Shown piece by piece: positions 1 through 60,591 of a stretch of 60,591 bases of DNA; positions within the stretch are counted from its first letter, which is position 1, and the number at the start of each line of letters is the position of its first letter. The notes under the pieces were generated by a model, which had not been told where the DNA came from, made no database searches, and saw only the letters and a program-made list of their open reading frames with translations. The stretch is from Candidatus Nealsonbacteria bacterium RIFCSPLOWO2_01_FULL_43_32. GTDB taxonomy: Bacteria > Patescibacteriota > Minisyncoccia > Minisyncoccales > MHMH01. Where the stretch lies: contig MHMH01000006.1 in NCBI GenBank assembly GCA_001819335.1, positions 1 through 60,591 of the forward strand, in the 5' to 3' direction. The translations under genes were made by a program, and so were the position numbers.

Positions 1-25
1 CGAACGTTTACACCTCGCTTTAGAA

Positions 26-54
26 TTAAAAACTCCGCAACAGGTGTTGCGAAG
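26..54 (-). terminator. Hairpin plus U-run after the Mur-ligase-like ORF
   Basis: Inverted repeat CGCAACA (36-42) / TGTTGCG (45-51). The A-run at 28-32 on the + strand is a U-run in minus-sense RNA. Confidence 0.45.
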
Positions 55-68
55 CTATTGACTATAAT

Positions 69-596
69 TCACCCCCTTAAGGCTTCGGACACTTGCACCA
101 GGTTTAAGCCTAAAGCCTCGCCGACAGCCGAAGCAGCCAGCGCGGCATAAACCTGCTCTTGGTCGGCCAGGTTTTCCAGCCAAACAGGCACAACATTACC
201 CTGATAACTTATTTTAAAATTAGCGCCCACTGCGGTCGCTCTGATATCAGCTCTGGCGCCAAAACCAAAAGTCAGAACACGGGCCTGGCTTTTGTTTTTT
301 AAGTCCCTGGCGACTTCATCATCGTCGGAATTCAAAACAAGATATGAACTCGCCGTCAAAGCTTGGACCAACAGAGACACTTCCGGAGCTTGAGTAATGT
401 CGCCGTTCACCACTAAAACGGGCAAACGCGAATATTTGATAAAAAATTCAAAATCTTGGTCAATCATTAAAACTTCTTGACCCATTTTAAAATGAGCTTG
501 CAAAACCTGATAAATCGCATCTTGGGTGATGCCCTGGGCCGCGCCTTTGACAATCACTATTTTGGGCCGTTTGAGAAAAAAAATAAGTTTATTCAT
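69..596 (-). CDS. Short stand-alone Mur-ligase central-domain-like protein (175 aa)
   Basis: Resembles the MurE/MurF middle domain (VLNSDDD, LTFGFG, YAALAASAVGEALG). The P-loop position reads KGAAQGIT instead of GxxGKT. There is no N- or C-terminal Mur domain. It is the last gene of the mraZ-rsmH-ftsL-ftsI cluster. Confidence 0.5.
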   Translation of the reverse strand: MNKLIFFLKRPKIVIVKGAAQGITQDAIYQVLQAHFKMGQEVLMIDQDFEFFIKYSRLPVLVVNGDITQAPEVSLLVQALTASSYLVLNSDDDEVARDLKNKSQARVLTFGFGARADIRATAVGANFKISYQGNVVPVWLENLADQEQVYAALAASAVGEALGLNLVQVSEALRG

Positions 597-630
597 TGGC
601 CGAATTTTTGTTTACAAAAATGAAGGTAAA

Positions 631-719
631 GATGAAAACGAAGTTTTCATCGCCGAAAATTGGGCAAAGATATTTTCTTCAAAAATATCTTTTTCAAATG
701 TTTCAATTTTGAAACATTT
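631..719. repeat. Three tandem perfect AT-rich hairpins in the ftsI / Mur-like spacer
   Basis: GATGAAAAC-GAA-GTTTTCATC (631-651); AAGATATTTT/AAAATATCTT (667-691); AAATGTTTCAA-TT-TTGAAACATTT (696-719). Confidence 0.6.
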
Positions 720-734
720 AACTAAATTGAAAAT

Positions 735-2399
735 TCATTGAACATGGTCGGGCGGTATTTGCTCATAATCAATAATATATTTGGCTAAGGTTTGGAACAG
801 GGGCACGGCCGAATATTCGGCAGTTTTGGTAGCTGGGTTGTCCAGCTTGACCAGAATCAGGAACCTGGGATCAAAAGCCGGAGCAAACCCGATAAAGCTC
901 TGCCAGGTCTTGTCGGAATAGCCTCTTTTATCCATGCCTAAAGCAGCAAAAGAAATCTGGGCGGTGCCGGTTTTGCCGGCAATATAGTAACCGGGGATAG
1001 CAGCTGCCTTGCCAAAGCCGTTCTCCACCACGCTGACGAGCATGGTCGTTAGTTTGGAAGCGGTTTGCGCAGAGATAACGTTGTCACTAATTTCCGGCTC
1101 GTTGGTGGTAAGCAAATAAGGTTTGACCAGCTTGCCGCCATTGGCAATAGCTGCAAAAGCCCGCACCAATTGCAGGGGCGTCATTTCAATGCCCTGACCA
1201 AAAGAAGCTGTAGCAAAATTTATTTCGCGTCCTTGTTTGAATTCAGTATTGAGAGGAGAAATTTCTCCGGCCAAATCAACACCGGTTTTTTCAAAAATGC
1301 CGAATTTCTCAACATAGTCCAGAAAACTTTTGTCGCCGACTTGGCGTTCGGCAAAAACCGCGCCGGTATTAATCGATTTTTCCAAAACATTGGTCATGGT
1401 CAATTCCCCGGGATAGGTTCTCCCCTCGTAATTGCAAACCCGGTAAGTGCTGATATTCAAACAGCCCTGGTCAAAATAAGTAGTCTGGGGGGTGATTTTG
1501 CCCTTATCCAGAGCAGCGGCCATGGTAATGGGTTTGAAAACAGAGCCTGGTTCAAAAATCTTTTGGATGGCATCATTTTGAAAAACCTGGAAATCTTTTT
1601 CCTGAAAATATTCGTTGGGGTTGAAATTGGGAAAATTAGCTAAAGCCAATATTTTCCCTGAAGCAGGCTCCATCACGATAATGTCTCCGCCCTCAATCTT
1701 TAAATCAGTTCTAGCCTGCTTGAGTAATTTTTCAGCCAGATATTGGATATGATAATCAACGGTCAAAGTAAGGTCCGAACCGGAAGAATCGGCCAGCCCT
1801 TCCCCCAAAGAAAATAAATAGCCCAAAGGCCCTTTCTCGCCCTGAAGAAGCTTCTCCTTACCCTGCAAAAGAGCGTTAAAATACTCTTCCAGGCCGTACT
1901 GGCCTTGACCCTGCTCGTTGACAAACCCTAAAAGATGCGAAGCAAAATCGCCATAGGGATAATAACGCACCCTTTCTTCGCTGAAATGCAAGCCAGTTAA
2001 TTTTTTGGCTTGCAAAGAGTCAAGCTCTTCCTGACTGAGCCTTTTTTTAATCAATTCATAAAGGCTGTCTTTTCCAGCCTCGGCCATTAAAGACGCTTTG
2101 TCTAAATTGAGTACCTCGCTTAAAATCTGAACCGTCTCCGACCTTTCTTCAGCGGGAATTTCTTTGGGAGAAAGGTAGGCAGAAACAAAGACCTGGGTGG
2201 TGGCTACGGGCAAATCATGGTTTTGGAAAAAGATTTTTCCCCGGTCGCCTTGAGTACTGACTAAAGTCTTCTGCTGACCCTGGGCCAGAGCAGCGTATAA
2301 GTCATGGTTAATAATCTGCAAAACAACTAATTGACGAAGAATAATTGCGGCGCAGAAAAAAATTAAAGCTAAGATTAAATTGACCCGCCAATGTTGCAT
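735..2399 (-). CDS. ftsI: Class B penicillin-binding protein / septal peptidoglycan transpeptidase
   Basis: N-terminal TM helix. SxxK (SVFK), SxN (SIN) and KTGT motifs. Sits after the ftsL-like gene in the dcw cluster. Confidence 0.9.
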   Translation of the reverse strand: MQHWRVNLILALIFFCAAIILRQLVVLQIINHDLYAALAQGQQKTLVSTQGDRGKIFFQNHDLPVATTQVFVSAYLSPKEIPAEERSETVQILSEVLNLDKASLMAEAGKDSLYELIKKRLSQEELDSLQAKKLTGLHFSEERVRYYPYGDFASHLLGFVNEQGQGQYGLEEYFNALLQGKEKLLQGEKGPLGYLFSLGEGLADSSGSDLTLTVDYHIQYLAEKLLKQARTDLKIEGGDIIVMEPASGKILALANFPNFNPNEYFQEKDFQVFQNDAIQKIFEPGSVFKPITMAAALDKGKITPQTTYFDQGCLNISTYRVCNYEGRTYPGELTMTNVLEKSINTGAVFAERQVGDKSFLDYVEKFGIFEKTGVDLAGEISPLNTEFKQGREINFATASFGQGIEMTPLQLVRAFAAIANGGKLVKPYLLTTNEPEISDNVISAQTASKLTTMLVSVVENGFGKAAAIPGYYIAGKTGTAQISFAALGMDKRGYSDKTWQSFIGFAPAFDPRFLILVKLDNPATKTAEYSAVPLFQTLAKYIIDYEQIPPDHVQ

Positions 2400-2409
2400 T
2401 TAAACATTA

Positions 2410-2700
2410 TTATTTGGCCACGACTTGGGTGCCGGGTACGCGCAAATAATGCACCTTGCCTGCTTTTTCATAGCTTAAGGTGCTTAAAATTGTTTCCAAA
2501 TCAGCCAAAGAATTAAGTCGGGGGAAAGCGCTTTCTAAAATTTTGCTCTCTTTCACCAGGTCAGCTATTCGCTTCTCGTAATTTGCAATCAAGAAACCGG
2601 CTTCGGTCGACCGGGCTACCTGGAAAACATAATAAGCCAAAAGAACGGCCATCAGCATCAAGGCGACAATCCATGAAAATTTTGGTAAAACTTTGGTCAT
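2410..2700 (-). CDS. ftsL: FtsL-like bitopic cell-division protein
   Basis: 96 aa with one TM helix followed by a coiled-coil-like segment. Position between rsmH and ftsI; 4-nt overlap with rsmH. Confidence 0.5.
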   Translation of the reverse strand: MTKVLPKFSWIVALMLMAVLLAYYVFQVARSTEAGFLIANYEKRIADLVKESKILESAFPRLNSLADLETILSTLSYEKAGKVHYLRVPGTQVVAK

Positions 2701-3545
2701 TGTATTTTTTGAGCAGCTCTTAATGTGGCGCTGCGGGCCCTCGGGTTTATTCTAAGCTCTAATAGGCTTGGAGTAATCGGTTTTTTTGTTAAGATATGCC
2801 ACGACCCTTGTTTTAAAAAATTCTTAACGATTCTATCTTCTAAAGAATGAAAGGAGATAGTCACGAGCCTCCCGCCGCTTCTTAAGATTTTCAGGGCTTG
2901 GGGCAGGGCCTTCTGTAAATTGTTTAATTCGTCGTTAACCGCTATTCTTAAGGCTTGGAAGGTTCTGGTGGCGGGATGAATGCGCTGCCTGCCCCGGACT
3001 GATTTTTTAATTATCTCTACTAATTGGAGAGTGTGTTTAATGGCTCTGGCTTTTCTCTCTTCAACAATACCTTCAGCAATCTGGGCGCTAAACTTTTCTT
3101 CGCCGTATTCTCTCAAGATTTTCTCGATATCAAACTTTGACCAGTAATTAAGTATTTTCTCTGCGCTCAATTGGTTCTTCAGACTGTATCTCATGTCCAG
3201 GGGCTCTTTTCTCTGAAAGGAGAATCCTCTGCCCGATTGTTCAAGATGCCAGGAAGAATAGCCCAGGTCAAAAAGAATTCCGCTGACTTGATCAAACCTA
3301 TTCTCTCGAACGATCTCTTTCAGGTTAGCAAAGTTGTCGCAGACCAGAATCAAATTATGACTGGCTTTATTTTTTTTGACCAACTCAGTGCTCCAATCAA
3401 TGCAAAGTATTTTTCCCCGAGGCGCAATCTTTTCAAGAATGGCCGAAGCATGTCCGCCCCCGCCGAAAGTGCAATCAATGAAATGCTCGTTGGGTTTGGG
3501 GTCAAGCTCCTGCAAAACTTCTTTTTGTAAAACCGGAATATGCAT
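2697..3545 (-). CDS. rsmH: 16S rRNA (cytosine1402-N4)-methyltransferase
   Basis: N-terminus HIPVL..E......F.D.T.GGGGH is typical of RsmH/MraW. Follows mraZ. Confidence 0.95.
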   Translation of the reverse strand: MHIPVLQKEVLQELDPKPNEHFIDCTFGGGGHASAILEKIAPRGKILCIDWSTELVKKNKASHNLILVCDNFANLKEIVRENRFDQVSGILFDLGYSSWHLEQSGRGFSFQRKEPLDMRYSLKNQLSAEKILNYWSKFDIEKILREYGEEKFSAQIAEGIVEERKARAIKHTLQLVEIIKKSVRGRQRIHPATRTFQALRIAVNDELNNLQKALPQALKILRSGGRLVTISFHSLEDRIVKNFLKQGSWHILTKKPITPSLLELRINPRARSATLRAAQKIQ

Positions 3546-3556
3546 GTCAAATCAAA

Positions 3557-3988
3557 TCAAATACCCATTTCTTTTAAACGTTCGGCAATGTCGCCGACCG
3601 AGCTTTCCGTTCTCTGTTTGTGCTCGGCCCATTTTTCTGAATCCCAGATTTCAATTTTAGTGGAAAGGCCGAGTAAGGTGACGTTTTTCTTTAAAACTGC
3701 GTAATTTTTCAAAGAGTCCGGGATGAGAATTCTGCCTAATTTATCAAGCTCAACGTCCGAGGCTTGAGAAAGCATCACCCGGGCAAAATTTCTCGCATCA
3801 GCTTGAGCGGTCGGCAGGTTGGCTAATTTCTGAGCCAGCTTTCCCCACTCGTCTAAAGTATAAATCACCAAACAATTTTCCAAGCCTTTGGTAATGACTG
3901 CTTTTTCGCCCAAGTCCTTTCTGAATTTGGCCGGGACGGCTAATCTTTTTTTAATATCAATGGTGTGTTGGTATTCGCCTATTAGCAT
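3557..3988 (-). CDS. mraZ: Transcriptional regulator MraZ
   Basis: 143 aa. Duplicated SpoVT/AbrB-like halves (DIKKRLAVPAKFR and DKLGRILIP). First gene of the dcw cluster. Confidence 0.95.
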   Translation of the reverse strand: MLIGEYQHTIDIKKRLAVPAKFRKDLGEKAVITKGLENCLVIYTLDEWGKLAQKLANLPTAQADARNFARVMLSQASDVELDKLGRILIPDSLKNYAVLKKNVTLLGLSTKIEIWDSEKWAEHKQRTESSVGDIAERLKEMGI

Positions 3989-3992
3989 GGAG

Positions 3993-4150
3993 TTATCCCC
4001 TAATTACTTACTTATCCCCATAATTATCCACAATTCGCCACTACAACTCCATTATCCCCCACCTAAAGGAGCTTGGTCAAGCTCCGCCAACTATGCCAAA
4101 ACACCTAAAAAAAGCCCTTAAAGGGCTTATTTATCCACTTTTTATCCACA
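3993..4150. promoter_or_regulatory. Array of six same-orientation TTATCC(A/C)C boxes upstream of mraZ (MraZ operator or DnaA boxes)
   Basis: Boxes at 3993, 4012, 4024 (TTATCCACA), 4052, 4131 (TTATCCACT) and 4142 (TTATCCACA). A putative minus-sense promoter TTGACC-N18-GATAAT overlaps box 4. Confidence 0.6.
4105..4128 (-). terminator. Intrinsic terminator after the DUF4015-like gene
   Basis: AAGCCC-TTAAA-GGGCTT stem followed by a U7 run in the minus sense. Confidence 0.6.
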
Positions 4151-4151
4151 G

Positions 4152-5447
4152 TTAGATAAAAATGTTAGTATATATGTTAGCCGAATTCCATAAGAGCCAG
4201 CCAGCGGTGCCGGCGTCCTCGGCTGCTTGAATTTGAGCCTTAATTTTTTCCGCGTCGTAAAAAATACCTCTTTCCGTATCAGCTTTCAAATTAAAATCCT
4301 GCAGCCAGGGACGGATTTTAGCTGGCAAGCCGAATAAAGCAAAATAATCGTAAGCTTGCAGTACTGAACGGAAAATAACATTGTACGGATTGTTGGAAAC
4401 TAAATGAGCGGTAGAAGTGGTGGTCTCGTCCTGATAAGGAAAGTACAAAGCCGGCAACTGGCGGGCGGAGTCGGCTGGAACCCTGAAGCCGCCGTAAAAA
4501 TGGCTGGGATAAAGCATAAAAGAAAGATAATCGAAATATCGGCCGGCATCAACCAGCCGCTGGCCGATTTCATAACTTTGGAATTGGGTGGCGACATAGC
4601 CGAAAATGTCTACGGATAAAATAACCGAAGGCTTGTATTCCCTGAGACTTTGGGAAAGTTTGGCAAAAAAATCGCCGATCCACGCTATTTTCTCCTGGCC
4701 GGTGACTTCATCATAATCGTCCGGGTAGCGGATGTAATCAAACTGCAATTCGTCAAAGCCATAATCAACGGCCTTTTTCGAAAACTCAATGAGATAATTT
4801 CTCACCTCCTCGTTTTTGGGGTCCAGCCAATACTGGCTGGCGTTATCCTGCCAGAGCACCATAGTGCTCGTGGCTTGCCCTGAGTCTGTCGAAGTGGCGT
4901 CAGTGGTGGTGGTCAGATACCAATGCGGTTTTTCATTTGTTAAAGAAGCATCTCTAAAAACTACGATTCTGGCGATCACCCAAGCATCTTTTCGGTGCAA
5001 CTCATTAATAAAGGTCTTTAACGAAAGAGACAAATTCGGCCCGTAAGCCTCTTTGATATCAATCACCACACTGTTCAATCCGGTCTCATCCAGCAGCTTA
5101 ACAATATCTTGTCGGGTTTTAGAAGCAATCGGGGTTTGAGAATTGGCAATAAATTCATTAAGATAGACGCCTCTAACTTTACTTGATTTTTCCTTGGCTG
5201 TTTGTATTTCTTGGATAAACTTTTGGGTTTGAGCAATCACCTCCGCTGACTTTTCGAGCAGTTCTTGGACCGCAATATCTAATGGGGTGGTCGTGCTCTC
5301 CGCTAAAACTACTTCTTCATTTTTGATAACGGGCTGAGATGGTACATAGGCCGTAGTGGGCCGATACTTGTAAATAAAAATTCCTCCGGCAATTAAAGCC
5401 AGGAGGGTGGCAAATAACAAAATAATTAAAGTCGCTCTAACGGACAT
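4152..5447 (-). CDS. Membrane-anchored putative glycoside-hydrolase-like TIM-barrel protein (DUF4015-like)
   Basis: N-terminal TM helix. Motif block YWLDP...GFDELQFDYIRYPD resembles the GHL/DUF4015 family. Confidence 0.6.
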   Translation of the reverse strand: MSVRATLIILLFATLLALIAGGIFIYKYRPTTAYVPSQPVIKNEEVVLAESTTTPLDIAVQELLEKSAEVIAQTQKFIQEIQTAKEKSSKVRGVYLNEFIANSQTPIASKTRQDIVKLLDETGLNSVVIDIKEAYGPNLSLSLKTFINELHRKDAWVIARIVVFRDASLTNEKPHWYLTTTTDATSTDSGQATSTMVLWQDNASQYWLDPKNEEVRNYLIEFSKKAVDYGFDELQFDYIRYPDDYDEVTGQEKIAWIGDFFAKLSQSLREYKPSVILSVDIFGYVATQFQSYEIGQRLVDAGRYFDYLSFMLYPSHFYGGFRVPADSARQLPALYFPYQDETTTSTAHLVSNNPYNVIFRSVLQAYDYFALFGLPAKIRPWLQDFNLKADTERGIFYDAEKIKAQIQAAEDAGTAGWLLWNSANIYTNIFI

Positions 5448-5454
5448 CTTAAGT

Positions 5455-8019
5455 TTATTTGATAACGAGAGTAAATTCCTGGGGATTGATTTCCACCTTG
5501 TCCCCTCTTTTCAGCGTGCCGGATAACAAGGCCGAAGCCAGCGCATTCTCCACTTTGTCTTGGATGGTTCTTTTGATTTGCCGGGCGCCGAAAGTCGGGT
5601 CAAAGCCCAACTCCACGAGCTTTTCTTTCAAGGCCAGGGTGACTTCCAGCTCAATCCCCTTTTCTTTAAGGTTTTTCTGCAAAGAACCCAGCATGAGCCC
5701 GACGATATCCAAAAGATTTTCCTGGGACAGCGGGCCGAAGACCACGACCGCGTCAAACCGGTTGATGAATTCCGGCCGGAAGATGGCTTGTTCAAAGACA
5801 TAATCCAGAAGTTTCTGCTTGACTTGAGACCATGCGGTTTTTTCTTTCAGGGCCTGCAGAATGACCTGATAGCCGGCGTTGGAAGTGGCGATGATGATGG
5901 CACTCTTAAAGTCAACTTTTCGGCCCAAACCGTCGGTCAAGCGGCCCTCGTCCAACACCTGCAAAAACAAGTTCAGAACATTGGGATGGGCCTTTTCGAT
6001 TTCGTCCAAAAGAATCAAAGAAAAAGGTTTTTCTACGATTTGAGTAGTCAATAAGCCTTCCTCGCCCGGAGAACCGATTAAACGAGCAATATCTTTGACA
6101 TCCTGGAACTCCGACATATCCAATCGCACCATGCTGGCCTCGGAACCAAAGTAGATTTGAGCCAGGGCCTTGGAGGTTTCGGTCTTGCCCACGCCGGTCG
6201 GGCCCAAGAACAGAAACGTGCCCATGGGCCCTTTTCTGACATTCACTTCAGACCTGGCCCGCCTTAAAGCCGTGGAAACCTCTTTGACCGCTTCGGCTTG
6301 ATTGATAATGCGCTGATGGATTAAGGCCTCCAGATTGAGCAGGATTTCTTTTTCTTTTTTCTCCATTTCGCCCACCGGCACGCCGGTTTTTTCAGTGATG
6401 ATTTTAGCGATATGCTGGGGCAGCACCACCCTGTCCCTGGTTGATTTCTTGACATAAATGAGCACTTCATCCAATAAGTCAATGGCTTTTTTGGGAAAGG
6501 GCAAGGCAGGCATGTAGCGCTTGGTTAAAGACACGATTTCCCGCAAAGCCGGATAGCTGATGAACAGCTTGTATTTCTGCTCTAAAGCTAAAGTGAGGTT
6601 TTCCAAAATCCTCATGGTTTCTTGCTCGGAAATCTCCGGCACCTCGACTTTTTCAAAAAGACTCAAAACCGAAGGATTCTGCTCAATGTTTTTATGGAGT
6701 CCGGCGTAAGTCGTCACGGCCACAATCTGAAATTGAGGCAGATTTAAATAAGGAGCAATGGCGCCGGAAATATCCAGCTGGCCCGGACCCGGCTTCACGG
6801 CAATGAAATTATGGAAATCGTTGATGACCAAGATAACGTTGCCGGCTGAAATCGCCTCCTGGAAGATTTGGTCCAGCTTTACTTTTACAGCTTCTAAATC
6901 GCTTGTTTCAGCCAAAAGACTGGTTAAATCAAACTCCACCACTCGCTTATAATTGACATCGGGCAGACTCTGGCCCAAAACCGCTTTTCTGACCAGGCCC
7001 TGGATAATGCCTTTTCTACCAATACCAGGAGCCCCAACCAATAAAACGTTATTATACTCTTGCCTAGCTAAAACCCTTTCTACCTGTTCAATCACTTGGG
7101 CGTGGCCGATAATTTCAGGGAAACCTTGTTTCTTGGCAATTTCCGTCCAGTCAACGGAATATTTGTCCAAATGAATCGTGTAGCCGGCCGTCCATTCTTT
7201 GGCGAGAGTCCCTTTTTTCATTAGGTTCGGCCAGTCCCACCATCTCTTCCGCTCAGCCATTCTTTTTTTCAAAGATTCCAGCCACCAGGTTAAATTCTCG
7301 ATGTCTTCTTTTTTCAAATTGGCCTCCATTAAGATTTTTTGGAAAACCGGATCGTAAATGGCCAACGCCGACAAAACATCGCCCACGACCACTTGCTCGT
7401 GCTCTCTTTTTTGAGCTATTTTCAGCGACTGCCAAATGGTGTCTTGATAATCTTGGGCGTAACCGACGCTGGACTTTTCCTTTTTCAGGTACTCTTTCAG
7501 CTGATTCTTCAACATGGATTTAATCTCTCTGATGTCTAAAAGGTCTCTTTGAAAAATAAATTCCAGGCCCGAGCTTTTATCAAGCAGGAAACAAAATAAG
7601 CAGGCGGAGTTGGTCAGGGGAGACTTGGGAGACTGGGCGAATTGGTCAGCGGCCGCCACGGCTCGGGCTGTTTCAAAATCCAAGAATTCCGCCAGATTCA
7701 CGTCTAATTTCTCTAAAGCATCTTTGATGGTGGCTGACAGGGCTGGTCTTTTCAGTTTATGCTCAAAGAAAGCGTTCTCCAGCCAGAACAAAACCCTCAA
7801 AGTTAAAAAAATGATGCTAAGGCCCAGCAGGGCCGAATTGGCGCTATTAGATAAATTTTCTCCCAGAAAGCCATATAAAAATATTAAAAAAACAAAAATC
7901 AATAAGACGGAAAATAATTTTCCCAGAGGTTGGGCCAGGCTGAAAACCGGGCACCGTGCCCACTTCACCGCCTGAAATATTTTTGCTGATTTAAGGTTAA
8001 AAAAGAATTTTGAATCCAT
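5455..8019 (-). CDS. Clp/Hsp100-family double-AAA+ protein with N-terminal TM helices and a degenerate first ATPase module
   Basis: NBD2 is canonical (GPTGVGKTE, LLDEIEKAH). NBD1 reads GAPGIGRKG (7012-7035) and INDFHNF. The N-terminus has 2 hydrophobic helices instead of a Clp_N domain. Confidence 0.85.
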   Translation of the reverse strand: MDSKFFFNLKSAKIFQAVKWARCPVFSLAQPLGKLFSVLLIFVFLIFLYGFLGENLSNSANSALLGLSIIFLTLRVLFWLENAFFEHKLKRPALSATIKDALEKLDVNLAEFLDFETARAVAAADQFAQSPKSPLTNSACLFCFLLDKSSGLEFIFQRDLLDIREIKSMLKNQLKEYLKKEKSSVGYAQDYQDTIWQSLKIAQKREHEQVVVGDVLSALAIYDPVFQKILMEANLKKEDIENLTWWLESLKKRMAERKRWWDWPNLMKKGTLAKEWTAGYTIHLDKYSVDWTEIAKKQGFPEIIGHAQVIEQVERVLARQEYNNVLLVGAPGIGRKGIIQGLVRKAVLGQSLPDVNYKRVVEFDLTSLLAETSDLEAVKVKLDQIFQEAISAGNVILVINDFHNFIAVKPGPGQLDISGAIAPYLNLPQFQIVAVTTYAGLHKNIEQNPSVLSLFEKVEVPEISEQETMRILENLTLALEQKYKLFISYPALREIVSLTKRYMPALPFPKKAIDLLDEVLIYVKKSTRDRVVLPQHIAKIITEKTGVPVGEMEKKEKEILLNLEALIHQRIINQAEAVKEVSTALRRARSEVNVRKGPMGTFLFLGPTGVGKTETSKALAQIYFGSEASMVRLDMSEFQDVKDIARLIGSPGEEGLLTTQIVEKPFSLILLDEIEKAHPNVLNLFLQVLDEGRLTDGLGRKVDFKSAIIIATSNAGYQVILQALKEKTAWSQVKQKLLDYVFEQAIFRPEFINRFDAVVVFGPLSQENLLDIVGLMLGSLQKNLKEKGIELEVTLALKEKLVELGFDPTFGARQIKRTIQDKVENALASALLSGTLKRGDKVEINPQEFTLVIK

Positions 8020-8377
8020 AATAAAACCCCCCCGCTAAAAGTAAGGGCAAAAAGAGCCAGGCTAAAAATACGACAACTCCCGCTGCAACCACCAAGATCT
8101 CCGTCAGTATCCCCAGAACAATGAAAACGCTCCTGAAAAACGCTCCCATGACCCTGGAAATGATGTTAAAAGTAAAAACCTCAAAATATCTCTTAAAAGC
8201 AAACCCCCGGCCGTAAGAGTAGCGGAACCGCCGCCAATGCGCAGGCCAGGTTTTCAGCAGCAAAGGCACTGACCAATAATTCAGATTGAACTTAAGGCAG
8301 TTGCGCCAACCGCCTAAAATGTCTTTGGGCGTATCAATAAACTGCCAGGCCAGATACTGAATCAAAATATTCTGCAT
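7997..8377 (-). CDS. Small multi-pass membrane protein (unknown function)
   Basis: 126 aa with hydrophobic C-terminal helices. 23-nt overlap with the Clp-like gene. Starts 3 nt after tRNA-Val. Confidence 0.5.
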   Translation of the reverse strand: MQNILIQYLAWQFIDTPKDILGGWRNCLKFNLNYWSVPLLLKTWPAHWRRFRYSYGRGFAFKRYFEVFTFNIISRVMGAFFRSVFIVLGILTEILVVAAGVVVFLAWLFLPLLLAGGFYYGFKILF

Positions 8378-8380
8378 AAG

Positions 8381-8452
8381 TGGGCACTACAGGATTCGGA
8401 CCTGTGACCTCTTCGATGTGAACGAAGCGCGCTACCACTGCGCCAAGTGCCC
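8381..8452 (-). tRNA. tRNA-Val (anticodon CAC)
   Basis: Hand-folded cloverleaf: acceptor GGGCACT/AGTGCCC, anticodon loop TTCACAT, T arm ACAGG-TCCGAAT-CCTGT. No encoded CCA. Confidence 0.9.
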
Positions 8453-8480
8453 CTGTTTTTTTATTTTATCACTTACCCAT

Positions 8481-8530
8481 AAAAAAACAAACCTTCACCC
8501 CCGACGTATCGTCGGGGAGAAGATTTGTTC
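8481..8530 (-). terminator. Intrinsic terminator after the membrane gene 8546..9223
   Basis: CCCCGACG-ATA-CGTCGGGG core within a longer imperfect stem, followed by U7 in the minus sense. Confidence 0.6.
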
Positions 8531-8545
8531 TGCAGTTATAAAAAA

Positions 8546-9223
8546 TTAACCCTTAAGCTTGCGGTATAAATCTTTTAAAACGTCAGCCGCGATTTCTTTC
8601 CCGCCCAAACCGAAAGCCAGGCCCGCCGAAATAACGATGACCGCCACTAAGCCGGTAAACAATGTTTGGACTAAAACCGCCCCCACCCCTAGCTGAACCA
8701 GGATGATGGAGATGGCAAAAATCCAAATGGACCACTTGATGATTAAGCCGACGATGTGGCCGTAGCCTGCTTTGATTGACTCGACCGAGGCTCGGACCAC
8801 TTTCTCCAGAATGTCAGCCAAGAGCACTGCTACTACGAAAATAAAGGCAGACACCACGACATTGGGCAGATAGCCAAGCACCTCTTTTAAGAGGCTGGCG
8901 AATTCTTTGAGACCCAACACTTCCACGGCCGCCATTAAAAAGACAATGGCTAAAACCCATTTGACAATGGCGCCGATAAAAGCCGAGGCGTCCACTTTGA
9001 TGTTGGCCTTGGCTAGGGCTTCGTCCCAATTGCCCTTCTCAAATATCTGATTAAATCTTATTCTCTTGAGAATTTCGGCAATCAATCCGCCCACGCCCAC
9101 CGAAATAAGCCAGCCGACGACAAAGATAATAATCGCTCCGACCAAAGCCGGGATAAGCGCCACAAACCCTTGCCAAAGATTCTGGAGGGCGTCCAGGGTG
9201 ACTGTGTACCAATCTAAAATCAT
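8546..9223 (-). CDS. Multi-pass membrane protein, mechanosensitive-channel-like TM-helix repeats
   Basis: 225 aa with about 5-6 TM helices. Weak resemblance to conserved-TM-helix (MscS-associated) proteins. No SD before the ATG. Confidence 0.5.
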   Translation of the reverse strand: MILDWYTVTLDALQNLWQGFVALIPALVGAIIIFVVGWLISVGVGGLIAEILKRIRFNQIFEKGNWDEALAKANIKVDASAFIGAIVKWVLAIVFLMAAVEVLGLKEFASLLKEVLGYLPNVVVSAFIFVVAVLLADILEKVVRASVESIKAGYGHIVGLIIKWSIWIFAISIILVQLGVGAVLVQTLFTGLVAVIVISAGLAFGLGGKEIAADVLKDLYRKLKG

Positions 9224-9235
9224 ATAATTATAATG

Positions 9236-9305
9236 CGAATCTTACGAATAATTATCCGAATACTACGAATATTCGTATCATTCGGATACGAATTCGCATC
9301 ATTCG
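9236..9305. promoter_or_regulatory. Dyad-symmetric array of 4 CGAAT + 4 ATTCG pentamers (copy A)
   Basis: CGAAT starts at 9236, 9245, 9257 and 9266. ATTCG starts at 9271, 9280, 9292 and 9301. Spacing is 9/12/9 on each arm. The array ends 12 nt from the ATG at 9223. Confidence 0.7.
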
Positions 9306-9517
9306 GATTTTGTTATATTTTTTCGACCTTTTAGGCGATGAAGTTTACCTCCTTCGGAGTTTGCCTTCATCTTCACCTTCGCCCCGCTTTGCGGGGCTCG
9401 GTTAAAGATTAGTGTATTATACAGGAGTCAAGTCAAACAAAAAAGCCATAGGGCTGTGGATAACCCTGAACCAGGTCAAAGACCGGTTCAGGGCCCTAAA
9501 CCGAGCTATGCTCTGGT

Positions 9518-9775
9518 TTAGGGGCTACTCACACTTGCTCTCAATATTAATTTTAGCGCTTTTTTACCTTTGTTTGTTTTAAAATAACCTTCTCTTCTTT
9601 TTGCATCCTCTTTGGAAATAAATGCTTCGTAAAAAATACAACGGAAGGGTAATCTCCTTTTTGTACTAATCGAACCACCAAATTTATGTTGTTGTAACCG
9701 TCGTTTAAGGTCAGAAGTAAAACCAATGTATAAATTTTTATCTTTCAAACTCTGCAGAACATAAGTATAATACAT
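9518..9775 (-). CDS. Stand-alone GIY-YIG nuclease-domain protein
   Basis: MYYTYVL...NLYIGFTSDLKRRLQQH...EA...E...K matches the GIY-YIG/UPF0213 pattern. 85 aa. Confidence 0.85.
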   Translation of the reverse strand: MYYTYVLQSLKDKNLYIGFTSDLKRRLQQHKFGGSISTKRRLPFRCIFYEAFISKEDAKRREGYFKTNKGKKALKLILRASVSSP

Positions 9776-9977
9776 TAGAAAATCTTAACAGATTTTACCT
9801 TTGACGGCAAATTCCAATTCCAGAAACAAAAAACCAGCTATAAAAGCTGATTTCTTGTCCTAAATAAATCTCGTATGACACTTGCTTAGGATATAGGCGG
9901 GAAGTAGCAAGGTCTGCGGCAAATAAAAACGGGGCTTCTATCCCCAAAATATACGAAAAATTTTCTTTTAAAAATGT

Positions 9978-10047
9978 GGAACGTACGAAATTATTTCCAT
10001 AATTTCTACGTTCCTACAACGTAAAAATCTCTGATTTTGTACGTTGT
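9978..10047 (-). repeat. Double hairpin in the tRNA-Ala 3' trailer (ACGTA-core family, copy 1)
   Basis: Hairpins at 10016-10047 and 9978-10014, each about 14-16 bp with a bulged C next to ACGTA. A related copy lies at 36855..36936. Confidence 0.65.
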
Positions 10048-10118
10048 GGACCGTGCCGGACTCGAACCGGCGATCTCCTCATTGCAAATGAGGTGTCCTA
10101 CCACTGAACGAACGGCCC
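10047..10118 (-). tRNA. tRNA-Ala (anticodon UGC)
   Basis: Acceptor GGGCCGT/ACGGTCC with G3:U70. Anticodon loop TTTGCAA. T arm GCCGG-TTCGAGT-CCGGC. No encoded CCA. Confidence 0.9.
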
Positions 10119-10558
10119 TATTTTGGAGATTCTTCTGGTTTAGGCGGTTCCGAAGTGGGAACCTCAACGGGAGTCGGAGTTTCAACAGGCGCCACAGCTT
10201 CAGCAACCGGAATTTCCTCTGGAGCTGCCGGCTTGCCCGCCGTAGCTTCAGCGGAGGCGGGAGCAGCGGCAGGAGCTACTTCTGTTTTTTTGGATTTCTT
10301 GTGAACTGCTATCTTTTTGCCTTCCAAAACGCCTTCTTTTAAAAGCATATTGTAAACCGTGGGAGAAGGCTGAACGCCTTTGGATAGCCAGTATTTGGCT
10401 CTTTCTTTGTTCAAGACTTTCTCTTTGGTCACCGGGTTGTAAAAACCGATCTGTTCCACAAAACGGCCACCCCGCGGTGGATTCGTTTTTTCAGTCACTA
10501 CAATCTTGAAAGAAGGCTGATTTATTTTACCGATGCGAAATAATCTCATTACTAACAT
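10118..10558 (-). CDS. rpsP: 30S ribosomal protein S16 with an Ala/Pro/Glu-rich C-terminal tail
   Basis: MRLFRIGKINQPSFKIVV core. Start chosen at Met13 of the track ORF (Met16 also possible). The stop codon overlaps tRNA-Ala by 1 nt. Confidence 0.85.
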   Translation of the reverse strand: MLVMRLFRIGKINQPSFKIVVTEKTNPPRGGRFVEQIGFYNPVTKEKVLNKERAKYWLSKGVQPSPTVYNMLLKEGVLEGKKIAVHKKSKKTEVAPAAAPASAEATAGKPAAPEEIPVAEAVAPVETPTPVEVPTSEPPKPEESPK

Positions 10559-10577
10559 ATCGTCTATGATACACCTT

Positions 10578-11264
10578 TCATTTTTTAATTTCAAGGGCTG
10601 CTCTAGCTGCTTTTTCCTGAGCTTCCTGCTTAGAGAAGCCGCTGCCTTGAGCCACCAGCGCCTCTTTCAGGAAAACTCCGACCACAAAGTGACGGGCGTG
10701 GTCGGGGCCTGATTCTTCCAGCACTTTATAAGTAGGCGTCACTCCGGACTCTTCCTGGGCTTGTTCCTGAAAAAGAGATTTGGCGTCTTTAAATGACTGC
10801 GTCTCAAGAATCTTGGGCAATTCTTTGAGCAGGTGTCTTTTAATGAACTGCTGGCAGACCAGGTAGCCTTGGTCCAGATACAAGCTGCCGACGAAAGACT
10901 CAAAAGTATTGGCTAAAATATACTGCCGAGCCTTGCCTAATTCTTTTTGCTCTCCCCTGCTTAACAAAAGAAAACTGTTGAAATCAAGACTTCCGGCCAC
11001 TTGAGTGAGCATTTTGGCATTGACCAGAGCGGCTCGCCAATTAGTCAGCTCGCCTTCTGATTTTTTAGGATATTTCTGAAAAAGATACTCGGTCACCGCC
11101 AGCTCCAAAACAGCGTCTCCTAGAAACTCCAGCCTTTCATTGTGGTAAAGATGGAATTTGGGGTTCTCGTTCAGGTAAGAACGATGGATAAAGGCCTGGG
11201 TTAATAAGTCCTTGTTTTTAAATTTAACTTTGAGTTTTTTTTCTAATTTGGAAAAATCGTGCAT
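10578..11264 (-). CDS. rnc: Ribonuclease III
   Basis: Signature ERLEFLGDAVLE plus a C-terminal dsRBD. Confidence 0.95.
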   Translation of the reverse strand: MHDFSKLEKKLKVKFKNKDLLTQAFIHRSYLNENPKFHLYHNERLEFLGDAVLELAVTEYLFQKYPKKSEGELTNWRAALVNAKMLTQVAGSLDFNSFLLLSRGEQKELGKARQYILANTFESFVGSLYLDQGYLVCQQFIKRHLLKELPKILETQSFKDAKSLFQEQAQEESGVTPTYKVLEESGPDHARHFVVGVFLKEALVAQGSGFSKQEAQEKAARAALEIKK

Positions 11265-11273
11265 AAAAATCAG

Positions 11274-11326
11274 CGAATAACTAATTCTTTGCGAATATAC
11301 GAATTCGTAAATTCGTAACTTATTCG
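11274..11326. promoter_or_regulatory. Shorter CGAAT/ATTCG dyad array upstream of rnc
   Basis: CGAAT at 11274, 11292 and 11300. ATTCG at 11303, 11311 and 11322. Central TACGAATTCGTA. rnc has no SD. Confidence 0.5.
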
Positions 11327-11757
11327 CGATTAGTTGATTTATCTATTTCTTTATAAACCGTGCCCAGAACCCCGTTGATGAATTTGCCGGAGCTTTCTCC
11401 GCCAAAGGTTTTGGCCAGTTCAATGGCTTCGTTAATGGCCACTTTGGGCGGCACCTCTTCCTTGTTCTCGTATAACAGTTCAAAAAGGCCCATTCTTAAA
11501 ACATTCCGGTCCACAATGGTAATCTGATCAATGGGCCATTCGGGCGCGGCCTTCTCAATGATTTTGTCTACTTGAGGCAAATGTTTTTTAACGCCGTTGA
11601 CCAGCTGCCAGACAAAATCAACCTTCTCCAGCCCCGGACCGTATTCTTTAATATTCTTTTCCACAATCTTATCCAAAGCATCTTCTTTTTTACCGGAAAA
11701 ATCCCACTCGTAGAGGGATTGCATGGCGATGCTTCTTGAAAGGTGCCGTGATGCCAT
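11320..11757 (-). CDS. nusB: Transcription antitermination factor NusB
   Basis: 145 aa. SR..A.Q.LY N-terminus and an ...[11 protein letters not shown] helix typical of NusB. Confidence 0.9.
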
Positions 11758-11767
11758 TATAATACTT

Positions 11768-11805
11768 ACCTCCCGAGGGTGCTTATTTAAACACCCTCGG
11801 GAGGT
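11768..11805 (-). promoter_or_regulatory. SD-sequestering hairpin upstream of nusB (family copy)
   Basis: ACCTCCCGAGGGTG (11768-81) pairs with CACCCTCGGGAGGT (11792-805). In the minus sense the 3' arm carries GGAGG 10 nt before the nusB ATG. Confidence 0.75.
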
Positions 11806-11813
11806 GTTTAGGA

Positions 11814-12125
11814 TTATTTCTGGGACATTCTCTCCCAGCTCAAACCTTCTTCCCGCCCCGCCCTGGCGGGGCGAGGCTCGCCCCCTTCGGGGGCGGCTTT
11901 GGCCTGCAGTTCTTTTTCCTTGTTTTTCCTCTCTTTTTTAGTCAGTTTTTTCAAGACATCAATCACCTCTTCGCCCTTGTAATAACCGCAGTTTTGACAG
12001 GCGGTATGCGGCAAAACAGGCTTTTGACACTTGGGGCACAAACCCAAAGCACGCTCTTTCAGAAAAAGGTGCATTCTTCTTTGGTTGCGGTGGGATTTGG
12101 TGTGGCGCTGTTTGGGTACGGTCAT
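11814..12125 (-). CDS. rpmF: 50S ribosomal protein L32 with extended C-terminus
   Basis: [11 protein letters not shown]...CPKC...CQNCGYYKG zinc-ribbon core. Start taken at the internal Met (12125). About 45 extra C-terminal residues. Confidence 0.85.
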
Positions 12126-12170
12126 AATGATAGTCGAAGAGATAAATCTCTTCTTCATCTTCGCTTCTGT

Positions 12171-12863
12171 TTAAACAGAAGCTCGATAATGGAAACTATT
12201 TCTATGTATAGCACACCGCCCGTATTTGTTCAACCTCGCCCGGTGAAGTTTTGTCGGATAACCCTTGTGCTGAGCAAAACCGTATTGAGGGTATTGCTGG
12301 TGATACTTGAGCATGAGCCTGTCTCTCGTCACTTTAGCTAAAATTGAGGCCGCAGCGCAGGAAAAAACCTTTTCGTCGGCTTTAATAATCAGTTTGTAGT
12401 TTATAGTTTTTAGTTGATAGTTTTTGACGTTATTGCCATCGATTATCAGAAAATCTGGCTTTATTTTTAAATTATTGACTGCCTTTTCCATTGCTAATTC
12501 TGCCGCATTTTTGATATTGATTCTATCAATGATTTTTTCAGAAACAATCCCTATCCCCCACCAAACTCTGGGATGGGTAGTGAATATCTTATAAAATGCC
12601 TCTCGCCGTTTTGCCGACAATTGTTTTGAATCTCTTAGTTTTAAATCCGAAATTCGAAATTCGAAATCCGAAACGGGTTTAGAATTTAGAAAATTAGGTT
12701 TTTGAATTTGTTTCGAATTTCGTGCTTCGTGCTTCGGATTTATTATTACGACTCCTGCCACTATCGGTCCGGCCAAAGGACCCCTACCCGCTTCGTCCAA
12801 CCCAGCCACTCTTTTAAATCCTTTTTTCCATAATTTTTTTTCTTCCACAAAATTCGGGTACAT
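12171..12863 (-). CDS. rnhB: Ribonuclease HII
   Basis: GLDEAGRGPLAGPIV and DSKQLS motifs. Carries an in-frame repeat insertion between them. Confidence 0.9.
   Translation of the reverse strand: MYPNFVEEKKLWKKGFKRVAGLDEAGRGPLAGPIVAGVVIINPKHEARNSKQIQKPNFLNSKPVSDFEFRISDLKLRDSKQLSAKRREAFYKIFTTHPRVWWGIGIVSEKIIDRINIKNAAELAMEKAVNNLKIKPDFLIIDGNNVKNYQLKTINYKLIIKADEKVFSCAAASILAKVTRDRLMLKYHQQYPQYGFAQHKGYPTKLHRARLNKYGRCAIHRNSFHYRASV
12642..12740. repeat. About 100-nt imperfect inverted repeat of CGAAAT heptads inside rnhB
   Basis: Left arm AAATCCGAAATTCGAAATTCGAAATCCGAAAC. Right arm GTTTCGAATTTCGTGCTTCGTGCTTCGGATTT. Translated in frame. Confidence 0.7.
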
Positions 12864-12911
12864 TATAGAATTATATCATTTTTTAAAATAAAAAAGCTCT
12901 GGCTTTCTTTT

Positions 12912-12940
12912 TTGCCGAGCCTGGGATAGAATGATATAAT
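12912..12940 (+). promoter_or_regulatory. Putative sigma70-type promoter of dnaE
   Basis: TTGCCG-N17-TATAAT with TG at the extended -10 position (TGATATAAT). Lies 22 nt upstream of the ATG. Confidence 0.5.
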
Positions 12941-12961
12941 CCTTCAAGAAAGGTTTTTATT

Positions 12962-15900
12962 ATGCCAAACTTCACTCATCTGCACGTCCATTCTCACTAC
13001 AGTTTACTCGACGGCCTGCCGAAAATCGACGAACTTTTAGATTACACCAAAAAACTGGGCATGGATTCAATCGCCCTGACTGACCATGGCGTGCTTTACG
13101 GCGCGGTGGAATTTTTCAAAAAAGCCAAAGAGCTTGGCATCAAACCGATTATTGGCGCTGAAGTTTATCTGGCGCTGGAAAGTATGCACCAGGAAAGGCC
13201 GGGCATTGACGACAAAAGATATCACCTGATTCTTTTAATTAAAGACGAGCAAGGGTATAAAAACCTGGTGAAACTCGTGACCAGAGCCCATCTTGAGGGC
13301 TTTTATTATCGGCCCAGGATTGACGAAGCATTATTGGAAAAACATGCTCAAGGCCTCATCGGCTTGTCCGCCTGTCTGCAAGGAAAGATTCCCCAGCTTA
13401 TCTTGGCTAAAAAAACCAAAGAGGCTGAAGAAACGGCTTTAAAATACCAGGCGATTTTCGGTCCGGATAATTTCTATCTGGAATTGCAGGACCATCCCCA
13501 TATCCCCTCTCAAAAAAAAATCAATGACGGTTTGATAGCGCTTTCAAAAAAACTGAAAATCCCCTTGGTCGCGACCAATGACAGCCATTATTTGAAACCA
13601 GAGGACGCCGAAGCTCAAGACGTTTTAATGCTCATCAACACCGGCGCCGACCCCAAAGACCCGGAAAGATTAAGCATGAAAATGGATGATTTCTCTTTGA
13701 AAACGCCGGAAGCAATGCAAGAGGCCTTTAAAGATATCCCCGAAGCCATTGAAAACACCCAAAAAATTAAAGACCAATGCAATTTCCAGTTTGAATTGGG
13801 TAAAACTCATTTGCCCTATTTTGAAGTGCCCAACGGTCAAGCTCCCGACGAGTACTTGAAAGACCTTTGCTTTCAAAGACTGAAAAACCGCTACGCAAAA
13901 CCCCAGAAAGAAGTGTTAGAGCGGCTGGAATACGAGCTCTCGGTCATTAAGCAGACCGGTTTTGCTTCCTATTTCCTGATTGTCCAGGATTTCGTCAATT
14001 GGGCCAAGGAGAACCGCATTGTCGTGGGACCGGGCCGGGGCTCGGCCGCCGGCTCTTTGGTTTCCTATGTCTTAAACATCACCAATGTCGACCCTTTGAA
14101 ATATAATCTTTTATTTGAAAGGTTTTTGACTCCGGGCCGGTCGGCCGGACTGCCTGATATTGACCTTGATTTCACGGACCGGAGAAGAGACGAAGTGATT
14201 GAATACGTGGCTCAAAAATACGGCCGGGACAGGGTGGCGCAAATCATTACTTTCGGCACCATGGCGGCCAAGGCCGTGGTCAGGGACGTGGGCCGGGCTT
14301 TGGGCTATGCGTACAACTTCTGCGACCGCCTGGCCAAAATCATTCCTTTGGGCTTCACCCTGGACGAAACAATGAAAAAGATTGGCGAATTCCGCCAAAT
14401 TTATGAAACAGACGAACAGGCCAGAAAACTGATTGATTTGGCCAAAAAATTGGAAGGCGTGGCCCGTCACGCTTCCACCCATGCCTGCGGCGTGGTGATT
14501 GCCAAAGAACCGCTGGAAAACACCGTGCCTTTACAGCATCCGACCCAGGACGAACAAAATATCGTCACCCAATACGAAATGCACGCTATTGAGGATTTGG
14601 GTCTTTTAAAAATGGACTTTCTCGGTTTGAAAAACCTGACCATTATTGAAGACACCCTGGTGCGGATTTACGCGATTCACAACGAAAAAATAGATATCCA
14701 GAATCTGCCGCAAGACGATAAGCAGACCTACAAACTCCTGCAAGACGCCAACACCACCTCTGTTTTCCAGCTGGAAAGCGACGGCATGAAAAGATATTTG
14801 AAGCTGTTAAAGCCGACCGAGTTTGAAGATATTATTGCCATGGTGGCTCTCTATCGCCCAGGGCCCATGAAGCTGATCCCTGATTATATTGCCGGCAAAC
14901 ACAAAAAGAAGCGGGTGGAATATCTGCACCCGAAACTGGAACCGATTTTAAAAAATACCTACGCCATACCGGTTTATCAAGAGCAAATCATGGAAATCGC
15001 CAAAGTCATCGCTGGCTTCACCCTGGCCGAAGCCGATGTTTTAAGAAAGGCCATCGGCAAAAAAATCAAAAAACTGCTCATGGAACAAAAAGATAAATTT
15101 ATTGAAGGGGCGGTGAAAAACGACATCAACCGCAGTATCGCTCAAGAAATCTGGTCTTGGATTGAACCCTCGGCCCGCTACTCTTTCAACCGCTCGCATG
15201 CGGCCGCTTACGCCACTATTGCTTACCAGACCGCTTATTTGAAGGCTCATTATCCGGCCGAATTCATGTCAGCCGCTTTAACTTCGGAAAAAGCGGACGT
15301 GGAAAGAATTGCGGTTTTGATTGAAGAGTGCAAAAAAATGGGCCTGGAAGTGCTGGCGCCCGATATTAATGAAAGTTTCATGAATTTCAGTGTGGTGCCG
15401 AAAAAAAATCAAATCAGGTTTGGGTTACTGGCCATCAAGAACGTGGGCACCAACGTGGTGGAAGCCATTATCAAGGAAAGGAAAGCCAACGGCCCCTATA
15501 TATCAATCCAAGACTTTGTTTCCAGAACCAATACTAAAGACCTCAATAAAAAATCTTTGGAAAGCCTTATCAAGTCGGGCGCCTTTGACAAATTGGAGGA
15601 AAGAAACAAGCTGCTGAACAATTTAGAAAAACTCTTGGAGCATTCAAGAGAAACTCAGAAAAATAAAAATAACGGGCAAAAAGACCTGTTTGACAATACC
15701 ACGTTTAAGGCTACTCTGGCCTTGGCCAGCACTGCGCCGGCCTTGGAATCAGAAAAATTGAAATGGGAGAAAGAGCTGCTGGGGCTTTACATTACCAGCC
15801 ACCCCTTAAAGCACTTTGAGAAAATCATGGGTCAAAAGACATTGCCCATCACGAAAATTTCCCGAGAGCTTACAGGTAAATTGGTAAAAATCTGCGGGGT

Positions 15901-16132
15901 GATTTCCACCATCAAGAAAATCATCACCAAAACCGGCCGGCCCATGCTTTTTATGGGCCTGGAAGACCAGCACGATAAAATTGAGGTAGTGGTTTTCCCC
16001 TCCATTATGGAAAGGAGCCCCGGCTTATTCCAGGAAAACAAAATCGTGCTGATTTCCGGCAGGGTTGATATGAGAGACGGCACCCCCAAAATCATCTGCA
16101 ACGAAGTCGAAGAAATAGTCGAAGAGGGATAA
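12962..16132 (+). CDS. dnaE: DNA polymerase III alpha subunit
   Basis: PHP domain start FTHLHVHSHYSLLDG. 1056 aa. Polymerase core and OB-fold region. Confidence 0.95.
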   Translation: MPNFTHLHVHSHYSLLDGLPKIDELLDYTKKLGMDSIALTDHGVLYGAVEFFKKAKELGIKPIIGAEVYLALESMHQERPGIDDKRYHLILLIKDEQGYKNLVKLVTRAHLEGFYYRPRIDEALLEKHAQGLIGLSACLQGKIPQLILAKKTKEAEETALKYQAIFGPDNFYLELQDHPHIPSQKKINDGLIALSKKLKIPLVATNDSHYLKPEDAEAQDVLMLINTGADPKDPERLSMKMDDFSLKTPEAMQEAFKDIPEAIENTQKIKDQCNFQFELGKTHLPYFEVPNGQAPDEYLKDLCFQRLKNRYAKPQKEVLERLEYELSVIKQTGFASYFLIVQDFVNWAKENRIVVGPGRGSAAGSLVSYVLNITNVDPLKYNLLFERFLTPGRSAGLPDIDLDFTDRRRDEVIEYVAQKYGRDRVAQIITFGTMAAKAVVRDVGRALGYAYNFCDRLAKIIPLGFTLDETMKKIGEFRQIYETDEQARKLIDLAKKLEGVARHASTHACGVVIAKEPLENTVPLQHPTQDEQNIVTQYEMHAIEDLGLLKMDFLGLKNLTIIEDTLVRIYAIHNEKIDIQNLPQDDKQTYKLLQDANTTSVFQLESDGMKRYLKLLKPTEFEDIIAMVALYRPGPMKLIPDYIAGKHKKKRVEYLHPKLEPILKNTYAIPVYQEQIMEIAKVIAGFTLAEADVLRKAIGKKIKKLLMEQKDKFIEGAVKNDINRSIAQEIWSWIEPSARYSFNRSHAAAYATIAYQTAYLKAHYPAEFMSAALTSEKADVERIAVLIEECKKMGLEVLAPDINESFMNFSVVPKKNQIRFGLLAIKNVGTNVVEAIIKERKANGPYISIQDFVSRTNTKDLNKKSLESLIKSGAFDKLEERNKLLNNLEKLLEHSRETQKNKNNGQKDLFDNTTFKATLALASTAPALESEKLKWEKELLGLYITSHPLKHFEKIMGQKTLPITKISRELTGKLVKICGVISTIKKIITKTGRPMLFMGLEDQHDKIEVVVFPSIMERSPGLFQENKIVLISGRVDMRDGTPKIICNEVEEIVEEG

Positions 16133-16161
16133 ATCCTTCTTCTCCACCTTCGTCCACGCAA

Positions 16162-16208
16162 GCGAAGCGAAGAGTAAAGAAGAAATTTATTTCTTCGCAT
16201 CGCTTCGC
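16162..16208 (+). repeat. Long hairpin after dnaE within a GC-rich REP-like element
   Basis: GCGAAGCGA (16162-70) pairs with TCGCTTCGC (16200-08), with an inner AGAAGAAAT/ATTTCTTC stem. The flanks resemble the element at 9374..9402. Confidence 0.5.
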
Positions 16209-16243
16209 GGGACTCGGTGATTGAAGAAATTATCGAAAAATAA

Positions 16244-16269
16244 AACAGCCCCGCTAAATCGGGCCTGTT
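16244..16269 (-). terminator. Terminator after the RAYT-1 gene
   Basis: Minus sense AACAGGCCCG-ATTTAG-CGGGGCTGTT followed by a U-rich run. Confidence 0.5.
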
Positions 16270-16286
16270 GAATAATTACGAAGTAA

Positions 16287-16985
16287 TTATGGGAGTCCGA
16301 CTCCCATATTTTTTAATAACTGCTGGACAGATTTAATATTTTTACTATAGTATTTTAACCAATTCATAAAAAATTCTCGATATTTTTCTGGAGTTTCAAA
16401 GAATCTAGATATAAAATTATTATCTATTAGTGAGGGAAAATTCTTGATACCAAGCCAATCTAAATGGCTTGACCATCGGTACTTATTTTCTAAAAAATCC
16501 ATAGCTCTCACAATCTCTGAATTATTCAGACCTGTTTTTTTCCAATCGGGCTTCCAAAGATCTAAAGGATTAGCGTGAATATAACAAATCAATTGAAGAG
16601 CTTGAGTATCATTAACAACGCGAACTTTTTTATATTTCCCCTGGAACAATACTCCGCTTCTTTTATATTTATTATTGAAAAAATTAGTAAAGCCTACTCC
16701 GAACTTTTTGTGATATTTTGATAAGCCATTATCTCTAATCGGGCATAGAAAAAAATGGTAATGGTTTGGCATTAGATTCCAGCATATTAAGTTTACTAGT
16801 TTCTGGCGTTGTTTTTCCAGAAGAAAAGAAGGCGGAGATTTATCAAACCGATAAGCAATATTAACGACATCATCAACGTCATTGAACTCATACGCGTCAT
16901 GAACAGCTCGAAGATAATCCGTATCTTCTAAAAATATCTTTCTTTTTTCTGTTCCTCGGTTATAAGTATGATAAAATTCTAGCAT
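16287..16985 (-). CDS. REP-associated tyrosine transposase-like (IS200/Y1 HUH) protein, paralog 1
   Basis: HUH motif MPNHYHFF and catalytic-Tyr motif CYIHANPL. Confidence 0.8.
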   Translation of the reverse strand: MLEFYHTYNRGTEKRKIFLEDTDYLRAVHDAYEFNDVDDVVNIAYRFDKSPPSFLLEKQRQKLVNLICWNLMPNHYHFFLCPIRDNGLSKYHKKFGVGFTNFFNNKYKRSGVLFQGKYKKVRVVNDTQALQLICYIHANPLDLWKPDWKKTGLNNSEIVRAMDFLENKYRWSSHLDWLGIKNFPSLIDNNFISRFFETPEKYREFFMNWLKYYSKNIKSVQQLLKNMGVGLP

Positions 16986-17032
16986 TATTTTATTATACTA
17001 AATCATTAGAATTATGGAAGTCCGACTCCCAT
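16289..17032 (-). mobile_element. RAYT/IS200-like unit 1: Y1 transposase gene bracketed by cognate hairpins
   Basis: ATGGGAGTC-C-GACTCCCAT at 16289-16307 and ATGGAAGTC-C-GACTCCCAT at 17014-17032. Confidence 0.7.
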
Positions 17033-17101
17033 AATTACTCCGAAGGAGGTAAGGCATCTCCCCTTATTCCCTCCCAAACGATTTTGTGCTAAGATAAAAA
17101 T

Positions 17102-18817
17102 ATGAAAATTGAGACCATCAGGCACTCCCTATCGCATTTGATGGCTTACGCCGTTCAGGAATTGTCCCCCAGCGCCAAGTTTGGCATAGGGCCGGCCATT
17201 GAAAACGGCTTTTATTATGATTTTCAGTTTGAAAAGCTCCTGGCTAACGAAGACCTGCCCAAAATTGAGGCTAGAATGAGAGAACTTATTAAACAGAACC
17301 TGGCTTTCAAGAAAAAAACCATTTCTAAAGTTGCAGCTAAAAAACTATTCAAGGGACAGCCATATAAGCTTGAATTGATTAAGGATTTGCCGGGCAGAAC
17401 CGTGACGGTTTATGAAACCGGCTCGTTCTTTGACCTTTGCGCAGGACCTCACGTCAAATCAACCCAAGAAATAACTCTGGATGGCTTTAAGCTGGCTAAA
17501 GTGGCGGGAGCTTATTGGAAAGGTTCGGAAAAAAACCAGATGCTCACCCGCATTTATGGATTCGCTTTCGAAACTAAAAAAGAGCTCGACGATTATCTGG
17601 CCATGCAGGCGGAAGCCGAAAAAAGAGACCACCGCATCTTGGGCCAGAAGCTCGGGCTGTTCATTTTCTCCGACCTGGTAGGCAAGGGCCTGCCCTTATT
17701 TACCGAAAAGGGTTCCATTATCAGAAGAGAGCTGGAGAGATTCGTGATTAATGAAGAAATCAAAAGAGGGTACATGCACGTTTACACCCCTGAGCTGGCC
17801 AAGGTGGCATTGTACAAAACCTCGGGGCATTATCCCTACTATAAAGAGTCCATGTACCCGGTCATGAAGATTGACGAAGAAGAATTTATTTTAAGACCCA
17901 TGACGTGCCCCCACCACTTCCAGCTTTATGCCAGCCAGCCCAGAAGCTATAAAGAATTGCCTTTCAGGGTGGCGGAACTGGCCAAACAATTCAGATACGA
18001 AAAATCGGGCGAATTAACCGGCCTCATCAGGGTCAGGGTTTTTTGCTTGGCCGATGCACATATTATTTGCCAAAAAGACGCAGCGCTCAACGAAATCAAG
18101 GAAGTGTTTGACCTGATTGAATATGTAGCCCAGAGATTGGGGCTGAAAGTCGGGGTTGACTACCGGTACAGGCTCTCTCTGGGCGACAGAAAAGACGGCA
18201 AAAAATATTATAAAGACGACGCAGCTTGGGCATCCGCCGAAAATATTTTAAGAAAGGTGCTGGTTGAGAGAAAATCTCCTTTTTTTGAAGCTAAGAACGA
18301 GGCGGCTTTCTACGGTCCGAAAATCGACGTCCAGATGAAAAACTTTAGCGGCAAGGAAGAGACTGCTTTCACCATCCAATACGATTTTGTCATGCCCAAA
18401 CGCTTCAAGCTTACCTATGTGGATAAAGACGGTCAGGAAAAAGAACCGGTGGTCATCCACCGCTCGTCCATCGGCGCCATTGAAAGGACCATAGCTTTCC
18501 TTTTAGAGCATTACGCCGGCGCACTGCCTTTCTGGCTTTCGCCCGTCCAAGTCTGCGTTATTCCCATCGCCGACCGGCATCTGCCTTACGCTCAAAAGAT
18601 CAAAAATGAACTGGAAGGCTTCCGGGTGGAAATCAGCCAAGAAAATGAAACTCTTGCCAAAAGAATCAGGGAGGCTGAAATGCAAAAAATTCCGTACATC
18701 TTGGTAGTCGGCGACAAAGAGATAGCGCACAACGCGGTCGGCGTAAGAGTCAGGGGCAAAGGCGATGTCGGCACCATGACTTTAGATGAATTTATTAAAA
18801 AATATGCAAGAACCTAA
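17102..18817 (+). CDS. thrS: Threonyl-tRNA synthetase (no N-terminal TGS domain)
   Basis: Starts at the editing-domain HxxxH region (RHSLSHLMA). Class II core and anticodon-binding domain. 571 aa. Confidence 0.9.
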   Translation: MKIETIRHSLSHLMAYAVQELSPSAKFGIGPAIENGFYYDFQFEKLLANEDLPKIEARMRELIKQNLAFKKKTISKVAAKKLFKGQPYKLELIKDLPGRTVTVYETGSFFDLCAGPHVKSTQEITLDGFKLAKVAGAYWKGSEKNQMLTRIYGFAFETKKELDDYLAMQAEAEKRDHRILGQKLGLFIFSDLVGKGLPLFTEKGSIIRRELERFVINEEIKRGYMHVYTPELAKVALYKTSGHYPYYKESMYPVMKIDEEEFILRPMTCPHHFQLYASQPRSYKELPFRVAELAKQFRYEKSGELTGLIRVRVFCLADAHIICQKDAALNEIKEVFDLIEYVAQRLGLKVGVDYRYRLSLGDRKDGKKYYKDDAAWASAENILRKVLVERKSPFFEAKNEAAFYGPKIDVQMKNFSGKEETAFTIQYDFVMPKRFKLTYVDKDGQEKEPVVIHRSSIGAIERTIAFLLEHYAGALPFWLSPVQVCVIPIADRHLPYAQKIKNELEGFRVEISQENETLAKRIREAEMQKIPYILVVGDKEIAHNAVGVRVRGKGDVGTMTLDEFIKKYART

Positions 18818-20375
18818 CCCATTAACTCAAAAACTTATTTCAGAATACCGAGATTGGTACGAAACCCTCCAGCCCAAAGAAGGTGAGGCCAAAATTAAGG
18901 TTGACGAGGTGGTCAGCAAAGTCGCTTCTTTTTATGAAAAGGTCAGGGGTGTAATTGATTGGCGGGAAGAACATCTCTTAAGGAAAACGGCCGTTGAGAG
19001 AACCTTGAAAAGAAGATTATTCTTAAAGAAAAGCGGTGAAGAGATTGCCGAACCACTCGTCCAGGAATTGATTCGGGGCGGGCACTTCCCCAACGATGCC
19101 ATTCCCGAAAAGAAAATTGCGGAGATTCAGAAAGTGATTAATAAGTATATTTTTATCATTGAAAATGCGCCAATAAAAATCCAGCTCAACGACTGGCTTT
19201 TGGGCATTGCCGCCTGCGAAGTCGAAGAAACCTTGGCTCCGCCCCTGAAAGAGAAAGCTTTGATGGATTATATGAGAGAACTGATGGCAACCAGCATTGA
19301 AGTTAAAGAAAAAATCTCAGAAGAAGAAGAAAATGTTCAAATTGATATCGCTATCCAGCAAGCTCTTTTCAAACTTGATGCCCCGGTCATCAGCTATCAT
19401 CTTTTAGAAAAATGGTTTCCTCAATGGCCCGATCTGCCTCAAGAAAAGTTAAGCGAGATTACTCAAAATATTCGTGCTCTTTATAATAAAATCGAAAATG
19501 CATTAAAGCATCCCCTGGCCGAAAAATTTTATAACATCTGTGAAAGATACGATACGCCTTATCTTATTCTGGGCGATATCATTACCCAAGGTCCTCCCCG
19601 AACGTTATTGGATGATTTCAAAAACCCTGAAACCTTAGAAGGTAAAGTCAGGGAAGCTTACAATGGAAGATTAAAAAAAGTCAAGGCGAGAATGGGCCGG
19701 GCGGCTTTCTACAGCACTCTTTCCATTTTCATCACTAAAATGCTGGTAGCTTTTGCGATAGAAATACCCTTTGATAAATATATCACTCACGAATTCAGTT
19801 ATTTTACTTCGGGTCTTAATATCCTCATCCCTCCTCTTTTAATGTTTTTTCTGGTTTTAAGCATTCGGCCGCCGTCAAAAAACAACGCTGAATTGGTCGT
19901 GATGGAGGTAATGAAGATAGTCTATCAAAAGGAGAGAAAGGGTATTTATGAAATTAAATTAGCTTCTCCTCGGGGCTTTATCCTCAACGCCATCATTGTG
20001 CTGATTTATCTTTTGAGCTTTGTTGGCTCTTTCGGTTTAATTATCTGGGGCTTGAAAAAATTAAACTTCAGCTTGCTTTCCATTATCATCTTTCTGGTAT
20101 TCTCTTCTTTAATCTCATTTGCCGGCGTGAAGATACGCCAACGGGCCAAAGAATTAGTCGTGGAAAAAGAGAAGGAAGGTTTCTTGCGCACCTTTTTCGA
20201 CCTTTTCTCTTTGCCGATTATTCAAGTGGGCAAATGGCTTTCCAACCAATGGACAAAGTATAATGCCGTAGCGGTCCTCTTCAACTCGCTCCTGGATATG
20301 CCCTTTCAGGTATTCATGGAATTTCTAGAACAGTGGAGATTATTCTTAAAAGAAAAAAAAGAAAAAATACATTAA
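18786..20375 (+). CDS. Hypothetical membrane protein (soluble N-terminal half, 4-5 C-terminal TM helices)
   Basis: Long ORF overlapping thrS by 32 nt. No recognisable family. Confidence 0.55.
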   Translation: MNLLKNMQEPNPLTQKLISEYRDWYETLQPKEGEAKIKVDEVVSKVASFYEKVRGVIDWREEHLLRKTAVERTLKRRLFLKKSGEEIAEPLVQELIRGGHFPNDAIPEKKIAEIQKVINKYIFIIENAPIKIQLNDWLLGIAACEVEETLAPPLKEKALMDYMRELMATSIEVKEKISEEEENVQIDIAIQQALFKLDAPVISYHLLEKWFPQWPDLPQEKLSEITQNIRALYNKIENALKHPLAEKFYNICERYDTPYLILGDIITQGPPRTLLDDFKNPETLEGKVREAYNGRLKKVKARMGRAAFYSTLSIFITKMLVAFAIEIPFDKYITHEFSYFTSGLNILIPPLLMFFLVLSIRPPSKNNAELVVMEVMKIVYQKERKGIYEIKLASPRGFILNAIIVLIYLLSFVGSFGLIIWGLKKLNFSLLSIIIFLVFSSLISFAGVKIRQRAKELVVEKEKEGFLRTFFDLFSLPIIQVGKWLSNQWTKYNAVAVLFNSLLDMPFQVFMEFLEQWRLFLKEKKEKIH

Positions 20376-20422
20376 TTAATAAAGGTCGAACAATCAGATA
20401 TCAACCATTGACAAAATTTATC

Positions 20423-21685
20423 ATGAAAATATTAAAATCGATCATCTTGAGTATTTGTTTATTGTTTGCTTTCGGCATTGTTTCAGCCGAAGAAACAAGC
20501 AACGGCGCTCAAGCCGTCGCGCTTGACGAGAACGTCACGGCTCAAGACCTGGGCGTTCAGGAGCCCACTGTTTTACCCGACAGCCCCTTCTACTTCTTTA
20601 AAAACTTGGGCAGGGAGATCCAAAGCGCCCTAACCTTTAACCCAATCAGAAAAGCCGAATTGAGAGAAAAATTTGCCAACGAAAAACTAATCGAGCTGAA
20701 GAAAGTAAGCGAGAAGACCAGAAACCCTCAAGCGGTTGAAAAAGCAACCGAGAATTACCAAAAAGAACTTGCCAGAGCAAAGGATGCCGCAGAAAAAATA
20801 AAAGACACGACTGAACAAAACCCCGAAGTAGGCACGTTCCTGGACAAGTTTATCCAACAATCAACCCTTCACGAACGAATTCTGGAAAAATTGGAAACTC
20901 AAGTGAGCACCACCACCCTGGCTAAAATACAGGAAGTAAGAGCGCAGCATCTTGAAAAATTCGGGGAAGTTATGAACCGCTTAGAAACCAATAAGGAAGA
21001 ACTGCAGGAAAGACTGGAAAACAATTTAGAAAAAGTGCAGGGAAGTGAATTCAAGGATTTCAAAAACCTGGAAATGCTTAAAGCTCTGGAAGGAAAAGTG
21101 CCTGAAGCCGCCAAAGAAGCCATCCAGCAAGCCCAGGAAAACGCTTTAAAAAGATTAAAGGGTGACTTAGAAAGTATGTCTTCCGAAAACCAAACGAAAT
21201 TCCAGGATTATATTGAACAAATCAACGGAAAGAAAGAAAGACAGTTGGAGATTTTGGATAGTTTAAAAACCGAACTGCAAAGCAATGCGCCGGCGATCCA
21301 AAAGCTTCTCCAGACAAGGGAAAAAATGATTGAACAGGTGAAAGACGAGGCCGAAACCGAAGCTTGCCCGCAGATAGCCAAGCCCGCCTCAACCTTCTGC
21401 CCGAACGGCCGAATCATTATTAAAAAAGATGAAAAGGGTTGCATTGCCGCTTTCAATTGCGTTATACCAGCTGAAACCAATGTCACCCCAGGAGGTACGC
21501 AAGCCTGCGTGGCTTTATGGGACCCGGTCTGCGGTCAGGACGGCAAAACCTACAGCAACGCCTGCTTCGCCAAACTTGCCGGCACAGCTATAGCTCACGA
21601 CGATGCGTGCAAGTCCCTGGAAACCGGCAACTCTCCTCAAATCAGGGAACAGATCAAAAGCTTGGTGCCGAAATTAACGCCCTAA
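20423..21685 (+). CDS. Secreted coiled-coil protein with a C-terminal Kazal-type domain
   Basis: Signal peptide MKILKSIILSICLLFAFGIVSA (start moved to 20423). Long Glu/Lys helical region. CVALWDPVCGQDGKTYSNACFAKLAG...C motif. Confidence 0.75.
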   Translation: MKILKSIILSICLLFAFGIVSAEETSNGAQAVALDENVTAQDLGVQEPTVLPDSPFYFFKNLGREIQSALTFNPIRKAELREKFANEKLIELKKVSEKTRNPQAVEKATENYQKELARAKDAAEKIKDTTEQNPEVGTFLDKFIQQSTLHERILEKLETQVSTTTLAKIQEVRAQHLEKFGEVMNRLETNKEELQERLENNLEKVQGSEFKDFKNLEMLKALEGKVPEAAKEAIQQAQENALKRLKGDLESMSSENQTKFQDYIEQINGKKERQLEILDSLKTELQSNAPAIQKLLQTREKMIEQVKDEAETEACPQIAKPASTFCPNGRIIIKKDEKGCIAAFNCVIPAETNVTPGGTQACVALWDPVCGQDGKTYSNACFAKLAGTAIAHDDACKSLETGNSPQIREQIKSLVPKLTP

Positions 21686-21701
21686 GAAAGAAATGACGAA
21701 C

Positions 21702-21735
21702 GGAAAACGGCTTGAAAAAGCCGTTTTCCTATTGT
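21702..21735 (+). terminator. Intrinsic terminator after the Kazal gene
   Basis: Perfect 12-bp stem GGAAAACGGCTT-GAAA-AAGCCGTTTTCC. Confidence 0.6.
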
Positions 21736-21748
21736 AAAATAAGAAATT

Positions 21749-22735
21749 ATGAGATACCACCTCATCACCTACGGCTGCCAAATGAATCAAGCAGATTCAG
21801 AAAAGATAGCAGCGAGCCTGGAAAAGAAAGGATATAAAAAAGCCCGCCTAGGGCGGGCTGATTTGATTGTGGTTAATATGTGCTCGGTCAGACAGTCAGC
21901 CGCTGATAGAGTTTTTGGTTTAAACCAAAAACTCTCCAAGCTCAAATCTCAAAATTCAAATCTCAAAATTATCTTAACGGGTTGTGTCTTAAAAAAAGAT
22001 AGAGAAAAGTTTAGGAAATTTTTTGATGAAATAAAAAAGATGCCACAGCGTAATTGTCCTTCGGCCTTGATTCCTATTTCCCACGGCTGCAATAACTTCT
22101 GTACTTATTGCGTCGTGCCTTTGGCTAGAGGAAAATTAGTCTGCTTGAGCCACCAAATAGTCTTAAAAGAAGTTAAAAAAGCGGCCGAAGCCGGCTTCAA
22201 AGAGATTTGGCTTTTAGGCCAGAACGTCAACGACTATCAATCCCCGGCTGACGCTTCCATTAACTTTGCCAAACTTTTAAAAATGGCCAATGATATTCCC
22301 GGGGATTTTTCCATCCGCTTTATGTCTCCCCATCCCAGAAACTTCACCGATGAATTGATTAGCGTCATGGCTGAATCTGAAAAAGTGGCTAAATATCTTA
22401 ATCTGCCGGTCCAATCTGGAGACAGCAGGATTTTGAAGAAGATGCGACGCCCCTACACCATGAAACAGTACAAAGATTTAGTCGGAAAAATCAGAAAGAA
22501 AATCCCCAATATCAACCTCTCAACCGATGTCATCGTCGGCTTCCCCGGAGAAACCAGAAACCAGTTTAAAAACACGACTAAACTATTTAAAGAGATAAAG
22601 TTTGATATCGCTTACGTCGCCAAGTACTCTCCCCGGCCCGGCACCGCCGCCTTCAGGCTGAAAGATAACGTCGCTCCTGATGAAAAGAAAAGAAGGGAGA
22701 AAATTTTAAGAAAACTTACCAAACATCCCTCTTAA
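21749..22735 (+). CDS. miaB: MiaB-family radical-SAM methylthiotransferase lacking the TRAM domain
   Basis: N-terminal Cys triad (YGCQMN, NMCSVR, LTGC). Radical SAM CNNFCTYC. 328 aa, ending before any TRAM domain. Confidence 0.8.
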   Translation: MRYHLITYGCQMNQADSEKIAASLEKKGYKKARLGRADLIVVNMCSVRQSAADRVFGLNQKLSKLKSQNSNLKIILTGCVLKKDREKFRKFFDEIKKMPQRNCPSALIPISHGCNNFCTYCVVPLARGKLVCLSHQIVLKEVKKAAEAGFKEIWLLGQNVNDYQSPADASINFAKLLKMANDIPGDFSIRFMSPHPRNFTDELISVMAESEKVAKYLNLPVQSGDSRILKKMRRPYTMKQYKDLVGKIRKKIPNINLSTDVIVGFPGETRNQFKNTTKLFKEIKFDIAYVAKYSPRPGTAAFRLKDNVAPDEKKRREKILRKLTKHPS

Positions 22736-22781
22736 AAAACGTTCGAAACGTTCGAACAAACTTATGTTCTGCCATAATTTG

Positions 22782-22791
22782 TGCGATCGCA
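22782..22791. promoter_or_regulatory. 10-bp perfect palindrome TGCGATCGCA (copy 1)
   Basis: Lies about 23 nt upstream of the likely ATG (22814) of the PaaX-like gene. Identical 12-mer GTGCGATCGCAT at 23379-23390. Confidence 0.45.
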
Positions 22792-22813
22792 TAAAATCTG
22801 TCATAATGCAGAA

Positions 22814-23370
22814 ATGGAAAATAATACCTTAGGGCAAAAAGTTTTGCTTATTTTATATGCAGGGGTCGCCCTGGGCTTTACTTATAGTCCATCGCGACAA
22901 CGTAAAATTCTAACAGCCGCAGAAAAAGAATGGCGAAAAATTAATAAAGAAAATCTGAAAAAGAGATTAGAAATCTTTATAGATCAAAACTAATCGAGGT
23001 CAAAGAAAACCTCGACGGCACTCTGACTTACACACTAAGCGACAAGGGTAAGATTAGAGCTCTTACCTATCGTTTCCAAGAAATGAAAATAAAAGAAAAT
23101 CTCTGGGATGGCAAATGGCGGACGGTTATTTTTGATATCCCCGAAAAACTTAAAAGTGCCAGAAATGCCTTACGAGACAAATTAAAAGAGGTGGGATTTC
23201 ACGAACTTCAAAAAAGCGTCTTTGTCTTTCCCTACGAATGTAAAGACGAAATTGATTTTATTATTGAGTTTTTTAATCTTAGACAATATGTACGATACGG
23301 AATTTTTGATTTTATTGACAACGACCTTCATTTAAGAAAAACTTTTAATCTAACTTTAAATAAGATGTGA
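22814..23370 (+). pseudogene. PaaX-like / Cas2-fold wHTH regulator gene split by a -1 frameshift
   Basis: The N-terminal fragment ends at 22993. The C-terminal frame is open from 22960 and reads KEIRNLYRSKLIEVKENLDG...WDGKWRTVIFDIPE. The switch point is at CTGAAAAAG (22955-63). Confidence 0.55.
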
Positions 23371-23379
23371 CAAGGTTCG

Positions 23380-23389
23380 TGCGATCGCA
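23380..23389. promoter_or_regulatory. 10-bp perfect palindrome TGCGATCGCA (copy 2)
   Basis: Lies about 20 nt upstream of the likely miaA ATG (23409). Confidence 0.45.
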
Positions 23390-23408
23390 TCATTTTGGGC
23401 ATATTTAT

Positions 23409-24329
23409 ATGAAAAAATACGGACCGAAATTAGTTGTGATTTTGGGGCCGACGGCCTCGGGTAAATCGGCACTGGCCGTTAAAATCGCCAAAAGATTCAA
23501 CGGCGAGGTGATTTCGGCTGATTCCAGACAGGTTTATCAGGGCATGGACATTGGCACGGGCAAAATCACCCAGAAAGAAATGCAAGGCATTCCCCATCAT
23601 CTTTTGGACGTGGTTTCGGCCAAAAGAATCTTTACGGTTACTCAATATCGGGCATTAGCCTTAAAAGCCATCGAGAGAATCATGAAAAAGGGTAAAATAC
23701 CGATTTTATGCGGCGGCACTGGGTTTTACATCCAGACAGTGGTTGAGGGCATTATTATCCCTAGGGTTAAACCCGATTGGCGGCTAAGAGGAAAACTCCA
23801 AAAAAAAACAGTGGAAGAGCTTTACCAAATGCTCCAAAAATTAGATCCGAGACGGGCGGGAAACATTGATAAAAATAATCCAAGACGGCTCATTAGAGCA
23901 ATCGAGATAGTGACAAAGACGAAAAATCCTGTCCCCCGCCTTCGCCGAGGCTACGGCGGGCAAGCCTATCCTGTTTTGATGATCGGTATTAAAAAAGAAA
24001 AAGAAGAACTTAAAAAATTAATAGCAACGCGGCTTCTAAAAAGATTAAAAGGGGGAATGGTTGAGGAGGCAAAGAAACTCCATCGCCATGGGATTTCCTG
24101 GAAAAGAATGGAAGAATTCGGTTTGGAATATCGTTATCTCGCCCGCTATCTCCAGGGTAAATTAACTTATGAAAAAATAGAGAAAACCCTCCAAAAAGAA
24201 AGCGAACATTACGCCAAGCGCCAGATGACCTGGTTCAAGCGCGACGAGAGAATCCGCTGGATAAATAACCAAAAAGAGGCGGAAAAATTGGCGAAAGGAT
24301 TCTTAAAAAATAATGAAGGGAGAGATTAA
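23409..24329 (+). CDS. miaA: tRNA dimethylallyltransferase
   Basis: P-loop ILGPTASGKSAL and DSRQVYQGMDIGTGK. Start moved to the Met before the P-loop. Confidence 0.9.
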   Translation: MKKYGPKLVVILGPTASGKSALAVKIAKRFNGEVISADSRQVYQGMDIGTGKITQKEMQGIPHHLLDVVSAKRIFTVTQYRALALKAIERIMKKGKIPILCGGTGFYIQTVVEGIIIPRVKPDWRLRGKLQKKTVEELYQMLQKLDPRRAGNIDKNNPRRLIRAIEIVTKTKNPVPRLRRGYGGQAYPVLMIGIKKEKEELKKLIATRLLKRLKGGMVEEAKKLHRHGISWKRMEEFGLEYRYLARYLQGKLTYEKIEKTLQKESEHYAKRQMTWFKRDERIRWINNQKEAEKLAKGFLKNNEGRD

Positions 24330-24350
24330 TAGGTCTCTCCCTTCTTTTTT
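24318..24350 (+). terminator. Intrinsic terminator of miaA
   Basis: GGGAGAGA-N8-TCTCTCCC followed by TTCTTTTTT. The stem overlaps the last codons. Confidence 0.7.
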
Positions 24351-24368
24351 GGATTTGCCAAAGGTCCT

Positions 24369-24521
24369 CTAGTTGAGTGATATGTCAGTGTTGACGCCGG
24401 CAACCACCAATAAGCCCTTTGTCCCCTGGTCTTGAAGCAAAAGAAACTGAATCCATTTCTCTTTTACTTCCTCTTGCTCTTGAATCGAGCGCTTTTTCTT
24501 TCGGAAGGGTACTACCTTCAC
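24369..24521 (-). CDS. Candidate 50-aa small ORF downstream of gatB
   Basis: AAAGGAGG SD 5 nt before a GTG start. No similarity recognised. Confidence 0.3.
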   Translation of the reverse strand: MKVVPFRKKKRSIQEQEEVKEKWIQFLLLQDQGTKGLLVVAGVNTDISLN

Positions 24522-24551
24522 CTTGTCCTCCTTTCGATATATATTATTTGC

Positions 24552-25994
24552 TCAAATTATAGCACTCCTGATTATTTTTGTCAATATGGCAGGGTCAGCC
24601 TTGCCTCTGGTTTGGGCCATAGCCTGGCCGATGAGAAACTGGAGAGCGTTTTGTTTGCCGTTTTTATAGTCTTCAATTGCTTTGGGATTTTTAGCAATGA
24701 CTTCCTGAACCGCCTGCTCGATTTCTTTCTCATTAGTGATTTGAGCCAAGCCCTTTTCCCGGATGATATGGCTAGGATCAGCTCCGCTTTTCAACATCTC
24801 TTCCAGCACCACCTTGGCGATTTTTGAAGAGATATCCCCTCTTTCAATCAAGCCAATGAAGTCGGCAAAATTATCCGGAGAAATTAAAAAGTTTTTATCC
24901 TTGATTGAGCTCCCCTTCAAGAGGCCCTGCAAATCGCTGATCAAATAATTGGCGGCCAGTTTAACCAGCCTTAAAAGCTTCTCGGGCGCCAGACGGGCTG
25001 GAAACTCGCTGATGATTTTTTCAAAGTATTCGCCCAGGTCTTTATGATAAATAAGAATCTCGACATTGTTTTCTTCGATGCCGTATTCCCTGCGCAGTCG
25101 GGCTCTTCTTTTCTGCGGGAGTTCGGGCATTTCAGCTCTGATCCCGTCGACTAAAATTTTGGCGAGGTGGAGCGGAGGCAGATCGGGCTCTGGAAAATAG
25201 CGGTAATCGTGCGCCTCTTCCTTTGCCCGCTGGGAAAAGGTTATCTCTTTGACGTCGTGCCAGCCCCGGGTCTCTTGGATGACTTTTTTGCCGGCCCTGA
25301 GCAGTTTCTCCTGGCGCTCAATTTCAAAATTAACTCCCCTTTCCACCGAGCGAAAAGAATTCAGATTTTTAATCTCTACTTTAGTGCCTAATTTAGAACC
25401 CGAGGATAAAGAAATATTCACCTCAACCCTCATCTGCCCTTTTTCCATGTCAGCGTCGGACACGTCCAAATAGTGCATAATCAGATGCAGTTCTTGGGCA
25501 AAAGCCCTGGCTTCTTGGGCCGAGGCAAGATCCGGCTCGGTGACTAATTCCATTAAAGGAATGCCGGCCCGGTTGAAATCAACCAAAGAATAATCAGCGC
25601 CTTCGGGGTGGATGAGCTTGCCCGTGTCTTCCTCCAGGTGGATTTCCCTGATGCGTACCTTCTTGCCCCCTATCTCCAGATAGCCGTTCTTGCATAGCGG
25701 CCGGTAAAGCTGGCTAATCTGATAGCCTTTGGGCAGATCGGGATAAAAATAGTTTTTCCGGTCAAACTGAGAATGCTTTGAAATCTGGCAATTGAGAGCC
25801 AGCCCTGTTTTAATGACTTTTCTTAAAGCCTCCTCGTTAATGACCGGCAAGGTACCGGGCTGGGCCGTGCAAACAGGGCAGATGTTGACGTTGGGCTGTT
25901 TTTCATCTGGATCATTCAAACAAGAACAAAACATTTTGCTCTTGGTTTTCAATTCCACGTGGATTTCCAGGCCAATGGCTGGCTGATAGCTCAT
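24552..25994 (-). CDS. gatB: Asp/Glu-tRNA(Asn/Gln) amidotransferase subunit B
   Basis: MSYQPAIGLEIHVELKT...KMFC start; 480 aa; C-terminal YqeY-like tail. Confidence 0.95.
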   Translation of the reverse strand: MSYQPAIGLEIHVELKTKSKMFCSCLNDPDEKQPNVNICPVCTAQPGTLPVINEEALRKVIKTGLALNCQISKHSQFDRKNYFYPDLPKGYQISQLYRPLCKNGYLEIGGKKVRIREIHLEEDTGKLIHPEGADYSLVDFNRAGIPLMELVTEPDLASAQEARAFAQELHLIMHYLDVSDADMEKGQMRVEVNISLSSGSKLGTKVEIKNLNSFRSVERGVNFEIERQEKLLRAGKKVIQETRGWHDVKEITFSQRAKEEAHDYRYFPEPDLPPLHLAKILVDGIRAEMPELPQKRRARLRREYGIEENNVEILIYHKDLGEYFEKIISEFPARLAPEKLLRLVKLAANYLISDLQGLLKGSSIKDKNFLISPDNFADFIGLIERGDISSKIAKVVLEEMLKSGADPSHIIREKGLAQITNEKEIEQAVQEVIAKNPKAIEDYKNGKQNALQFLIGQAMAQTRGKADPAILTKIIRSAII

Positions 25995-26653
25995 TTATTT
26001 GCTTCGTTAATGATTTCCACGCCCGAGCTGGTGCCGATGATATCAGCTCCGGCTTCAACCATCATCTCCAAATCAGCCAGGGTTCTCACCCCGCCCGCAG
26101 CCTTCACCAATAAGCCGGGCGCTGACTCTTTCATAATTCTCAAGTGCTTGGCCTTCTCTGGCAGTTCTGAATGGTCCAAGGGGTCGTTAAGCGTGGCTGT
26201 TTTAACGCAAATGGCGCCCGCCTCCTTAACCATCTGGGAAGCTTTTTTGATTTCTTCGTCGGTCAGATAGCCAGAGCCGATAATCACCTTAGTGGGGGCA
26301 ACCTGGCAGACGGCTTTCAAATCCTCTAAAACATCGTCGTACCGACCGTTCTTAAAAGCATCAATTTGCATTACCACGTCAATCTCATCCGTGCCGTCTG
26401 CTTTAGCCTTTTGAGCCATTTTAATCCTTTCTTTGGTGGTGCTGGTACCGGTGGGTTCGTCTACTAATGTAATCACCTTAATACCGGTGCCTTTGAGGCA
26501 TTCTTTGACTAATTTGGTGTGCTCTGGCAAAACGCAAAGACCCCTGAAGCCGTATTTCTTGGTTTCTTCGCAAACCTCTTCCATTTTTGGGTCGCTCGCG
26601 CCTTTTTTCAAAAATGTCTGATCAATAATTTTGGCAATATCCATATTATTCAA
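25991..26653 (-). CDS. deoC: Deoxyribose-phosphate aldolase family protein
   Basis: IDQTFL start motif. Schiff-base region ICVKTAT. VKAAGGVRT near the C-terminus. Confidence 0.8.
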   Translation of the reverse strand: MNNMDIAKIIDQTFLKKGASDPKMEEVCEETKKYGFRGLCVLPEHTKLVKECLKGTGIKVITLVDEPTGTSTTKERIKMAQKAKADGTDEIDVVMQIDAFKNGRYDDVLEDLKAVCQVAPTKVIIGSGYLTDEEIKKASQMVKEAGAICVKTATLNDPLDHSELPEKAKHLRIMKESAPGLLVKAAGGVRTLADLEMMVEAGADIIGTSSGVEIINEANK

Positions 26654-26759
26654 TTTTAACAGGTTTACCTCAAAAGAAAAGAGGCCTCTTTTTAAGAAGC
26701 CTCTTTTGATTTATTATAGCGGGCGGTGCGCCGCCCGATATTATTGAGCATTCTGCTCA

Positions 26760-28208
26760 CTATAATGAATCGCTGTTTTCGCCGCCGTGGTCTTGAATGT
26801 ATTTTGAGTTATTCTTCAGGGCAAACTCTGCTTTCATCAGCTCTGAGCCCAGGTAAGCAGCATGGGGAATCTGGGAAACGTAGAAAATCAGCTGGTCTAA
26901 AAGTTCTTGAGCACCCTTTCCTTGCCACTTTAGATTAACCGGGTCAGCGGTGCTGTAAACTTTAATGAATCCGCCAGACACCTCAATCACAAAATTTCCT
27001 CTCGGATCCCAGGCACACTGAAGCTTGGGGTTATCTTTTAGAATCTTCTTGGCTTCCTCCCAGTTTCTTTCATAAATATGGGCTGAGGAGGAAATCGTAA
27101 CGATGGAACCCCGGCTCAATTTTAATCCGGGATTTTTTCGGTTCACTTCTTCGATGATTAAATCCTGCAGGCCTAAAATTCCAAAAGCATTTTCCGGCCA
27201 GGCCAGGAACATATCGTTGGAACGGATATAGACGGTCAGGAAAAGCTTGTCTTTTTGGACCAAAACCTGGAACAGGTCCAAGCACGGCGGACTTTCGCTG
27301 CCGTGATCAAGTGCGACATTCCAGGTTGAAGCCACGCCCCTTCTGGAGTAAGGAGTTTTGGCAATAAGATCGATGATTTCCTTAATTTGATCAATGCCGC
27401 CATGGTTTCTCAATCTTTTGCCATAAGTATATTCCGAACCTTCGGCTTCTTTGGGCGTCGTAATCGTCGGGATGTAGTCTTTGATCTGGTCTTTGGTTAA
27501 AGAAAGGTATCGAGGAAGGTATGGATTGCTCATATCCTCTTCCTCCACCACCGTCACCAAATCCACCAGCTCTTTCTGCCGCTCGCCGTACTGGGAGCCC
27601 TTCACATTCCCAAAAAGCATAATATTCTTCAAGATGTCAATCCAGCACTCCGCAACCTTGCTTCTTCGCACCACAAAACCCGCTCTTTCTGAAGGCAATT
27701 CCAGATTCTCCGTCTTCTGGGGCTCGGGGAAAATAAAGGTTTCGTATGGCCGGAGACCCTCTTTAAGGTTTTCGGATATAGCTTGCTGAATTTTCAAGGG
27801 ATCGTTCTCTCCTATTAAATCAACGGCTTTAACCCTGGAACGAAATAGTGCTATTTTTTCAATAGGAATTTCTTTTTCTATCCTGGCTTGTCCGGAGCCG
27901 ATGATAAAATGGTTCTCGTCCACTCCGTTATCAACAAGATTTAATAAAGCCTTGCTGCTTTTAGTTTCCTCAATCGTCCCCTCGTTGCCGCACAGAACCA
28001 ACCTGTCAAGATAGGGGTGGGCCAAGACATTTCTAATGATGGACGAAACGCCCAGGTCCCGACTGTAGAGCTGACCTACCGCTGCATAAGTGTTTTTATC
28101 CAGCCCTGCAGTTATTAATTCCTTGCGGGTCCAGTGGCAAACCACCCCGACATTGGAATTTAAGTTTCCGAGAGTCAAAAGTTCTTTGTATTTTATAGGC
28201 CAATCCAT
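26760..28208 (-). CDS. Fusion of an MtrA-like/DUF4346-like N-terminal domain with an archaeal-type thymidylate synthase (ThyA) domain
   Basis: C-terminal half: YGKRLRNHGGIDQI, SRRGVASTWNV, PPC (catalytic Cys), IRSNDMFLAWPEN, SSSAHIYERN. N-terminal half: WP...LGNLNSNVGVV...LVLCGNEG...NGVD resembles MtrA. Confidence 0.75.
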   Translation of the reverse strand: MDWPIKYKELLTLGNLNSNVGVVCHWTRKELITAGLDKNTYAAVGQLYSRDLGVSSIIRNVLAHPYLDRLVLCGNEGTIEETKSSKALLNLVDNGVDENHFIIGSGQARIEKEIPIEKIALFRSRVKAVDLIGENDPLKIQQAISENLKEGLRPYETFIFPEPQKTENLELPSERAGFVVRRSKVAECWIDILKNIMLFGNVKGSQYGERQKELVDLVTVVEEEDMSNPYLPRYLSLTKDQIKDYIPTITTPKEAEGSEYTYGKRLRNHGGIDQIKEIIDLIAKTPYSRRGVASTWNVALDHGSESPPCLDLFQVLVQKDKLFLTVYIRSNDMFLAWPENAFGILGLQDLIIEEVNRKNPGLKLSRGSIVTISSSAHIYERNWEEAKKILKDNPKLQCAWDPRGNFVIEVSGGFIKVYSTADPVNLKWQGKGAQELLDQLIFYVSQIPHAAYLGSELMKAEFALKNNSKYIQDHGGENSDSL

Positions 28209-28222
28209 AAGCTAATCCTCCT

Positions 28223-28840
28223 TTACAAATTTAATTTTAAATGAACATGTGATTTCATCTCTTCGGCAATCTCATTAATTGGTCTCTCTCCTCCAATTAT
28301 GTAAACATTTTTAATATGGTTTGGCAAGATAGCATAAGTTTGCCAAACCTTCTCCAGTTTCTGCGTTTCTTCAAAAAGAGTTTGAGCGCTGCCTCTCTTT
28401 TTAATCCTTTCCAGACAAATCTCTGGCCTGACTTTTAAAATAAATGTCAAATCTGGCACTAAAAATGCGCTGTTCAATTCCATGAGCCAGGCCAAATCCA
28501 ATCCATCGGACACGCCGTAGGCAAAAGTAGAGAAAAAATAGCGGTCGGAGATCACGATGTTATTTTGTTGCAGCACCGGAATGATTAAATTTTCCAAGTG
28601 CTCTTTTCTGTCTTGAATGAATAACTCCTGCAAATACACGGGTTCAACCAGTGTATTTTTGTCCAAAACTTGACGAATTTCTTTTCCGGCTTGAGAGTCT
28701 TTGGTCGGTTCTTTGGTTAAAATGACCTTAAACCCTTCTGAAACTAAAAAATCCTTTAAAAGATTGGCTTGCGTTGACTGGCCGGAACCGTCCAATCCCT
28801 CAAACGCAATAAATTTGCCAAGATAAGGATTTTTAATCAT
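28223..28840 (-). CDS. tmk: Thymidylate kinase
   Basis: P-loop FEGLDGSGQSTQ; 205 aa. Confidence 0.9.
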   Translation of the reverse strand: MIKNPYLGKFIAFEGLDGSGQSTQANLLKDFLVSEGFKVILTKEPTKDSQAGKEIRQVLDKNTLVEPVYLQELFIQDRKEHLENLIIPVLQQNNIVISDRYFFSTFAYGVSDGLDLAWLMELNSAFLVPDLTFILKVRPEICLERIKKRGSAQTLFEETQKLEKVWQTYAILPNHIKNVYIIGGERPINEIAEEMKSHVHLKLNL

Positions 28841-29331
28841 TGATTTTTATATTCTTCCGTCGTATTTTCTATAATGATCAGCTCTACGTTAGCATCATTA
28901 AATAATTTTACGGATAATCCATCGGCATGGTATCTTTTCTGGGCCACCACTTTTTTGACACCCACCCTGACAATTCTCATGGCGCAGTTATAACAAGGAA
29001 CCATTTTACAATAAAGCGTGGCTCCTTCAATTTTGATGCCATCCTTGGCGCATTGCAAGATGGCGTTTTCTTCGGCGTGCAAGGTTCGCACGCAGTGCTG
29101 AGACTGATTGCCCGCTTCATCGATAACCGTCCTCATCATGTGGCCGACTTCATCGCAATGCGGCTGTCCCGGAGGGGCTCCCACATAGCCCGTGGCTAAA
29201 ATAGTACGGTGCGGACTGACAATAACGGCTCCGCTACGACCCCGGCCGCAAGTGGCTCTTTTCCCGATTGGTTCTATCAGCCCCAAAAAATATTCATCCC
29301 AGTTTGGGCGTATAATTTTTTCTTCTGCCAT
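28837..29331 (-). CDS. dCMP deaminase (ComEB-type cytidine/deoxycytidylate deaminase)
   Basis: HAEENAI and PCYNCAMRI zinc motifs; 164 aa. Confidence 0.85.
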   Translation of the reverse strand: MAEEKIIRPNWDEYFLGLIEPIGKRATCGRGRSGAVIVSPHRTILATGYVGAPPGQPHCDEVGHMMRTVIDEAGNQSQHCVRTLHAEENAILQCAKDGIKIEGATLYCKMVPCYNCAMRIVRVGVKKVVAQKRYHADGLSVKLFNDANVELIIIENTTEEYKNQ

Positions 29332-29349
29332 TTTTATATAAAAATTAAA

Positions 29350-29772
29350 TTACTCAATAGTAATCCCCATATTTCTGGCTGTGCCCTCAATAATCTTCAT
29401 GGCTGCTTCGATATCCTGCGTATTCAAATCCTCCATTTTCTTTTCGGCAATCTGGCGCAGTTGGCTCCTGGAAATTTTAGCTACCTTAACCTTGTCAGGG
29501 GTGGCGGAACCCTTTTCAATGTTAAGCATTTTTTTCAAAAGCTCTGAAGCGGGCGGCTGGTGCAGTTTGAGAACATAGGTCCTGTCTTCGTAAATGGTCA
29601 CCTCGACCGGAATCTTAAAACCCTGATTGGCTTTAGTGGCTTCGTTGAACTTCTGGCAGAACTCGCCGATGTTCAAACCGTGCGGAGCCAAAGCCGGCCC
29701 CACCGGAGGGGCGGGCGTGGCTACGCCGGCCGGAATCTGCAGTTTAACGATGGCTTTTATTTTCTTTGGCAT
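29350..29772 (-). CDS. rplK: 50S ribosomal protein L11
   Basis: [26 protein letters not shown] signature. Confidence 0.95.
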
Positions 29773-29929
29773 AAGAATGAGAATGCTGGATTTTCCGAGA
29801 TGCGTAGGGCCCCGCGCGAGAATGCCCTATTTTATTCGCGCTTTACCCTAAAGGGCTCCGACGCGTCTCATAAAATCTGGTATTCTCTCGCGTGGGGTAA
29901 AGCACGAGGGAAAGACAGCATTCGAATAA
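29773..29929 (-). promoter_or_regulatory. 157-nt structured leader between nusG and rplK
   Basis: Nested complementary segments: GCTTTACCC/GGGTAAAGC, TAGGGC/GCCCTA, GAGAAT/ATTCTC, GAGACGCGT/ACGCATCTC. Unusually long spacer for this genome. Confidence 0.4.
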
Positions 29930-30475
29930 TTATATCTTTTTTATTTGTAATGAATCCAATTCAAGGGGGGTGTCCCGGCCGAACATGTTGACCAGTACCT
30001 TGACCTTGCCCCGCTCTTGGTCAATTTCTGAAACCTTGCCGTCGAAATCTTTAAAAGGGCCGTCAGTGATTTTAATGGCGTCACCTGCCTGAACGTCAAT
30101 CTTATATTGAGGAGTTTCTACGCCCATCTTTTTTTTCAACGTTTCAATTTCTGGAATGGAGACGGGTACGGGCGTGGTCCCAGCTCCCACAAAACCGGTC
30201 ACATTGGGGGTATTGCGGACCACGTACCAGGAATCGTCGGTCACAATCATCTCCACTAAAACATAACCGGGATAGATTTTCTCTTCAACCACTTTTCTTT
30301 TGCTGTCTTTAATTTTAATCTTTTTTTCTTTGGGCACGATGACATTGAAAATTTTATCTTCCATACCCAAAGACTCCACTCTTTGCTTGAGGGCTTTGGC
30401 GACCGCATCCTCGTAACCGGAATAAGTATGAATGACGTACCAATTTTTTTGTTGTTCTATTTGTTGCTTCGGCAT
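29930..30475 (-). CDS. nusG: Transcription termination/antitermination factor NusG
   Basis: NGN start WYVIHTYSGYE. KOW motif GDAIKITDGPFKDFDGKV. Confidence 0.95.
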   Translation of the reverse strand: MPKQQIEQQKNWYVIHTYSGYEDAVAKALKQRVESLGMEDKIFNVIVPKEKKIKIKDSKRKVVEEKIYPGYVLVEMIVTDDSWYVVRNTPNVTGFVGAGTTPVPVSIPEIETLKKKMGVETPQYKIDVQAGDAIKITDGPFKDFDGKVSEIDQERGKVKVLVNMFGRDTPLELDSLQIKKI

Positions 30476-30480
30476 GGTTT

Positions 30481-30666
30481 TTATAAAATAAATTTTTCCA
30501 ATAAAGTAGTAAAGAGAAAGTCCAAACTACCCAAAAATAAAGCCACCGTAACCGAAATACCCAGCACGATCAAGGTGTATTTAACGGTTTGGTGCCTGTC
30601 CGGCCAGTTGACTTTTTTTATCTCTAATTGAACTTCTTTTAAAAAGGTAGTAATTTTGTCAAACAT
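30481..30666 (-). CDS. secE: Preprotein translocase subunit SecE
   Basis: 61 aa. E..KV.WP motif plus a single TM helix. Directly upstream of nusG. Confidence 0.85.
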   Translation of the reverse strand: MFDKITTFLKEVQLEIKKVNWPDRHQTVKYTLIVLGISVTVALFLGSLDFLFTTLLEKFIL

Positions 30667-30738
30667 GGGTTTTTAAAAGCGCCCGAGGCGCTCTGTTTTT
30701 ATCTTAACAAAGCAAGCGCCCTGAGTCAACACCCCGGC

Positions 30739-31182
30739 TCAACCGGCCAGCTCAACAGAATCAATGTAGTATTGGCCGAGGATTTTCGTCAGGATAATGA
30801 CTTCAACAAAATCGTTGGCATCTTCTTCAACTACTTTGACGATAAAACGATAATTGCCATCAGCCAGTTTTTCGCTTTTGATAATTTCATAATTTTCAAA
30901 ACTGTCTATCAAGACAAACTTACTCTGGAGCTTCTCTTCTGTGGCTCTTTCCGTCAAAAGGCCTTCGGCCCTTTTTTCGTTCTTATCAACGCGGTATCCC
31001 ATGAACCTGTCTAAAACAGCTTCGGCTGATTTTTGCTCCAGCTTCTGCTCAAGGGCCGGAATCTTTTCTTGCTCTATTTTGCGGTACTGCCAGCCCAAAA
31101 GACCGATGCCCAAGAAAGCAATCAAAATCGCCAGCACCATGGCTCTGAAAACTCCTTTTTTATCAAGATTTTCTTCTGCCAT
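30739..31182 (-). CDS. Hypothetical membrane-anchored protein
   Basis: 147 aa with one N-terminal TM helix. No family recognised. Confidence 0.5.
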   Translation of the reverse strand: MAEENLDKKGVFRAMVLAILIAFLGIGLLGWQYRKIEQEKIPALEQKLEQKSAEAVLDRFMGYRVDKNEKRAEGLLTERATEEKLQSKFVLIDSFENYEIIKSEKLADGNYRFIVKVVEEDANDFVEVIILTKILGQYYIDSVELAG

Positions 31183-31186
31183 TTGA

Positions 31187-31222
31187 TTAAATATCTAAAT
31201 TTTTGACTTTTTTTGCATAAAC
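31187..31222 (-). other. Ghost copy of the last 10 codons of gyrB
   Basis: Minus-sense translation VYAKKVKNLDI-stop. The real gyrB ends HAKKVKNLDI-stop at 31257-31289. 25/30 nt identical, and the differences are synonymous. Confidence 0.7.
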
Positions 31223-31256
31223 TCAAGGAGCTAAGCTCCTTTCGACATGCAAAAAT

Positions 31257-37787: not shown

Positions 37788-39193
37788 AATTGTTCAAAAA
37801 TTTCGGCCAGGGCTAAAATTTTATGTTCACTAAATGGTTGACCAATCATCTGCAGACCGACGGGTAGAGCGCCCACTTTACCGCAGGGCAAAGAAAGGGC
37901 GGGCAGACCGGCTAAGTTGACCGAAACCGTGTAAACATCAACCAGATACATGGATAAAGGGTCTTTGATTTTTTCGCCGAGTTTAAATGGCAGTACAGGG
38001 GAAGTCGGAGTTAACAGCACGTCCACTTTCTGGAAAACCTTTTTGAAATCATTGATAATTTGCGTCCTGACTTTCTGCGCCCTCAAATAATAGGCCTCGT
38101 AATAACCGGACGACAAAGCATAGGTACCCAGCATGATTCTCCGTCTGACTTCGGGGCCGAAGCCCTGGCCCCGGGATTTCAGATAAACTTCCATTAGGTC
38201 TTTGCCTAAAGCCGCGTAGCCGTATTTTATCCCATCATAACGAGCCAGATTAGCCGAAGCTTCTGAAGGATTAATCATGTAATAAGCAGGCAGAGCGGCT
38301 TCGGTATGGGGCAAGCTCACTTCAATGAGCTTGGCGCCGGCTTTTTCGTATTTTCGAATCGCTTCTTTGACGAGCCTCTCAATACTCGGGTCAATTCCTT
38401 TGACAAAATACTCCTTGGGCATGCCAATCTTTAAATTTCGAATTTCGAATTTCGAATTTCGAATTTTTGATTCCACCGAAGTGGAATCAAGCGGATCTTG
38501 GCCCGCGATGGCCTCAAATACTATTTTAGCATCTTCCACGGTCTTTGTGATGGGACCAATTTGGTCCAAAGAAGAAGCAAAAGCAATCAAACCATAACGG
38601 GAAACCGCTCCATAAGTGGGCTTTAAGCCCACCACGCCGCAGAAAGAAGCAGGCTGGCGGACAGAACCTCCGGTGTCTGAACCAAGCGCATAGATAGACA
38701 TGTCGGCAGCCACAGCTGCCGCTGAACCACCTGATGTTCCACCGGGTACTCGGGTCAGGTCGTGCGGGTTGCGAGTCGGGCCAAAAGCCGAGTTCTCGGT
38801 AGAGGAACCCATGGCAAACTCATCAAGATTGGTCTTGCCCAGAATAATTGCTCCCTGCTTTTTAAGCTTGGCTACTACTGTAGCATCATAGGGAGCTACA
38901 TAGTTTTCCAGCATCCTGGAACCAGCCGTGCATTTGACGTTTTCAATCAGGATATTATCTTTGATGGCAGCCGAAATCCCAGCCAGCAAAGATATCTCTT
39001 GGCCAGTGGCCAATAGGTCATCTATTTTCTTAGCTTGAGTCAGGGCCGCACTTTCATCAACGCTTAAAAAAGCATGGATTGATTTGTCTTGCTCTTTGAT
39101 TTTATTTAAATGGGCTTGGCAAAGTTCCAGAGCAGAAAATTGTTTTTTCTTCAGCCCCTGATGCGCCTGAGCGATGGTTAATTCGGTTAACAT
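37784..39193 (-). CDS. gatA: Glu-tRNA(Gln) amidotransferase subunit A
   Basis: Amidase signature GGTSGGSAAAVAA and GSDTGGSVRQPA. Confidence 0.95.
   Translation of the reverse strand: MLTELTIAQAHQGLKKKQFSALELCQAHLNKIKEQDKSIHAFLSVDESAALTQAKKIDDLLATGQEISLLAGISAAIKDNILIENVKCTAGSRMLENYVAPYDATVVAKLKKQGAIILGKTNLDEFAMGSSTENSAFGPTRNPHDLTRVPGGTSGGSAAAVAADMSIYALGSDTGGSVRQPASFCGVVGLKPTYGAVSRYGLIAFASSLDQIGPITKTVEDAKIVFEAIAGQDPLDSTSVESKIRNSKFEIRNLKIGMPKEYFVKGIDPSIERLVKEAIRKYEKAGAKLIEVSLPHTEAALPAYYMINPSEASANLARYDGIKYGYAALGKDLMEVYLKSRGQGFGPEVRRRIMLGTYALSSGYYEAYYLRAQKVRTQIINDFKKVFQKVDVLLTPTSPVLPFKLGEKIKDPLSMYLVDVYTVSVNLAGLPALSLPCGKVGALPVGLQMIGQPFSEHKILALAEIFEQL
38434..38468. repeat. Heptanucleotide tandem repeat (AATTTCG)x4 plus a partial unit, inside gatA
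   Basis: Units at 38434, 38441, 38448 and 38455. Translated as IRNSKFEIRNLK. Confidence 0.8.
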
Positions 39194-39195
39194 CG

Positions 39196-39450
39196 CTATA
39201 AGATGGACTTTACCTTTAAATAACCTTCGATGAGTTTTTTCTTAGACGATAAAACCTCGTCTTTCCTCATCACGTTCTCCATAGACAGGGGATGGCTCGT
39301 GGCTTCAACCCCGGACACGTCCACCCTCTTGAGTTTTTCAACGTAATCTAAAATCGAAGAAAGTTCTTTTTGATACTTGCCTATTTCTTTCTCGCTCAGC
39401 CCCAAACGGGCCAACTGAGCAATATGTTTTACCGCTTCTTTAGTGATCAT
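39196..39450 (-). CDS. gatC: Glu-tRNA(Gln) amidotransferase subunit C
   Basis: 84 aa. AQLARLGLSEKE motif. Upstream of gatA. Confidence 0.85.
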   Translation of the reverse strand: MITKEAVKHIAQLARLGLSEKEIGKYQKELSSILDYVEKLKRVDVSGVEATSHPLSMENVMRKDEVLSSKKKLIEGYLKVKSIL

Positions 39451-40499
39451 TTGGGTGGCTCTAATTCCTCGGTCTCGGCCAGCACCTCTCTCAACTCGTC
39501 AATATTCTCTAAAACCAGGCCCGCGCCTCGGGCTACGGCCGTGACCGGGTCTTCAATAATTTTGGCGGGAATTTTCGTTTCTTTGGCGATCAAGATATCT
39601 AGTCCTTTCAGCAGGCTGCCCCCGCCGGCGAGGTGAATACCTTTCCCCATGACATCGGCCAAGAGCTCGGGCGGCGTTTCCTCCACCGCTGTCTTGATGG
39701 TGTCGACGATTTGTCTGACGGATTTTTCCATGGCTCTTCTGATATCCTCGTCAGAAACCATAATTTCTTCGGGCAAGCCGGTCACAAAGTTCCTGCCTCT
39801 CAGCGGCATGGCTTTTTTTTCTTTTAAGGGGTAAGCCGAACCAATACCGATTTTAACGTCTTCAGCTGTACGCTCACCGATTAATAACTTGTATTCTTCC
39901 TGGGCAAAATAGATGATGTCTTCGTTAAGCTTGTCCCCGGCCACTTTAAGGGTCTTGGACAAAACTATGCCGCCCAGAGAAATGACCACGACCTGGGTCG
40001 TACCTCCGCCAATATCCACAACGAAATTACCGCCAGCTTCCTGAACGGGCAGCCTGGCCCCGATGGCCGCGGCCATGGGCTGCTCAATTAAATAAACTTC
40101 TCTGGCTCCGGCATTTTTGGCCGCGTCTTGAACGGCTTTTTTCTCCACTTCGGTCACTCCGCAAGGCACGCCGATGATCACCCTAGGCTTGGGACTGAAT
40201 AAAAACTTGCGGCGCTGAATTTTCTCGATAAAGTAGCGCAGCATTTGCTCGGTTACTTCAAAATCAGAAATCACCCCCTTGACCAGGGGACGGGTAGCCA
40301 CGATATGAGCCGGAGTCCGGCCCACCATTTTTTTAGCCTCTTCGCCAATAGCTAGAACCTGACCGGTTTTCTGGTTGACGGCCACCACCGAAGGCTCAAA
40401 AATGACAATGCCCCGCCCCTTAACGTAAACGAGCGTGGTGGCCGTGCCCAAATCAATGGCAATATCTTGGTATAAATAAGAAAAAAGTTTATCAAACAT
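39447..40499 (-). CDS. mreB: Rod-shape actin homologue MreB (paralog 1)
   Basis: DLGTATTLVY, VIGVPCGVTEVE and VDIGGGTTQV motifs. Confidence 0.9.
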   Translation of the reverse strand: MFDKLFSYLYQDIAIDLGTATTLVYVKGRGIVIFEPSVVAVNQKTGQVLAIGEEAKKMVGRTPAHIVATRPLVKGVISDFEVTEQMLRYFIEKIQRRKFLFSPKPRVIIGVPCGVTEVEKKAVQDAAKNAGAREVYLIEQPMAAAIGARLPVQEAGGNFVVDIGGGTTQVVVISLGGIVLSKTLKVAGDKLNEDIIYFAQEEYKLLIGERTAEDVKIGIGSAYPLKEKKAMPLRGRNFVTGLPEEIMVSDEDIRRAMEKSVRQIVDTIKTAVEETPPELLADVMGKGIHLAGGGSLLKGLDILIAKETKIPAKIIEDPVTAVARGAGLVLENIDELREVLAETEELEPPK

Positions 40500-41730
40500 G
40501 TTTTAAAACTTGAGTAATTTTAACTAATTTCATTTGGGCCTGGCTTCTTTCTTTAAGCTCTGCGCAATTCTTTTCCAACGTTCGCTCGCTCGCGACTACT
40601 CTGAGTGGTATGCCGATTAAGTCGGCCTCGGCAAACTTCTCGCCCGCAGACTTATCTTTTCTGTCGTCGTACAGCACTTCTTTCTTAGCTTTCTGCAAAT
40701 CCTGATAAAGTTTGTCTGCTGTCTTCTTGACTTGAGGGCTATCCCCTATCTGGATAAGGTGAATTTCAAAAGGAGCTACAGCTTTGGGCCAGACAATGCC
40801 TTTTTCGTCATAAAACTTCTCGACGACGGTCGCCATAACCCTGCCCAAACCGATGCCGTATGAGCCCATGACGACGTATTTTTTCTCGCTTTTTTCATCG
40901 GAAAATTTAAGGCCGAAGGCTTCCGAGTATTTCGTCCCCAAGGGGAAGATATTGCCGACCTCTATCGATTTGCTTTCTTTAACCGGGCCACCGCATTTCG
41001 GACATTTCGAACCGTCTCCGAGTTTTGAAATTTCTTTGTTCTCCGCGTATCCGCATTTTTCGCAAACATAAATCGTATCTTCCCCGGCATCGCATAAAAC
41101 CTGGAATTCATGGGTATTATTCAAAGTAAAATCTCCGCCGCCGGCCAGCGTATAAATAGAATCAAGCCCGCACCGATTGAATATTTTTTTGTAAGATTCG
41201 GCTGCTTTATCGTAATATTTGAACAGGTCCTCTTCTGTCGTATGAAAACTGTAAAGATCTTTCATTAAAAACTCCCTGCCTCGAAGAAGACCGGATTTTG
41301 CTCTCGGTTCATTCCTGAACTTGGCCTGGATTTGATAAGCGGCAAAGGGCAAATCCTTATAAGAGCTTATGTATTTTGTCGCTATTTCGGTGATTATTTC
41401 TTCGTGCGTCCAGCTTAAATTAAAAGCCGGCTCTTTTCCTTCTTCGGCCACTTTGAAAATAACGTCGACGTTCCAGCGTCCGGTTGACTGAAGATAGTGT
41501 TTGTCATGGAGCGCCGTCATAAACATTTCCTGGCCGCCGATGGCCGCCATTTCTTCTCTGATGATTGAGGAGATTTTCTGGATTACCCTCCAGCCTAACG
41601 GTAAAAAAGAATAGATGCCTGCAGAATTTTTATAAATAAAGCCGGCTCTAGTTAGAAGCCTGGCATTGACTGAAACTTCGTCTTTGGGCGCTTCTTTAAT
41701 TGTTTTGGTAAAAAGTTGGCTTTGTTTCAT
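40492..41730 (-). CDS. proS: Prolyl-tRNA synthetase, bacterial type without the INS editing domain
   Basis: N-terminus MKQSQLFTKTIKEAP...ARLLTRAGF. Motif 2 RGREFLMKD. CEKCGY...CPKCGG zinc ribbon. Start moved to Met15 (41730). Confidence 0.85.
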   Translation of the reverse strand: MKQSQLFTKTIKEAPKDEVSVNARLLTRAGFIYKNSAGIYSFLPLGWRVIQKISSIIREEMAAIGGQEMFMTALHDKHYLQSTGRWNVDVIFKVAEEGKEPAFNLSWTHEEIITEIATKYISSYKDLPFAAYQIQAKFRNEPRAKSGLLRGREFLMKDLYSFHTTEEDLFKYYDKAAESYKKIFNRCGLDSIYTLAGGGDFTLNNTHEFQVLCDAGEDTIYVCEKCGYAENKEISKLGDGSKCPKCGGPVKESKSIEVGNIFPLGTKYSEAFGLKFSDEKSEKKYVVMGSYGIGLGRVMATVVEKFYDEKGIVWPKAVAPFEIHLIQIGDSPQVKKTADKLYQDLQKAKKEVLYDDRKDKSAGEKFAEADLIGIPLRVVASERTLEKNCAELKERSQAQMKLVKITQVLKHV

Positions 41731-41734
41731 AAAA

Positions 41735-42814
41735 TTAAAAAAGTCTGGGGATGTCGAACTTGACCGTGACAAAAACCATCAGCATAATCAATAAAACAAA
41801 GAAAGTGGCGGTAATCTTCTGCTCTACCTTGTAATTGATGGGCTTGCCCCTGACGCCTTCTATCAGCAGAAAAAATAGCTTGCCCCCGTCCAGAGCCGGA
41901 ATGGGCAGAATGTTCGCCAAGGCCAAAGCTAAGGCGATTAAAGAGATTAAAAATAGAAAATAATTGATACCTAAGGCAGAATATTCCCTGAGCAGTTCAA
42001 AAATCCCTAACGGCCCCATCATTTCCATTTTCATCCCAGCCGGCAGTTTAATCAACCCGAACGCACTTTTTAAGCCCAGCACCCAACCGTTAACGATATC
42101 TAAAGAAAGCTGCCAAGCAGTCAACACCCCTTGCCCGGGCGCTTCATACCAAGTGTAAGATTTAAAAGCAGTCCTGACCAAACCGATACCAATGGCGCCT
42201 TCTCCCTCGGGCGGAGCAACCCTGGGGATAATCTTTTCGTTAAAAACCTGGCTGCCTCTTTTAAGCGTCAGCACAATTTCCTCTCCCTGATGAGCGTCAA
42301 TAAACTCTTGAACGTCCTTTACTTTTTCAAAACCGACAATAATATCGCCCGCTCTTAAGCCGGCTGCTTGAGCTGGAGAATGATCAGCTATTTGGGTAAT
42401 CTGAATTTTAGGGCCTATTAAATTATGATTATCCTCGTCAGAAACAGCCGTGGGCAACCCCCAAATGCCAGCCACCACGCTTAATAAAATCACCGCCACA
42501 ATCCAAAAAGAAACCACGCCTCCCAAAACAATGGCCACTCTCTGCCAGATGGGCTTGCCGATAAAACTGCGGTAATCCTCAATACCGCCTTCTTCACCGT
42601 GGATTTTAACAAAAGCGCCGAACGGCCAAAGATTCAAAGAATAAACGGTCTCCCCGATTTTCTTACCCAAGACACGAGGCGGATAGCCGATGCCGAATTC
42701 CTCAACCTTAACGCCGAATTTTTTGGCTAAAATAAAATGGCCCAGCTCATGAATGATAATGAGGGCGATTAAACTGAAAAAAGCAATAATAATTGTAAAA
42801 AACATATTCGTCAA
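41735..42814 (-). CDS. rseP: Site-2 (RseP/M50) zinc metalloprotease with PDZ domain
   Basis: HELGHF motif, PDZ-like AAGLRAGDII, C-terminal TM helices. Confidence 0.85.
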   Translation of the reverse strand: MTNMFFTIIIAFFSLIALIIIHELGHFILAKKFGVKVEEFGIGYPPRVLGKKIGETVYSLNLWPFGAFVKIHGEEGGIEDYRSFIGKPIWQRVAIVLGGVVSFWIVAVILLSVVAGIWGLPTAVSDEDNHNLIGPKIQITQIADHSPAQAAGLRAGDIIVGFEKVKDVQEFIDAHQGEEIVLTLKRGSQVFNEKIIPRVAPPEGEGAIGIGLVRTAFKSYTWYEAPGQGVLTAWQLSLDIVNGWVLGLKSAFGLIKLPAGMKMEMMGPLGIFELLREYSALGINYFLFLISLIALALALANILPIPALDGGKLFFLLIEGVRGKPINYKVEQKITATFFVLLIMLMVFVTVKFDIPRLF

Positions 42815-42828
42815 TTAGGACAAATTCG

Positions 42829-43386
42829 CTATTCGCTGATTTCTTTCTTCTTCTTTTCGGCGAGAGTGTTAATTTTCTTTTGATAATCGTCCACCAATTC
42901 CTGCAACTCGTCTTTGGCGCGGAATTTATCGTCTTCTCGTATTTTCCCCTCCTTAAAGCCGTCTTGAACCTCTTTCCAGGCCTCTTCTCTCCACCGCCTG
43001 ACGGTTTGCTTGGCCTGTTCTTGTTTTTCCGACAAAAGACGGAGCAAATCCTTGCGATAATCTTCGGTCAAAGGAGGCAGGGTGATACGGACAGTATCCT
43101 TATCAACGATGGGATTTATGCCTATGCCGGTTTTGGATAAGGCCGCGACAATCCCTTCAATATAGGATTTATCCCAGGGCTGAATGAGAATCTGCTTGGC
43201 TTCGGGCGTGGAAATGGCCGCTAACTGCTTTAAAGGAAATTTCTGGCCGAAACAATCAGCCACCACGTCTTCCACCAAGGAAGGCGTAGCTCGGCCCGTG
43301 CGGATTTTACCCAGCTCCCCTTCCAGAAACCCGACCACCTTATCCATCTCCGGCTTAATCTTATTGATGATTTCTTTGTATTCCAT
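42829..43386 (-). CDS. frr: Ribosome recycling factor
   Basis: 185 aa; L..IRTGRA.P.L...V pattern. Confidence 0.95.
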   Translation of the reverse strand: MEYKEIINKIKPEMDKVVGFLEGELGKIRTGRATPSLVEDVVADCFGQKFPLKQLAAISTPEAKQILIQPWDKSYIEGIVAALSKTGIGINPIVDKDTVRITLPPLTEDYRKDLLRLLSEKQEQAKQTVRRWREEAWKEVQDGFKEGKIREDDKFRAKDELQELVDDYQKKINTLAEKKKKEISE

Positions 43387-43456
43387 AATTAAAAATCAGA
43401 TGCTCACTCTTTTTCCAATATACCAGAAAGCGGCTGGCCTGTCGAGAAAAAAGTAA

Positions 43457-44223
43457 CTATCGGGGTCGAACCCCGATAGCCTACTCTATGGCGACTTTTT
43501 CGAAATCAGCTAATTCTTTTTTGAATTCTAACCAACTATCTACTGCTTCCTTGCAACCTTTCACCCCGCCCATTGTTTCAGCTAAAAACTCTCGGCTGGT
43601 TAAAGACGGAAAATTTTTAACTCCTAAATAATCTGGATAGCTTGACCACCTGTAATCTCTCGCGAAATTAATTACTTTTTTCGCATCTTCAATTCCTCTT
43701 TCCTTCCAACCAGGAAAGATAATGGCCACCGGATTAGTATGAACGTAAACAAAAATTGTGTAAAGTTGTTTGTCGTTCTCGATATGGACCAACCTGTATT
43801 TTCCTTGGAATAGGTGTCCGACTCTTTTGTGTCTCTGATTATAATAGACTCCGTAACCTCCGCCAATCTTTTTCATAAACTGACTGATTCCGCCATCTCT
43901 TATCTGGCGAAGTAATAGGTGAACATGATTAGGCATTAAACAAAAGGCTAGAATCTCTACCAACATCTCCCTAACTCCCCTCTTATAGCTATCGGGGTCG
44001 GACCCCGTTAGTTTTGATTTTTGGAAGAAACGGAAATTAGAAGAAACGGGGCTTGTGTCATTGAACTCAAATAAATCATGAATCATGCGAAAGTAATCTT
44101 TTTCATCACGAAAAAGCTTCAGATTTTCTACTGTCCGAATAACGGTATGATATATTTCTCCATTAACTAACGGCGGTCTTTTGCTTGGCATATTAGCGTA
44201 TTAGCGGGGTCGGACCCCGATAG
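43457..44223 (-). mobile_element. RAYT/IS200-like unit 2 with cognate hairpins (two flanking plus one internal)
   Basis: CTATCGGGGT-CGA-ACCCCGATAG at 43457-79; CGGGGT-CGG-ACCCCG at 44205-23; internal copy at 43989-44011. Confidence 0.7.
43481..44191 (-). CDS. REP-associated tyrosine transposase-like protein, paralog 2
   Basis: HUH motif MPNHVHLL; Tyr motif VYVHTNPV. Confidence 0.8.
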   Translation of the reverse strand: MPSKRPPLVNGEIYHTVIRTVENLKLFRDEKDYFRMIHDLFEFNDTSPVSSNFRFFQKSKLTGSDPDSYKRGVREMLVEILAFCLMPNHVHLLLRQIRDGGISQFMKKIGGGYGVYYNQRHKRVGHLFQGKYRLVHIENDKQLYTIFVYVHTNPVAIIFPGWKERGIEDAKKVINFARDYRWSSYPDYLGVKNFPSLTSREFLAETMGGVKGCKEAVDSWLEFKKELADFEKVAIE

Positions 44224-44367
44224 TTATATTGTAGTGGGATTTTGGATTAATGTCGAGGAAAAGAAAGGGGTGCCTCGTGCAATATCACGAAACACCTCCA
44301 TTGCTTGATTCCTTGGCCTCATTCTTTATCTTTTAAACTTTGTGCCGATGGCCAGCCGGCAATCTTT

Positions 44368-44514
44368 TCACCGTGGCACTAGTAATGCTAATATGGCCCG
44401 GATCTTGAAGCTGAATGTCAAAGAGTTTTTAGGCATGCCGTCCATAGCAACGGTGTGAGGCCCGCTTCGCTTACCGCCATCCTTCATAAAATATCGCAAT
44501 TCGTAATCACCCAC
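44368..44514 (-). CDS. Candidate 48-aa small ORF with a strong conserved RBS
   Basis: AAGGAGGTGCCAA then GTG. The RBS/start block is shared with 60361. Confidence 0.3.
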   Translation of the reverse strand: MGDYELRYFMKDGGKRSGPHTVAMDGMPKNSLTFSFKIRAILALLVPR

Positions 44515-44566
44515 TTGGCACCTCCTTAATTTTTCTTTACTCTAACAAATTTTAACGAAAAGTCAA

Positions 44567-45370
44567 TCACAATTCCAGCATCAATATTTCCAAGGCGAGC
44601 CTGGCGTTGACGTTGGTGGTGGCAATCAAGAAGTCAGTGGTTTGGATAAGCTTAAGGATTTTGCTGAGCTTGGCCAGAGAATATTCCTTGTTGTGGTTAT
44701 GAACGGCTGAAATGAGTATTTCCCTGAAATAGCCCAGCCAGGTTTCCAGGATTTCTTTAAGGCGCTTTGGCTCTTCGGCTAATTTCTTGGCATAGGCAAA
44801 ACGTAAAACCATTTCCTGTCTGATGATTTCAAGAAGCTCAGCGATGATTTTCTTTTGGCGTTGATCAAAAGTCTGAACTTCAGTATGATAAAATCTTAAA
44901 CGTTCCACCCGGGAAAGAATGGTGGGCAATAACATTTCCGGATATTCGGTAATTAAAATAAAAATAGTACTACCCTTGGGTTCTTCTAAGAGCTTCAAAA
45001 AAGCGCTTTGAGCCTCTTGGTTTAAAAGATGCGCCCGGTCAATCATGACTGCTTTAAAAGATGAGGCATAGGCCCGTAAGGCAAGGTGGTCATGCAAGGC
45101 CCTGACTTGGCTGATTTTGATTTCCTTGTCTTCTTCTGGCTCGACTATTAATAAATCAGGATAAACATTTTTCCCGATGTCCAAGCAGGCGCGGCATGTT
45201 TGGCAGGGACGCTCAGCCGTATTTCCATACTGACAATTAAGCAGCTTAATTAACTCCAGAGCCAGGGCTTTTTTGCCGATGGAATGCTGGCCGTAAAATA
45301 AGAGAGCATGAGGCATTTTTTGAAGCTCATACGTTTTTTTAAGGTATTGCCATTGTTTCGGATATAACAT
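44567..45370 (-). CDS. holB: DNA polymerase III delta-prime subunit
   Basis: HALLFYGQHSIGKKALA and a Cys4 module CQ...CQTCRAC. Start moved to Met48 of the track ORF. Confidence 0.8.
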   Translation of the reverse strand: MLYPKQWQYLKKTYELQKMPHALLFYGQHSIGKKALALELIKLLNCQYGNTAERPCQTCRACLDIGKNVYPDLLIVEPEEDKEIKISQVRALHDHLALRAYASSFKAVMIDRAHLLNQEAQSAFLKLLEEPKGSTIFILITEYPEMLLPTILSRVERLRFYHTEVQTFDQRQKKIIAELLEIIRQEMVLRFAYAKKLAEEPKRLKEILETWLGYFREILISAVHNHNKEYSLAKLSKILKLIQTTDFLIATTNVNARLALEILMLEL

Positions 45371-45386
45371 AATTCGGATTATATTT

Positions 45387-46397
45387 TTATCTTTTAGACA
45401 TGATGCTCTTTTTATAAACATCGAGGTTTTCCAAAACAATGCCCGTGCCCTTGGCCACGCATAATAAAGGCTCATCGGCCATAAAACAAGGCACGCCTGT
45501 AGCTTGAGCAATCAAAGCGTCAAGGTTGCGCACCAAAGCGCCTCCGCCCGAAAGCACCATGCCCTGGTCCATAATATCGGCTGACAACTCGGGCGGCGTA
45601 TCTCTCAAGACCTGCTTAATCACCTGGATGATTTCAGAGAGCGTGTCGGTCATGGCCGAACAGACTTCGTTGGAAGAGATCTTAACGGTCCGGGGCAGGC
45701 CTGAAAGCAAATCACGGCCGCGAATCTCCATTTTCTTCTCTTCCTTTTCCGGCAAGGCTGTGCCGATTTTTATTTTAATGTCTTCGGCCGTCTGATCGCC
45801 CACTGCCAAATTGTATTTTTTCTTAATATAATCGGCAATGGCTAAATTCATTCTATCGCCGGCCATCCTGATAGAGCTTACTGTCACGATGCCCCCCAGC
45901 GAAATCACCGCCACTTCGGCCGTACCGCCGCCGATATCAACAATCAAATGGCCGGAGCAGGCATTAATCGGAATATTAGCGCCGATGGCCGCCAGAATCG
46001 GCTCTTTGGCCACGAAAACTTCTTTGGCCCCGGCATTAAGGCCCGCTTCAATCACGGCCCGCCTTTCTGTTGAAGTGATGCCAGCCGGCACCGCGATCAT
46101 CAGCTCTGGTTTCAAAAACTGCAAAGGCCCCCTGGTTTTATTGATAAAATGCTTAATCATGGCTTGAGTGACCCGGAAATCAGCGATAACGCCGTCTTTC
46201 AGCGGCCGATAAACCCTGATGGTATCGGGCGTCCTACCGATCATGGCTTTGGCTGCCTCGCCCACGGCTAAAATGCTGTTCTCGTCGAGCGAAACAGCCA
46301 CGACTGAAGGCTCCTGCAAAACCACTCCTTTGCCTGGGACGAAAACCAAAGAGTTGCAAGTGCCCAAATCAATGCCGATTTTTCTCACAAACATCAT
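45387..46397 (-). CDS. mreB: MreB paralog 2
   Basis: IDLGTCNSLVF and VDIGGGTAEV motifs. 336 aa. Confidence 0.9.
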   Translation of the reverse strand: MMFVRKIGIDLGTCNSLVFVPGKGVVLQEPSVVAVSLDENSILAVGEAAKAMIGRTPDTIRVYRPLKDGVIADFRVTQAMIKHFINKTRGPLQFLKPELMIAVPAGITSTERRAVIEAGLNAGAKEVFVAKEPILAAIGANIPINACSGHLIVDIGGGTAEVAVISLGGIVTVSSIRMAGDRMNLAIADYIKKKYNLAVGDQTAEDIKIKIGTALPEKEEKKMEIRGRDLLSGLPRTVKISSNEVCSAMTDTLSEIIQVIKQVLRDTPPELSADIMDQGMVLSGGGALVRNLDALIAQATGVPCFMADEPLLCVAKGTGIVLENLDVYKKSIMSKR

Positions 46398-46398
46398 G

Positions 46399-47664
46399 TT
46401 ATATTTTAATTCTTTTAATATCCGCTCCTAATCTTTGGAGCCGTTCCTCTATCCTCTCATAGCCCCGGTCTATTTGGTAAATATTATCAATAGTTGTTTT
46501 GCCTTGAGCCATGAGGCCGGCGATAATCAGCGCCGCTCCGCCCCTCAAATCAAGGCTGCCCAATTCCCTGCCCTGAAGCTTGGTGGGGCCGTTGACAATG
46601 GCCCGGTGCGGATCGGCAAAATAAATCTCTGCTCCCATCTTATTGACTTCTTCAAGATATTTCAAGCGTCCTTCGTAAAGCGGGTCGTGAACCAGCGTAG
46701 AACCGGGCGACTGCGTGGCCAGCACGCCGAAAGCCGACTGCAGGTCAGAAGGCATGCCCGGATACGGCAGGCTTTGGATTTTATCGATTTTCAACTTATT
46801 CCAGGGCAAAACCCTGATGGCGCTCTTGCCCACCCGCTTGAGAGGCACGCCGAAATCTTTGAGCTTTTTGAGGGGCAGTTCTAAAAAAGCATTTTCCACG
46901 TTTTTAACCAGCACATTCCCCCTGGTCGCTGCAGCCATGATGATAAAAGTGCCAGCTTCAATCGGATCGTAAATCAAACTGTGCTTTGTCCCCTTTAAGT
47001 TCTTTTTGCCTTCGACTGTAATCTCGTGCGTGCCCTCTCCCTTGATTTTGACTCCCATCTTTTTTAGAAAGCGGGCCAGTTCCTTCACCTGATAATCCTG
47101 GTCGGCTATTTTAATCACGGTTCTTTGCGGCAAAAGAGAGGCAAAAAGCATGAGGTTCTCGGTCGCGGTCACGGAAAATTCATTCAAAACAACTTCCTTG
47201 CTTTTGCTTTTGGAAAAGTTCAATAAATAATGGCTATTATTTTTCGATACATTAACTCCCAGCTGCAAAAATCCGTCCAGGTGCGTATCAATGGGTCTTG
47301 CTCCGATAATGCAGCCGCCGGGCTGGGGAAATCTTAGTTTGCCGAATCTGGCCAGGAGCGGCCCGAAAAAAAGCACCGACCCTCGCAAAAGACCAACCAG
47401 GTCCTCTCTGATTTTTAAAGGATTGATTTGAGAATTGTTAATCTTGATTGAGCGCTGGCCGGTCCAGATAATCTGAGAGCCCATGCCTTTCATAATCTCA
47501 ATCATCCTGAAAACATCTTCAATCAAAGGCAGGTTGGCAATCTCGCAAGTTTCACGGGTTAAAAGAGTGGCAGCTAAAATCGGGAAGGCGGCGTTTTTCG
47601 CCCCCCTCACCTCAATCTCGCCCTTGAGGGGCTTGCCTCCGTTGATGATGAATTTCTCTGCCAT
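46399..47664 (-). CDS. murA: UDP-N-acetylglucosamine 1-carboxyvinyltransferase
   Basis: GAKNAAFPILAATLL and active-site PGGCIIGARPID. Confidence 0.95.
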   Translation of the reverse strand: MAEKFIINGGKPLKGEIEVRGAKNAAFPILAATLLTRETCEIANLPLIEDVFRMIEIMKGMGSQIIWTGQRSIKINNSQINPLKIREDLVGLLRGSVLFFGPLLARFGKLRFPQPGGCIIGARPIDTHLDGFLQLGVNVSKNNSHYLLNFSKSKSKEVVLNEFSVTATENLMLFASLLPQRTVIKIADQDYQVKELARFLKKMGVKIKGEGTHEITVEGKKNLKGTKHSLIYDPIEAGTFIIMAAATRGNVLVKNVENAFLELPLKKLKDFGVPLKRVGKSAIRVLPWNKLKIDKIQSLPYPGMPSDLQSAFGVLATQSPGSTLVHDPLYEGRLKYLEEVNKMGAEIYFADPHRAIVNGPTKLQGRELGSLDLRGGAALIIAGLMAQGKTTIDNIYQIDRGYERIEERLQRLGADIKRIKI

Positions 47665-47687
47665 GCTAATTTATCTTACTTTAAAAT

Positions 47688-48935
47688 CTACTTTTTGACA
47701 ACCCTGAATCTCTCTCCCAAAAATCCCGAGGTGAAAATTATTATTCCGCCGAGAACAAATATCAAAGGATAGCCGAAAGAAACAATGATTAATCCTCCGA
47801 TTAAAGCTCCCAGGGCCGTGGCCAAAGGGGAAAAAATCGTATCAATGGCCGCCGATTCCTCGGGATATCCCTTTAATTTGGCGGCCATCATCCCCGACCG
47901 GCCCGCCCCGGCCATCAAGCCGCCCAGATACTTCCCGATCATGATGATAAAGACTGAATAAAAATTCAGGATGCTGGCGAAACTCCCCAATAATATAGAA
48001 AAGATACCGGTAATCTGGGCACCCCGGAAAACATTTGTTTCGCTTTTAAAGCGGGCCACCTGCTTTATCGCCCACAGGGAAATCGGCAAAAAGATAAAAG
48101 ACAGCAGAGAATTAAAAATTAAAATCTGGTTTTGGCTCCAGCCGAGATTTTTCAAAAACAGCACAAAAAAAGTATTGTTAAACCCGGCTAAAATCAAAAC
48201 CAAGAAAGAAGCCAAAACGGGAAAGAGAATACTCTTTGTTTTTAATGATTTAAAAACCTTCAAATAGTTCTGGCCGGACTCTGTAATTTTTACGTTTTCC
48301 GTTAAATGGCTGGTCTGGTTTTTTAATTTAACAAAACAAAAAATAGCGTTAAAAAACTGCAGAATCAAGCTGAAGATAAAAACGCCGATAAAATCAAACT
48401 TCCAAATCAATAATGCCCCGACGGCCGGCGCTATGGCGTCGGCGTAAAAGGGGGCGGAATAGAACCAGGCAAAAGCCCGGGACGGATTTTCCAGCTTTGA
48501 GCCCATCATCATCGCGCGGGAACTGACGAAAAACAAACTGGCCGAAATGCCCAAGATCGCCTGGAAAAGATAAAAAATGAACAGATTGGGAAACAAAATC
48601 ATCGCCAGCGCATAAGCTCCATAGCCCAATACCCCGACGGCCGCCAAAACTGCGGGATTGATTCGATGATTCAAAAAACCGACCAGGGGCGCAAAAAGGG
48701 CAATCGGCAGATAAATCAAAAAATTGGTGTAGCCGATTTGGGGCAAAGAAAATGACTTGGCGACTAAAAACAGCGGGAAATACAAAGAAAAAAGCTTATA
48801 GCCGAACATCAAAAAGAAATGGGTAATGGCGGCATCTCTGGTAATCTTCTCAATTTTCGGCAAAGTAAACATATTAAACCATTCTAACAAAATAAATAGT
48901 GGGTAGCCAACATGGTTGGTTACCCACTCTTTCAC
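47688..48935 (-). CDS. MFS-type transporter
   Basis: About 12 hydrophobic helices. The start could be the internal Met22. Confidence 0.6.
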   Translation of the reverse strand: MKEWVTNHVGYPLFILLEWFNMFTLPKIEKITRDAAITHFFLMFGYKLFSLYFPLFLVAKSFSLPQIGYTNFLIYLPIALFAPLVGFLNHRINPAVLAAVGVLGYGAYALAMILFPNLFIFYLFQAILGISASLFFVSSRAMMMGSKLENPSRAFAWFYSAPFYADAIAPAVGALLIWKFDFIGVFIFSLILQFFNAIFCFVKLKNQTSHLTENVKITESGQNYLKVFKSLKTKSILFPVLASFLVLILAGFNNTFFVLFLKNLGWSQNQILIFNSLLSFIFLPISLWAIKQVARFKSETNVFRGAQITGIFSILLGSFASILNFYSVFIIMIGKYLGGLMAGAGRSGMMAAKLKGYPEESAAIDTIFSPLATALGALIGGLIIVSFGYPLIFVLGGIIIFTSGFLGERFRVVKK

Positions 48936-48947
48936 TTTTAATGGAAA

Positions 48948-49610
48948 TTACTTATTCCATCCCTCCATAATTTCAGCAAGCATCTCACCGGCTTGTTTGG
49001 CGTATTCCTGATTAGGCGCATCTCGCGATGCTAAAAGCCGCAGACAAAGCCGGCACATTCGCTTACCCCAACCACTAAGCAGTCGATTTCCTTCGGGTCC
49101 CTCGGCAAGTTCGCGAAGTTCTTGAGGAGAAACATACCTAGTTTCGCCCTTACTTGGTTTTTCCTTAACTACACCGACGAGAATCGCAAATGCCCAATCT
49201 CCTCCAGATTTGAGCACTGCCGGATACATCGCCGCCATTGGAAGCAGAGGCGGTGTTGAAATTCCTGTTTCTTCTTTTACTTCTCGGCCAAGTTCTTGAA
49301 TGATTATTCTTTCATCAAGACCCTTGGAAGCATTATCAGCGTCTACTCCGCCTCCAGGAAGTTCCCACTCGCCAGCGAAAGAAGTTCCAGTAAGTCGTTG
49401 CCTGAGAAGGACTTTGCCTTCTTCATTGAATATACCGGCAAAAACCCCGATAGTTGGCCTAATTACAGCTGGTCGTTCATCTTTTACAATATTCCTTGCT
49501 TCCACCGCGTCACATGTCTTACATTTCCGGAACTCGGCGGTATAACGACCTCCAGCTACATACCAAAGTTCCTTTTTCCAATCTCCCCATTCATGTATGT
49601 GTTCTACCAT
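48948..49610 (-). CDS. NUDIX hydrolase with an N-terminal H/W/CxxC extension
   Basis: Nudix box GGG...REVKEETGI. N-terminal IHEWGDW...RKCKTC. Confidence 0.7.
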   Translation of the reverse strand: MVEHIHEWGDWKKELWYVAGGRYTAEFRKCKTCDAVEARNIVKDERPAVIRPTIGVFAGIFNEEGKVLLRQRLTGTSFAGEWELPGGGVDADNASKGLDERIIIQELGREVKEETGISTPPLLPMAAMYPAVLKSGGDWAFAILVGVVKEKPSKGETRYVSPQELRELAEGPEGNRLLSGWGKRMCRLCLRLLASRDAPNQEYAKQAGEMLAEIMEGWNK

Positions 49611-49768
49611 TTCGACACCTCCTTTTTATTTACCGGCGGGGCATATTTGCTTTTTTCCGTTGTTTCGCACTCTAAGCAACATCTTTCCCAAATTTGCTTA
49701 TTCTTTTTGTCCCATCTCAACTCCCACGGCGTCCAATTGTGTTTGTTCTTCTTACATTTTTTGACCAT
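49604..49768 (-). CDS. Candidate 54-aa Cys/His/Trp-rich small protein overlapping the NUDIX start
   Basis: GAGGAG SD. MVKKCKKNKHNWTPW...ERCCLEC. Its stop overlaps the NUDIX ATG (AAATGGTAG). Confidence 0.4.
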   Translation of the reverse strand: MVKKCKKNKHNWTPWELRWDKKNKQIWERCCLECETTEKSKYAPPVNKKEVSKW

Positions 49769-49859
49769 TGTTAAAAAGCTCCTCTTGAACTTTTGAATAT
49801 CTCGGATTTCTCATCTTACTTAATTGATTTCAAAATGTCAATGGCAGACGAAAAACAAA

Positions 49860-50629
49860 TTGATGGATATCCGATATCCATCAATACACATCAATCTAAA
49901 AATAATCTTTTTATCGAATCGGTATTCTTTTCATAATATCTCAGCCAATCTATGAAAAATTCCCGATACCCCGCCGGCCCGCCAAAAAAGTTAATCAAAA
50001 ATTCATTATTACTAATCAATGACGGGAAATTTTTAATGCCGAGGTAGTCTAAATGGCTAGACCACCGGTATTCCTTCTCTAAAAATTTTAAGGCGCCCTG
50101 AATCTCCAAACTAGATAAACCATTCTCTTTCCAGCCGGGCTTCCATAAATCTAGCGGGTTTGAATGGATATAACAAACCAATTGAGCCATCTGGGTGTCA
50201 TCGACAACTTGAACCTTTTTATATTTTCCCTGGAATAATACCCCACTCCTTTTATATTTGGTATTAAAAAAATTGCTGAAACCTATCCCAAGTTTTTGAT
50301 GGAACCTTGGCAGACCGTTCTCAACCTTCGGAGTAGAAAAAAGGTGATAATGATTGGGCATTAAACACCAAACAATAATATCTATTAACTTGTTTCTTGA
50401 TTTTTCCGCAGAAGTTCCATTGATGGATATCCGATTTCCATCAAATCGCCGATTGAGATTAATAACAGCATCAGTGTCGTTAAATTCGTAAAAATCATGT
50501 ACGCACCGCAAATAATCCGTGCCGTCCATAAATATCTTGCGTTTCTCAACCCCTCGATTATAGGTATGATAAAAAATAGATTCCATTAATAAATTATAAC
50601 ACGGATTGATGGATATCCGATATCCATCA
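49860..50629 (-). mobile_element. RAYT/IS200-like unit 3 with cognate hairpins (two flanking plus one internal)
   Basis: TTGATGGATAT-CCG-ATATCCATCAA at 49860-84, 50607-29 and (1 mismatch) 50420-44. Confidence 0.7.
49891..50586 (-). CDS. REP-associated tyrosine transposase-like protein, paralog 3
   Basis: HUH motif MPNHYHLF; Tyr motif CYIHSNPL. Start moved to MESIFYHTYNRG because the upstream track codons are the hairpin. Confidence 0.8.
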   Translation of the reverse strand: MESIFYHTYNRGVEKRKIFMDGTDYLRCVHDFYEFNDTDAVINLNRRFDGNRISINGTSAEKSRNKLIDIIVWCLMPNHYHLFSTPKVENGLPRFHQKLGIGFSNFFNTKYKRSGVLFQGKYKKVQVVDDTQMAQLVCYIHSNPLDLWKPGWKENGLSSLEIQGALKFLEKEYRWSSHLDYLGIKNFPSLISNNEFLINFFGGPAGYREFFIDWLRYYEKNTDSIKRLFLD

Positions 50630-50716
50630 CAATCCATCACATATACGCGAATTGATTTCGAGGCATCGATGGAGTATTATCCAATATAGAGAGATTGAAT
50701 CTCCTAAAATCGTTTT

Positions 50717-51454
50717 ATGACAAAGAAAACAAGGACAATTCTTTTTGGTACCTGCGTTTTTTTGTTCGCTCTGATAACGCCCTCAATCATTCTGTATTCC
50801 CAGGGATACAGAATTGATTTTAATCCTTTGCCCGGCGGAAAAATAATCGTCCAGACCGGCGGCTTGTATTTTAAAGTGCTGCCGGCCGGAGCCGATGTGT
50901 ACCTCAACGCAAAATTCAAAGACAAAACCGCCTTTTTCGGCAACTCCCTGCTGATTGAAAACCTTTTACCCAAAACCTATCAGGTTGAAATAAAAAAACA
51001 AGGTTATCATACCTGGCAAAAAACCTTGGAGGTTAAAGAGGCCCAGGTAACCGAAGCCAAAAACATTATCCTCTTCCCCGCAAAGCCTGATTTCACTCTC
51101 ATCAACCAAGCTATTCCTAAGATAACAGCCAATGCCACCTCCTCGGACAAAAAGAAAGTCATTGAAAAACCCAATGACTATGAAATCTGGGTTTTCTTCC
51201 CGGAGAAGGAAGAAAAGATCTTCTTAACCAGATTCTCGGGAAAAATCAACCGCGTTTTCTGGCTGACCGACGATTATTTGATTTTTAACGTGGGCGATAA
51301 AATAAAAATTGCCGAGATCGACTCTAGAGACACCTTAAACGTAATTGACCTGGTTGAGTTCAACAACCCGGAAATATTTTGGAGTCAAAAAGACAAAAAG
51401 CTATACGTGTTAAGCCTGGGCAACCGCTATCTCTTAGACAACCTGCTCCCCTAA
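50717..51454 (+). CDS. PEGA-domain membrane-anchored protein
   Basis: N-terminal TM helix. LPAGADVYLN...YQVEIKKQGYHTW fits a PEGA domain. Confidence 0.6.
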   Translation: MTKKTRTILFGTCVFLFALITPSIILYSQGYRIDFNPLPGGKIIVQTGGLYFKVLPAGADVYLNAKFKDKTAFFGNSLLIENLLPKTYQVEIKKQGYHTWQKTLEVKEAQVTEAKNIILFPAKPDFTLINQAIPKITANATSSDKKKVIEKPNDYEIWVFFPEKEEKIFLTRFSGKINRVFWLTDDYLIFNVGDKIKIAEIDSRDTLNVIDLVEFNNPEIFWSQKDKKLYVLSLGNRYLLDNLLP

Positions 51455-52126
51455 CTTTTCTATTTTCTTTTTGAAATCAGCCCACTTGACCTCGCCCTCA
51501 TCAGATGAGGCACAAATGTCTTTAAACTGGCAATACTGGCATTGCCAGTTTTGCGGCCAGTCCGCCAAGCGCTCCGGGATGATATCGGCCTTAATCTTTT
51601 TGTCCAAGTCCTCCAACCCAGTTAAAAGACCCTGGACTAGTTTAGGATTATACGAAATGATGAAATCTTTCAGCTCCGAAGTATCTTTGCTCATATAAAG
51701 CAGAATGCCCTTCTCAATTTTGAAGTAATGCAGATAAAGCTGAATTTGATTGACGTTTTCTTCTTTGGGCTCTTGCAGTTTCCTGAAAATCATGCTGTTC
51801 ATGCTTTTGAAATCAACCACGTAAAGTTCGTTGTTCAGGGTGATGATGGCATCGGCTCTGCCTGAGACCAGAGCTTGCGGAGGAATCTGAACTTCGGAAG
51901 AACGGACTATGCCCAGGCTGAAAAGAGTGTTTAAAATCTGCATTTGGATATAATCGCCGTGGTCAAACAGCCTTAAAATACGCGCCTCCATTTGCTCCCG
52001 GGGCACGTTTTTAAACTTAAAAAAAATAGCCCGGCCGCATTTGCCGGCGTCCGTAATGTAAAAATGATACTGTTCCCTATCTCGATGCCTGTCCAAATAA
52101 AATTGGTCAATCAGCTCCTTGAGCAT
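51434..52126 (-). CDS. Cas4-like PD-(D/E)xK nuclease with 4-Cys cluster
   Basis: N-terminal C (DAGKCGR). GRADAI...VVDFKS. QIQLYLHY. C-terminal CQYCQFKDIC. Confidence 0.65.
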   Translation of the reverse strand: MLKELIDQFYLDRHRDREQYHFYITDAGKCGRAIFFKFKNVPREQMEARILRLFDHGDYIQMQILNTLFSLGIVRSSEVQIPPQALVSGRADAIITLNNELYVVDFKSMNSMIFRKLQEPKEENVNQIQLYLHYFKIEKGILLYMSKDTSELKDFIISYNPKLVQGLLTGLEDLDKKIKADIIPERLADWPQNWQCQYCQFKDICASSDEGEVKWADFKKKIEKLGEQVV

Positions 52127-52127
52127 A

Positions 52128-52538
52128 TTACCGTTTCCCCCACTGTGGAGCTCGGCGGGCTCTTTTTAAGCCGAACTTCTTCCTTTCCCTCATGCGCGAA
52201 TCCCGGGTCAGAAAACCGGCTTTTTTTAACATCTGACGAGAGCCAGCGTCAAATTTTACCAAAGCCCGGGCGATACCGTGCCTGATAGCTTCGGCCTGGG
52301 CGTGCAGACCGCCGCCTTTTACTTTGACTGAAACCCTGAACTGATCAAGCGGACTTATTTTAATCAACGACTCCCTGGCCTTCTGCTGCAATGCCCGAGC
52401 CGGAAAATATTTTTCCAGCGGTTGACCGTTAGTCAAAAATTCGCCCGTGCCTTGAGCTTGCAGCCTGACCCGGGCGACGGCTGTTTTTCTCCGGCCAATG
52501 GCTTCAAAATAGGCGCTAGGTTTCTTTGTTTTTTTCAT
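52128..52538 (-). CDS. rpsI: 30S ribosomal protein S9
   Basis: GRRKTAVARV...GGG...QA.A...GIARAL...RD.R..ERKK.G..KAR. Confidence 0.95.
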   Translation of the reverse strand: MKKTKKPSAYFEAIGRRKTAVARVRLQAQGTGEFLTNGQPLEKYFPARALQQKARESLIKISPLDQFRVSVKVKGGGLHAQAEAIRHGIARALVKFDAGSRQMLKKAGFLTRDSRMRERKKFGLKRARRAPQWGKR

Positions 52539-52540
52539 AT

Positions 52541-52891
52541 TTATTCAAATTGCAATCTTTTAATCTGGATTGACCTTAATTTGTTCGTGGGCAACATGCC
52601 GAAAACGGTCTTTCTTAAAACCTCTTGCGGCTGGCTCTCAAAGAGCTTTTTGAAAGAAATTACTTTAAGGGCTCCGGGATACCCCGAATGGCTGTAATAT
52701 TTCTTCTGTTCCATTTTATTGCCGGACACTTTTATCCGGCCGACATTTTTGATCACCACGAAATCGCCACAGTCCTGGTTGGGCTGGAAACCGGGCTTGT
52801 GCTTGCCTCGCAGCAAAACAGCGATTTCGGTCGCCAATCTGCCTAATATCCTATCGGCAGCGTCAATGGTGTGAGTTTGTCTCTCCGTCAT
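52541..52891 (-). CDS. rplM: 50S ribosomal protein L13 (short form, 116 aa)
   Basis: ILGRLATEIAVLLRGKHKP and GDFVVIKN motifs. Confidence 0.9.
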   Translation of the reverse strand: MTERQTHTIDAADRILGRLATEIAVLLRGKHKPGFQPNQDCGDFVVIKNVGRIKVSGNKMEQKKYYSHSGYPGALKVISFKKLFESQPQEVLRKTVFGMLPTNKLRSIQIKRLQFE

Positions 52892-52892
52892 A

Positions 52893-53243
52893 TTATTTGA
52901 CTAATTCTATCAAGGCCATTTCAGCGCCATCGCTTTGCCTTACGCCCAGCTTGATGATCCTGGTAAAGCCTCCCCGCCTTGACTGGTATCTTGGCGCTAC
53001 GTCATCAATAAGCTTTTTTACGACTTTGGGAGTAAAAAACCGGCCAAGCCTTTTTCTTGAAGACAAATTGGCTTTTTTAGCTTGGGTGATCAATGTTTCA
53101 ACAACAATTCTTGCCTCTTTGGCCTTGGCTTCGGTTGTTTTAATCTTCTCTTCCAGGATAAGAGAGGCAGCCAAACTTTTTAATAAAGCCCGGCGCTGAG
53201 CCTTTTCTCTACTTAGTTTTCTTCTTTTTTTTCTTTTCTGCAT
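52893..53243 (-). CDS. rplQ: 50S ribosomal protein L17
   Basis: KLSR....RRALL..L...L..E.I.TT.AKAKE pattern. Overlaps the rpoA 3' end by 35 nt. Confidence 0.9.
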   Translation of the reverse strand: MQKRKKRRKLSREKAQRRALLKSLAASLILEEKIKTTEAKAKEARIVVETLITQAKKANLSSRKRLGRFFTPKVVKKLIDDVAPRYQSRRGGFTRIIKLGVRQSDGAEMALIELVK

Positions 53244-53994
53244 GTTTTTGAACTTTCTTTGTTCTCTTTACTTTTTCCTTAACTACCGAAGCTTTGACTA
53301 ATGAAGGCACCTCTTTAAAGACCTCGCTTAACAGAGAAAAGTGCCTGACCAAAATTTCTGAAGCCTGAGAGAGCGCTCCCTCCGGAGTGGTCGTGCCGTC
53401 GGTTTCTAACTCCAGAATCAAACGGTCAAAGTCGGTCCGCTCACCCACTCTCATGCTCTCAACCCGATAGCTTACTTTTCTGACCGGGGTGAAGATAGCG
53501 TCTACGGCAATGGTGCCGATTTCTAATTTGCCTTTTTTCCTGGTTTCCACCGGTTCGTAGCCCAAACCTTTTTCAATCAGGATTTCTATCTCCAGGTTAG
53601 CTGTCGGAGCGGTTAAGGTGGCCACATGGACGTCTTGATTCATTAAATCCACCTGGGAGGGCAATGCGAAATTGGCTCCTTTGACTGCTTTTTGGCCTTT
53701 AACTTTGAGGGTGGCTTGCTGGGGCTCTTCAGTATGCAATTTGAATCTTAACTGTTTGATGTTGAGCAAAATGGTAATGACGTCTTCAATCACGCCAGGG
53801 ATAGTTGAAAATTCGTGCTGAACGCCCTTGATTTTAACCTGGGTGACCGCGGCACCTTCTAAAGAAGAAAGTAAAACCCGGCGTAAAGAGTTGCCTATGG
53901 TTACACCGTAGCCCGGGTAAAGGCCGGCTATTTCAAAAATGGCTCGGTTGTCTTTTTTCTCGATGACTTTTGGCTGAAGCGGTAAGGGAATCAT
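53209..53994 (-). CDS. rpoA: RNA polymerase alpha subunit, N-terminal domain only with a Lys-rich tail
   Basis: GYGVTIGNSLRRVLLSS motif. 261 aa, ending KVKRTKKVQKHAEKKKKKKTK. No alpha-CTD sequence. Confidence 0.9.
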   Translation of the reverse strand: MIPLPLQPKVIEKKDNRAIFEIAGLYPGYGVTIGNSLRRVLLSSLEGAAVTQVKIKGVQHEFSTIPGVIEDVITILLNIKQLRFKLHTEEPQQATLKVKGQKAVKGANFALPSQVDLMNQDVHVATLTAPTANLEIEILIEKGLGYEPVETRKKGKLEIGTIAVDAIFTPVRKVSYRVESMRVGERTDFDRLILELETDGTTTPEGALSQASEILVRHFSLLSEVFKEVPSLVKASVVKEKVKRTKKVQKHAEKKKKKKTK

Positions 53995-54011
53995 ATAAAT
54001 AATATATAATC

Positions 54012-54081
54012 CGAATTCTTCGAATAGTTATCCGAATTCTACGAATATTCGTATCATTCGGATAAAAATTCGTATCATTCG
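54012..54081. promoter_or_regulatory. Dyad-symmetric array of 4 CGAAT + 4 ATTCG pentamers (copy B) between rpsD and rpoA
   Basis: CGAAT at 54012, 54021, 54033 and 54042. ATTCG at 54047, 54056, 54068 and 54077. Spacing identical to copy A. Confidence 0.7.
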
Positions 54082-54092
54082 CATTATGTTAA

Positions 54093-54701
54093 TTATCTTG
54101 AATAATACTCAAAAATAGTTGACATTTCAGCTGGCGGAGCAGCTTCTTCAAGGGTCGGTACCCCGACCACCTCTCCCTTTAGATTATCGGCATCCATCTT
54201 TAACCAAACGGGCGCTTGGTGTTTTTTTAATAGAGGCATTAAGTTGCTGAAAGCTTTCTTTTTTTGAGAAGCGGGATTAAGGGTTATCTGATCGCCTTTT
54301 TTTAATTGATAAGAAGGCAAATTCACCGCCTGTCCATTGAGGAAAAAATGACCGTGAGAAATGTGCTGGCGCGCCTGCGCCCTGGAATTCACCAGTCCCA
54401 AGCGGAGAATCACATTGTCAAAACGACTTTCCAGGGCTTCAATTAAAAGGTCGGGGGCAGGATTGTTCTCAACGTAGTTGGCCAATTGCCTTTCTCTGAG
54501 ATGATACCAATTTTTCAGTTTTTGTTTCTCCTTCAATTCTTTGCCGTATTCAGAAAGAGCGCTCATTCTTTTTTTCTTCTTGGCCATGCCCGGCGGATAG
54601 GGTTTTCTAACCAAAGTGCATTTGGGCGACAAGCATTTCTCGCCTTTTAAAAAGAGTTTTGTACCCAACCTGCGACAAATTTTACATTGATTGTTTTGCA
54701 T
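54093..54701 (-). CDS. rpsD: 30S ribosomal protein S4
   Basis: Start moved to MQNNQCKICRRLGTKLFLKGEKC (zinc-ribbon type S4). The upstream track codons overlap rpsK. Confidence 0.9.
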   Translation of the reverse strand: MQNNQCKICRRLGTKLFLKGEKCLSPKCTLVRKPYPPGMAKKKKRMSALSEYGKELKEKQKLKNWYHLRERQLANYVENNPAPDLLIEALESRFDNVILRLGLVNSRAQARQHISHGHFFLNGQAVNLPSYQLKKGDQITLNPASQKKKAFSNLMPLLKKHQAPVWLKMDADNLKGEVVGVPTLEEAAPPAEMSTIFEYYSR

Positions 54702-54708
54702 AAAATAA

Positions 54709-55164
54709 TTAGACCCTTCTCGCTTTAGGCGGACGGCAGCCGTTGTGAGGTACCGGCGTCGTATCGGTGATGGAGAGAATTTCCAACCCTTTGTTGGCCA
54801 ACGACCTGATGGCCGATTCTCGGCCACCGCCAACGCCTTTGATGAAAACAATGACTTTTTGGATACCCAGGCTGAAAAGCTTTTGGGAAATGGTTTCAGC
54901 CACTTTTGAGGCGGCGAAAGGAGTGGCTTTCTTGCTACCTTTGAAGCCAATAGCGCCGGCGCTTGAGGCAGCCAGAACATTGCCCCGGGGGTCGGTCAAG
55001 GTGATGAGAGTGTTGTTGTAAGAAGAAAAAATGTAAACTCTCCCTTCTTTCAAGCGGCTGGCAGGGGCTTCTGCGACTGCTTCTTTTTTAACAGTGGCCT
55101 CTATTTTAGCTCTTTCTTCAAGCAGCTCTTTTTCGGTTTGTTGAATAATGCGCTTTTTCCCCAT
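54709..55164 (-). CDS. rpsK: 30S ribosomal protein S11
   Basis: YIFSSYNNTLITLTD...GFKGSKK.TPFAA... Confidence 0.95.
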   Translation of the reverse strand: MGKKRIIQQTEKELLEERAKIEATVKKEAVAEAPASRLKEGRVYIFSSYNNTLITLTDPRGNVLAASSAGAIGFKGSKKATPFAASKVAETISQKLFSLGIQKVIVFIKGVGGGRESAIRSLANKGLEILSITDTTPVPHNGCRPPKARRV

Positions 55165-55172
55165 TTCTAATC

Positions 55173-55206
55173 ACCTCCCGAGGGTCAGTAAACACCCTCG
55201 GGAGGT
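55173..55206 (-). promoter_or_regulatory. SD-sequestering hairpin upstream of rpsK (family copy)
   Basis: ACCTCCCGAGGGT (55173-85) pairs with ACCCTCGGGAGGT (55194-206). GGAGG lies 9-10 nt before the ATG. Confidence 0.75.
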
Positions 55207-55215
55207 ATTTAATTA

Positions 55216-55605
55216 TTAAGTTGGTTCGGCGGCTGGCTTACGGCCCGAACCCACGGTTTTTCTGACGTTCCCCCTGACCGTTCGGTTGTTGGTGCTGGTT
55301 CTCTGGCCCCTGACAGGCAAACCCTTGAGATGACGCAGTCCCCTCCAAGAACCAATATCTTTTAATCTTTTAATATTCATCATCCGCTCTCTCCTCAAAT
55401 CGCCTTCAATCTTATAGGTTTTCTCAATCAGGTCCTTAAGCTGGTTGATTTCGGCCGGAGTGAGCTGGGTGGCTTTGGCTGCGGGATCTATCTTGGTTTC
55501 GCTCAAAACTTTCTTACTCAAAGAACGGCCTATGCCGTAAATATAGGTCAGCGCTATCTCTATTTGTTTGTTTTCGGGTATATTAACCCCGGCAATACGC
55601 GGCAT
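55216..55605 (-). CDS. rpsM: 30S ribosomal protein S13
   Basis: MPRIAGVNIP....I.IALTYIYGIG. Confidence 0.95.
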   Translation of the reverse strand: MPRIAGVNIPENKQIEIALTYIYGIGRSLSKKVLSETKIDPAAKATQLTPAEINQLKDLIEKTYKIEGDLRRERMMNIKRLKDIGSWRGLRHLKGLPVRGQRTSTNNRTVRGNVRKTVGSGRKPAAEPT

Positions 55606-55616
55606 ATAACAAAAAA

Positions 55617-55730
55617 TTAACCCTGGCGTTGTTTGTGTTTCGGGTTTTTACAGATGACATAAATTTTTCCTTTACGTCGAACTATTTTGCAATGACTGCA
55701 GATTGTTTTGACCGATGGTTGTACCTTCAT
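55617..55730 (-). CDS. rpmJ: 50S ribosomal protein L36
   Basis: Hand translation [37 protein letters not shown] (37 aa). Not in the ORF track. Confidence 0.9.
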
Positions 55731-55740
55731 AAAAAATCAT

Positions 55741-55799
55741 CGAATAGCGAATCAGTTGCGAATTTACGAATTCGTATATTCGTATTTTTTCGTTATTCG
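55741..55799. promoter_or_regulatory. CGAAT/ATTCG dyad array upstream of rpmJ
   Basis: CGAAT at 55741, 55748, 55759 and 55767. ATTCG at 55770, 55778 and 55795. Central TACGAATTCGTA as before rnc. Confidence 0.5.
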
Positions 55800-55808
55800 T
55801 TGATTTAT

Positions 55809-56030
55809 TTATTTTCCTCGATAAACTATCCTGCCTTTAGTGGCGTCGTAAGGACTCATTTCCACGGTGACTTTGTCGCCCGGCAAAATCCTGATATGGA
55901 ACAGGCGTAATTTTCCGGCCAGATGGGCGGTAATTTCTCTGCCGTCATCTAATTTCACCTTAAAATGAGTACTGGGAAGCGCCTCTAAAACTAATCCGTT
56001 ATATCTTAGGATTTTCTTATCTGATTTCAT
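55809..56030 (-). CDS. infA: Translation initiation factor IF-1
   Basis: 73 aa S1-like protein; GKLR...[21 protein letters not shown]. Confidence 0.95.
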
Positions 56031-56068
56031 TAATTAATATATAACTAAGGATAGCAGACAACTAAAAG

Positions 56069-57259
56069 TTAGTCAAGACGGAGCTTGATTTTAATTCGGC
56101 TGATGTCATCCGGCACGATACGGCTCCAAAAAGGCCAAATCCTGACTTGTGCCCGGCTAATTTCCGGAAACTTGTTCAGGGCTGAAACCACATCGTTCAT
56201 CCCAAAGTTTTTAACGTCTTCCTTAACCAAGGTTTCGTTGAAAGCGCTATAAACTACCGCTGATATCCTGAGGTCTAAAACCATCTCTCGCTTAACTAAA
56301 TCAACACTCTTTAAAGTATAGCTCAAAACAAGAGAACCAGCAACCAATTCTTTCCCTCGGGTAATTTTGCTCTGCACATAGGCCTTAGCAAAATCTACTG
56401 ATTCGACTTTTTTGAAAACCAGGGCCTTGGCTTCAGCTTTGGCCTGAAAAGTAAAATTATCTACGGCTTGACCGACCCCTGCTAAGGGTTTCGCTTCAAT
56501 CACATTCGCCTCAATGGCGTCTTCAAGCAAAACATAGTCTTCGGGAGAGATGAAATTTTTTAAAGCTGATTTACTATCAGCTAGGGCCTTTTCCGTGATA
56601 ACCCGTTCGGCTTTATGCAGGTCTTCTTGGTTGACTACGGTGGCTTCGGTTTTGATGCCGCCGCTCATAGGCAAAGAAGATTTCCCGTAAACCGACGTAT
56701 ATCTGGGACTGCCTTTCAAGCCCGGAATGGAAAAAGTGCAGGGGCCGATATTGTATTCGGCGCCAGCGCTGGAAGCGGCCACCGGTACATCAAGTTGCGC
56801 CTGCGAAGGGATGACTACTTTTTCTTTTGTTTTAAATTCCTTTAAGGTATCTCCCTCAAAGCACCAAAGCCGCGTATTTTGCACCAGCGTCTGGGGGAGA
56901 GAATAGTTATTGTAAATTCTGACCACGCCTTCTGCTTTTTCTGCTTTGACGGCTTTGCCGGTGGCAGCAAAATCTTGGCTTGTTAGTTGCGTTTGCGTCA
57001 TCAGCTCCCCTACTGGCGAAAACTGGGTTGTCAATTCCATTGTTTCTTTTACCGGCCAAATTTCTATTTCGGCTTGGGGCTTAATAAAAATAAAACAAAG
57101 AACGCCGACCAATAGCACTCCAGCTGTCATGAAAATCGGCTTTTTAAAACGAAACTTTTTCCGAGCCCCTGAGGATTTCTTAGGCAAAGATTCCTTAGCA
57201 GCTTTGACGATTTTGGGCGACGGCGGAGTAATATCAAAAATCTTTCTCTTGTTGACCAT
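56069..57259 (-). CDS. Hypothetical membrane-anchored protein
   Basis: 396 aa. Basic N-terminus plus one TM helix, then a beta-rich region. Overlaps alaS by 26 nt. Confidence 0.5.
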   Translation of the reverse strand: MVNKRKIFDITPPSPKIVKAAKESLPKKSSGARKKFRFKKPIFMTAGVLLVGVLCFIFIKPQAEIEIWPVKETMELTTQFSPVGELMTQTQLTSQDFAATGKAVKAEKAEGVVRIYNNYSLPQTLVQNTRLWCFEGDTLKEFKTKEKVVIPSQAQLDVPVAASSAGAEYNIGPCTFSIPGLKGSPRYTSVYGKSSLPMSGGIKTEATVVNQEDLHKAERVITEKALADSKSALKNFISPEDYVLLEDAIEANVIEAKPLAGVGQAVDNFTFQAKAEAKALVFKKVESVDFAKAYVQSKITRGKELVAGSLVLSYTLKSVDLVKREMVLDLRISAVVYSAFNETLVKEDVKNFGMNDVVSALNKFPEISRAQVRIWPFWSRIVPDDISRIKIKLRLD

Positions 57260-58886
57260 AGATGATTGCTTTAATTCTTCTGACGCCGGCCCCGGACGAT
57301 TCTTCTTGAATAATCTTCAAACAACCGAGCTCCCTGGTTCTTTTAACATGAGGTCCGGCGCAAATCTCTTTGGAAAAACTATCGATGGAAAAAACCGTCA
57401 CTCGCTCGGGATATTTTTCTTTAAAAAAAGCCAGGGCACCCTGCTTGATAGCTTCATTATAGCTCATTTCCGTCTTTTTAACCTCCAGGTCTTCCTGAAT
57501 CTTCTGGTTAACCAATCCTTCAACTTTTTTAATTTCCATCTCGCTCATTTTCTGGGGGTGGGAGAAATCAAAACGCAATCTGGAAGAAGTGATATCAGAG
57601 CCCATTTGCTTGACCTCAGAACCCAAGACCTCCCTTAAGGCTGCCTGGAGCAAGTGGGTGGCCGTATGAAGCCTGGGTGAAAACTTCCCCCCGCCGCCGA
57701 ATTTGCTCTCCGCTCCGGCCCGGGAAACTTCCTGATGAGACTCCAGCTCTTTATCGAAATCTTCTTTCGTTAGGGCCGCGGCTTTAAGCCCGCCGATTTC
57801 TTTAATCACTTCATAAGGCAACCCGAAGCTCTCGTAAAGCTTAAATGCTTCTTTGGCATCAATCTCCCCCATTTTTTTAAACTCTGCCAATCCCTTATCG
57901 AGCGCTTGATTGAATTTTCTGGATTCCTCGTCAAAAACAGCGTTCGCCGTATTTTTATCGAGATCGGGATAAAAATCTTGGTACTCTTGAACCACCAAAT
58001 TAAATAATTTTTTGAGGGCTGTACCATCTTTTATTAAAACAATCATGCGGCGCAAAAGCCGCCTCAAAACATAGCCTGTTTCTTTATTGAAGGGCCGCAC
58101 GCCGTCGGAAATCAAAAAAACAATGCCCCGGGCATGGTCGGAAACGATTCTTTTTTGGCGCTCCGATAGACTGTCCGGCAACGCTTCCATCAACGGCTCG
58201 AACAGGTCGGTTTCAAAGATACTTTTTTTGCCCTGTGCGATCATGCCGACTCTTTCAAGCCCCCACCCAACATCAACTCCTTTCTGCGCTAAAGGTGTCA
58301 GAGAACCGTCTTTAGCGCAAAAATATTCCACAAAAACCAGGGTGGCTACTTCCAGCCCGTCTATATAAACCTCGTTCGCCGCACCGCAAGGCCCCTCGTC
58401 GCCCACGGGCCCCCAGACGTTATCCTTCTTTGGATTTTTTTTGATTTGCTTCTCTGGTAAAAACTTCAGCCACGTTTGGTATGATTCTTCATCAAAAGGA
58501 ATTTTCTCGTCCCCCTCAAAAACCGTGGCCGTTATCCTATCAACAGAAATTTTTAAAACTTTCGTGAGAAATTCAAAAGTCCATTCTATTGTTTCTTTCT
58601 TGAAATAATCACCAAAAGAAAAATGCCCCAGCATCTCAAGAAACGTCAGGTGGCTGACGTCGCCCACATTATCAATATCGGAAGTCCTGAAACATTTTTG
58701 GCAAGAAGCGACTCTTGGGCCATAGGGTGATTCTTTGCCCAAAAAATACTCCTTAAACTGCTGCATGCCGGCCGTCGTCAACAGCACGGAAGAGTCAGCC
58801 GGTAAAAGAGAAGATGAGGGCACTATTTTATGCCCTTTTTTCTCAAAAAACTTCAAAAACTCCTGCCGTAATTTCTTAGAGTCCAT
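57234..58886 (-). CDS. alaS: Alanyl-tRNA synthetase, short form without the C-Ala domain
   Basis: N-terminus LRQEFLKFFEKKGHKIVPSSSL. Editing motifs HTATHLL and CAGPHV. 550 aa. Confidence 0.9.
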   Translation of the reverse strand: MDSKKLRQEFLKFFEKKGHKIVPSSSLLPADSSVLLTTAGMQQFKEYFLGKESPYGPRVASCQKCFRTSDIDNVGDVSHLTFLEMLGHFSFGDYFKKETIEWTFEFLTKVLKISVDRITATVFEGDEKIPFDEESYQTWLKFLPEKQIKKNPKKDNVWGPVGDEGPCGAANEVYIDGLEVATLVFVEYFCAKDGSLTPLAQKGVDVGWGLERVGMIAQGKKSIFETDLFEPLMEALPDSLSERQKRIVSDHARGIVFLISDGVRPFNKETGYVLRRLLRRMIVLIKDGTALKKLFNLVVQEYQDFYPDLDKNTANAVFDEESRKFNQALDKGLAEFKKMGEIDAKEAFKLYESFGLPYEVIKEIGGLKAAALTKEDFDKELESHQEVSRAGAESKFGGGGKFSPRLHTATHLLQAALREVLGSEVKQMGSDITSSRLRFDFSHPQKMSEMEIKKVEGLVNQKIQEDLEVKKTEMSYNEAIKQGALAFFKEKYPERVTVFSIDSFSKEICAGPHVKRTRELGCLKIIQEESSGAGVRRIKAIIYGQQEKDF

Positions 58887-59002
58887 TTAGCGAGATTTTA
58901 ATTTATGAAAATCGAAGCTGGAAAAGAGAACGAAGTTCTCTTTAACTCCAATTATTATTATAGAGAATTAAAGGTTTTTGAGCAACTCTTAAGCACATCT
59001 AC

Positions 59003-59030
59003 TTGACACCACTTTTCAAATTGCTACAAT
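59003..59030 (+). promoter_or_regulatory. Putative promoter TTGACA-N16-TACAAT
   Basis: Lies 64 nt upstream of the ATG at 59094. The 5' UTR contains the palindrome GAAGAATT-AA-AATTCTTC (59049-66). Confidence 0.5.
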
Positions 59031-59093
59031 TAGATCAGAAATATAGCGAAGAATTAAAATTCTTCTTTATACTTTTTCACTCCATTCAAAATT

Positions 59094-59336
59094 ATGCCAG
59101 AAGAAAATCTCAAACAATTTAAAGATGAAATCTGTCGCCATTTTGATGTTGTGTCGGAAAGAGTGGAAAATAAAATTGGGGTTGTCTCTGAACAAGTTGC
59201 CGCAAATACTGAAACATTAGAAACAATCAAGCTTGATATTGAACTTATTAAAAACGACCTCAAACAGAAAGTTTCCCGCGAAGAATTCGTCATCCTTGAA
59301 AAAAGAATCAGCTTGCTCGAAGCAAAACGAAGATAA
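59094..59336 (+). CDS. Hypothetical 80-aa coiled-coil protein
   Basis: Heptad-like helical sequence with its own promoter and terminator. Confidence 0.5.
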   Translation: MPEENLKQFKDEICRHFDVVSERVENKIGVVSEQVAANTETLETIKLDIELIKNDLKQKVSREEFVILEKRISLLEAKRR

Positions 59337-59361
59337 TTTTCTGTTTAGTCCACAAACTTGA

Positions 59362-59394
59362 ATTAGCGGGATCATTTCCCGCTAATTTATTTTA
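59362..59394 (+). terminator. Intrinsic terminator
   Basis: ATTAGCGGGA-TCATT-TCCCGCTAAT followed by TTATTTT. Confidence 0.7.
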
Positions 59395-59655
59395 AGCAAA
59401 AAGGCCAAGGGTGCTCCCATGAGCCATTGGTATTCCTTAAGAAAGAGGATAATGGCTGACTGAGAGCGCCTCTGACCTTATTTCCCTTTCAGAAACTGCT
59501 AATTTTAGTAATCTCTGAAAGGGAGAGGAAGATAGAAGTGTTTGAGTTCTACCTCCCCCTTTATTTTCTCTGTTTGACCAAATCGCTTTCGCTATTTTTG
59601 GTCAAAGGCGGGTGGCTAATATGTTAGCGTCAGGTTTTAGGCCTGAGTGCGTGCG

Positions 59656-60057
59656 TTAATTTTCCCGTAGAGCCGCGCGCAAGCTCTTGATGATGCGATT
59701 CCGTGATGCTATTTTTTGCTTCGCCATTTCAAGAAAAAGCTCTGCGTTTTCGCGAGAAAGCTTCTCGCCTTCGAGCATAAGCTTTAGATGTTCAACCTCC
59801 AAGTCAAACATCTCGTTTCTCTCAGTCGAATTCCTTAGCTCTTCTAAAGACCACTCTAAATCGAAATCCCAATACCATGGATTTAACTCTAGAGTATGGA
59901 CATGCTTGGCACCACAATTTGAGCAATGAGCCCATTTTTGTGACGCCACACAATCATCCTCTACGGCCTTTGTTAAGCAGAAAGGGCATTTCTCGACAGA
60001 AACTACCTCAACGCAATCGAGATCGTACTGTATCTTTGACCCATCATAAATCCTCAT
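59656..60057 (-). CDS. Hypothetical zinc-ribbon plus coiled-coil protein (133 aa)
   Basis: CPFC...CSNC pair. Start moved to the Met preceded by a GAGGAG SD (60057). Confidence 0.5.
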   Translation of the reverse strand: MRIYDGSKIQYDLDCVEVVSVEKCPFCLTKAVEDDCVASQKWAHCSNCGAKHVHTLELNPWYWDFDLEWSLEELRNSTERNEMFDLEVEHLKLMLEGEKLSRENAELFLEMAKQKIASRNRIIKSLRAALREN

Positions 60058-60283
60058 TTTTCTCCTCTGCCACCCGCCAAGGCAACAGAGCGCCACTATT
60101 TTCACAGCAGCGAGGTGGCCTCTTTTGACATAAGTCTGAAAGGCCACTTCGCCGCCGTGAAAAATATTACAAAGAACTCTTTTAATCTCTTAAGTCCGCA
60201 ATACTTATTACGAACTTGAGAGATTGGAGAATTTACTGAAGGGATAGTGAGATTCCTTTAGAAAATTCTCCTTACTCTTCGGC

Positions 60284-60361
60284 CTACTTAGATGCTTCTT
60301 TGTAGGCCACTGCGTCTTCCCTCTTTAGGAAGACGATGCCGTTAACGACGTAATACGCCAT
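60284..60361 (-). CDS. Candidate 25-aa small ORF with a strong conserved RBS
   Basis: AAAGGAGGTGCCAAG then ATG. Contains hairpin GTCTTCC/GGAAGAC. RBS block shared with 44514. Confidence 0.25.
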   Translation of the reverse strand: MAYYVVNGIVFLKREDAVAYKEASK

Positions 60362-60591
60362 CTTGGCACCTCCTTTTTTTATTTTCTAAACAAACAAACG
60401 ACTTCTCTAAGAGAGAGTCGCCTGTAGAATTATGGTAAGAAAGACTGCCTAAGCTCACTCTCTCTTTATGTTTCTATTATAGCACGCCTTGCAAAATCTG
60501 TCAAGCCCCTGTCGTGGTTCAATACCTTGTAACCACCTTATTGTACAATTATGGATATGGCCTATTCTCAAAACCCCAACCTGCCTCGGGT

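What the first reader, a model, noticed from the sequence alone, without database searches (positions are those of the whole stretch)
9236..9305. Dyad-symmetric array of eight CGAAT pentamers abutting an SD-less gene (copy A)
Four CGAAT (starts 9236, 9245, 9257, 9266) face four ATTCG (9271, 9280, 9292, 9301). Spacings are 9/12/9 on each arm (21 nt, two helical turns), centred on ACGAAT|ATTCGT. The pentamers are conserved but the 4-nt spacers are not self-complementary. That pattern fits repeated protein contacts on DNA better than an RNA hairpin. The array ends 12 nt from the ATG of the membrane gene 8546..9223, which has no Shine-Dalgarno; TATAAT lies 3-8 nt before the ATG, so a leaderless start is possible. 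An almost identical array lies before rpoA (54012..54081), and shorter ones lie before rnc and rpmJ.
Basis: partly seen in the sequence, partly recalled or inferred. Interest (0 to 1): 0.7.

Follow-up and report, generated by a model that had tools for sequence, protein, structure and literature searches.

The report
Palindromic CGAAT repeat element, nuclease-linked
The eight-pentamer array is real, but it is probably not a gene-specific operator: it is one ORF-less copy of a widespread, apparently undescribed palindromic repeat element of ultra-small (CPR) bacteria, whose full-length form encloses a small GxxExxY nuclease gene and which also turns up inside ribosomal RNA genes.

Summary
Window 9236-9305 holds 4 CGAAT facing 4 ATTCG, spaced 9/12/9|5|9/12/9. 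A near twin lies at 54012-54081. Two shorter 4+4 arrays (7/11/8|3|8/11/7, ends ATCA...TGAT) lie at 11269-11338 and 55736-55804. A half array lies at 42806-42840.

The operator/leaderless reading is only partly supported.
- SD-less starts are the rule in this Nealsonbacteria window.
- The TATAAT belongs to the element's conserved end.
- The same element occurs in well over 100 places in many CPR classes. It fills spacers inside conserved operons, sits between convergent gene ends (about 12%) and lies inside 23S rRNA genes.
- It is missing from the same spacers in the closest relatives.

The pentamers are under sequence-specific constraint. The ortholog shows 0/43 pentamer changes against 7/27 spacer changes. 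There is no covariation of mirrored spacers and no sense/antisense bias.

Split arrays enclose one small gene, a GxxExxY (PF13366) PD-(D/E)XK nuclease of unknown function. Across phyla these genes are bracketed by dyad arrays of lineage-specific short motifs (10/28 against 8/605 controls).

Best reading: an ORF-less, REP-like copy of a nuclease-associated selfish element. The pentamers are inferred to be protein contact sites on DNA. I found no published description.

The parts
9228..9313 (.). Array A, type A/B element. Pentamers span 9236-9305: 4 CGAAT | 4 ATTCG, spacing 9/12/9|5|9/12/9, plus an extra CGAAT at 9289. The left terminus is TTATAATG and the right terminus is degenerate.
   Evidence: The ortholog L216 keeps all pentamers.
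54004..54089 (.). Array B, the twin of A. It fills the rpsD-rpoA spacer. Pentamers span 54012-54081. The termini are ATATAATC...GCATTATGT.
   Evidence: The spacer is empty in the closest relatives L001-L005.
11269..11338 (.). Array C, type C/D element (ATCA...TGAT ends, spacing 7/11/8|3|8/11/7, centre CGAATTCG). It lies between nusB and rnc. The outer pentamers are degenerate (CTAAT/ATTAG). The nusB stop codon (11320-11322) lies inside the array.
55736..55804 (.). Array D, type C/D element. It fills the infA-rpmJ spacer. One pentamer is degenerate (TTTCG).
   Evidence: The spacer is empty (TGAcaaatcaATG) in L001 and L002.
42806..42840 (-). Half array, one arm only: ATCAgCGAATagCGAATttgtcCTAATtgaCGAAT. 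It is followed directly by the ATG of an RseP-like gene (41735-42805). The TAG stop of the upstream gene lies inside the arm.
8546..9223 (-). Flanking gene of array A: a membrane protein with an MscS-type conserved TM-helix domain. The ATG lies 12 nt from the array.
53209..53994 (-). rpoA, the flanking gene of array B. It is 261 aa and has no alpha-CTD domain hit.
10578..11264 (-). rnc (RNase III), the gene downstream of array C.
55617..55730 (-). rpmJ (L36), the gene downstream of array D.

Best explanation
The array at 9236-9305 is an ORF-less ('solo') copy of a palindromic repeat element family that is widespread in Patescibacteria (CPR) and also present in some other phyla.

Each element has two arms of four short direct repeats, here CGAAT, more generally CNAAT. 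The arms face each other across a dyad. Full-length elements have the same two arms, with the same spacing, around one small gene for a GxxExxY (PF13366/TIGR04256) PD-(D/E)XK nuclease placed exactly at the dyad centre.

What is shown:
- The family exists and is spread across many CPR classes.
- It is gained and lost at orthologous sites.
- It lies in operon spacers, at convergent gene ends and inside 23S rRNA genes.
- The pentamers are under sequence-specific purifying constraint, without covariation or strand bias.
- It is statistically associated with GxxExxY genes.

What is inferred:
- The pentamers are contact sites on duplex DNA for a symmetric protein oligomer, most likely the GxxExxY nuclease acting in trans.
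- That protein copies, moves or maintains the elements. This resembles RAYT enzymes with REP sequences, or a homing nuclease whose gene sits in the middle of its own palindromic site.
- Because the element is a self-contained imperfect palindrome, its transcript folds on itself. It can therefore be tolerated, and perhaps cut out as IVS are, inside polycistronic mRNAs and rRNA. That would explain why it accumulates in the few-nucleotide spacers of a compact genome, next to start and stop codons.
- Any effect on the neighbouring membrane gene would be a side effect. The conserved outward-reading cATTAT at the element's end lies 6 nt before the ATG and could act as a weak -10.
For: Family and distribution:
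Consensus: ATCAaCGAATaaCGAATn6CGAATntaCGAATTCGtanATTCGn6ATTCGttATTCGtTGAT.
- The core of this array's own type has 60 stretches. One Nealsonbacteria-like genome (CAYZHR01) carries it on at least 15 contigs.

Insertion-like behaviour:
- Inside 23S rRNA genes: L123 has 78 nt inserted at model positions ~225-232. L162 and L105 also carry copies. L149 has copies at six or more sites, at the tips of longer inverted repeats.
- Between convergent genes: 8 of 69 arrays with a classified gene on each side.
- Empty rpsD-rpoA and infA-rpmJ spacers in the closest relatives.
- Stop codons of upstream genes (..INE*..ISE*) and start codons overlap the element's ends.

Sequence constraint:
- Ortholog L216: 7 changes, all in the 27 spacer positions, none in the 43 pentamer positions; hypergeometric 7e-4.
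- Outer pentamers, which were not part of the search pattern, are about 90-100% conserved in 31 aligned copies. Mirrored spacers are no more complementary within an array than between arrays: 2.10 against 2.55, 0.90 against 1.05, 1.81 against 1.87.
- Sense and antisense folding energies do not differ: 56 against 68 of 126, p = 0.14.

Nuclease link:
- Split arrays in L195/L256, L257, L227/L268/L282 and L285 enclose a GxxExxY gene (PF13366 E = 9e-32; TIGR04256).
- The arms keep the solo spacing 7/11/8 ... 8/11/7.
- GxxExxY genes elsewhere are bracketed by dyad arrays of other motifs: ACGAA, CAAAT, GGGAT, CAGGA, CACGAAA, CACnGAT.
- At least 3 copies of a 5-mer upstream and at least 3 of its reverse complement downstream: 10/28 GxxExxY genes against 8/605 control ORFs, p = 1.7e-10.
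- The AF2 model (pLDDT 90) has a minimal PD-(D/E)XK nuclease core.
Against: - No GxxExxY gene lies in this 60-kb window, and I could not check the rest of this genome.
- No target-site duplication was seen, and no canonical transposase is associated.
- Nuclease activity and binding of GxxExxY to the pentamers are untested. The structural matches are weak (TM about 0.5, E > 1e-3).
- Retention of array A at an orthologous site with intact pentamers suggests selection at that locus. That points to a host function (regulatory or architectural) rather than a purely selfish remnant.
- The loci used for context statistics were found by searching for the array itself, so copy contexts are sampled, not complete.
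- Some cargo between arms is not GxxExxY: a GNAT fragment in L282 and membrane genes in L136.
Confidence: 0.62

Rival explanations
1. Operator or enhancer array of a host transcription factor. A symmetric oligomer binds the eight pentamers on one DNA face and controls a promoter that starts a leaderless or near-leaderless mRNA for the adjacent gene. GxxExxY genes would merely home into, or sit next to, such sites.
For: - Sequence-specific constraint on the pentamers, with no covariation and no strand bias.
- Pairs of pentamers 21 bp apart in types A/B.
- In the window, all five copies end 0-18 nt from a start codon.
- cATTAT lies 6 nt before the ATG at array A.
- Leaderless-type TGnTATAAT promoters exist elsewhere in the window.
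- Array A is retained at the orthologous gene.
Against: - Copies lie inside 23S rRNA genes.
- Copies lie between convergent gene ends at about the rate expected for any intergenic element.
- The arms enclose a nuclease gene.
- The same housekeeping spacers are empty in the closest relatives.
- Spacing is not conserved between subfamilies (7/11/8 against 9/12/9), although always mirrored.
- Arrays C and D have no -10-like hexamer at a leaderless distance.
- Downstream genes are unrelated in function: rpoA, rpmJ, rnc, groEL, rplQ, membrane proteins.
Confidence: 0.17
2. RNA-level element. The transcribed array forms a long imperfect hairpin that is cut by RNase III (as 23S intervening sequences and T7 intercistronic sites are), or that couples translation of neighbouring cistrons in an SD-poor genome. 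The repeats would be incidental.
For: - All arrays fold as hairpins far better than shuffles (z -3.6 to -7.8).
- They sit inside operons and inside 23S rRNA genes, at the tips of longer stems, like IVS.
- One lies directly upstream of rnc.
- A CPR rRNA survey reports many short non-intron insertions at sites consistent with known IVS sites (PMC11270868).
Against: - No compensatory variation in mirrored spacers.
- No preference for the sense strand, although G-U/A-C asymmetry makes the two strands differ by up to 10 kcal/mol.
- The same pentamer sequence is conserved across phylum-level distances, which a structure-only constraint does not require.
- Copies between convergent genes.

This reading explains why the element is tolerated, not why the pentamers are conserved.
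Confidence: 0.15
3. Intrinsic (bidirectional) transcription terminator, or a chance AT-rich palindrome.
For: It has dyad symmetry and an intergenic position, and some copies lie at convergent gene ends.
Against: - The stem is AT-rich and interrupted, with no consistent U tract.
- This genome has ordinary GC-rich hairpin plus T-run terminators, for example at 8488-8510.
- Copies lie inside rRNA genes and in the middle of essential operons, where termination would be harmful.
- Chance is excluded.
Confidence: 0.04

Closest known systems
REP/BIME sequences and their RAYT (REP-associated tyrosine transposase) genes ('REPtrons')
   Same: - Short imperfect palindromes present in many copies in extragenic spacers, often inside operons.
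- A few copies flank, in inverted orientation, a small single-domain enzyme gene, while most copies are ORF-less.
- Sequences are lineage-specific.
- Sites are gained and lost between relatives.
   Different: - No GTAG/CGTC head motif.
- Each arm is an array of four 5-bp direct repeats, not one hairpin.
- The associated gene is a PD-(D/E)XK (GxxExxY) nuclease, not an IS200/IS605-type Y1 transposase.
- Copies also lie inside rRNA genes.
23S rRNA intervening sequences (IVS) excised by RNase III, some carrying a small ORF (PF05635 family)
   Same: - Inverted-repeat stems that can enclose a small ORF.
- Found inside 23S rRNA genes of reduced genomes.
- Sporadic distribution.
- Related copies of this element lie inside CPR 23S genes.
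   Different: - The window copies are in mRNA spacers, not in rRNA.
- The ORF family differs.
- The stems are built from conserved repeated pentamers.
- Excision is untested here.
MITEs such as Neisseria Correia elements (NEMIS), and transposons with several subterminal binding sites (Tn7, Mu)
   Same: - Small ORF-less palindromic insertions next to genes, which can bring promoters and RNase III sites.
- Several same-orientation protein sites in each end, inverted between the ends.
   Different: - No target-site duplication found.
- No canonical transposase partner.
- The whole element is only 60-85 bp, with nothing between the arms.
Operators made of short repeat arrays (omega repressor heptads of pSM19035, MetJ metboxes, MraZ boxes)
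   Same: Arrays of 5-8 bp units in direct and inverted orientation, read by oligomers on duplex DNA.
   Different: Those operators are tied to specific promoters. This element occurs at many unrelated sites, including rRNA genes and convergent gene ends.

Membership tests
Transcription-factor operator at a promoter | Sites are restricted to promoter regions of a regulon and absent from gene interiors and 3' ends. | tested here: not met
   Copies lie inside 23S rRNA genes. Copies lie between convergent gene ends in 8 of the 69 arrays with a classified gene on each side.
Transcription-factor operator at a promoter | Fixed spacing and phasing of half-sites among copies. | tested here: not met
   Spacings of 9/12/9, 7/11/8, 9/10/9 and 8/10/8 are all found, always mirrored between the arms.
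Transcription-factor operator at a promoter | Half-site sequence conserved independently of pairing potential. | tested here: met
   Ortholog: 0/43 pentamer changes against 7/27 spacer changes. No covariation of mirrored spacers.
REP / RAYT system | Many extragenic imperfect palindromes per genome. | tested here: met
   4.5 copies in 60 kb here. At least 15 contigs in CAYZHR01 and at least 10 in JAHIOY01 carry copies.
REP / RAYT system | GTAG or CGTC tetranucleotide at the head of the palindrome. | tested here: not met
   The termini are ATCA...TGAT or ATATAAT...ATTATAT.
REP / RAYT system | An associated Y1 (IS200/IS605-like) transposase gene flanked by inverted repeats. | tested here: not met
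   The flanked gene is PF13366/TIGR04256 GxxExxY, a PD-(D/E)XK fold.
MITE | Terminal inverted repeats plus a target-site duplication. | tested here: inconclusive
   Inverted termini are present. No direct duplication was seen when comparing filled and empty spacers. Only a few pairs were compared, and they are diverged.
23S rRNA intervening sequence | Located in a 23S rRNA helix and removed by RNase III. | not testable with these tools
   Related copies are in 23S genes, but the window copies are not. Excision needs RNA data.
Intrinsic terminator | GC-rich stem followed by a U tract. | tested here: not met
   The stem is AT-rich and interrupted, with no consistent T run.
GxxExxY-bracketing dyad arrays (defined here) | Two arms of about four short direct repeats in mirror arrangement. 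In some copies the same arms enclose a GxxExxY gene at the dyad centre. | tested here: met
   The window arrays share arm sequence, spacing and termini with the arms around GxxExxY genes in L256/L257 (type C/D) and L227/L282 (type A/B).

The most novel reading that the evidence does not exclude
The CGAAT arrays and the GxxExxY genes together define a new class of selfish element, 'REPtron-like' but driven by a PD-(D/E)XK nuclease. The nuclease reads arrays of 5-bp repeats on DNA. The ORF-less copies have colonised the operon spacers and rRNA genes of CPR bacteria, with variant motifs in Bacteroidota, WOR-3 and Deltaproteobacteria. This would give the large GxxExxY/PDDEXK_3 family its first function. 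It would also explain part of the unusual rRNA insertions of CPR bacteria.
Probability: 0.45. Interest if true: 0.8.

Novelty: new variant of a known kind. Interest (0 to 1): 0.68.

Why it matters
- CPR/Patescibacteria make up a large share of bacterial diversity and have tiny, tightly packed genomes. A repeat element that fills the spacers of their most conserved operons (S10, alpha, groESL, atp) and enters their 23S rRNA genes is likely to affect operon expression, rRNA processing and genome assembly and annotation.
- The link to GxxExxY proteins gives a testable function to a widespread family that a 2012 survey lists as of unknown function.
- The element offers a defined DNA site plus a candidate protein for biochemical work in organisms that are very hard to grow.
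- For annotation, it warns against reading such arrays as regulons of nearby genes.

Tried and rejected
- Rfam and tRNA scans of the window found only five tRNAs and nothing at or next to the arrays.
- The idea that the arrays mark SD-less or leaderless genes was rejected, because most genes in the window lack an SD.
- A selected RNA hairpin in the sense strand was rejected by the strand comparison and the covariation test.
- 'A different motif in each lineage means a fast-evolving transcription factor' was considered. It was dropped once CGAAT arrays were found across many CPR classes and the motif was seen to track GxxExxY cassettes.
- An apparent 'TGCAA array' in relatives was a false positive inside the rpmJ coding sequence.
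- DnaA-box, Fur-box, ArgR-box and LexA-box resemblances were considered from memory and dismissed, because motif and spacing do not fit.
- RexT (ATTCG-N15-CGAAT) is an unrelated single palindrome.
- The GIY-YIG ORF near array A (9518-9775) shows no consistent association with arrays elsewhere.
- Viral contigs gave only three hits in all, so there is no evidence for phage carriage.
- PDB sequence search and PADLOC gave nothing useful for GxxExxY.
- My first version of the bracketing statistic used wrong offsets. It was redone.
- Literature searches found no description of the element. Only open-access papers were searched.

Full report
**1. The observation**

The sequence at 9236-9305 reads CGAATcttaCGAATaattatcCGAATactaCGAAT|ATTCGtatcATTCGgataCGAATTCGcatcATTCG. 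The eight pentamers are at the stated positions. A ninth, overlapping CGAAT starts at 9289.

CGAATN4CGAAT occurs 8 times in the window against 0.22 expected, and 0 of 100 shuffles reach 8. All 8 lie here and in the twin at 54012-54081. CGAAT is not enriched overall (59 + 57 copies against about 63 expected per strand). It is concentrated in four intergenic arrays.

The arrays before rnc (11269-11338) and rpmJ (55736-55804) are also 4+4 once one degenerate pentamer each is allowed. They have another mirrored spacing, 7/11/8|3|8/11/7, a centre CGAATTCG and ends ATCA...TGAT. A single arm lies at 42806-42840. It is followed directly by the ATG of an RseP-like gene.

**2. Setting**

By rpoA similarity the window is from a Candidatus Nealsonbacteria genome (Parcubacteria, CPR). 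The arrays fill whole spacers:
- nusB-[C]-rnc
- infA-[D]-rpmJ
- rpsD-[B]-rpoA
- [A]-MscS-type membrane gene

Most genes in the window have no Shine-Dalgarno sequence. Several have TGnTATAAT 6 nt before the ATG. 'SD-less' therefore does not single out the array genes.

**3. RNA hairpin or DNA site?**

All arrays fold as long interrupted hairpins, with z scores of -3.6 to -7.8. That follows from the dyad symmetry. Three tests argue against a selected RNA structure.

- *Strand comparison.* The two strands differ in stability because of G-U/A-C asymmetry. A and B fold better in sense, D much better in antisense. Over 126 arrays with known gene direction there is no bias: 56 against 68, p = 0.14.
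- *Covariation.* In 31 strictly aligned type C/D copies, mirrored spacers are no more complementary within an array than between arrays: 2.10 against 2.55, 0.90 against 1.05, and 1.81 against 1.87. The outer pentamers and the ATCA/TGAT ends, which were not part of the search pattern, are about 90-100% conserved.
- *Ortholog.* Another Nealsonbacteria genome (L216, MHMD01000017) has array A at the same gene. The 70 nt differ at 7 positions. All 7 are among the 27 spacer positions and none among the 43 pentamer positions. The hypergeometric probability is 7e-4, computed by hand as C(27,7)/C(70,7).

The pentamers are thus constrained as sequence.

**4. It is not tied to gene starts**

- *Other arrays in the same spacer.* In 80 related rpoA loci, the rpsD-rpoA spacer is either nearly absent (including the closest relatives L001-L005), or holds a CGAAT array (L043), or holds a dyad array of another short motif. 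The infA-rpmJ spacer is TGAcaaatcaATG in L001 and L002.
Nearly all are in CPR, across Nealson-, Magasanik-, Uhr-, Falkow-, Doudna-, Komeili-, Wildermuth-, Lipton-, Staskawicz-, Azam-, Jorgensen-, Sungii- and Portnoybacteria.
- *Spread of type A/B.* The type A/B core gave 60 stretches. At least 15 contigs belong to one Nealsonbacteria-like genome. Similar 4+4 or 3+3 arrays occur in Syntrophaceae/Deltaproteobacteria (for example in the acsE-acsD spacer), in Prevotella and in Planctomycetota.
- *Contexts.* Of 109 arrays classified by neighbours, 57 lie between co-directional genes, 4 between divergent starts and 8 between convergent ends. That last figure is about 12% of the 69 arrays with a classified gene on each side. 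From general knowledge, not measured here, this is roughly what any intergenic element would show.
- *Overlap with coding ends.* Upstream genes often end inside the element (ATC AAC GAA TAA gives ..INE*). Start codons overlap TGAT-G.
- *rRNA genes.* Copies lie inside 23S rRNA genes. In L123, 78 nt are inserted at model positions ~225-232. L162 and L105 also carry copies. L149 has copies at six or more positions, at the tips of longer inverted repeats.

An operator for particular genes does not fit these facts. An insertion-prone repeat element does.

**5. The nuclease link**

Looking for arms that had come apart, I found that in L195 a ++++ arm and a ---- arm, with the normal 7/11/8 and 8/11/7 spacing and ATCA/TGAT ends, enclose a single 135-aa ORF between prfB and ftsE. 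It is a GxxExxY protein (PF13366 PDDEXK_3, E = 9e-32; TIGR04256).

In the genome rich in type A/B arrays, type A/B arms flank another GxxExxY gene (L227/L268). The identical protein (P0001) lies between rpsC and rplP in Nealsonbacteria GCA_002774145. The order there is S3 | ++++ | GNAT fragment | ---- | GxxExxY | --- | L16.

Fetching GxxExxY genes independently of the array motif showed the same bracketing with motifs that vary by lineage:

| Motif | Loci / lineage |
|---|---|
| CGAAT | Staskawiczbacteria, Microgenomates |
| ACGAA | Liptonbacteria |
| CAAAT | L260, L267 |
| mixed CNAAT | atpD-atpC spacer, L288 |
| GGGAT | Ilyomonas |
| CAGGA | Saprospiraceae |
| CACGAAA | Bacteroidales |
| CACnGAT | WOR-3 |

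I counted genes with at least 3 exact copies of a 5-mer within 170 nt upstream and at least 3 copies of its reverse complement downstream. This gave 10 of 28 GxxExxY genes against 8 of 605 control ORFs, Fisher p = 1.7e-10. The count is conservative, because degenerate motifs are missed.

The AlphaFold model (pLDDT 90) shows a minimal PD-(D/E)XK core. Its best, weak, matches are Cas4/lambda-exonuclease cores and Hjc-type resolvases. No relative has a solved structure by sequence.

**6. Interpretation**

The window arrays are ORF-less copies of the arms of a GxxExxY-associated element.

The mechanism is inferred. The pentamers would be contact sites for a symmetric oligomer, most simply the nuclease acting in trans. 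That protein would propagate or maintain the copies, in either of two ways:
- As RAYT enzymes do with REP sequences.
- As a homing nuclease does, with its gene sitting at the centre of, and so splitting, its own palindromic site.

The palindromic form makes the transcript fold on itself. This plausibly explains tolerance inside operons and rRNA, IVS-like. The outward-reading cATTAT at the element's end, 6 nt before the ATG at array A, could give a weak leaderless promoter, but this is untested. Arrays C and D have nothing comparable.

Retention of array A with intact pentamers at an orthologous locus leaves room for a host-level role. I therefore keep the operator reading as a rival at about 0.17.

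**7. Novelty**

Searches of the open literature found no description of the element.
- A CPR rRNA-insertion survey lists short non-intron insertions but no such repeat (PMC11270868).
- PDDEXK_3 is listed as 'Unknown' (PMC3424549).
- GxxExxY is mentioned only in passing.
- No held paper links CPR with REP or MITE elements.

The closest known systems are REP/RAYT 'REPtrons', 23S IVS and MITEs. The element differs from each in a defining feature (see the membership table). I rate it a new variant of a known kind of thing, extragenic palindromic repeats with an associated enzyme gene. There is a fair chance that the enzyme-repeat pairing is a new class.

**8. Limits**

- I have no transcript data and no biochemistry.
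- I could not scan a whole genome.
- The array contexts come from loci found by the array pattern itself.
- The window contains no GxxExxY gene.

Noticed in passing
window 11758-11813, 35529-35592, 55165-55215: A second repeated intergenic element. It is a GC-rich hairpin, ACCTCCCGAGGGTG-loop-CACCCTCGGGAGGT. Its 3' arm carries a strong SD (GGGAGGT) 7-9 nt before the ATG of nusB, of the large RNA-polymerase subunit gene (31257-35528) and of rpsK. Its 5' arm looks like the anti-SD. It may be an SD-sequestering or processing hairpin, in a genome where most genes have no SD.
   Followed up: partly
window 42806-42840 (minus strand): Half of a type C/D array (one arm, ATCAgCGAATagCGAATttgtcCTAATtgaCGAAT) directly abuts the ATG of an RseP-like protease gene. 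The upstream gene's TAG stop lies inside it. No matching arm was found downstream of the gene.
   Followed up: partly
window 53209-53994: RpoA is only 261 aa and matches only the N-terminal and insert domains. No alpha-CTD domain was detected, so classical UP-element or activator contacts through the alpha-CTD may be absent in this organism.
   Followed up: no
window, e.g. 12864-12880, 16986-17002, 56031-56050: Most genes lack a Shine-Dalgarno sequence. Several have TGnTATAAT or TATAAT ending 6 nt before the ATG, which suggests frequent leaderless mRNAs.
   Followed up: partly
window 9329-9405: Compared with the ortholog L216, the window has about 75 extra nt beside array A. These form two hairpins: GATGAAG...CTCC-TTCG-GAG...CTTCATC with a UUCG loop, and GCCCCGCtttGCGGGGC. 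Rfam has no match. This may be another small insertion or an ncRNA.
   Followed up: no
window 9518-9775: A stand-alone 85-aa GIY-YIG domain ORF lies about 210 nt from array A. I saw no consistent link to arrays elsewhere.
   Followed up: partly
window 38439-38466: A tandem (TTCGAAT)x4 lies inside the coding sequence of gene 37784-39193 (encodes ..KIRNSKFEIRNLKI..). It contains the pentamer but looks unrelated to the dyad arrays.
   Followed up: partly
L149 2798-7152 (DAIDAM010000002.1): This 23S rRNA gene is 4355 nt long, with about 18 insertions relative to L162. Six or more of them carry CGAAT arrays at the tips of longer inverted repeats. Others carry different repeats (GCAGAA/CGCAGA-type).
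   Followed up: partly
L012, L021, L026, L035, L040, L059, L063, L077 around 3880-4000: The rpsD-rpoA spacers of other Parcubacteria hold dyad arrays of quite different units: TTAACAT period 8, ATTTTCA/AGAAATT period 7, AAAGAGC, AACAAGA, CCGAT/CTGAT, GATCT. They may be further families of the same class. I did not check whether GxxExxY genes with matching arms exist in those genomes.
   Followed up: no
L269-L273 (Bacteroidales): Next to GxxExxY genes, ORF-less CACGAAA/TTTCGTG dyad arrays are repeated in tandem several times, close to tRNA genes.
   Followed up: no
L282 2661-2924 and L136 2756-4071: The arms can enclose cargo other than GxxExxY. Examples are a truncated GNAT acetyltransferase ORF and two membrane-protein genes, which hints at cassette-like behaviour.
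   Followed up: no

What the first reader, a model, noticed from the sequence alone, without database searches (positions are those of the whole stretch)
26760..28208. Thymidylate synthase fused to an MtrA-like (DUF4346-type) domain
Residues from about 200 to 482 carry the ThyA catalytic blocks, including the PPC cysteine. The first 190 or so residues resemble the soluble domain of methanogen MtrA and its DUF4346 relatives (WP..LGNLNS.VGVV, LVLCGNEG, NGVD), but lack the cobalt-ligating His. MtrA-type domains are associated with pterin and methyl-transfer chemistry. The fusion could mean this ThyA draws its one-carbon unit from a non-folate carrier or partner, which is relevant for organisms with minimal cofactor biosynthesis.
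Basis: partly seen in the sequence, partly recalled or inferred. Interest (0 to 1): 0.65.

Follow-up and report, generated by a model that had tools for sequence, protein, structure and literature searches.

The report
Thymidylate synthase fused to corrinoid-relay remnants
This gene encodes a real three-domain thymidylate synthase whose two extra domains are, in related microbes, separate vitamin-B12-type partner proteins encoded next to the enzyme, which points to an undescribed way some archaea and ultra-small bacteria make the DNA base thymine.

Summary
The ORF at 26760..28208 (-) is real and encodes 482 aa. The fusion is not an artefact. The identical protein lies on 14 independent contigs, and the architecture recurs in hundreds of CPR and DPANN proteins.

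It sits in a dCMP deaminase-Tmk-ThyA operon and keeps every ThyA catalytic residue tested, so it most likely makes dTMP.

In other CPR, DPANN and Altiarchaeota genomes, MtrA, DUF4346 and ThyA are separate but adjacent genes. One such split form occupies the same chromosomal slot in another Nealsonbacteria genome. The split MtrA keeps all cobalamin-contact residues (His84 in 118/120). One Altiarchaeota operon reads MtrA-MtrH-ThyA-DUF4346. Thermoplasmata have the same cassette with a MetE-like methyltransferase in place of ThyA. This suggests an ancestral corrinoid methyl relay feeding ThyA.

The fused form has lost His84 (deleted in 138/138), Glu54, Asn55 and the GAIPF motif. It probably works as a classical pterin-dependent ThyA, with its former partners retained as an accessory module. 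No paper found describes this link.

Verdict: new variant of a known kind; interest about 0.7.

The parts
26760..28208 (-). Whole ORF, 482 aa plus stop: MtrA-like domain, ThyA core and DUF4346 in one polypeptide
   Evidence: Continuous ORF. Three Pfam domains above their gathering scores. Identical protein on 14 independent contigs. AF2 model with pLDDT 91.1 and pTM 0.84.
27762..28205 (-). MtrA-fold domain (aa 2-149) without the cobalt-ligand network
   Evidence: PF04208 at E=4e-14. PDB 5L8X/5LAA at E about 3e-10. His84 and Ile85 are deleted in 76/76 plus 62/62 family members. Glu54 becomes K/N/R, Asn55 becomes D/E, and the DMB-stacking Tyr and the GAIPF motif are lost. Only S/T53, Gly57 and Asn64 are kept.
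27675..27761 (-). Conserved linker (aa 150-178) with the F160-P161 ... P172-S-E motif
   Evidence: Nearly invariant F160, P161 and P172. pLDDT about 75.
27024..27674 (-). Archaeal (methanogen-type) ThyA catalytic core (aa 179-395)
   Evidence: TIGR03283 at 156 bits over aa 179-385; PF00303 at E=5.6e-21. Foldseek matches ThyA, DHFR-TS and dCMP hydroxymethylase at E about 1e-12. Invariant in the family: Y262, R289, C309, R329, S330, D332, H377 and Y379; R290 and N340 are at least 90% conserved. They align to the YG, SRR, PC, RS.D, N and H.Y blocks of solved ThyA.
27282..27284 (-). Codon of the catalytic nucleophile Cys309 (PPC motif)
   Evidence: Aligns with the catalytic Cys in 'PPCH' of T4 thymidylate synthase 1TIS. 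Invariant in 76 homologues.
26790..27008 (-). PterinBD-DUF4346 domain (aa 401-473), beta3-alpha2, with motifs DPRG ... H-A-x-Y-L-G-x-E-L-x-K-A-E ... Y-x-Q-D
   Evidence: PF14251 at E=6.5e-15. Domain-only AF2 model at pLDDT 84. No PDB fold match, best E about 1. As conserved as the ThyA core: 22% of columns at >=0.9. 2217 representative clusters in the library.
28217..28223 (-). Shine-Dalgarno AAGGAGG, 8 nt upstream of the ATG and overlapping the tmk stop codon
   Evidence: Sequence read directly.
28223..28840 (-). Thymidylate kinase gene directly upstream (14-nt gap), same operon
   Evidence: PF02223 at E=3.7e-42. Tmk is fused to the same three-domain protein in P0072 and L131.
28837..29331 (-). 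dCMP deaminase gene, overlapping tmk by 4 nt, same operon
   Evidence: PF00383 at E=2.2e-21. dCMP deaminase is fused to the three-domain protein in P0212.
25991..26653 (-). Deoxyribose-phosphate aldolase (DeoC) gene downstream; marks the conserved syntenic slot
   Evidence: TIGR00126 at 162.7 bits, above the 117.3 cut-off. The same DeoC-GatB flank follows the split MtrA~DUF4346 + ThyA pair in Nealsonbacteria L013.

Best explanation
The gene encodes a single-chain thymidylate synthase of the archaeal ThyA clade. It converts dUMP, supplied by the dCMP deaminase encoded two genes upstream, into dTMP, which the thymidylate kinase encoded directly upstream phosphorylates.

The ThyA core is flanked by an N-terminal MtrA-fold domain and a C-terminal DUF4346 domain. 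These two domains are the fused descendants of proteins that, in other CPR bacteria, DPANN archaea and Altiarchaeota, are encoded as separate genes next to ThyA. In those split systems MtrA keeps every cobalamin-contact residue. In one operon it is accompanied by MtrH, the methyl-pterin:corrinoid methyltransferase. The ancestral unit was therefore most likely a corrinoid methyl relay serving ThyA.

In the fused lineage to which the window belongs, MtrH is absent from every neighbourhood examined and the corrin and cobalt contacts (His84, Glu54, Asn55, the stacking Tyr, GAIPF) have been lost. I therefore infer that this enzyme no longer uses a corrinoid. It most likely performs the classical ThyA reaction, taking a methylene group and a hydride from a methylene-tetrahydropterin bound at the canonical site. 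The MtrA-like and DUF4346 domains would be retained as a non-catalytic, still-constrained accessory module for cofactor handling, docking or stability.

Shown: the domain composition, the loss of the ligand residues, the operon context, and the split/fused relationship.
Inferred: dTMP synthase activity, the absence of a corrinoid, the direct use of a methylene-pterin, and the role of the accessory domains.
For: Architecture and reality.

A compact three-domain model with pLDDT 91 and pTM 0.84.

ThyA catalytic and pterin-site residues are conserved:
- Invariant: Y262, R289, C309, R329, S330, D332, H377 and Y379.
- At least 90% conserved: R290 and N340.

dTMP-pathway context:
- The window reads dCMP deaminase-Tmk-fusion with 4-nt and 14-nt junctions and a strong Shine-Dalgarno site.
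- Kerfeldbacteria, Nealsonbacteria and Woesearchaeota loci carry dCMP deaminase, dUTPase/DCD or Tmk next to the fusion.
- Four-domain fusions exist with Tmk (P0072, L131) and with dCMP deaminase (P0212).

Split forms:
- The two-domain MtrA~DUF4346 family gave 313 hits.
- A ThyA gene lies next to it in 21 of 23 CPR/DPANN loci and in a further archaeal contig.
- Nealsonbacteria L013 has the split pair in the same NusG-L11 ... DeoC-GatB slot as the window fusion.
- Altiarchaeota L081 reads MtrA-MtrH-ThyA-DUF4346 with overlapping start and stop codons. Its ThyA scores best with the HMM built from the fused family.

Cobalamin contacts, as defined in PMC4915002:
- They are kept in the split family: Glu54 120/120, Asn55 120/120, His84 118/120, Gly109 120/120, Pro112 119/120.
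- They are lost in the fused family: His84 and Ile85 are deleted in 138/138.

No MtrH was found in any of about 90 fused-type loci or in the window.
Against: - No enzymology exists for any member.
- TIGR03283 scores 156 bits, below its 174.55 equivalog cut-off.
- DUF4346 is as conserved as the ThyA core, and the MtrA-like domain is still under constraint. Mean pairwise identities are 0.44 (DUF4346), 0.47 (ThyA) and 0.39 (MtrA-like).
- The residues matching MtrA's nucleotide-tail and phosphate pocket (S/T53, Gly57, Asn64) survive. Some ligand may therefore still be bound, and a His-off corrinoid cannot be excluded.
- The MtrH link to ThyA rests on a single locus (L081).
- Model coordinates and PAE were not available, so the domain interfaces are unknown.
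- Some genomes carry a second ThyA-family paralogue next to the fusion (L001, L009). The division of labour between the two is therefore not certain.
Confidence: 0.55

Rival explanations
1. The fused enzyme is still corrinoid-dependent. The MtrA-like domain binds a cobamide in a His-off mode, perhaps with help from the invariant His449 of DUF4346. ThyA then transfers the methyl group of methyl-Co(III) directly to the C5 of Cys-activated dUMP. No dihydropterin is produced and no DHFR is needed.
For: - Split relatives keep a complete corrinoid signature and sit beside ThyA.
- The same MtrA-MtrH-X-DUF4346 cassette holds either a MetE-like methyltransferase or ThyA.
- Core MetE enzymes are predicted to take methyl groups from MtrA (PMC7857596).
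- The fused domain keeps the phosphate and nucleotide-pocket residues, and DUF4346 is fully conserved.
Against: - All residues that touch the corrin ring or the cobalt are lost or deleted in 138/138 members. According to PMC4915002, His84 is the main anchor of the corrin.
- No MtrH or other methyl-loading enzyme lies near any fused gene.
- The pterin-binding Asp (D332) stays invariant.
Confidence: 0.17
2. One reading: the accessory domains adapt ThyA to a non-folate one-carbon carrier (H4MPT or a sarcinapterin-like pterin scavenged from a host) by binding its extended tail.
For: - The ThyA core belongs to the methanogen-type clade, whose cofactor specificity is unresolved (PMC9012536, PMC9931769).
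- DUF4346 also occurs fused to Pterin_bind (DHPS-like, TIGR00284) proteins of archaea.
- The retained pocket residues of the MtrA-like domain contact a ribose-phosphate in MtrA.
- The closest named relatives are Nealsonbacteria. From my own knowledge, not tested here, some of these are reported as episymbionts of methanogens.
Against: - MtrA itself binds a corrinoid, not a pterin (PMC4915002).
- The same architecture is common in many CPR bacteria. From general knowledge, these use folate-dependent enzymes.
- No H4MPT gene was seen in any neighbourhood, and nothing in the window speaks to cofactor type.
Confidence: 0.13
3. The MtrA-like plus DUF4346 module is a non-homologous dihydropterin reductase. 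The protein would then be a functional analogue of protozoan DHFR-TS that recycles its own cofactor.
For: - No DHFR gene lies in any of the neighbourhoods inspected.
- The N-terminal domain is a Rossmann-type fold in front of TS, the same order as in DHFR-TS.
- DUF4346 accompanies two enzymes that release 7,8-dihydropterins, ThyA and DHPS-like proteins.
Against: - There is no nucleotide-binding (GxGxxG) or flavin motif.
- There is no Pfam DHFR hit.
- The Foldseek alignments to DHFR-TS superpose only the TS part (RMSD about 21 Å, TM 0.35).
- The module's relatives are corrinoid proteins in methyl-transfer operons.
- Absence of DHFR was assessed only within +/-10 kb.
Confidence: 0.07
4. The protein is not a thymidylate synthase. 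It is another ThyA-fold pyrimidine-modifying enzyme, such as a dUMP or dCMP hydroxymethylase.
For: - Foldseek also matches phage dCMP hydroxylase and hydroxymethylase structures (9IQU at TMt 0.76, 1B49).
- Some genomes carry a second ThyA-family gene next to it.
Against: - The dUMP-specifying Asn (N340) is at least 90% conserved rather than the Asp of dCMP enzymes.
- The operon and the fusions involve dCMP deaminase and Tmk.
- The adjacent paralogues, not the fusion, are the ones lacking the SRR phosphate-binding pair.
Confidence: 0.05
5. The fusion is an assembly or frameshift artefact joining two or three genes.
For: None was found. Split versions of the same components do exist in other genomes.
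Against: - The identical 482-aa protein lies on 14 contigs from different samples and assemblers.
- Hundreds of full-length homologues share the same order.
- The domain order MtrA-ThyA-DUF4346 differs from the split order MtrA~DUF4346 then ThyA, so it cannot arise by reading through adjacent genes of that type.
- The linker is conserved.
Confidence: 0.01

Closest known systems
Methanogen/archaeal-type thymidylate synthase ThyA (NCBIfam TIGR03283; EC 2.1.1.45 family PF00303)
   Same: It is the best-scoring family for aa 179-385 (156 bits). The short roughly 200-aa core lacks the long C-terminal lid of bacterial ThyA. All catalytic blocks are present: YG, SRR, PC, RS.D, N and H.Y.
   Different: The score is below the equivalog cut-off of 174.55. 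Here the core is embedded between two extra domains that TIGR03283 proteins do not contain. No member of either group has been characterised with a defined cofactor (PMC9931769, PMC9012536).
MtrA, the corrinoid-binding subunit of N5-methyl-H4MPT:CoM methyltransferase, and its cytoplasmic homologues (PF04208; PDB 5L8X, 5LAA; MtxA)
   Same: It shares the Rossmann-type fold with clear sequence homology (E about 1e-10) over aa 3-150. The scaffold motifs LCG and NGVD are conserved, as are the tail-pocket residues S/T53, Gly57 and Asn64.
   Different: His84 and Ile85 are deleted. Glu54, Asn55, the stacking Tyr and the GAIPF-x-EN meander are lost. There is no transmembrane anchor, no mtr operon and no MtrH nearby.
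Split MtrA~DUF4346 + ThyA gene pairs of CPR and DPANN, and the Altiarchaeota MtrA-MtrH-ThyA-DUF4346 operon
   Same: The same three components are present. The dTMP-pathway neighbours are the same (DCD or dCMP deaminase, Tmk, DeoC). In Nealsonbacteria the chromosomal slot is the same.
   Different: In the split forms MtrA keeps the full cobalamin signature. The CPR/DPANN split ThyA has a 34-aa insert with two invariant Cys, KTND in place of RSND, and variable H207. The gene order is MtrA~DUF4346 then ThyA, not MtrA-ThyA-DUF4346.
Corrinoid-dependent methyl relays: MetH, and core methionine synthases (MesA/MesB) predicted to accept methyl groups from MtrA or CoFeSP (PMC7857596)
   Same: The Thermoplasmata operon MtrA-MtrH-Meth_synt_2-DUF4346 has the same cassette as the Altiarchaeota ThyA operon, with the acceptor enzyme swapped. 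The modular logic is pterin methyltransferase, corrinoid carrier, then acceptor enzyme.
   Different: No corrinoid-dependent thymidylate synthase is known. The window protein lacks both the corrinoid ligands and MtrH.
Bifunctional DHFR-TS of protozoa and plants
   Same: An alpha/beta cofactor-related domain is fused N-terminally to a TS domain in one chain. These are the top Foldseek hits over the full length.
   Different: Only the TS part superposes (RMSD about 21 Å overall). The N-domain is MtrA-like, not DHFR, and there is no PF00186 hit.

Membership tests
ThyA thymidylate synthase (PF00303) | Profile match above the curated threshold | tested here: met
   PF00303 at 75.3 bits against a cut-off of 24.3. 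Foldseek matches many ThyA structures at E about 1e-12.
ThyA thymidylate synthase (PF00303) | Catalytic Cys nucleophile in the P-C motif | tested here: met
   Cys309 aligns with the catalytic Cys of T4 TS. It is invariant in 76 homologues.
ThyA thymidylate synthase (PF00303) | dUMP phosphate-binding Arg residues (E. coli R126/R127, R166) and the dUMP-specifying Asn177 | tested here: met
   R289, R329 and S330 are invariant. R290 and N340 are at least 90% conserved.
ThyA thymidylate synthase (PF00303) | Pterin-binding Asp (E. coli D169) and the H207/Y209 and Y94 blocks | tested here: met
   D332, H377, Y379 and Y262 are invariant.
ThyA thymidylate synthase (PF00303) | Catalyses dUMP + methylene-tetrahydropterin -> dTMP + dihydropterin | not testable with these tools
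   This needs an enzyme assay or thyA complementation. The only support here is context: the dCMP deaminase-Tmk operon and fusions.
Methanogen-type ThyA equivalog (TIGR03283) | Score above the equivalog cut-off | tested here: not met
   156.2 bits against a cut-off of 174.55. It is the closest family, but the protein is not a strict member.
MtrA corrinoid protein (PF04208 / TIGR01111) | Profile match above the Pfam threshold | tested here: met
   PF04208 at 53.1 bits against a cut-off of 25. TIGR01111 reaches only 47 bits against 249.
MtrA corrinoid protein (PF04208 / TIGR01111) | Cobalt-ligating His84 with the Glu54 hydrogen-bond partner | tested here: not met
   The His84 and Ile85 positions are deleted in 138/138 fused proteins. 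Glu54 is replaced by K/N/R.
MtrA corrinoid protein (PF04208 / TIGR01111) | Meander motif 109-GAIPF-x-x-EN, and the Asn55 and Tyr contacts to the corrin and DMB | tested here: not met
   G109 and P112 are not conserved, Asn55 becomes D/E, and the Tyr becomes L/I/V. The contacts are as defined in PMC4915002.
MtrA corrinoid protein (PF04208 / TIGR01111) | Encoded with MtrH or the mtr operon | tested here: not met
   No MtrH hit in the window or in any fused-type locus.
MtrA corrinoid protein (PF04208 / TIGR01111) | Binds a cobamide | not testable with these tools
   This needs reconstitution and UV-vis or EPR spectroscopy.
PterinBD-DUF4346 (PF14251) | Profile match above threshold and the family motifs DP.G ... 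H ... LG.EL.KAE ... Y.QD | tested here: met
   56.1 bits against a cut-off of 29.6. D401, G404, H449, E456 and L457 are invariant; P402, R403, K459, A460, E461, Y470, Q472 and D473 are at least 90% conserved. The same motifs occur in the standalone DUF4346 proteins of L081 and L090.
Bifunctional DHFR-TS | N-terminal domain homologous to dihydrofolate reductase | tested here: not met
   There is no DHFR Pfam hit. Foldseek alignments to DHFR-TS superpose only the TS domain.

The most novel reading that the evidence does not exclude
ThyA enzymes of this clade are the acceptor module of a cobamide methyl relay: methyl-pterin to MtrH, to Co-MtrA with DUF4346 as its accessory domain, then to dUMP. 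This would hold for the split forms and possibly still for the fused form, through a His-off cobamide. It would be a B12-dependent thymidylate synthase that produces no dihydrofolate and needs no DHFR, a third route to dTMP beside classical ThyA and flavin-dependent ThyX.
Probability: 0.2. Interest if true: 0.92.

Novelty: new variant of a known kind. Interest (0 to 1): 0.72.

Why it matters
Thymidylate synthesis is essential, and only two enzyme solutions are known, ThyA and ThyX.

Archaeal-type ThyA has never been characterised with a defined one-carbon donor (PMC9931769, PMC9012536). The results here give a concrete and testable lead. In CPR, DPANN and Altiarchaeota this ThyA clade is genetically locked to an MtrA-type corrinoid protein and to DUF4346, either as neighbouring genes or as this fusion.

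- If the relay is real, it is a new B12-dependent route to thymine that bypasses dihydrofolate reductase.
- If it is not, the fusion still defines two obligatory accessory domains of unknown role on an essential enzyme of organisms with minimal cofactor metabolism.
- It also assigns a first functional context to DUF4346, which has 2217 representative clusters, and to the 'orphan' MtrA/MtrH homologues outside methanogens. Their role is called unclear in PMC9635834.
- Their presence is used to infer methanogenesis in ancestral archaea (PMC13473441). MtrA homologues that serve dTMP or methionine synthesis would weaken that inference.

Tried and rejected
- **Artefact hypothesis:** rejected.
- **MtrA and DUF4346 as homologous domains:** rejected by hhalign, probability 0.3%.
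- **DUF4346 fold assignment:** the domain-only AF2 model (pLDDT 84) gave no PDB match, with best E about 1. Sequence search of the PDB gave only chance-level GAPDH hits.
- **Whole-model Foldseek:** it returned only ThyA-type hits. The DHFR-TS alignments are not structural matches of the N-domain.
- **DUF4346 as a single-sequence query in the word-indexed protein search:** it returned only 3 fragments of the same family, so the search was largely wasted.
- **Literature:** searches for DUF4346, PterinBD, MtrA-like with pterin, thymidylate synthase with MtrA, thymidylate synthase with corrinoid, Nealsonbacteria with thymidylate, and MtrA with DPANN found no description of this link. Two older papers could not be opened.
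- **Survey of folate, H4MPT or cobalamin genes:** only the 60-kb window and +/-10-kb flanks were reachable, and none were found. Genome-wide presence of folA, mtrH or btu genes could not be tested.
- **First metagenome scan with the Altiarchaeota ThyA:** it found nothing. The second scan, with an alignment, recovered mostly fused forms and no further MtrH-linked operon. The MtrA-MtrH-ThyA-DUF4346 arrangement therefore rests on one locus.
- **Domain interfaces:** not analysed, because model coordinates and PAE are not exposed.
- **Free-living bacterial MtrA~DUF4346 proteins (NF002128-like):** they have no ThyA, MtrH or MetE neighbours. One Paenibacillus example sits next to a P-type ATPase and a transposase, which was uninformative.
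Full report
**1. The observation**

The minus-strand ORF 26760..28208 is uninterrupted and encodes 482 aa. A strong Shine-Dalgarno sequence (AAGGAGG) lies 8 nt upstream of the ATG and overlaps the stop codon of the preceding thymidylate kinase gene.

Pfam finds three domains, all above their gathering scores:
- MtrA (PF04208), aa 2-149, E=4e-14.
- Thymidylat_synt (PF00303), best stretch aa 260-395, E=5.6e-21.
- PterinBD-DUF4346 (PF14251), aa 401-473, E=6.5e-15.

NCBIfam places aa 179-385 in the methanogen-type ThyA model TIGR03283. The score is 156 bits, below the equivalog cut-off of 174.55.

ThyA ends near residue 395. DUF4346 is a third, C-terminal domain. A profile-profile comparison finds no relationship between DUF4346 and the MtrA-like domain (probability 0.3%).

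**2. It is not an artefact**

- The identical protein is encoded on 14 independently assembled contigs from several groundwater and other samples.
- A database search gives 359 homologues at E<=1e-5. Nearly all of the 120 listed carry the same three Pfam domains. The named ones come from Nealsonbacteria (85% identity), Kerfeldbacteria, Pacebacteria, Woesearchaeota, Pacearchaeota and Aenigmarchaeota.
- In a metagenome scan, 63 of 80 loci carry all three domains in one ORF.

An AlphaFold2 model built on 76 homologues is confident and compact, with pLDDT 91.1 and pTM 0.84.

**3. The ThyA core**

Alignments to solved ThyA structures and a 76-sequence family alignment show the following residues. 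E. coli numbering, from my own knowledge of the family, is given in brackets.
- Invariant: Y262 (Y94), R289 (R126), C309 (the nucleophile C146), R329/S330/D332 (R166/S167/D169), and H377/Y379 (H207/Y209).
- At least 90% conserved: R290 (R127) and N340 (N177).

Both the dUMP-activating machinery and the pterin-binding Asp are therefore intact. Foldseek matches ThyA, DHFR-TS (through the TS part only) and phage dCMP hydroxymethylases.

**4. Genomic context**

The gene is the last member of a tight dCMP deaminase (28837..29331) - Tmk (28223..28840) - fusion unit. It is followed by DeoC and GatB and preceded by L11 and NusG.

Relatives show the same theme:
- Kerfeldbacteria: dCMP deaminase-kinase-fusion-Tmk-dUTPase.
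- Nealsonbacteria: dCMP deaminase-dUTPase-fusion-Tmk.
- Woesearchaeota: Tmk-fusion, then dUTPase.
- An unnamed archaeal-type metagenome contig (L008): dCMP deaminase-fusion.

Four-domain proteins add Tmk (P0072, L131, L134) or dCMP deaminase (P0212) to the same chain. This is strong contextual evidence that the product is dTMP. It is inferred, not shown.

**5. The MtrA-like domain**

It is homologous to the structurally characterised MtrA proteins 5L8X and 5LAA (E about 3e-10).

Wagner et al. (PMC4915002) describe how MtrA holds cobalamin:
- Mainly through His84, which is hydrogen-bonded to Glu54 and Ile111.
- Asn55 contacts the corrin.
- A Tyr stacks on the benzimidazole.
- Thr53, Gly57 and Asn64 hold the nucleotide tail.
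- 109-GAIPF-x-x-EN is the most conserved motif.

In the fused family:
- The His84-Ile85 positions are deleted in 76/76 database homologues and in 62/62 further metagenome proteins.
- Glu54 is K/N/R, Asn55 is D/E, the Tyr is L/I/V, and G109 and P112 are not conserved.
- Only S/T53, Gly57 and Asn64 persist.

The domain is still under constraint, with mean pairwise identity 0.39 against 0.47 for ThyA. It is an MtrA fold that has lost what defines MtrA as a corrinoid protein.

**6. DUF4346**

The domain-only model (pLDDT 84, beta3-alpha2) has no counterpart in the PDB. No paper in the library mentions it.

A profile search finds 2217 representative clusters. It is as conserved as the ThyA core in the fused family.

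Pfam scans of selected hits and later loci show its company:
- MtrA+DUF4346 two-domain proteins.
- Those same proteins fused to dCTP deaminase (from the precomputed Pfam domains).
- DUF6513-Pterin_bind-DUF4346 proteins, the TIGR00284 'DHPS-like' architecture, which lie next to an MtrA homologue in two loci.
- Longer bacterial MtrA+DUF4346 proteins (NF002128-like).

**7. The split forms**

The two-domain protein P0251 (MtrA+DUF4346, no ThyA) is encoded 43 bp upstream of a standalone ThyA, on the same strand. A dCTP deaminase follows one small gene further on.

Its family has at least 313 members in DPANN and CPR, including Nealsonbacteria. A scan of species-representative genomes found at least 522 relatives.

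My HMM annotation of the fetched loci, backed by Pfam, separates several contexts.

- **(III) CPR and DPANN.** The order is [DCD]-MtrA~DUF4346-ThyA-(Tmk)-(DeoC). ThyA is present in 21 of 23 loci. In Nealsonbacteria L013 the pair occupies the same NusG-L11 ... DeoC-GatB-MiaA slot as the window fusion.
- **(II) Altiarchaeota L081.** The order is MtrA-MtrH-ThyA-DUF4346 with overlapping start and stop codons, next to a divergent SHMT-like gene (identified by its sequence only; no family scan was run on it). This ThyA scores best with the HMM built from the fused family, and the gene order matches the domain order of the fusion.
- **(I) Thermoplasmata, Methanomassiliicoccales and relatives.** Fourteen loci read MtrA-MtrH-Meth_synt_2(MetE-like)-DUF4346.
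- **(V) Diverse free-living bacteria.** MtrA~DUF4346 occurs without these neighbours.

In 120 split-family proteins the cobalamin signature is essentially invariant:
- Glu54 120/120.
- Asn55 120/120.
- His84 118/120.
- Gly109 120/120.
- Pro112 119/120.
- The stacking Tyr 113/120.

**8. Interpretation**

Contexts I and II differ only in the acceptor enzyme.
- Core MetE enzymes have been predicted to take methyl groups from MtrA (PMC7857596).
- The role of MtrAH outside methanogens is called unclear (PMC9635834).

The simplest reading is that MtrH, MtrA and DUF4346 form a soluble corrinoid methyl relay, and that in some archaea ThyA is its acceptor. That would be a corrinoid-dependent thymidylate synthase, which is not known. 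I put it at roughly one in three for the split systems.

It rests on gene order only. The MtrH-ThyA link comes from one locus, and the pterin-binding Asp is retained in all ThyA types.

For the window protein the evidence points the other way. MtrH is absent from about 90 fused-type neighbourhoods and from the window, and all corrin and cobalt contacts are gone. The ThyA core is the more canonical one: it has RSND and SAHIY, and it lacks the Cys-containing insert of the CPR/DPANN split-type ThyA.

I therefore commit to the following. This is a dTMP-forming ThyA that uses a methylene-tetrahydropterin directly. Its former relay partners are fused on as a constrained accessory module whose role (cofactor-tail binding, docking or stability) is unknown. 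My confidence in the whole statement is about 0.55. The main rivals are:
- A His-off cobamide still in use (0.17).
- Adaptation to a non-folate pterin (0.13).
- A built-in dihydropterin reductase (0.07).
- A different ThyA-fold activity (0.05).

**9. Comparison with the known, and novelty**

The protein passes every sequence test for the ThyA family. It fails the defining tests for a functional MtrA (the His84/Glu54 pair, the GAIPF motif, an MtrH partner). It is a typical DUF4346 member. It is not a DHFR-TS.

Databases already hold the architecture under the automatic name 'thymidylate synthase'. I found no paper that describes any of the following:
- The fusion.
- The ThyA-MtrA-DUF4346 gene linkage.
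- The contrast between His-containing split forms and His-less fused forms.

Archaeal ThyA biochemistry is acknowledged as unresolved. I rate the finding a new variant of a known kind, with interest 0.72. The reasons:
- It is a surprising and well-supported association on an essential enzyme.
- It makes an old open question, the one-carbon donor of archaeal-type ThyA, directly testable.
- It gives DUF4346 and the orphan MtrA homologues a context.

**10. Limits**

- No enzymology exists for any member.
- Whole-genome cofactor inventories could not be made.
- The 60-kb window contains no folate, H4MPT or cobalamin genes.

Noticed in passing
window 31257..35528 (-): The gyrB ORF is 1423 aa and carries Intein_splicing hits over aa 70-602, so it contains an intein. 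A Nealsonbacteria relative (L013) also has an intein-containing gyrB, whereas L009 and L005 have the normal 645-677 aa gene.
   Followed up: partly
window 35593..36735 (-); also L009 3800..4942: A 380-aa protein has only the tRNA-synt_2d and FDX-ACB domains. That is the single-chain architecture typical of mitochondrial PheRS rather than the bacterial alpha/beta pair, which Kerfeldbacteria L005 has.
   Followed up: no
L009 12086..12742 (+); L001 11844..12797 (-): A second ThyA-family paralogue (218 aa or 317 aa) lies next to the fusion in some CPR genomes. It keeps the catalytic Cys, the R-S-x-D block and the Asn, but lacks the SRR phosphate-binding pair. Its function is unknown.
   Followed up: partly
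L013 6883..7656, L014 7434..8207, L015 7058..7858 and 18 further loci: The split-type ThyA carries a roughly 34-aa insert after YTYYSRLR. The insert has a C/H position and two invariant Cys ([C/H]-Y-P-D-C ... G-K-C). This ThyA also has KTND in place of RSND. The insert may be a metal site or a docking site for the corrinoid partner.
   Followed up: partly
L059, L078, L080, L082-L092 (for example L090 3968..6726): Thermoplasmata and Methanomassiliicoccales share a conserved four-gene operon, MtrA-MtrH-Meth_synt_2(MetE-like)-DUF4346. It looks like a soluble corrinoid-dependent methionine synthase system with DUF4346 as a fourth component.
   Followed up: partly
L073 3968..6351; L077 3275..5676; L094 30..1502: DUF6513-Pterin_bind-DUF4346 proteins (the TIGR00284 'DHPS-like' architecture) lie convergent to an MtrA homologue that carries a C-terminal GYF_2 domain in Hydrothermarchaeota. 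Methanotrichaceae has Pterin_bind-DUF4346.
   Followed up: partly
proteins P0146, P0151, P0161 (380-400 aa): These proteins have an MtrA-like domain, a roughly 170-aa middle region and DUF4346. The middle region has no Pfam ThyA hit and no PPC or RSND motifs, so they may be catalytically dead derivatives of the fusion.
   Followed up: no
protein P0124 (786 aa): This protein has an MtrA-like domain followed by two tandem ThyA-DUF4346 units. In the second unit the catalytic Cys position reads Ser.
   Followed up: no
proteins P0370, P0380, P0385 (475-511 aa): dCTP deaminase (DCD) is fused to MtrA~DUF4346 without ThyA. This ties the module to pyrimidine deoxynucleotide metabolism rather than to ThyA alone.
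   Followed up: no
L036-L079 (for example L037 3422..4825, Paenibacillus naphthalenovorans; L052, Chryseobacterium): Free-living bacteria encode longer MtrA~DUF4346 proteins (NF002128-like, with a 110-190 aa N-terminal extension) and no ThyA, MtrH or MetE neighbours. In Paenibacillus the gene follows a P-type ATPase.
   Followed up: partly
window 26720..26737: A perfect 7-bp all-G+C hairpin (CGGGCGG-TGCG-CCGCCCG) lies 23 nt downstream of the fusion's stop codon, in the 106-nt gap before deoC. It may be a terminator or an attenuator.
   Followed up: no
window 43481..44191 (-); 39447..40499 and 45387..46397 (-): The window contains an IS200-like Y1 transposase ORF and two MreB paralogues.
   Followed up: no
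window 28837..29331 compared with L013 5420..5995: Within the same Nealsonbacteria syntenic slot, the fused form comes with dCMP deaminase plus Tmk, while the split form comes with dCTP deaminase (DCD). The route to dUMP co-varies with the type of ThyA system.
   Followed up: partly

What the first reader, a model, noticed from the sequence alone, without database searches (positions are those of the whole stretch)
43457..44223. RAYT-like paralog 2: cognate hairpin on both flanks and a third copy inside its own coding sequence
CTATCGGGGT-CG(A/G)-ACCCCGATAG occurs just after the stop (43457-79) and upstream of the start (44205-23). It also occurs in frame within the ORF (43989-44011, encoding SDPDSYKR), in the variable segment before the HUH motif. 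Paralog 3 has an internal copy at the equivalent position; paralog 1 has none. A transposase carrying its own recognition hairpin in its mRNA or gene could be self-regulating or self-targeting.
Basis: partly seen in the sequence, partly recalled or inferred. Interest (0 to 1): 0.65.

Follow-up and report, generated by a model that had tools for sequence, protein, structure and literature searches.

The report
Transposase-like gene carrying its own hairpin
A small transposase-like gene of an uncultured groundwater bacterium has the same short DNA palindrome at its promoter, in frame inside its coding sequence and at its stop codon; this layout is the rule across the gene family, and in related genomes the same palindromes also sit in frame inside housekeeping genes.

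Summary
The P2 gene (43481-44191, minus strand) has its palindrome at 43457-79 (exact), 43989-44011 (1 mismatch, in frame) and 44201-23 (2 mismatches). Chance expectation is 0.

Paralogs P1 and P3 each have a different palindrome of their own. P3 has an internal copy; P1 has none.

This is not a one-off. Of 83 family loci in Patescibacteria and DPANN genomes, 62 show a locus-specific palindrome upstream, inside the ORF and at the stop. The internal copy falls in one loop (41 in a single alignment column). It matches its own flanks at a median 88%, against 54% for other loci.

That loop is disordered in the AlphaFold model. The fold is closest to E. coli RAYT bound to REP DNA.

The upstream copy overlaps the gene's promoter. 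P2's unit is an insertion between holB and frr.

In related genomes the same palindromes occur as solo copies. Many lie in frame inside housekeeping genes (ThrRS, UvrB, PheT, enolase).

Best reading: this is a REP/RAYT-like system whose palindromes live in coding loops, including the enzyme's own gene, and are kept alike by copy-replacement. Self-regulation is plausible but untested.

The parts
43481..44191 (-). P2 ORF, 236 aa, a RAYT-like Y1 HUH protein. Family-invariant motifs are HUH (H89-V-H91), YxHxNP (Y149) and YRWSS (aa 180-184).
   Evidence: ORF listed. Pfam PF01797 scores 43.3 bits against a cut-off of 23. Invariant residues. AlphaFold pLDDT 81.9. Best Foldseek hit is 4er8_A, E 3.6e-6.
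43457..43479 (.). Downstream copy of the palindrome (exact, 10-bp stem, loop CGA), 1 nt after the stop codon. With the T-run that follows on the gene strand it also looks like an intrinsic terminator. It marks the right edge of the inserted unit.
   Evidence: Terminator-like site 43481-43455 plus ACTTTTTTCT. RNA fold -21.3 kcal/mol, z -5.2. Edge defined against empty holB-frr sites.
43989..44011 (.). Internal in-frame copy (1 mismatch) encoding L61-T-G-S-D-P-D-S68. It lies in the loop between helix alpha-1 and the HUH strand.
   Evidence: Residues 54-70 have pLDDT below 50. 62 loci carry an internal copy in this loop, 41 of them in one alignment column.
44201..44223 (.). Upstream copy (2 mismatches). 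The outer part of its right arm, GCTAAT, matches the hairpin of the positional ortholog L202. It begins 5 nt downstream of the -10 box and ends 9 nt before the ATG.
44228..44256 (-). Promoter-like site of P2: TCGACA-N17-TACAAT. The predicted transcription start falls in the first bases of the upstream palindrome.
   Evidence: 10 of 12 consensus matches. The same arrangement is found in orthologs L281 and L202.
43919..43927 (-). Codons 89-91 of P2, the HUH motif (H-V-H).
   Evidence: Invariant in alignments A1 and A2.
49891..50586 (-). Paralog P3 (231 aa from the ATG at 50586). Its own palindrome GATGGATAT-CCG-ATATCCATC lies at 49862-82 (after the stop), 50422-42 (internal, aa ~48-55) and 50608-28 (upstream).
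16287..16985 (-). Paralog P1 (232 aa). Its own palindrome TATGGGAGT-CCG-ACTCCCATA lies at 16288-308, where it encodes the last residues MGVGLP plus the stop, and at 17013-33 (upstream). There is no internal copy.

Best explanation
P2 is a RAYT-like single-strand-DNA nuclease/ligase (Y1 HUH family). The palindrome is taken to be its recognition hairpin. Gene and palindromes form a REPtron-like unit: one copy overlaps the promoter, one sits in frame in a disordered surface loop, and one lies at the stop codon.

The internal copy is a resident member of a family of short (23-31 bp) REP-like palindromes. These tolerate, and in related genomes often occupy, coding sequence, read in a frame that gives a harmless hydrophilic loop.

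The three copies stay alike because palindrome cassettes are repeatedly copied over one another. The agent could be the enzyme's cut-and-rejoin activity on hairpins or replication template switching. The internal site persists because an existing hairpin in a permissive loop next to the enzyme's own gene keeps being rewritten.

One consequence is that the enzyme can bind its own promoter and ORF, which would allow self-limitation.

Shown: the layout, the covariation, the turnover at the loop, the disordered loop, the overlap with the promoter, the insertion polymorphism, and the solo copies in other genes.

Inferred: that the enzyme binds and cuts these hairpins, the copy-replacement mechanism, and any regulatory effect.
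For: Three copies are present against 0 expected. Each of the three window paralogs has its own palindrome.

Of 83 loci, 62 have a locus-specific palindrome upstream, in the loop before HUH and at the stop; 41 internal copies fall in one alignment column. The internal copy is 88% identical (median) to its own flanks against 54% to other loci, and its own flank is the best match in 51 of 62. Internal copies are as well formed as upstream ones, with median perfect stems of 10 and 10.5 bp.

Positional orthologs between holB and frr (window, L281 at 85%, L202 at 70%) differ at 5 of 10 stem pairs, with the change present in all copies. The window's upstream copy keeps the ancestral GCTAAT arm.

A gene only 50% identical to P2 (L417) carries the very same palindrome as a perfect triple. 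Close relatives carry different hairpin classes, or the same class in another frame, in this same loop. The loop orientation differs at random between copies of one locus.

The encoded loop is disordered. The fold is closest to RAYT-REP 4er8.

A -10 box adjoins the upstream palindrome in 55 of 71 loci.

Solo copies are dispersed, and in two genomes they match a RAYT-like paralog of the same genome. About 30 of ~95 solo copies of the ACGAGAAC class, and 10-11 of ~12 distinct solo sites of P2's own class, lie in frame inside real housekeeping genes.
Against: There is no biochemical or expression evidence. Only assembled contigs were available, and they show no excision or replacement variants.

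No solo copy of any of the three palindromes occurs in this 60-kb window, so dispersal in this particular genome is unproven.

A replacement that preserves length has no known enzymatic precedent among Y1 transposases.

The strict use of one reading frame shows strong selection at the protein level. That could also mean the peptides matter.

Near-universal retention of the internal site fits direct selection for a function (rival 1) equally well.
Confidence: 0.6

Rival explanations
1. Selected autoregulatory circuit at the DNA level. The three palindromes are operators for the gene's own product. The promoter copy represses initiation, the intragenic copy acts as a roadblock or looping partner, and the internal copy is kept by selection for this feedback.
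For: The upstream palindrome overlaps the core promoter. In 42 of 71 loci its centre lies at about -28, with a -10 box right after it. In 13 of 71, including P2, it lies just downstream of the -10. The internal copy is retained at one site in 62 of 83 loci with stems as good as the upstream copy. Transposase promoters placed inside end sequences are a classical design (established knowledge).
Against: The closest ortholog has lost a foldable internal copy while keeping perfect flanks, and P1 lacks one. The same palindromes persist in housekeeping genes, where no such circuit applies. Turnover of hairpin class and frame in the loop looks like re-insertion rather than conservation of an operator.
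Confidence: 0.22
2. RNA-level elements. The hairpins act in the mRNA as a 5' stabiliser or start-site occluder, an internal pause or RNase III site, and a 3' terminator.
For: In P2 the predicted start of transcription lies at the upstream hairpin, and the downstream hairpin followed by a T-run scores as an intrinsic terminator. The RNA stems are stable. IS200 is known to use such RNA hairpins (established knowledge).
Against: In 42 of 71 loci the -10 box lies 3' of the upstream palindrome, so that copy would not be transcribed from the gene's own promoter. There is no consistent excess of G:T over A:C mismatches on the sense strand (13 vs 12 in all). Many downstream copies lack a T-run. Random loop orientation and solo copies on either strand of host genes fit a DNA element.
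Confidence: 0.08
3. An ordinary IS200-like insertion sequence. The upstream and downstream hairpins are simply its left and right ends, and the internal copy is an alternative end that yields truncated derivatives.
For: The unit is an insertion relative to about 60 genomes with adjacent holB and frr, and its right edge is the end of the downstream hairpin. P2-clade genes lie in different genomic contexts. There are several paralogs per genome.
Against: The ends are identical perfect palindromes, not distinct imperfect left and right ends. No near-identical whole-element copies were seen (paralogs are 37-40% identical). The NCBIfam IS200 model scores 17.5 bits against a cut-off of 55. Solo 23-31-bp palindromes without any gene are the dispersed form.
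Confidence: 0.08
4. Chance resemblance, or a one-off recent insertion into P2.
For: None beyond the single locus.
Against: Chance expectation is 0.00. The layout recurs, with covariation, in 62 independent loci.
Confidence: 0.01

Closest known systems
REP-associated tyrosine transposases (RAYT / TnpA-REP) with flanking REPs ('REPtron'), e.g. E. coli rayT (PDB 4ER8; PMC3333891, PMC3479197, PMC5581495)
   Same: Both have the Y1 HUH fold (best Foldseek hit 4er8_A), with the HUH and YxHxNP / Y-W-SS motifs. In both, the gene is flanked on each side by its cognate palindrome. The palindrome type also occurs as dispersed solo copies that match a paralog of the same genome.
   Different: E. coli rayT has REPs on both flanks but none inside its ORF; here an internal in-frame copy is the family norm. 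The palindromes here are perfect, 23-31 bp, with an AA/AAT base rather than a 5' GTAG/CGTC tag. Many solo copies are intragenic, not extragenic. There are several divergent paralogs per genome, and presence or absence varies at one site, unlike single-copy vertical inheritance. The NCBIfam RAYT model scores 43 bits against a cut-off of 80.
IS200/IS605 TnpA (IS608, ISDra2) and IS200 hairpin control of transposase expression
   Same: Same Y1 HUH superfamily (Pfam PF01797; Foldseek hits 2xo6, 2vjv). Both have hairpins at each end of a unit that contains the gene, and a hairpin next to the start of the gene.
   Different: The palindrome here is identical at both ends, and there is a third copy inside the ORF. 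No TnpB is present and no multicopy whole elements were seen. The IS200 model threshold is not met (17.5 vs 55 bits).
Rickettsia palindromic elements (RPE), selfish palindromic repeats inserted in frame in protein-coding genes (own knowledge: Ogata et al. 2000; reviewed in PMC10969869)
   Same: Both are palindromic repeats that reside in frame inside housekeeping genes, in regions that tolerate them, and that are inherited at orthologous sites (PheT site B in 4 genomes).
   Different: The units here are 23-31 bp rather than 100-150 bp. They change protein length by only 0 to +4 aa. They come with an obvious candidate enzyme, whose own gene carries a copy. The hosts are Patescibacteria and DPANN.
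Flip/flop terminal palindromes of parvoviruses and template-switch inversion of hairpin loops (own knowledge)
   Same: Identical palindromes whose loop occurs in either orientation among copies, together with an HUH nuclease.
   Different: The elements here are chromosomal and show no sign of a linear replicon. The flips may simply result from copying between symmetric arms.

Membership tests
RAYT / TnpA-REP | Y1 HUH nuclease fold with HUH motif and conserved tyrosine motif | tested here: met
   PF01797 scores 43.3 bits against a cut-off of 23. H89-V-H91, Y149-x-H-x-N-P and Y180-R-W-S-S are invariant. Best Foldseek hit is 4er8_A, E 3.6e-6.
RAYT / TnpA-REP | Passes the curated equivalog model NF047646 | tested here: not met
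   P2, P1 and P3 score 43.2, 33.3 and 38.2 bits against a cut-off of 80.
RAYT / TnpA-REP | Gene flanked by its cognate palindromic repeat | tested here: met
   Met for P1, P2 and P3 and for most of the 83 loci examined; 58 have both flanking copies scored.
RAYT / TnpA-REP | Cognate repeat dispersed in many extragenic copies in the same genome | tested here: inconclusive
   There are no extra copies in the 60-kb window, and the source genome is not in the collections. In other genomes solo copies are dispersed and match a paralog of the same genome, but many are intragenic.
RAYT / TnpA-REP | Single copy per genome, vertically inherited | tested here: not met
   There are three paralogs in 60 kb. 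The unit is present between holB and frr in 3 genomes and absent in about 60. The P2 clade lies in varied contexts.
RAYT / TnpA-REP | REP carries a 5' GTAG or CGTC tetranucleotide (PMC3733652) | tested here: not met
   The palindromes start AA/AAT and end TT/ATT. No GTAG or CGTC is seen at the foot.
IS200/IS605 TnpA | Passes the curated model NF033573 | tested here: not met
   17.5 bits against a cut-off of 55.
IS200/IS605 TnpA | Distinct imperfect subterminal hairpins at the left and right ends; whole element in several near-identical copies | tested here: not met
   Both ends carry the same palindrome (median within-locus upstream-downstream identity 0.88). The paralogs are 37-40% identical.
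In-frame palindromic repeats of the RPE type | Palindromic repeat family found in frame inside functional protein-coding genes | tested here: met
   Found in its own gene. In related genomes found in ThrRS, UvrB, PheT, enolase, MurC-like ligase, MnmA, Pth, YceG and a P-type ATPase.
In-frame palindromic repeats of the RPE type | Unit of about 100-150 bp, in Rickettsia | tested here: not met
   The unit is 23-31 bp and the hosts are Patescibacteria and DPANN.

The most novel reading that the evidence does not exclude
A family of HUH enzymes in ultra-small bacteria and archaea writes its own 23-31-bp palindrome into permissive coding loops across the proteome and into its own gene. It does so by cassette replacement that roughly preserves length. 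The self-copy would work as a built-in limiter: excising or rewriting the unit, whose length is not a multiple of three, would frameshift the enzyme. Copies in essential genes cannot be removed without cost and so persist. This would be the first repeat family living inside coding sequence with an identified mobilising enzyme.
Probability: 0.25. Interest if true: 0.85.

Novelty: new variant of a known kind. Interest (0 to 1): 0.7.

Why it matters
REP/RAYT systems are described as extragenic repeats served by a single-copy domesticated transposase. Here the repeats are largely intragenic and are read in one frame as short loops of essential proteins. The enzyme's gene almost always contains a copy of its own site, one that co-evolves with the flanking copies.

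If the enzyme is shown to act on these hairpins, three things follow. First, there would be a testable mechanism for how palindromic repeats enter and persist inside coding sequence, a question open since the Rickettsia palindromic elements were described. Second, it would be a natural example of concerted evolution between a protein and several copies of its DNA site. Third, it would be a source of proteome variation in streamlined CPR and DPANN genomes.

It also matters for annotation. These 8-10-residue inserts and the "transposase" genes are currently unremarked.

Tried and rejected
1. Looking for excision or deletion products in sequencing runs. Only Logan contigs of groundwater and soil metagenomes were available. 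They showed no variants at P2, only an empty-site contig from a relative about 90% similar.

2. Genome scan with the short core ATCGGGGT-NNN-ACCCCGAT. The pattern was too generic, the hits were unrelated high-GC genomes, and the source genome is not in the collection.

3. Synteny of P2-clade loci L001-L007 with the window. None was found.

4. PDB sequence search with the family profile. No hit; only the fold comparison worked.

5. G:T versus A:C mismatch bias, to tell RNA-level from DNA-level selection. The numbers were too small and no consistent bias appeared.

6. Homology between the window's 343-bp segment upstream of P2 and the segment downstream of the L202 unit. None.

7. Whether the RAYT-like gene in L272 is cognate to the solo copies of its genome. 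It is not; its hairpin is different.

8. Literature searches for internal hairpins in RAYT genes or coding-region palindromes in CPR. Nothing was found in the held library.

9. Rejected the idea of a simple 29-nt insertion. Loop and protein lengths differ by only 0 to +4 aa with and without the hairpin.

Full report
**1. The observation**

The window (44% GC) carries an ORF at 43481-44191 on the minus strand, 236 aa. The pattern CTATCGGGGT-NNN-ACCCCGATAG occurs three times. It is exact at 43457-79, has one mismatch at 43989-44011, and has two mismatches at 44201-23. Shuffles gave 0.00 expected matches, and there is no other copy in 60.6 kb.

The first copy lies 1 nt after the stop. The third ends 9 nt before the ATG.

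tblastn finds two paralogs, both on the minus strand: P1 (16287-16985) and P3 (49891-50586), 37-40% identical to P2. Each has a different palindrome of its own:
- P1: TATGGGAGT-CCG-ACTCCCATA at 16288-308, overlapping its last codons and stop, and at 17013-33. No internal copy.
- P3: GATGGATAT-CCG-ATATCCATC at 49862-82, 50422-42 (internal) and 50608-28.

**2. What the protein is**

- P2 passes Pfam Y1_Tnp (43.3 bits, cut-off 23).
- The NCBIfam RAYT and IS200 equivalog models are hit but stay far below threshold (43 vs 80 bits; 17.5 vs 55 bits).
- HUH (H89-V-H91), Y149-x-H-x-N-P and Y180-R-W-S-S are invariant across 55 relatives.
- An AlphaFold model built on that alignment has pLDDT 81.9.
- The only internal low-confidence stretch is residues 54-70, which is the segment encoded by the internal palindrome. 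It lies between helix 32-42 and strand 78-85.
- Foldseek ranks E. coli RAYT bound to a REP hairpin (4er8_A, E 3.6e-6) first, followed by the ISDra2 and IS608 TnpA structures.
- A sequence-profile search of the PDB finds nothing.

**3. The layout is a family trait**

A genome scan found more than 552 loci, almost all in Patescibacteria (CPR) plus a few DPANN archaea; 80 were fetched. For each locus I took perfect hairpins near the gene and searched for near-matches within the gene ±200 nt.

- 62 of 83 loci have a locus-specific palindrome upstream of the start, a copy inside the ORF in the loop before HUH, and usually a third copy at or just after the stop.
- On a protein alignment the internal copies fall in the loop between the EFND helix and the LMPNH strand.
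- 41 of them fall in one alignment column and one reading frame.
- The internal copy is 88% identical (median) to its own flanks, against 54% to the flanks of other loci.
- It is best matched by its own locus in 51 of 62 cases; the exceptions are close relatives.
- Internal copies fold as well as upstream ones (median perfect stem 10 vs 10.5 bp; downstream 13 bp).
- Loci without a detectable internal copy have loops of the same length (median 40 vs 42 aa) and often keep hairpin-type peptides. They therefore hold decayed copies.
- Seven loci have a second internal site, near P2 aa 165, that replaces native residues.
- E. coli rayT has REPs on both flanks but none in the ORF.

**4. Evolution of the three copies**

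holB and frr are adjacent (gap 8-70 bp) in about 60 of 80 related genomes. The window, L281 (85% identical protein) and L202 (70%) all carry the unit between these two genes. The unit consists of promoter, palindrome, ORF and palindrome, and its right edge is the end of the downstream palindrome.

These positional orthologs have different palindromes:
- Window: CTATCGGGGTC-C-GACCCCGATAG.
- L281: the same stem with the centre base flipped to G, and a decayed internal copy.
- L202: AATTAGCGAGAA-CGT-TTCTCGCTAATT in all three copies.

Five of ten stem pairs differ between the window and L202, and the changes are present in every copy. The window's upstream copy still has the L202-type outer arm, GCTAAT.

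Conversely, a gene only 50% identical to P2 (L417) has exactly P2's palindrome as a perfect triple.

Among 55 close relatives the same loop encodes different hairpin classes (LTGSDPDS; TRTVLV). It also encodes one class in two frames (TRTVLV vs YENSSRS), with loop lengths of 46-61 aa.

The loop of the palindrome (G/C, A/T, TTGCGAT/ATCGCAA) is oriented at random among the copies of one locus. Identity between copies stops at the ends of the palindrome.

Together these facts point to repeated copying or replacement of palindrome cassettes, in either orientation. They do not fit independent point mutation, and they do not fit a single ancient insertion.

**5. Position relative to signals**

In P2 a promoter-like site, TCGACA-N17-TACAAT, ends 5 nt before the upstream palindrome. 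The downstream palindrome plus a T-run scores as a terminator, and the frr promoter follows it.

Across the family a -10-like box lies between the upstream palindrome and the ATG in 42 of 71 loci. It often ends 6-9 nt before the ATG, which puts the palindrome centre near -28. In 13 of 71, the P2 clade, the box lies just 5' of the palindrome.

The upstream copy therefore overlaps the gene's own promoter. In most loci it would not be part of the transcript, which argues for a DNA-level role. Mismatch types give no strand bias.

**6. The palindromes are not confined to these genes**

A scan for the P2-clade core ACGAGAAC-N-GTTCTCGT found triple sets at RAYT-like genes. It also found about 90 solo copies in low-GC Patescibacteria genomes, several per genome, built as AAT-NNN-core-NNN'-ATT. 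In two genomes the variable triplet equals that of a paralog of the same genome.

About 30 of ~95 solo copies lie in frame inside long ORFs. Pfam identifies the host genes as PheT, enolase, a MurC-like ligase, MnmA, Pth, YceG and a P-type ATPase.

A scan for P2's own palindrome in metagenome contigs found about 12 distinct solo sites. Ten or eleven of them lie inside ORFs, always in the frame that reads LSGSDPDS; a second frame is never used there and the third contains a stop. Pfam confirmed six hosts: ThrRS, UvrB, FtsQ, a DegT aminotransferase, a glycosyltransferase and a phosphoesterase.

The window's own ThrRS lacks the element at that site. Host proteins change in length by only 0 to +4 aa. 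One PheT site is shared by four genomes.

**7. Interpretation**

The best-supported reading is a REP/RAYT-like system whose palindromes reside largely in coding loops. The enzyme's own gene carries one at a permissive, disordered loop. The copies are kept alike by copy-replacement. The internal site persists because a hairpin next to the enzyme's gene is continually rewritten.

Binding of the enzyme to its promoter copy and its ORF copy would give feedback. That remains an inference, and the decay of the internal copy in the closest ortholog shows it is not strictly required.

Rivals, with my confidence in each:
- A selected operator or roadblock circuit: 0.22.
- RNA-level hairpins: 0.08.
- An ordinary IS200-like element: 0.08.
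- Chance or a one-off insertion: 0.01, refuted.

**8. Novelty**

Searches of the held literature found no report of internal cognate hairpins in RAYT genes, and none of coding-region palindromic repeats in CPR.

The system combines features of REP/RAYT and of Rickettsia RPEs. I rate it a new variant of a known kind, with interest 0.7.

Noticed in passing
L282-L401 (e.g. L338:4233, L307:3917, L325:7200, L346:2940, L333:6269, L367:6151): Solo copies of the palindrome AAT-NNN-ACGAGAAC-N-GTTCTCGT-NNN-ATT are dispersed in Patescibacteria genomes. About 30 of ~95 lie in frame inside housekeeping genes (PheT, enolase, MurC-like ligase, MnmA, Pth, YceG, P-type ATPase) and encode YENSSRS or TRTVLV. The third frame was not seen in the 20 hosts translated.
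   Followed up: partly
L403-L424 (e.g. L416:8556 ThrRS, L411:1244 UvrB, L403:2060 FtsQ, L415:7462 DegT): P2's own palindrome type occurs at about 12 distinct solo sites in metagenome contigs. Ten or eleven lie inside ORFs, always in the frame reading LSGSDPDS. The window's ThrRS (17102-18817) lacks it at the orthologous site.
   Followed up: partly
L417:1319-2130 versus window 43457-44223 and L202:1791-2551: The same 27-nt palindrome goes with RAYT-like genes that are only 50% identical, while the positional ortholog at 70% identity has another palindrome. This suggests palindrome cassettes are taken over between enzyme lineages.
   Followed up: partly
All loci; in the window 43468, 44000 and 44212 (hairpin centres): The centre or loop of the palindrome occurs in either orientation among copies of the same locus and between orthologs (window centre C, L281 centre G). 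This is a flip/flop pattern.
   Followed up: partly
L042, L049, L061, L070, L073, L079, L080 (protein position equivalent to P2 aa 165-168): A second recurrent internal hairpin site lies between the NP motif and YRWSS. It replaces the native PEWRERKI-type segment with GGSTS-type peptides, usually shortening it by 4-6 residues.
   Followed up: partly
window 44250-44262 and 43439-43451: A direct repeat, TTTTC(C/T)TCGACA, precedes both the P2 promoter and the frr promoter. TCGACA-N17-TANNNT occurs only at these two places in the whole window. It could be a duplicated -35 region created by the insertion, or something else.
   Followed up: partly
window 44224-44566: A 343-bp segment between holB and the P2 promoter is absent from orthologs L281 and L202. 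It has its own promoter-like site, a strong ribosome-binding site and a 48-aa ORF (44368-44514, minus strand). No homology was found to the segment downstream of the L202 unit.
   Followed up: partly
window 59361-59387: The palindrome AATTAGCGGGA-TCATT-TCCCGCTAATT lies after a small ORF. Its outer 9 bp equal those of L202's hairpin (AATTAGCG.G / C.CGCTAATT). It may be a solo relic of the ancestral P2-type palindrome, or simply a terminator.
   Followed up: no
window 35537-35580 and 11788-11810: A 20-bp-stem perfect palindrome (TACCTCCCGAGGGTGTTTAG-GTAT-...) shares the sequence AAACACCCTCGGGAGG with a second hairpin 24 kb away. Overall the window has 43 perfect hairpins with stems of 8 bp or more, against about 5.7 in shuffles.
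   Followed up: no
L408:11623, L409:408, L416:8556, L417:1319: In several solo copies the palindrome extends 3-5 bp beyond the conserved AA...TT into sequence specific to that site (e.g. CCCCAA...TTGGGG, AACTGAA...TTCAGTT). This is more than chance pairing would give and hints at how copies are made.
   Followed up: no
window 16288-16308: In P1 the downstream palindrome is read through: it supplies the last six residues (MGVGLP) and the stop codon. L036, L038, L040 and L080 have similar C-terminal overlaps.
   Followed up: no

What the first reader, a model, noticed from the sequence alone, without database searches (positions are those of the whole stretch)
49860..50629. RAYT-like paralog 3: TTGATGGATAT-CCG-ATATCCATCAA on both flanks plus an internal in-frame copy
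Perfect 11-bp-stem hairpins lie at 49860-84 and 50607-29. A one-mismatch copy at 50420-44 inside the ORF encodes GNRISING. The track ORF's first 18 codons are just the upstream hairpin; the true start is MESIFYHTYNRG. This is the same flank/internal/flank layout as paralog 2 with a completely different hairpin sequence, so the arrangement arose independently or co-evolved.
Basis: partly seen in the sequence, partly recalled or inferred. Interest (0 to 1): 0.65.

Follow-up and report, generated by a model that had tools for sequence, protein, structure and literature searches.

The report
Transposase-like gene carrying its own palindrome
A transposase-like gene of a groundwater Patescibacteria genome has the same 25-base palindrome over its promoter, in frame inside its coding sequence and right after its stop codon; this three-site layout is shared by most members of a large gene family sampled here and the three copies evolve together, which extends a known kind of system (RAYT genes and their REP hairpins).

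Summary
TTGATGGATAT-CCG-ATATCCATCAA lies at 49860-84 (perfect), 50420-44 (one mismatch, in frame, DGNRISIN) and 50606-30 (last base differs); none is expected by chance. Independent assemblies span the internal copy.

The gene (49891-50586, minus strand, start MESIFYH) is a Y1 HUH enzyme. Its best fold match is E. coli TnpA-REP, and dN/dS is about 0.08.

The layout is shared across the family. In about 100 related loci the upstream, internal and downstream palindromes match within a locus (median 0-1 mismatch of 21). They differ between loci (median 10; 0 of 10,000 permutations). This also holds among syntenic orthologues, so the copies evolve in concert.

All sites keep a skeleton G-N3-T-NNN-A-N3-C. 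The upstream copy overlaps a predicted leaderless promoter (TATAAT 6 nt before ATG). The internal copy encodes a low-confidence, probably disordered loop and is decayed or lost in some lineages.

Most likely these are the enzyme's own DNA sites, homogenised by copying, with the upstream one autoregulatory. No binding or regulation was tested.

In-frame REPs inside tnpA-REP genes are already known for another subclass, at another position. I rate this a new variant of a known kind.

The parts
49859..49885 (.). D palindrome: ATTGATGGATATC-C-GATATCCATCAAT, 5 nt after the stop codon. In this window it is followed on the gene strand by TTGTTTTTCG.
   Evidence: (I4). Across the family the D copy lies mostly within about 15 nt after the stop, sometimes overlapping it, and is usually not followed by a T-run (4 of 48).
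49891..50586 (-). Y1 HUH (RAYT/TIRYT-like) gene, 231 aa, start MESIFYHTYNRG. NHYH at residues 78-81, Tyr139 in CYIHSNP, and a roughly 85-aa helical C-terminal extension with the RWSSH motif.
50420..50444 (.). I palindrome, in frame, one stem mismatch at 50436. It encodes DGNRISIN in the loop between the helix at residues 44-49 and the strand at residues 68-76.
   Evidence: AlphaFold pLDDT is below 50 only for residues 50-61. The strain variant 50436 T>A restores the perfect palindrome.
50593..50601 (-). Predicted extended -10 element TGTTATAAT, ending 6 nt before the ATG (predicted leaderless transcript).
   Evidence: Sequence read. A TATAAT-like hexamer lies exactly 6 nt before the ATG in 24 of 49 distinct upstream regions of homologues. 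The generic sigma-70 scan, which requires a -35 hexamer, did not list it.
50606..50630 (.). U palindrome (perfect over 50607-50629), centred about 32 nt upstream of the ATG, so over the -35/spacer region of the predicted promoter.
50632..50641 (.). Extra partial arm: ATCCATCACA repeated in tandem next to the U palindrome (50622-31 and 50632-41).
   Evidence: Sequence read; D1. Similar extra arm copies occur beside U, I and D in many loci.
43457..44223 (-). Paralogue 2 (ORF 43481-44191) with its own palindrome CTATCGGGGTC[CG]GACCCCGATAG at D 43457-79, I 43989-44011 (LTGSDPDS) and U 44201-23.
16285..17036 (-). Paralogue 1 (ORF 16287-16985) with the palindrome AATTATGGGAGTCCGACTCCCATA at D 16285-16311 and U 17010-17036. 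The internal copy is decayed (DKSPPSF).

Best explanation
This gene is one of three diverged paralogues of a Patescibacteria-wide family of domesticated, vertically inherited Y1 HUH enzymes of the RAYT/TIRYT kind. Each gene has a private set of palindromes. The same roughly 25-nt palindrome lies (U) over the -35/spacer part of the gene's own predicted leaderless promoter, (I) in frame in the ORF where it encodes a low-confidence surface loop, and (D) directly after the stop codon.

Shown here: the three copies are near-identical within a locus and unrelated between loci. They change together along syntenic orthologues. All keep the skeleton G(-6)-N3-T(-2)-NNN-A(+2)-N3-C(+6). The protein is under strong purifying selection.

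Inferred: the palindromes are the enzyme's own DNA recognition sites, acting as DNA and not as RNA. The conserved skeleton is what the protein reads, and the variable triplet is a private address. The three sites are kept identical by copying between them, either by enzyme-mediated cleavage and strand transfer or by template switching or gene conversion between palindromes, in either orientation. Occupancy of U would repress the gene's own transcription. I would be an extra cognate site, tolerated because that loop is permissive, and it is dispensable in some lineages.
For: The layout is shared across the family. U, I and D were recovered in most loci of 59% identity or more, and in some distant ones. 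For 22 distinct loci the within-locus median is 0.5, 1 and 0 mismatches of 21, against 10 between loci; 0 of 10,000 permutations reach this.

Covariation of the internal palindrome: 92.7% of cells are paired, 75 cells have changes on both sides against 20.5 in shuffles, and slid registers give 33-48%. Only 1 of 21 unpaired cells is G-U, so there is no sign of RNA wobble tolerance.

Evidence for copying. Stem mismatches are shared by all three copies, including inverted copies (L003, L010), and some internal copies are hybrids with only one arm converted (L021, L047, L056). Syntenic orthologues of this locus carry different palindromes in step: GATATC here, GACGTC in L007 and L021, GAGATC in L002, GAAGTC in L045, GGAGTC in L056.

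Evidence for DNA-level constraint. Between this gene and L003 synonymous sites are saturated (pS 0.75), yet the internal 21-mer is identical. The skeleton is invariant in coding and non-coding copies alike: 29/29 U, 25/25 I, 28-29/29 D.

Promoter: a -10-like hexamer lies 6 nt before the ATG in 24 of 49 distinct upstream regions, with U just upstream of it. In L087, L090, L094 and L095 the arrangement is TTGACT, 18 nt, TATAAT, with the palindrome in the spacer.

Protein: the loop is the only low-confidence segment of the model. The fold matches TnpA-REP bound to a REP hairpin, and IS608 and ISDra2 TnpA bound to hairpins. dN/dS is 0.08-0.13.
Against: No binding, cleavage or regulation was tested; everything about mechanism is inference from anatomy. 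The internal copy is decayed in the paralogue-1 lineage (W1, L006, L033) and mostly absent in the clade L072-L095 (present in L083, L092). It is therefore not essential. U-to-I spacing (181-253 nt) shows no helical phasing, so a phased DNA loop is not supported. The known relatives (TnpA-REP, IS608 TnpA) bind single-stranded hairpins, and none is known to act as a repressor. The loop centre flips orientation freely between the three sites, so strand-specific hairpin recognition as in IS200/IS605 is not evident. The promoter is predicted only, and no RNA data exist for this organism. Identity of the copies could be kept by passive gene conversion without any role for the protein.
Confidence: 0.5

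Rival explanations
1. Passive passenger. A REP-like palindrome was inserted once, or a few times, into the only permissive loop of its own transposase gene. It is simply kept similar to the flank copies by biased gene conversion or template switching. It has no role of its own, and only U and D matter.
For: The internal copy has decayed or been lost repeatedly without loss of the gene (W1, L006, L033; most of clade L072-L095). Hybrid, half-converted internal copies exist. The peptide lies in a low-confidence loop. In-frame REP insertions that are tolerated in loops are known in TnpA-REP subclass 2.4 and in unrelated genes (PMC6006769, PMC3733652). The palindrome centre has different codon phases in different clades.
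Against: The internal copy is retained, nearly perfect and matched to the flanks, in most loci of a clade whose synonymous sites are saturated. It keeps the same invariant skeleton as the non-coding copies. Conversion between 25-bp repeats 190-550 bp apart would have to be very efficient to achieve this without selection.
Confidence: 0.3
2. Active IS200/IS605-type insertion sequence. U and D are the left- and right-end hairpins for peel-and-paste transposition, and I is an alternative internal end.
For: The fold and HUH/Tyr chemistry are those of TnpA. Hairpins lie at both ends of a roughly 770-bp unit. Solitary or clustered copies of family-type hairpins exist in some related contigs (L006, L090, L034, L039, L045). 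One extra context for this palindrome was seen in runs X3 and X5.
Against: The locus sits in conserved synteny across genomes whose flanking genes are only 65-78% identical. The three copies in the window are 40-64% identical paralogues, not recent copies. The Tyr motif is Y-x3-NP (class 2) and not Y-x3-Q (IS200) (PMC6006769). Loop orientation is not the same at the two ends. There are no relatives on IMG/VR viral contigs. The only 'empty-site'-like joint (49843 to 50787) has 21 nt on one side and removes part of the neighbouring gene.
Confidence: 0.1
3. RNA-level element. The internal and downstream hairpins act in the mRNA, for example in ribosome pausing, RNase processing, termination or stabilisation.
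For: I and D are transcribed. In this window D is followed by a T-run and scores as terminator-like.
Against: U lies upstream of the predicted transcription start, yet it is held identical to I and D. G-U pairs are not enriched among mismatches (1 of 21). D is followed by a T-run in only 4 of 48 loci. Loop orientation flips, which changes the RNA loop. There is no Rfam match.
Confidence: 0.07
4. Chance similarity or assembly artefact.
For: De Bruijn contigs break at the palindromes.
Against: 0 of 100 shuffles give any match. Independent runs span the internal copy. The same layout recurs in dozens of unrelated assemblies.
Confidence: 0.01

Closest known systems
REPtrons: RAYT / TnpA-REP genes flanked by their cognate REP hairpins (Nunvar 2010 PMC2817692; Ton-Hoang 2012 PMC3333891; Messing 2012 PMC3479197; Bertels 2017 PMC5581495)
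   Same: Y1 HUH fold with the Y-x3-NP motif. The gene is flanked on both sides by its own palindrome. Each paralogue in a genome has its own palindrome family. Inheritance is vertical at a fixed locus, under purifying selection. Gene and palindrome co-evolve.
   Different: There is no 5' GT[AG]G foot. No abundant dispersed REP population was seen (0 solitary copies in 60 kb; a few in related contigs). The protein scores below the NCBIfam REP_Tyr_transpos cut-off (37.9 against 80). It has a long helical C-terminal domain. A third, in-frame copy is a regular feature. The upstream copy sits on the predicted promoter.
TnpAY1 subclass 2.4 with REPs inserted in frame inside tnpA-REP (Quentin et al. 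2018, PMC6006769)
   Same: Copies of the cognate flanking palindrome lie inside the enzyme's own gene without breaking the frame, in a peripheral variable region of the protein.
   Different: There the insertions lie between the HuH and Tyr motifs (beta3:alphaC) and are variable in length and sequence. They are GTAG-tagged 'double-foot' REPs, in Cyanobacteria and Bacteroidetes, with motifs NH[IFV]H / WQ / YIxNNP. Here the copy lies before the HuH motif (alphaA:beta2) at constant codon phase in the main clade, and the motifs are NHYH / FQ / YIHSNP. As far as I read that paper, it does not report co-variation of the internal copy with the flanks or a promoter overlap.
TnpAY1 subclass 2.1 / TIRYT 'TIRtrons' (Di Nocera 2013 PMC3733652; Quentin 2018)
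   Same: The motif pattern NH[YF]H, FQ, Y[IV]H-x-NP, a conserved SS after the core, and a length of about 230-240 aa with a C-terminal domain. The genes are flanked by inverted repeats that can be self-complementary, with few or no dispersed copies.
   Different: No REP-like hairpins were reported for 2.1. The TIR consensus GGGGWSAS is not present here. The C-terminal HTH or DnaA_C similarity was not detected here. No internal copy has been described, and the family was not described from Patescibacteria.
IS200/IS605 insertion sequences (IS608, ISDra2)
   Same: The same fold and catalytic motifs, with subterminal hairpins at both ends of a unit of about 0.7-0.8 kb.
   Different: This element is not multicopy and not mobile on the time scale sampled. 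It has Y-x3-NP rather than Y-x3-Q. Its palindromes are near-perfect and lack strand-specific imperfect hairpins. The loop orientation is not fixed.
Auxiliary operators inside coding sequence (lac O2 in lacZ, gal OI in galE); recalled from general knowledge
   Same: A regulator's palindromic site recurs at the promoter and again inside the transcribed coding region.
   Different: Those are sites for HTH repressors acting on other genes by phased DNA looping. Here the sites surround the presumed binder's own gene, no phasing is seen, and the binder would be an HUH enzyme.

Membership tests
Y1 HUH transposase superfamily (Pfam PF01797 Y1_Tnp) | HUH metal-binding motif on a beta strand | tested here: met
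   NHYH at residues 78-81. N78, H79 and H81 are invariant in 119 aligned homologues.
Y1 HUH transposase superfamily (Pfam PF01797 Y1_Tnp) | Single catalytic tyrosine on the helix after beta4 | tested here: met
   Y139 in CYIHSNP is at least 90% conserved and lies in predicted helix 130-142.
Y1 HUH transposase superfamily (Pfam PF01797 Y1_Tnp) | Score above the Pfam gathering threshold | tested here: met
   24.4 bits against 23 for this protein. Paralogue 2 scores 43.3; paralogue 1 scores 19.9, below cut-off.
Y1 HUH transposase superfamily (Pfam PF01797 Y1_Tnp) | TnpA fold | tested here: met
   AlphaFold model with pLDDT 87. Foldseek top hits are 4er8 (TnpA-REP, E 6e-5), then ISDra2 and IS608 TnpA.
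RAYT / TnpA-REP (REPtron) | Class-2 tyrosine motif Y-x3-NP | tested here: met
   YIHSNP, and YVHTNP in paralogue 2, compared with Table 1 of PMC6006769.
RAYT / TnpA-REP (REPtron) | Gene flanked by its cognate palindromes | tested here: met
   U and D copies are present in this gene, in both paralogues and in nearly all related loci.
RAYT / TnpA-REP (REPtron) | REP carries a 5' GT[AG]G tetranucleotide at the hairpin foot | tested here: not met
   The feet read ATTGATGG, AATTATGG and AACTATCG. The conserved positions are G(-6), T(-2), A(+2) and C(+6) instead.
RAYT / TnpA-REP (REPtron) | Cognate REPs dispersed in many copies through the genome | tested here: inconclusive
   0 solitary copies of three palindrome types in the 60-kb window. 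A few solitary or clustered copies occur in related contigs, and one extra context in runs X3 and X5. No whole genome could be scanned.
RAYT / TnpA-REP (REPtron) | NCBIfam NF047646 equivalog cut-off | tested here: not met
   37.9 bits against a cut-off of 80.
RAYT / TnpA-REP (REPtron) | Vertical inheritance at a fixed locus (domesticated) | tested here: met
   Synteny of both flanks with L001, L021, L007, L003, L002, L045 and L056. dN/dS is 0.08-0.13.
IS200/IS605 insertion sequence | Several near-identical copies per genome in different contexts | tested here: not met
   The paralogues are 40-64% identical, and the orthologues are syntenic.
IS200/IS605 insertion sequence | Tyr motif Y-x3-Q | tested here: not met
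   The motif is Y-x3-NP (PMC6006769 Table 1).
TnpAY1 subclass 2.4 (in-frame REP inside tnpA-REP) | Insertion between the HuH and Tyr motifs (beta3:alphaC) | tested here: not met
   The internal copy encodes residues 49-56, before the HuH at 78-81, between helix 44-49 and strand 68-76.
TnpAY1 subclass 2.4 (in-frame REP inside tnpA-REP) | Motifs NH[IFV]H / WQ / YIxNNP | tested here: not met
   This protein has NHYH / LFQGKY / YIHSNP.
TnpAY1 subclass 2.1 / TIRYT | Motifs NH[YF]H, FQ, Y[IV]H-x-NP, SS; about 238 aa | tested here: inconclusive
   All motifs are present by eye, except Ser, Ala or Thr in place of Leu in YIH-L-NP; the protein is 231 aa. The authors' HMMs were not available, so this is a resemblance and not a formal test.
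TnpAY1 subclass 2.1 / TIRYT | C-terminal HTH (Bac_DnaA_C, HTH_23, HTH_28) | tested here: not met
   No Pfam hit for the C-terminal 87 aa at E up to 10. The model shows a helical domain with no PDB match of its own.
TnpAY1 subclass 2.1 / TIRYT | Flanking TIRs with GGGGWSAS | tested here: not met
   The palindromes here do not contain that motif.

The most novel reading that the evidence does not exclude
The three-site set would be a self-addressing module. A domesticated HUH enzyme would read a conserved skeleton and actively copy a private 3-nt 'address' between three sites on and in its own gene. One of these sites is its promoter operator and one is part of its coding sequence. Paralogues in one small genome would then stay mutually orthogonal, and the gene would in effect rewrite its own regulatory and coding DNA. 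A related variant is that recombination between the U, I and D palindromes gives programmed inversion or deletion that switches the gene on and off.
Probability: 0.2. Interest if true: 0.8.

Novelty: new variant of a known kind. Interest (0 to 1): 0.55.

Why it matters
What RAYT and TIRYT enzymes do for their hosts is an old open question. Here is a large, uncultivated-lineage family (569 clusters at 50% identity with E at or below 1e-30). In it the enzyme's presumed DNA sites are few, private and placed on its own promoter, inside its own reading frame and at its own 3' end, and they visibly evolve in concert. That offers a compact test system of about 0.8 kb for three questions: how a Y1 HUH enzyme recognises a palindrome, whether it regulates itself, and how short palindromes are homogenised. 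It is also a clear case where nucleic-acid pairing dictates a protein segment: Gly-Ser, Gly-Pro and Gly-Ala covary in the peptide because GGA/TCC, GGG/CCC and GGC/GCC pair in the DNA. For annotation, it shows that the long GTG ORF is wrong, and that odd 'xG-x-[PRST]-x-[SPA]-I' loops in these proteins are translated palindromes.

Tried and rejected
- **D as terminator:** the D copy looks terminator-like in this window, but only 4 of 48 loci have a T-run after it. Rejected as a general role.
- **Phased DNA looping:** U-to-I spacings of 181-253 nt show no helical periodicity.
- **RNA evidence:** no RNA run holds the gene and there is no Rfam match.
- **C-terminal domain as DnaA_C or HTH:** no Pfam hit.
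- **Phage carriage:** no relative in IMG/VR.
- **Excision or empty-site reads:** only Logan contigs were available. Three joints (49843>50787, 50371>50552, 50370>50476) rest on 21-36 nt on one side and do not join equivalent palindrome positions. I did not use them as evidence.
- **Protein-only proxy for the internal palindrome:** among the 120 close cluster representatives, 102 have a reverse-complement-compatible heptapeptide in the loop (17-fold over the rest of the protein). For the 150 distant representatives the test has too high a background (2.2-fold), so the depth of the trait in the family stays uncertain.
- **Specificity residues:** I abandoned a search for protein residues that co-vary with the variable stem triplet. 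Palindrome type tracks phylogeny (same-triplet pairs 76% identical against 66%), so any association would be confounded.
Full report
**1. The observation**

The palindrome TTGATGGATAT-CCG-ATATCCATCAA occurs three times in the window and nowhere else. The copies are at 49860-84 (perfect), 50420-44 (one stem mismatch at 50436) and 50606-30 (only the last base differs, so perfect pairing covers 50607-29). No match appears in 100 dinucleotide-preserving shuffles. The downstream copy extends to 13-nt arms around a single central base.

As single-stranded DNA the two flank copies fold far better than shuffles (-9.5 and -10.1 kcal/mol, z -5.7 and -4.1). The mismatched internal copy does not (-6.2, z -1.9).

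The internal copy is in frame in ORF 49891-50640(-) and reads DGNRISIN. The 249-aa GTG ORF runs through the upstream palindrome.

Contigs from independent public groundwater metagenome runs span the internal and upstream copies with no difference. In one run the majority variant 50436 T>A makes the internal palindrome perfect. The feature is therefore not an assembly chimera.

**2. The gene**

The 231-aa protein is a Y1 HUH enzyme.
- Pfam Y1_Tnp scores 24.4 bits, just above the cut-off of 23.
- NCBIfam REP_Tyr_transpos scores 37.9 bits, below the cut-off of 80.
- NHYH and Tyr139 (CYIHSNP) are conserved in 119 homologues.
- An AlphaFold model (pLDDT 87) finds E. coli TnpA-REP bound to a REP hairpin (4er8) as its best PDB match, followed by ISDra2 and IS608 TnpA.
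- A helical C-terminal extension of about 85 aa has no Pfam match.

The window holds two paralogues: 16287-16985, 64% identical, and 43481-44191, 40% identical. Each is flanked by a different palindrome. Paralogue 2 also has an in-frame internal copy (LTGSDPDS). In paralogue 1 the internal copy has decayed (DKSPPSF).

Homologues number 1,267 in the 90% cluster database. Those that carry names come from Patescibacteria, mostly Nealsonbacteria. A profile search finds 569 clusters at 50% identity with E at or below 1e-30.

**3. The layout is a family trait**

I fetched 17 loci from GTDB genomes and 80 from metagenomes and located palindromes relative to each gene. Nearly every locus has one palindrome centred about 20-45 nt before the ATG (U). 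It has another mostly within about 15 nt after the stop codon, sometimes overlapping it and in a few loci up to about 55 nt away (D).

Most loci of 59% identity or more, and some distant ones (L013, L083, L092, L096, L097), also have a copy in the loop between the EFND motif and NHYH (I).

Across 22 distinct loci with all three copies, the centred 21-mers differ by a median of 0.5 (I to U), 1 (I to D) and 0 (U to D) positions within a locus. Between loci the median is 10. None of 10,000 re-pairings reaches the observed value.

On 25 distinct internal copies, 92.7% of stem cells pair. Seventy-five cells carry changes on both sides, against 20.5 in shuffles, and slid registers give only 33-48% pairing. 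These sequences were chosen and centred as palindromes, so the count leans toward the structure.

The covariation is visible in the protein: DGYPISI, NGSPTPI and DGSSTAI reflect GGA/TCC, GGG/CCC and GGC/GCC. Of the 120 closest cluster representatives, 102 have such a reverse-complement-compatible heptapeptide in the loop, a rate 17 times that of the rest of the protein.

**4. Concerted evolution at a fixed locus**

The locus is syntenic with L001, L021, L007, L003, L002, L045, L056 and others. Both flanking gene regions align at 65-78% nucleotide identity. The unit is therefore inherited vertically and has not moved on this time scale.

dN/dS against these orthologues is 0.08-0.10, and 0.13 for paralogue 1 against its orthologue L006.

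Within this one orthologous lineage the palindrome differs: GGATATC here, GGACGTC/TGACGTC in L007 and L021, GGAGATC in L002, GAAGTC in L045 and GGAGTC in L056. It changes at U, D and, where present, I together.

Between this gene and L003 synonymous sites are saturated (pS 0.75), yet the internal 21-mer is identical.

Imperfections are shared. In L003 and L010 the same stem mismatch is present in all three copies, with one copy being the exact reverse complement of the others. L021, L047 and L056 have hybrid internal copies whose right arm matches the new flank type while the left arm keeps an older type. Extra partial arm copies lie next to many U, I and D sites, including 50632-41 here.

These patterns point to copying between sites, in either orientation. 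They do not fit independent selection for stem stability at each site.

**5. What is conserved in the palindrome**

In the main clade all three kinds of site keep G at -6, T at -2, A at +2 and C at +6 (29/29 U, 25/25 I, 28-29/29 D). Positions -5 to -3 and their partners vary freely but stay complementary. By eye, the same skeleton is also present in paralogue 2 and in the distant clade (CCGACTTGCGAAGTCGG).

The invariant positions are the same in non-coding and coding copies, so they are a DNA-level constraint and not a coding one.

The central base or triplet flips orientation between sites and between loci: CCG/CGG, ACG/CGT, GTTGAAC/GTTCAAC. Only 1 of 21 non-pairing cells is G-U.

**6. Position relative to expression signals**

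In 24 of 49 distinct upstream regions a TATAAT-like hexamer ends exactly 6 nt before the ATG, often preceded by TG. No Shine-Dalgarno sequence is evident by eye in the three window genes. Here the element is TGTTATAAT at 50601-50593. This predicts a leaderless transcript and puts the U palindrome over the -35/spacer region.

In L087, L090, L094 and L095 the palindrome fills the 18-nt spacer between TTGACT and TATAAT.

U would therefore not be transcribed, which argues that whatever the three copies share acts on DNA. D is not a general terminator, because a T-run follows it in only 4 of 48 loci, although in this window it looks like one.

**7. The internal copy in the protein**

Residues 50-61 are the only segment of the model with pLDDT below 50. 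They lie between the helix at 44-49 and the strand at 68-76 that precedes the HUH strand. The loop varies in length on both sides of the palindrome.

The palindrome centre is at codon position 2 in 39 of 39 main-clade loci, at position 3 in paralogue 2 and L013, and at position 1 in L083. This is consistent with one origin followed by conversion within the main clade. Separate gains or frame drift elsewhere remain possible.

The internal copy is decayed in the paralogue-1 lineage and mostly absent in clade L072-L095 (it is present in L083 and L092). It is therefore dispensable.

**8. Are the palindromes dispersed?**

In the 60-kb window there is no solitary copy of any of the three types. In related contigs there are some:
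- A palindrome of this gene's type, with tandem arm repeats and a third-type hairpin, lies behind the paralogue-1 orthologue in L006.
- Hairpins flank an unrelated ORF in L090.
- REPIN-like doublets occur in L034, L039 and L045.
- One further context for this palindrome appears in two runs.

The elements can spread, but at low density. A whole-genome count was not possible.

**9. Comparison with what is known**

RAYT genes flanked by cognate REPs (REPtrons), their vertical inheritance and their co-evolution with REPs are established (PMC2817692, PMC3333891, PMC5581495).

Quentin et al. 2018 (PMC6006769) report that REPs are inserted in frame inside tnpA-REP genes in subclass 2.4. Those insertions lie between the HuH and Tyr motifs, are variable in length and sequence, and occur in Cyanobacteria and Bacteroidetes. 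This is the direct precedent.

By motifs, the present family looks most like their subclass 2.1, the TIRYTs of Di Nocera 2013 (PMC3733652). That subclass has NH[YF]H, FQ, Y[IV]H-x-NP, SS and about 238 aa. No REP-like hairpins and no internal copy were reported for it.

The palindromes here lack the GTAG foot that defines canonical REPs.

Four literature searches found no description of this family or of the three-site layout in Patescibacteria. The library does not cover most subscription journals.

**10. Verdict**

Three findings are new relative to the papers read. The three-site layout is a conserved, concertedly evolving trait of a large Patescibacteria family. The upstream copy sits on the predicted promoter. 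The internal copy lies at a different place in the protein than in the one known precedent.

The mechanism is inferred, not shown. It proposes cognate DNA sites of the enzyme, homogenised by copying, with autoregulation through U. The main rival is that the internal copy is a tolerated passenger kept alike by conversion.

Noticed in passing
window 28632-28658: The palindrome AAATACACGGGTTCAACCAGTGTATTT has a 10-of-11 stem and a family-like centre GTTCAAC. It lies in frame inside the thymidylate kinase ORF 28223-28840(-), where it encodes KNTLVEPVYL. It may be a solitary in-frame hairpin of a fourth type with no Y1 gene nearby.
   Followed up: partly
L006 3678-3856 (MAG CAYYJV01, syntenic orthologue of paralogue 1): Behind the gene's own downstream palindrome lies a solitary palindrome of this gene's type (TGATGGATATCCGATATCCATCA). 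It is followed by three tandem partial right arms and then a third-type hairpin (AAACAGAGGTTGCGGGTCGAACGCAACCTCTGTTT). Together they form a BIME-like cluster of different palindrome families.
   Followed up: partly
L078-L081, L090 3107-3147 and 3800-3840, L093, L076: In a distant clade the palindrome is CCTGTGGATAA-CGAC...GTCG-TTATCCACAGG. Its outer stems are perfect DnaA-box sequences (TTATCCACA) in inverted orientation. Extra copies flank an unrelated 218-aa winged-helix-like ORF in L090.
   Followed up: partly
L034 5254-5307, L039 5401-5444, L045 1284-1331; D sites of L013, L039, L045, L055: REPIN-like doublets: two family-type hairpins in inverted orientation around GCTCAAATTTGAGAG. Some lie 1-3 kb from the Y1 gene, and some form the downstream site itself.
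   Followed up: no
window 50681-50693 and run X4 contig ending at 50687: A weak palindrome GAGATTGAATCTC lies about 55 nt beyond the upstream copy. In another strain the sequence diverges here into GGGGAGGTCCGACCTCCC, a different family-type hairpin. This suggests strain-level turnover of hairpins next to the locus.
   Followed up: no
window 49843/50787, 50371/50552, 50370/50476 (run X3): Contig joints skip 943, 180 and 105 nt in and around the gene. Each is supported by only 21-36 nt on one side and does not join equivalent palindrome positions. They could come from other strains or paralogues, or could be real rearrangements.
   Followed up: partly
upstream regions of about 49 distinct family members (e.g. 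window 50593-50601, 16992-16997): A TATAAT-like hexamer lies exactly 6 nt before the ATG, with no evident Shine-Dalgarno sequence. This predicts leaderless mRNAs for this gene family in Patescibacteria.
   Followed up: partly
L002 1064-1863: A second, paralogue-2-like Y1 gene (1102-1842) lies 1.1 kb from the orthologue of this gene. It has its own palindrome AAAATGTCATAGGTGACACCTATGACATTTT at both flanks and a partial in-frame copy (SIGDTYDIF). Several private palindrome sets can sit side by side.
   Followed up: partly
window 38437-38463: TTCGAATTTCGAATTTCGAATTTCGAA is a tandem repeat of a palindromic 8-mer. It turned up in the palindrome scan and is unrelated to the Y1 genes.
   Followed up: no
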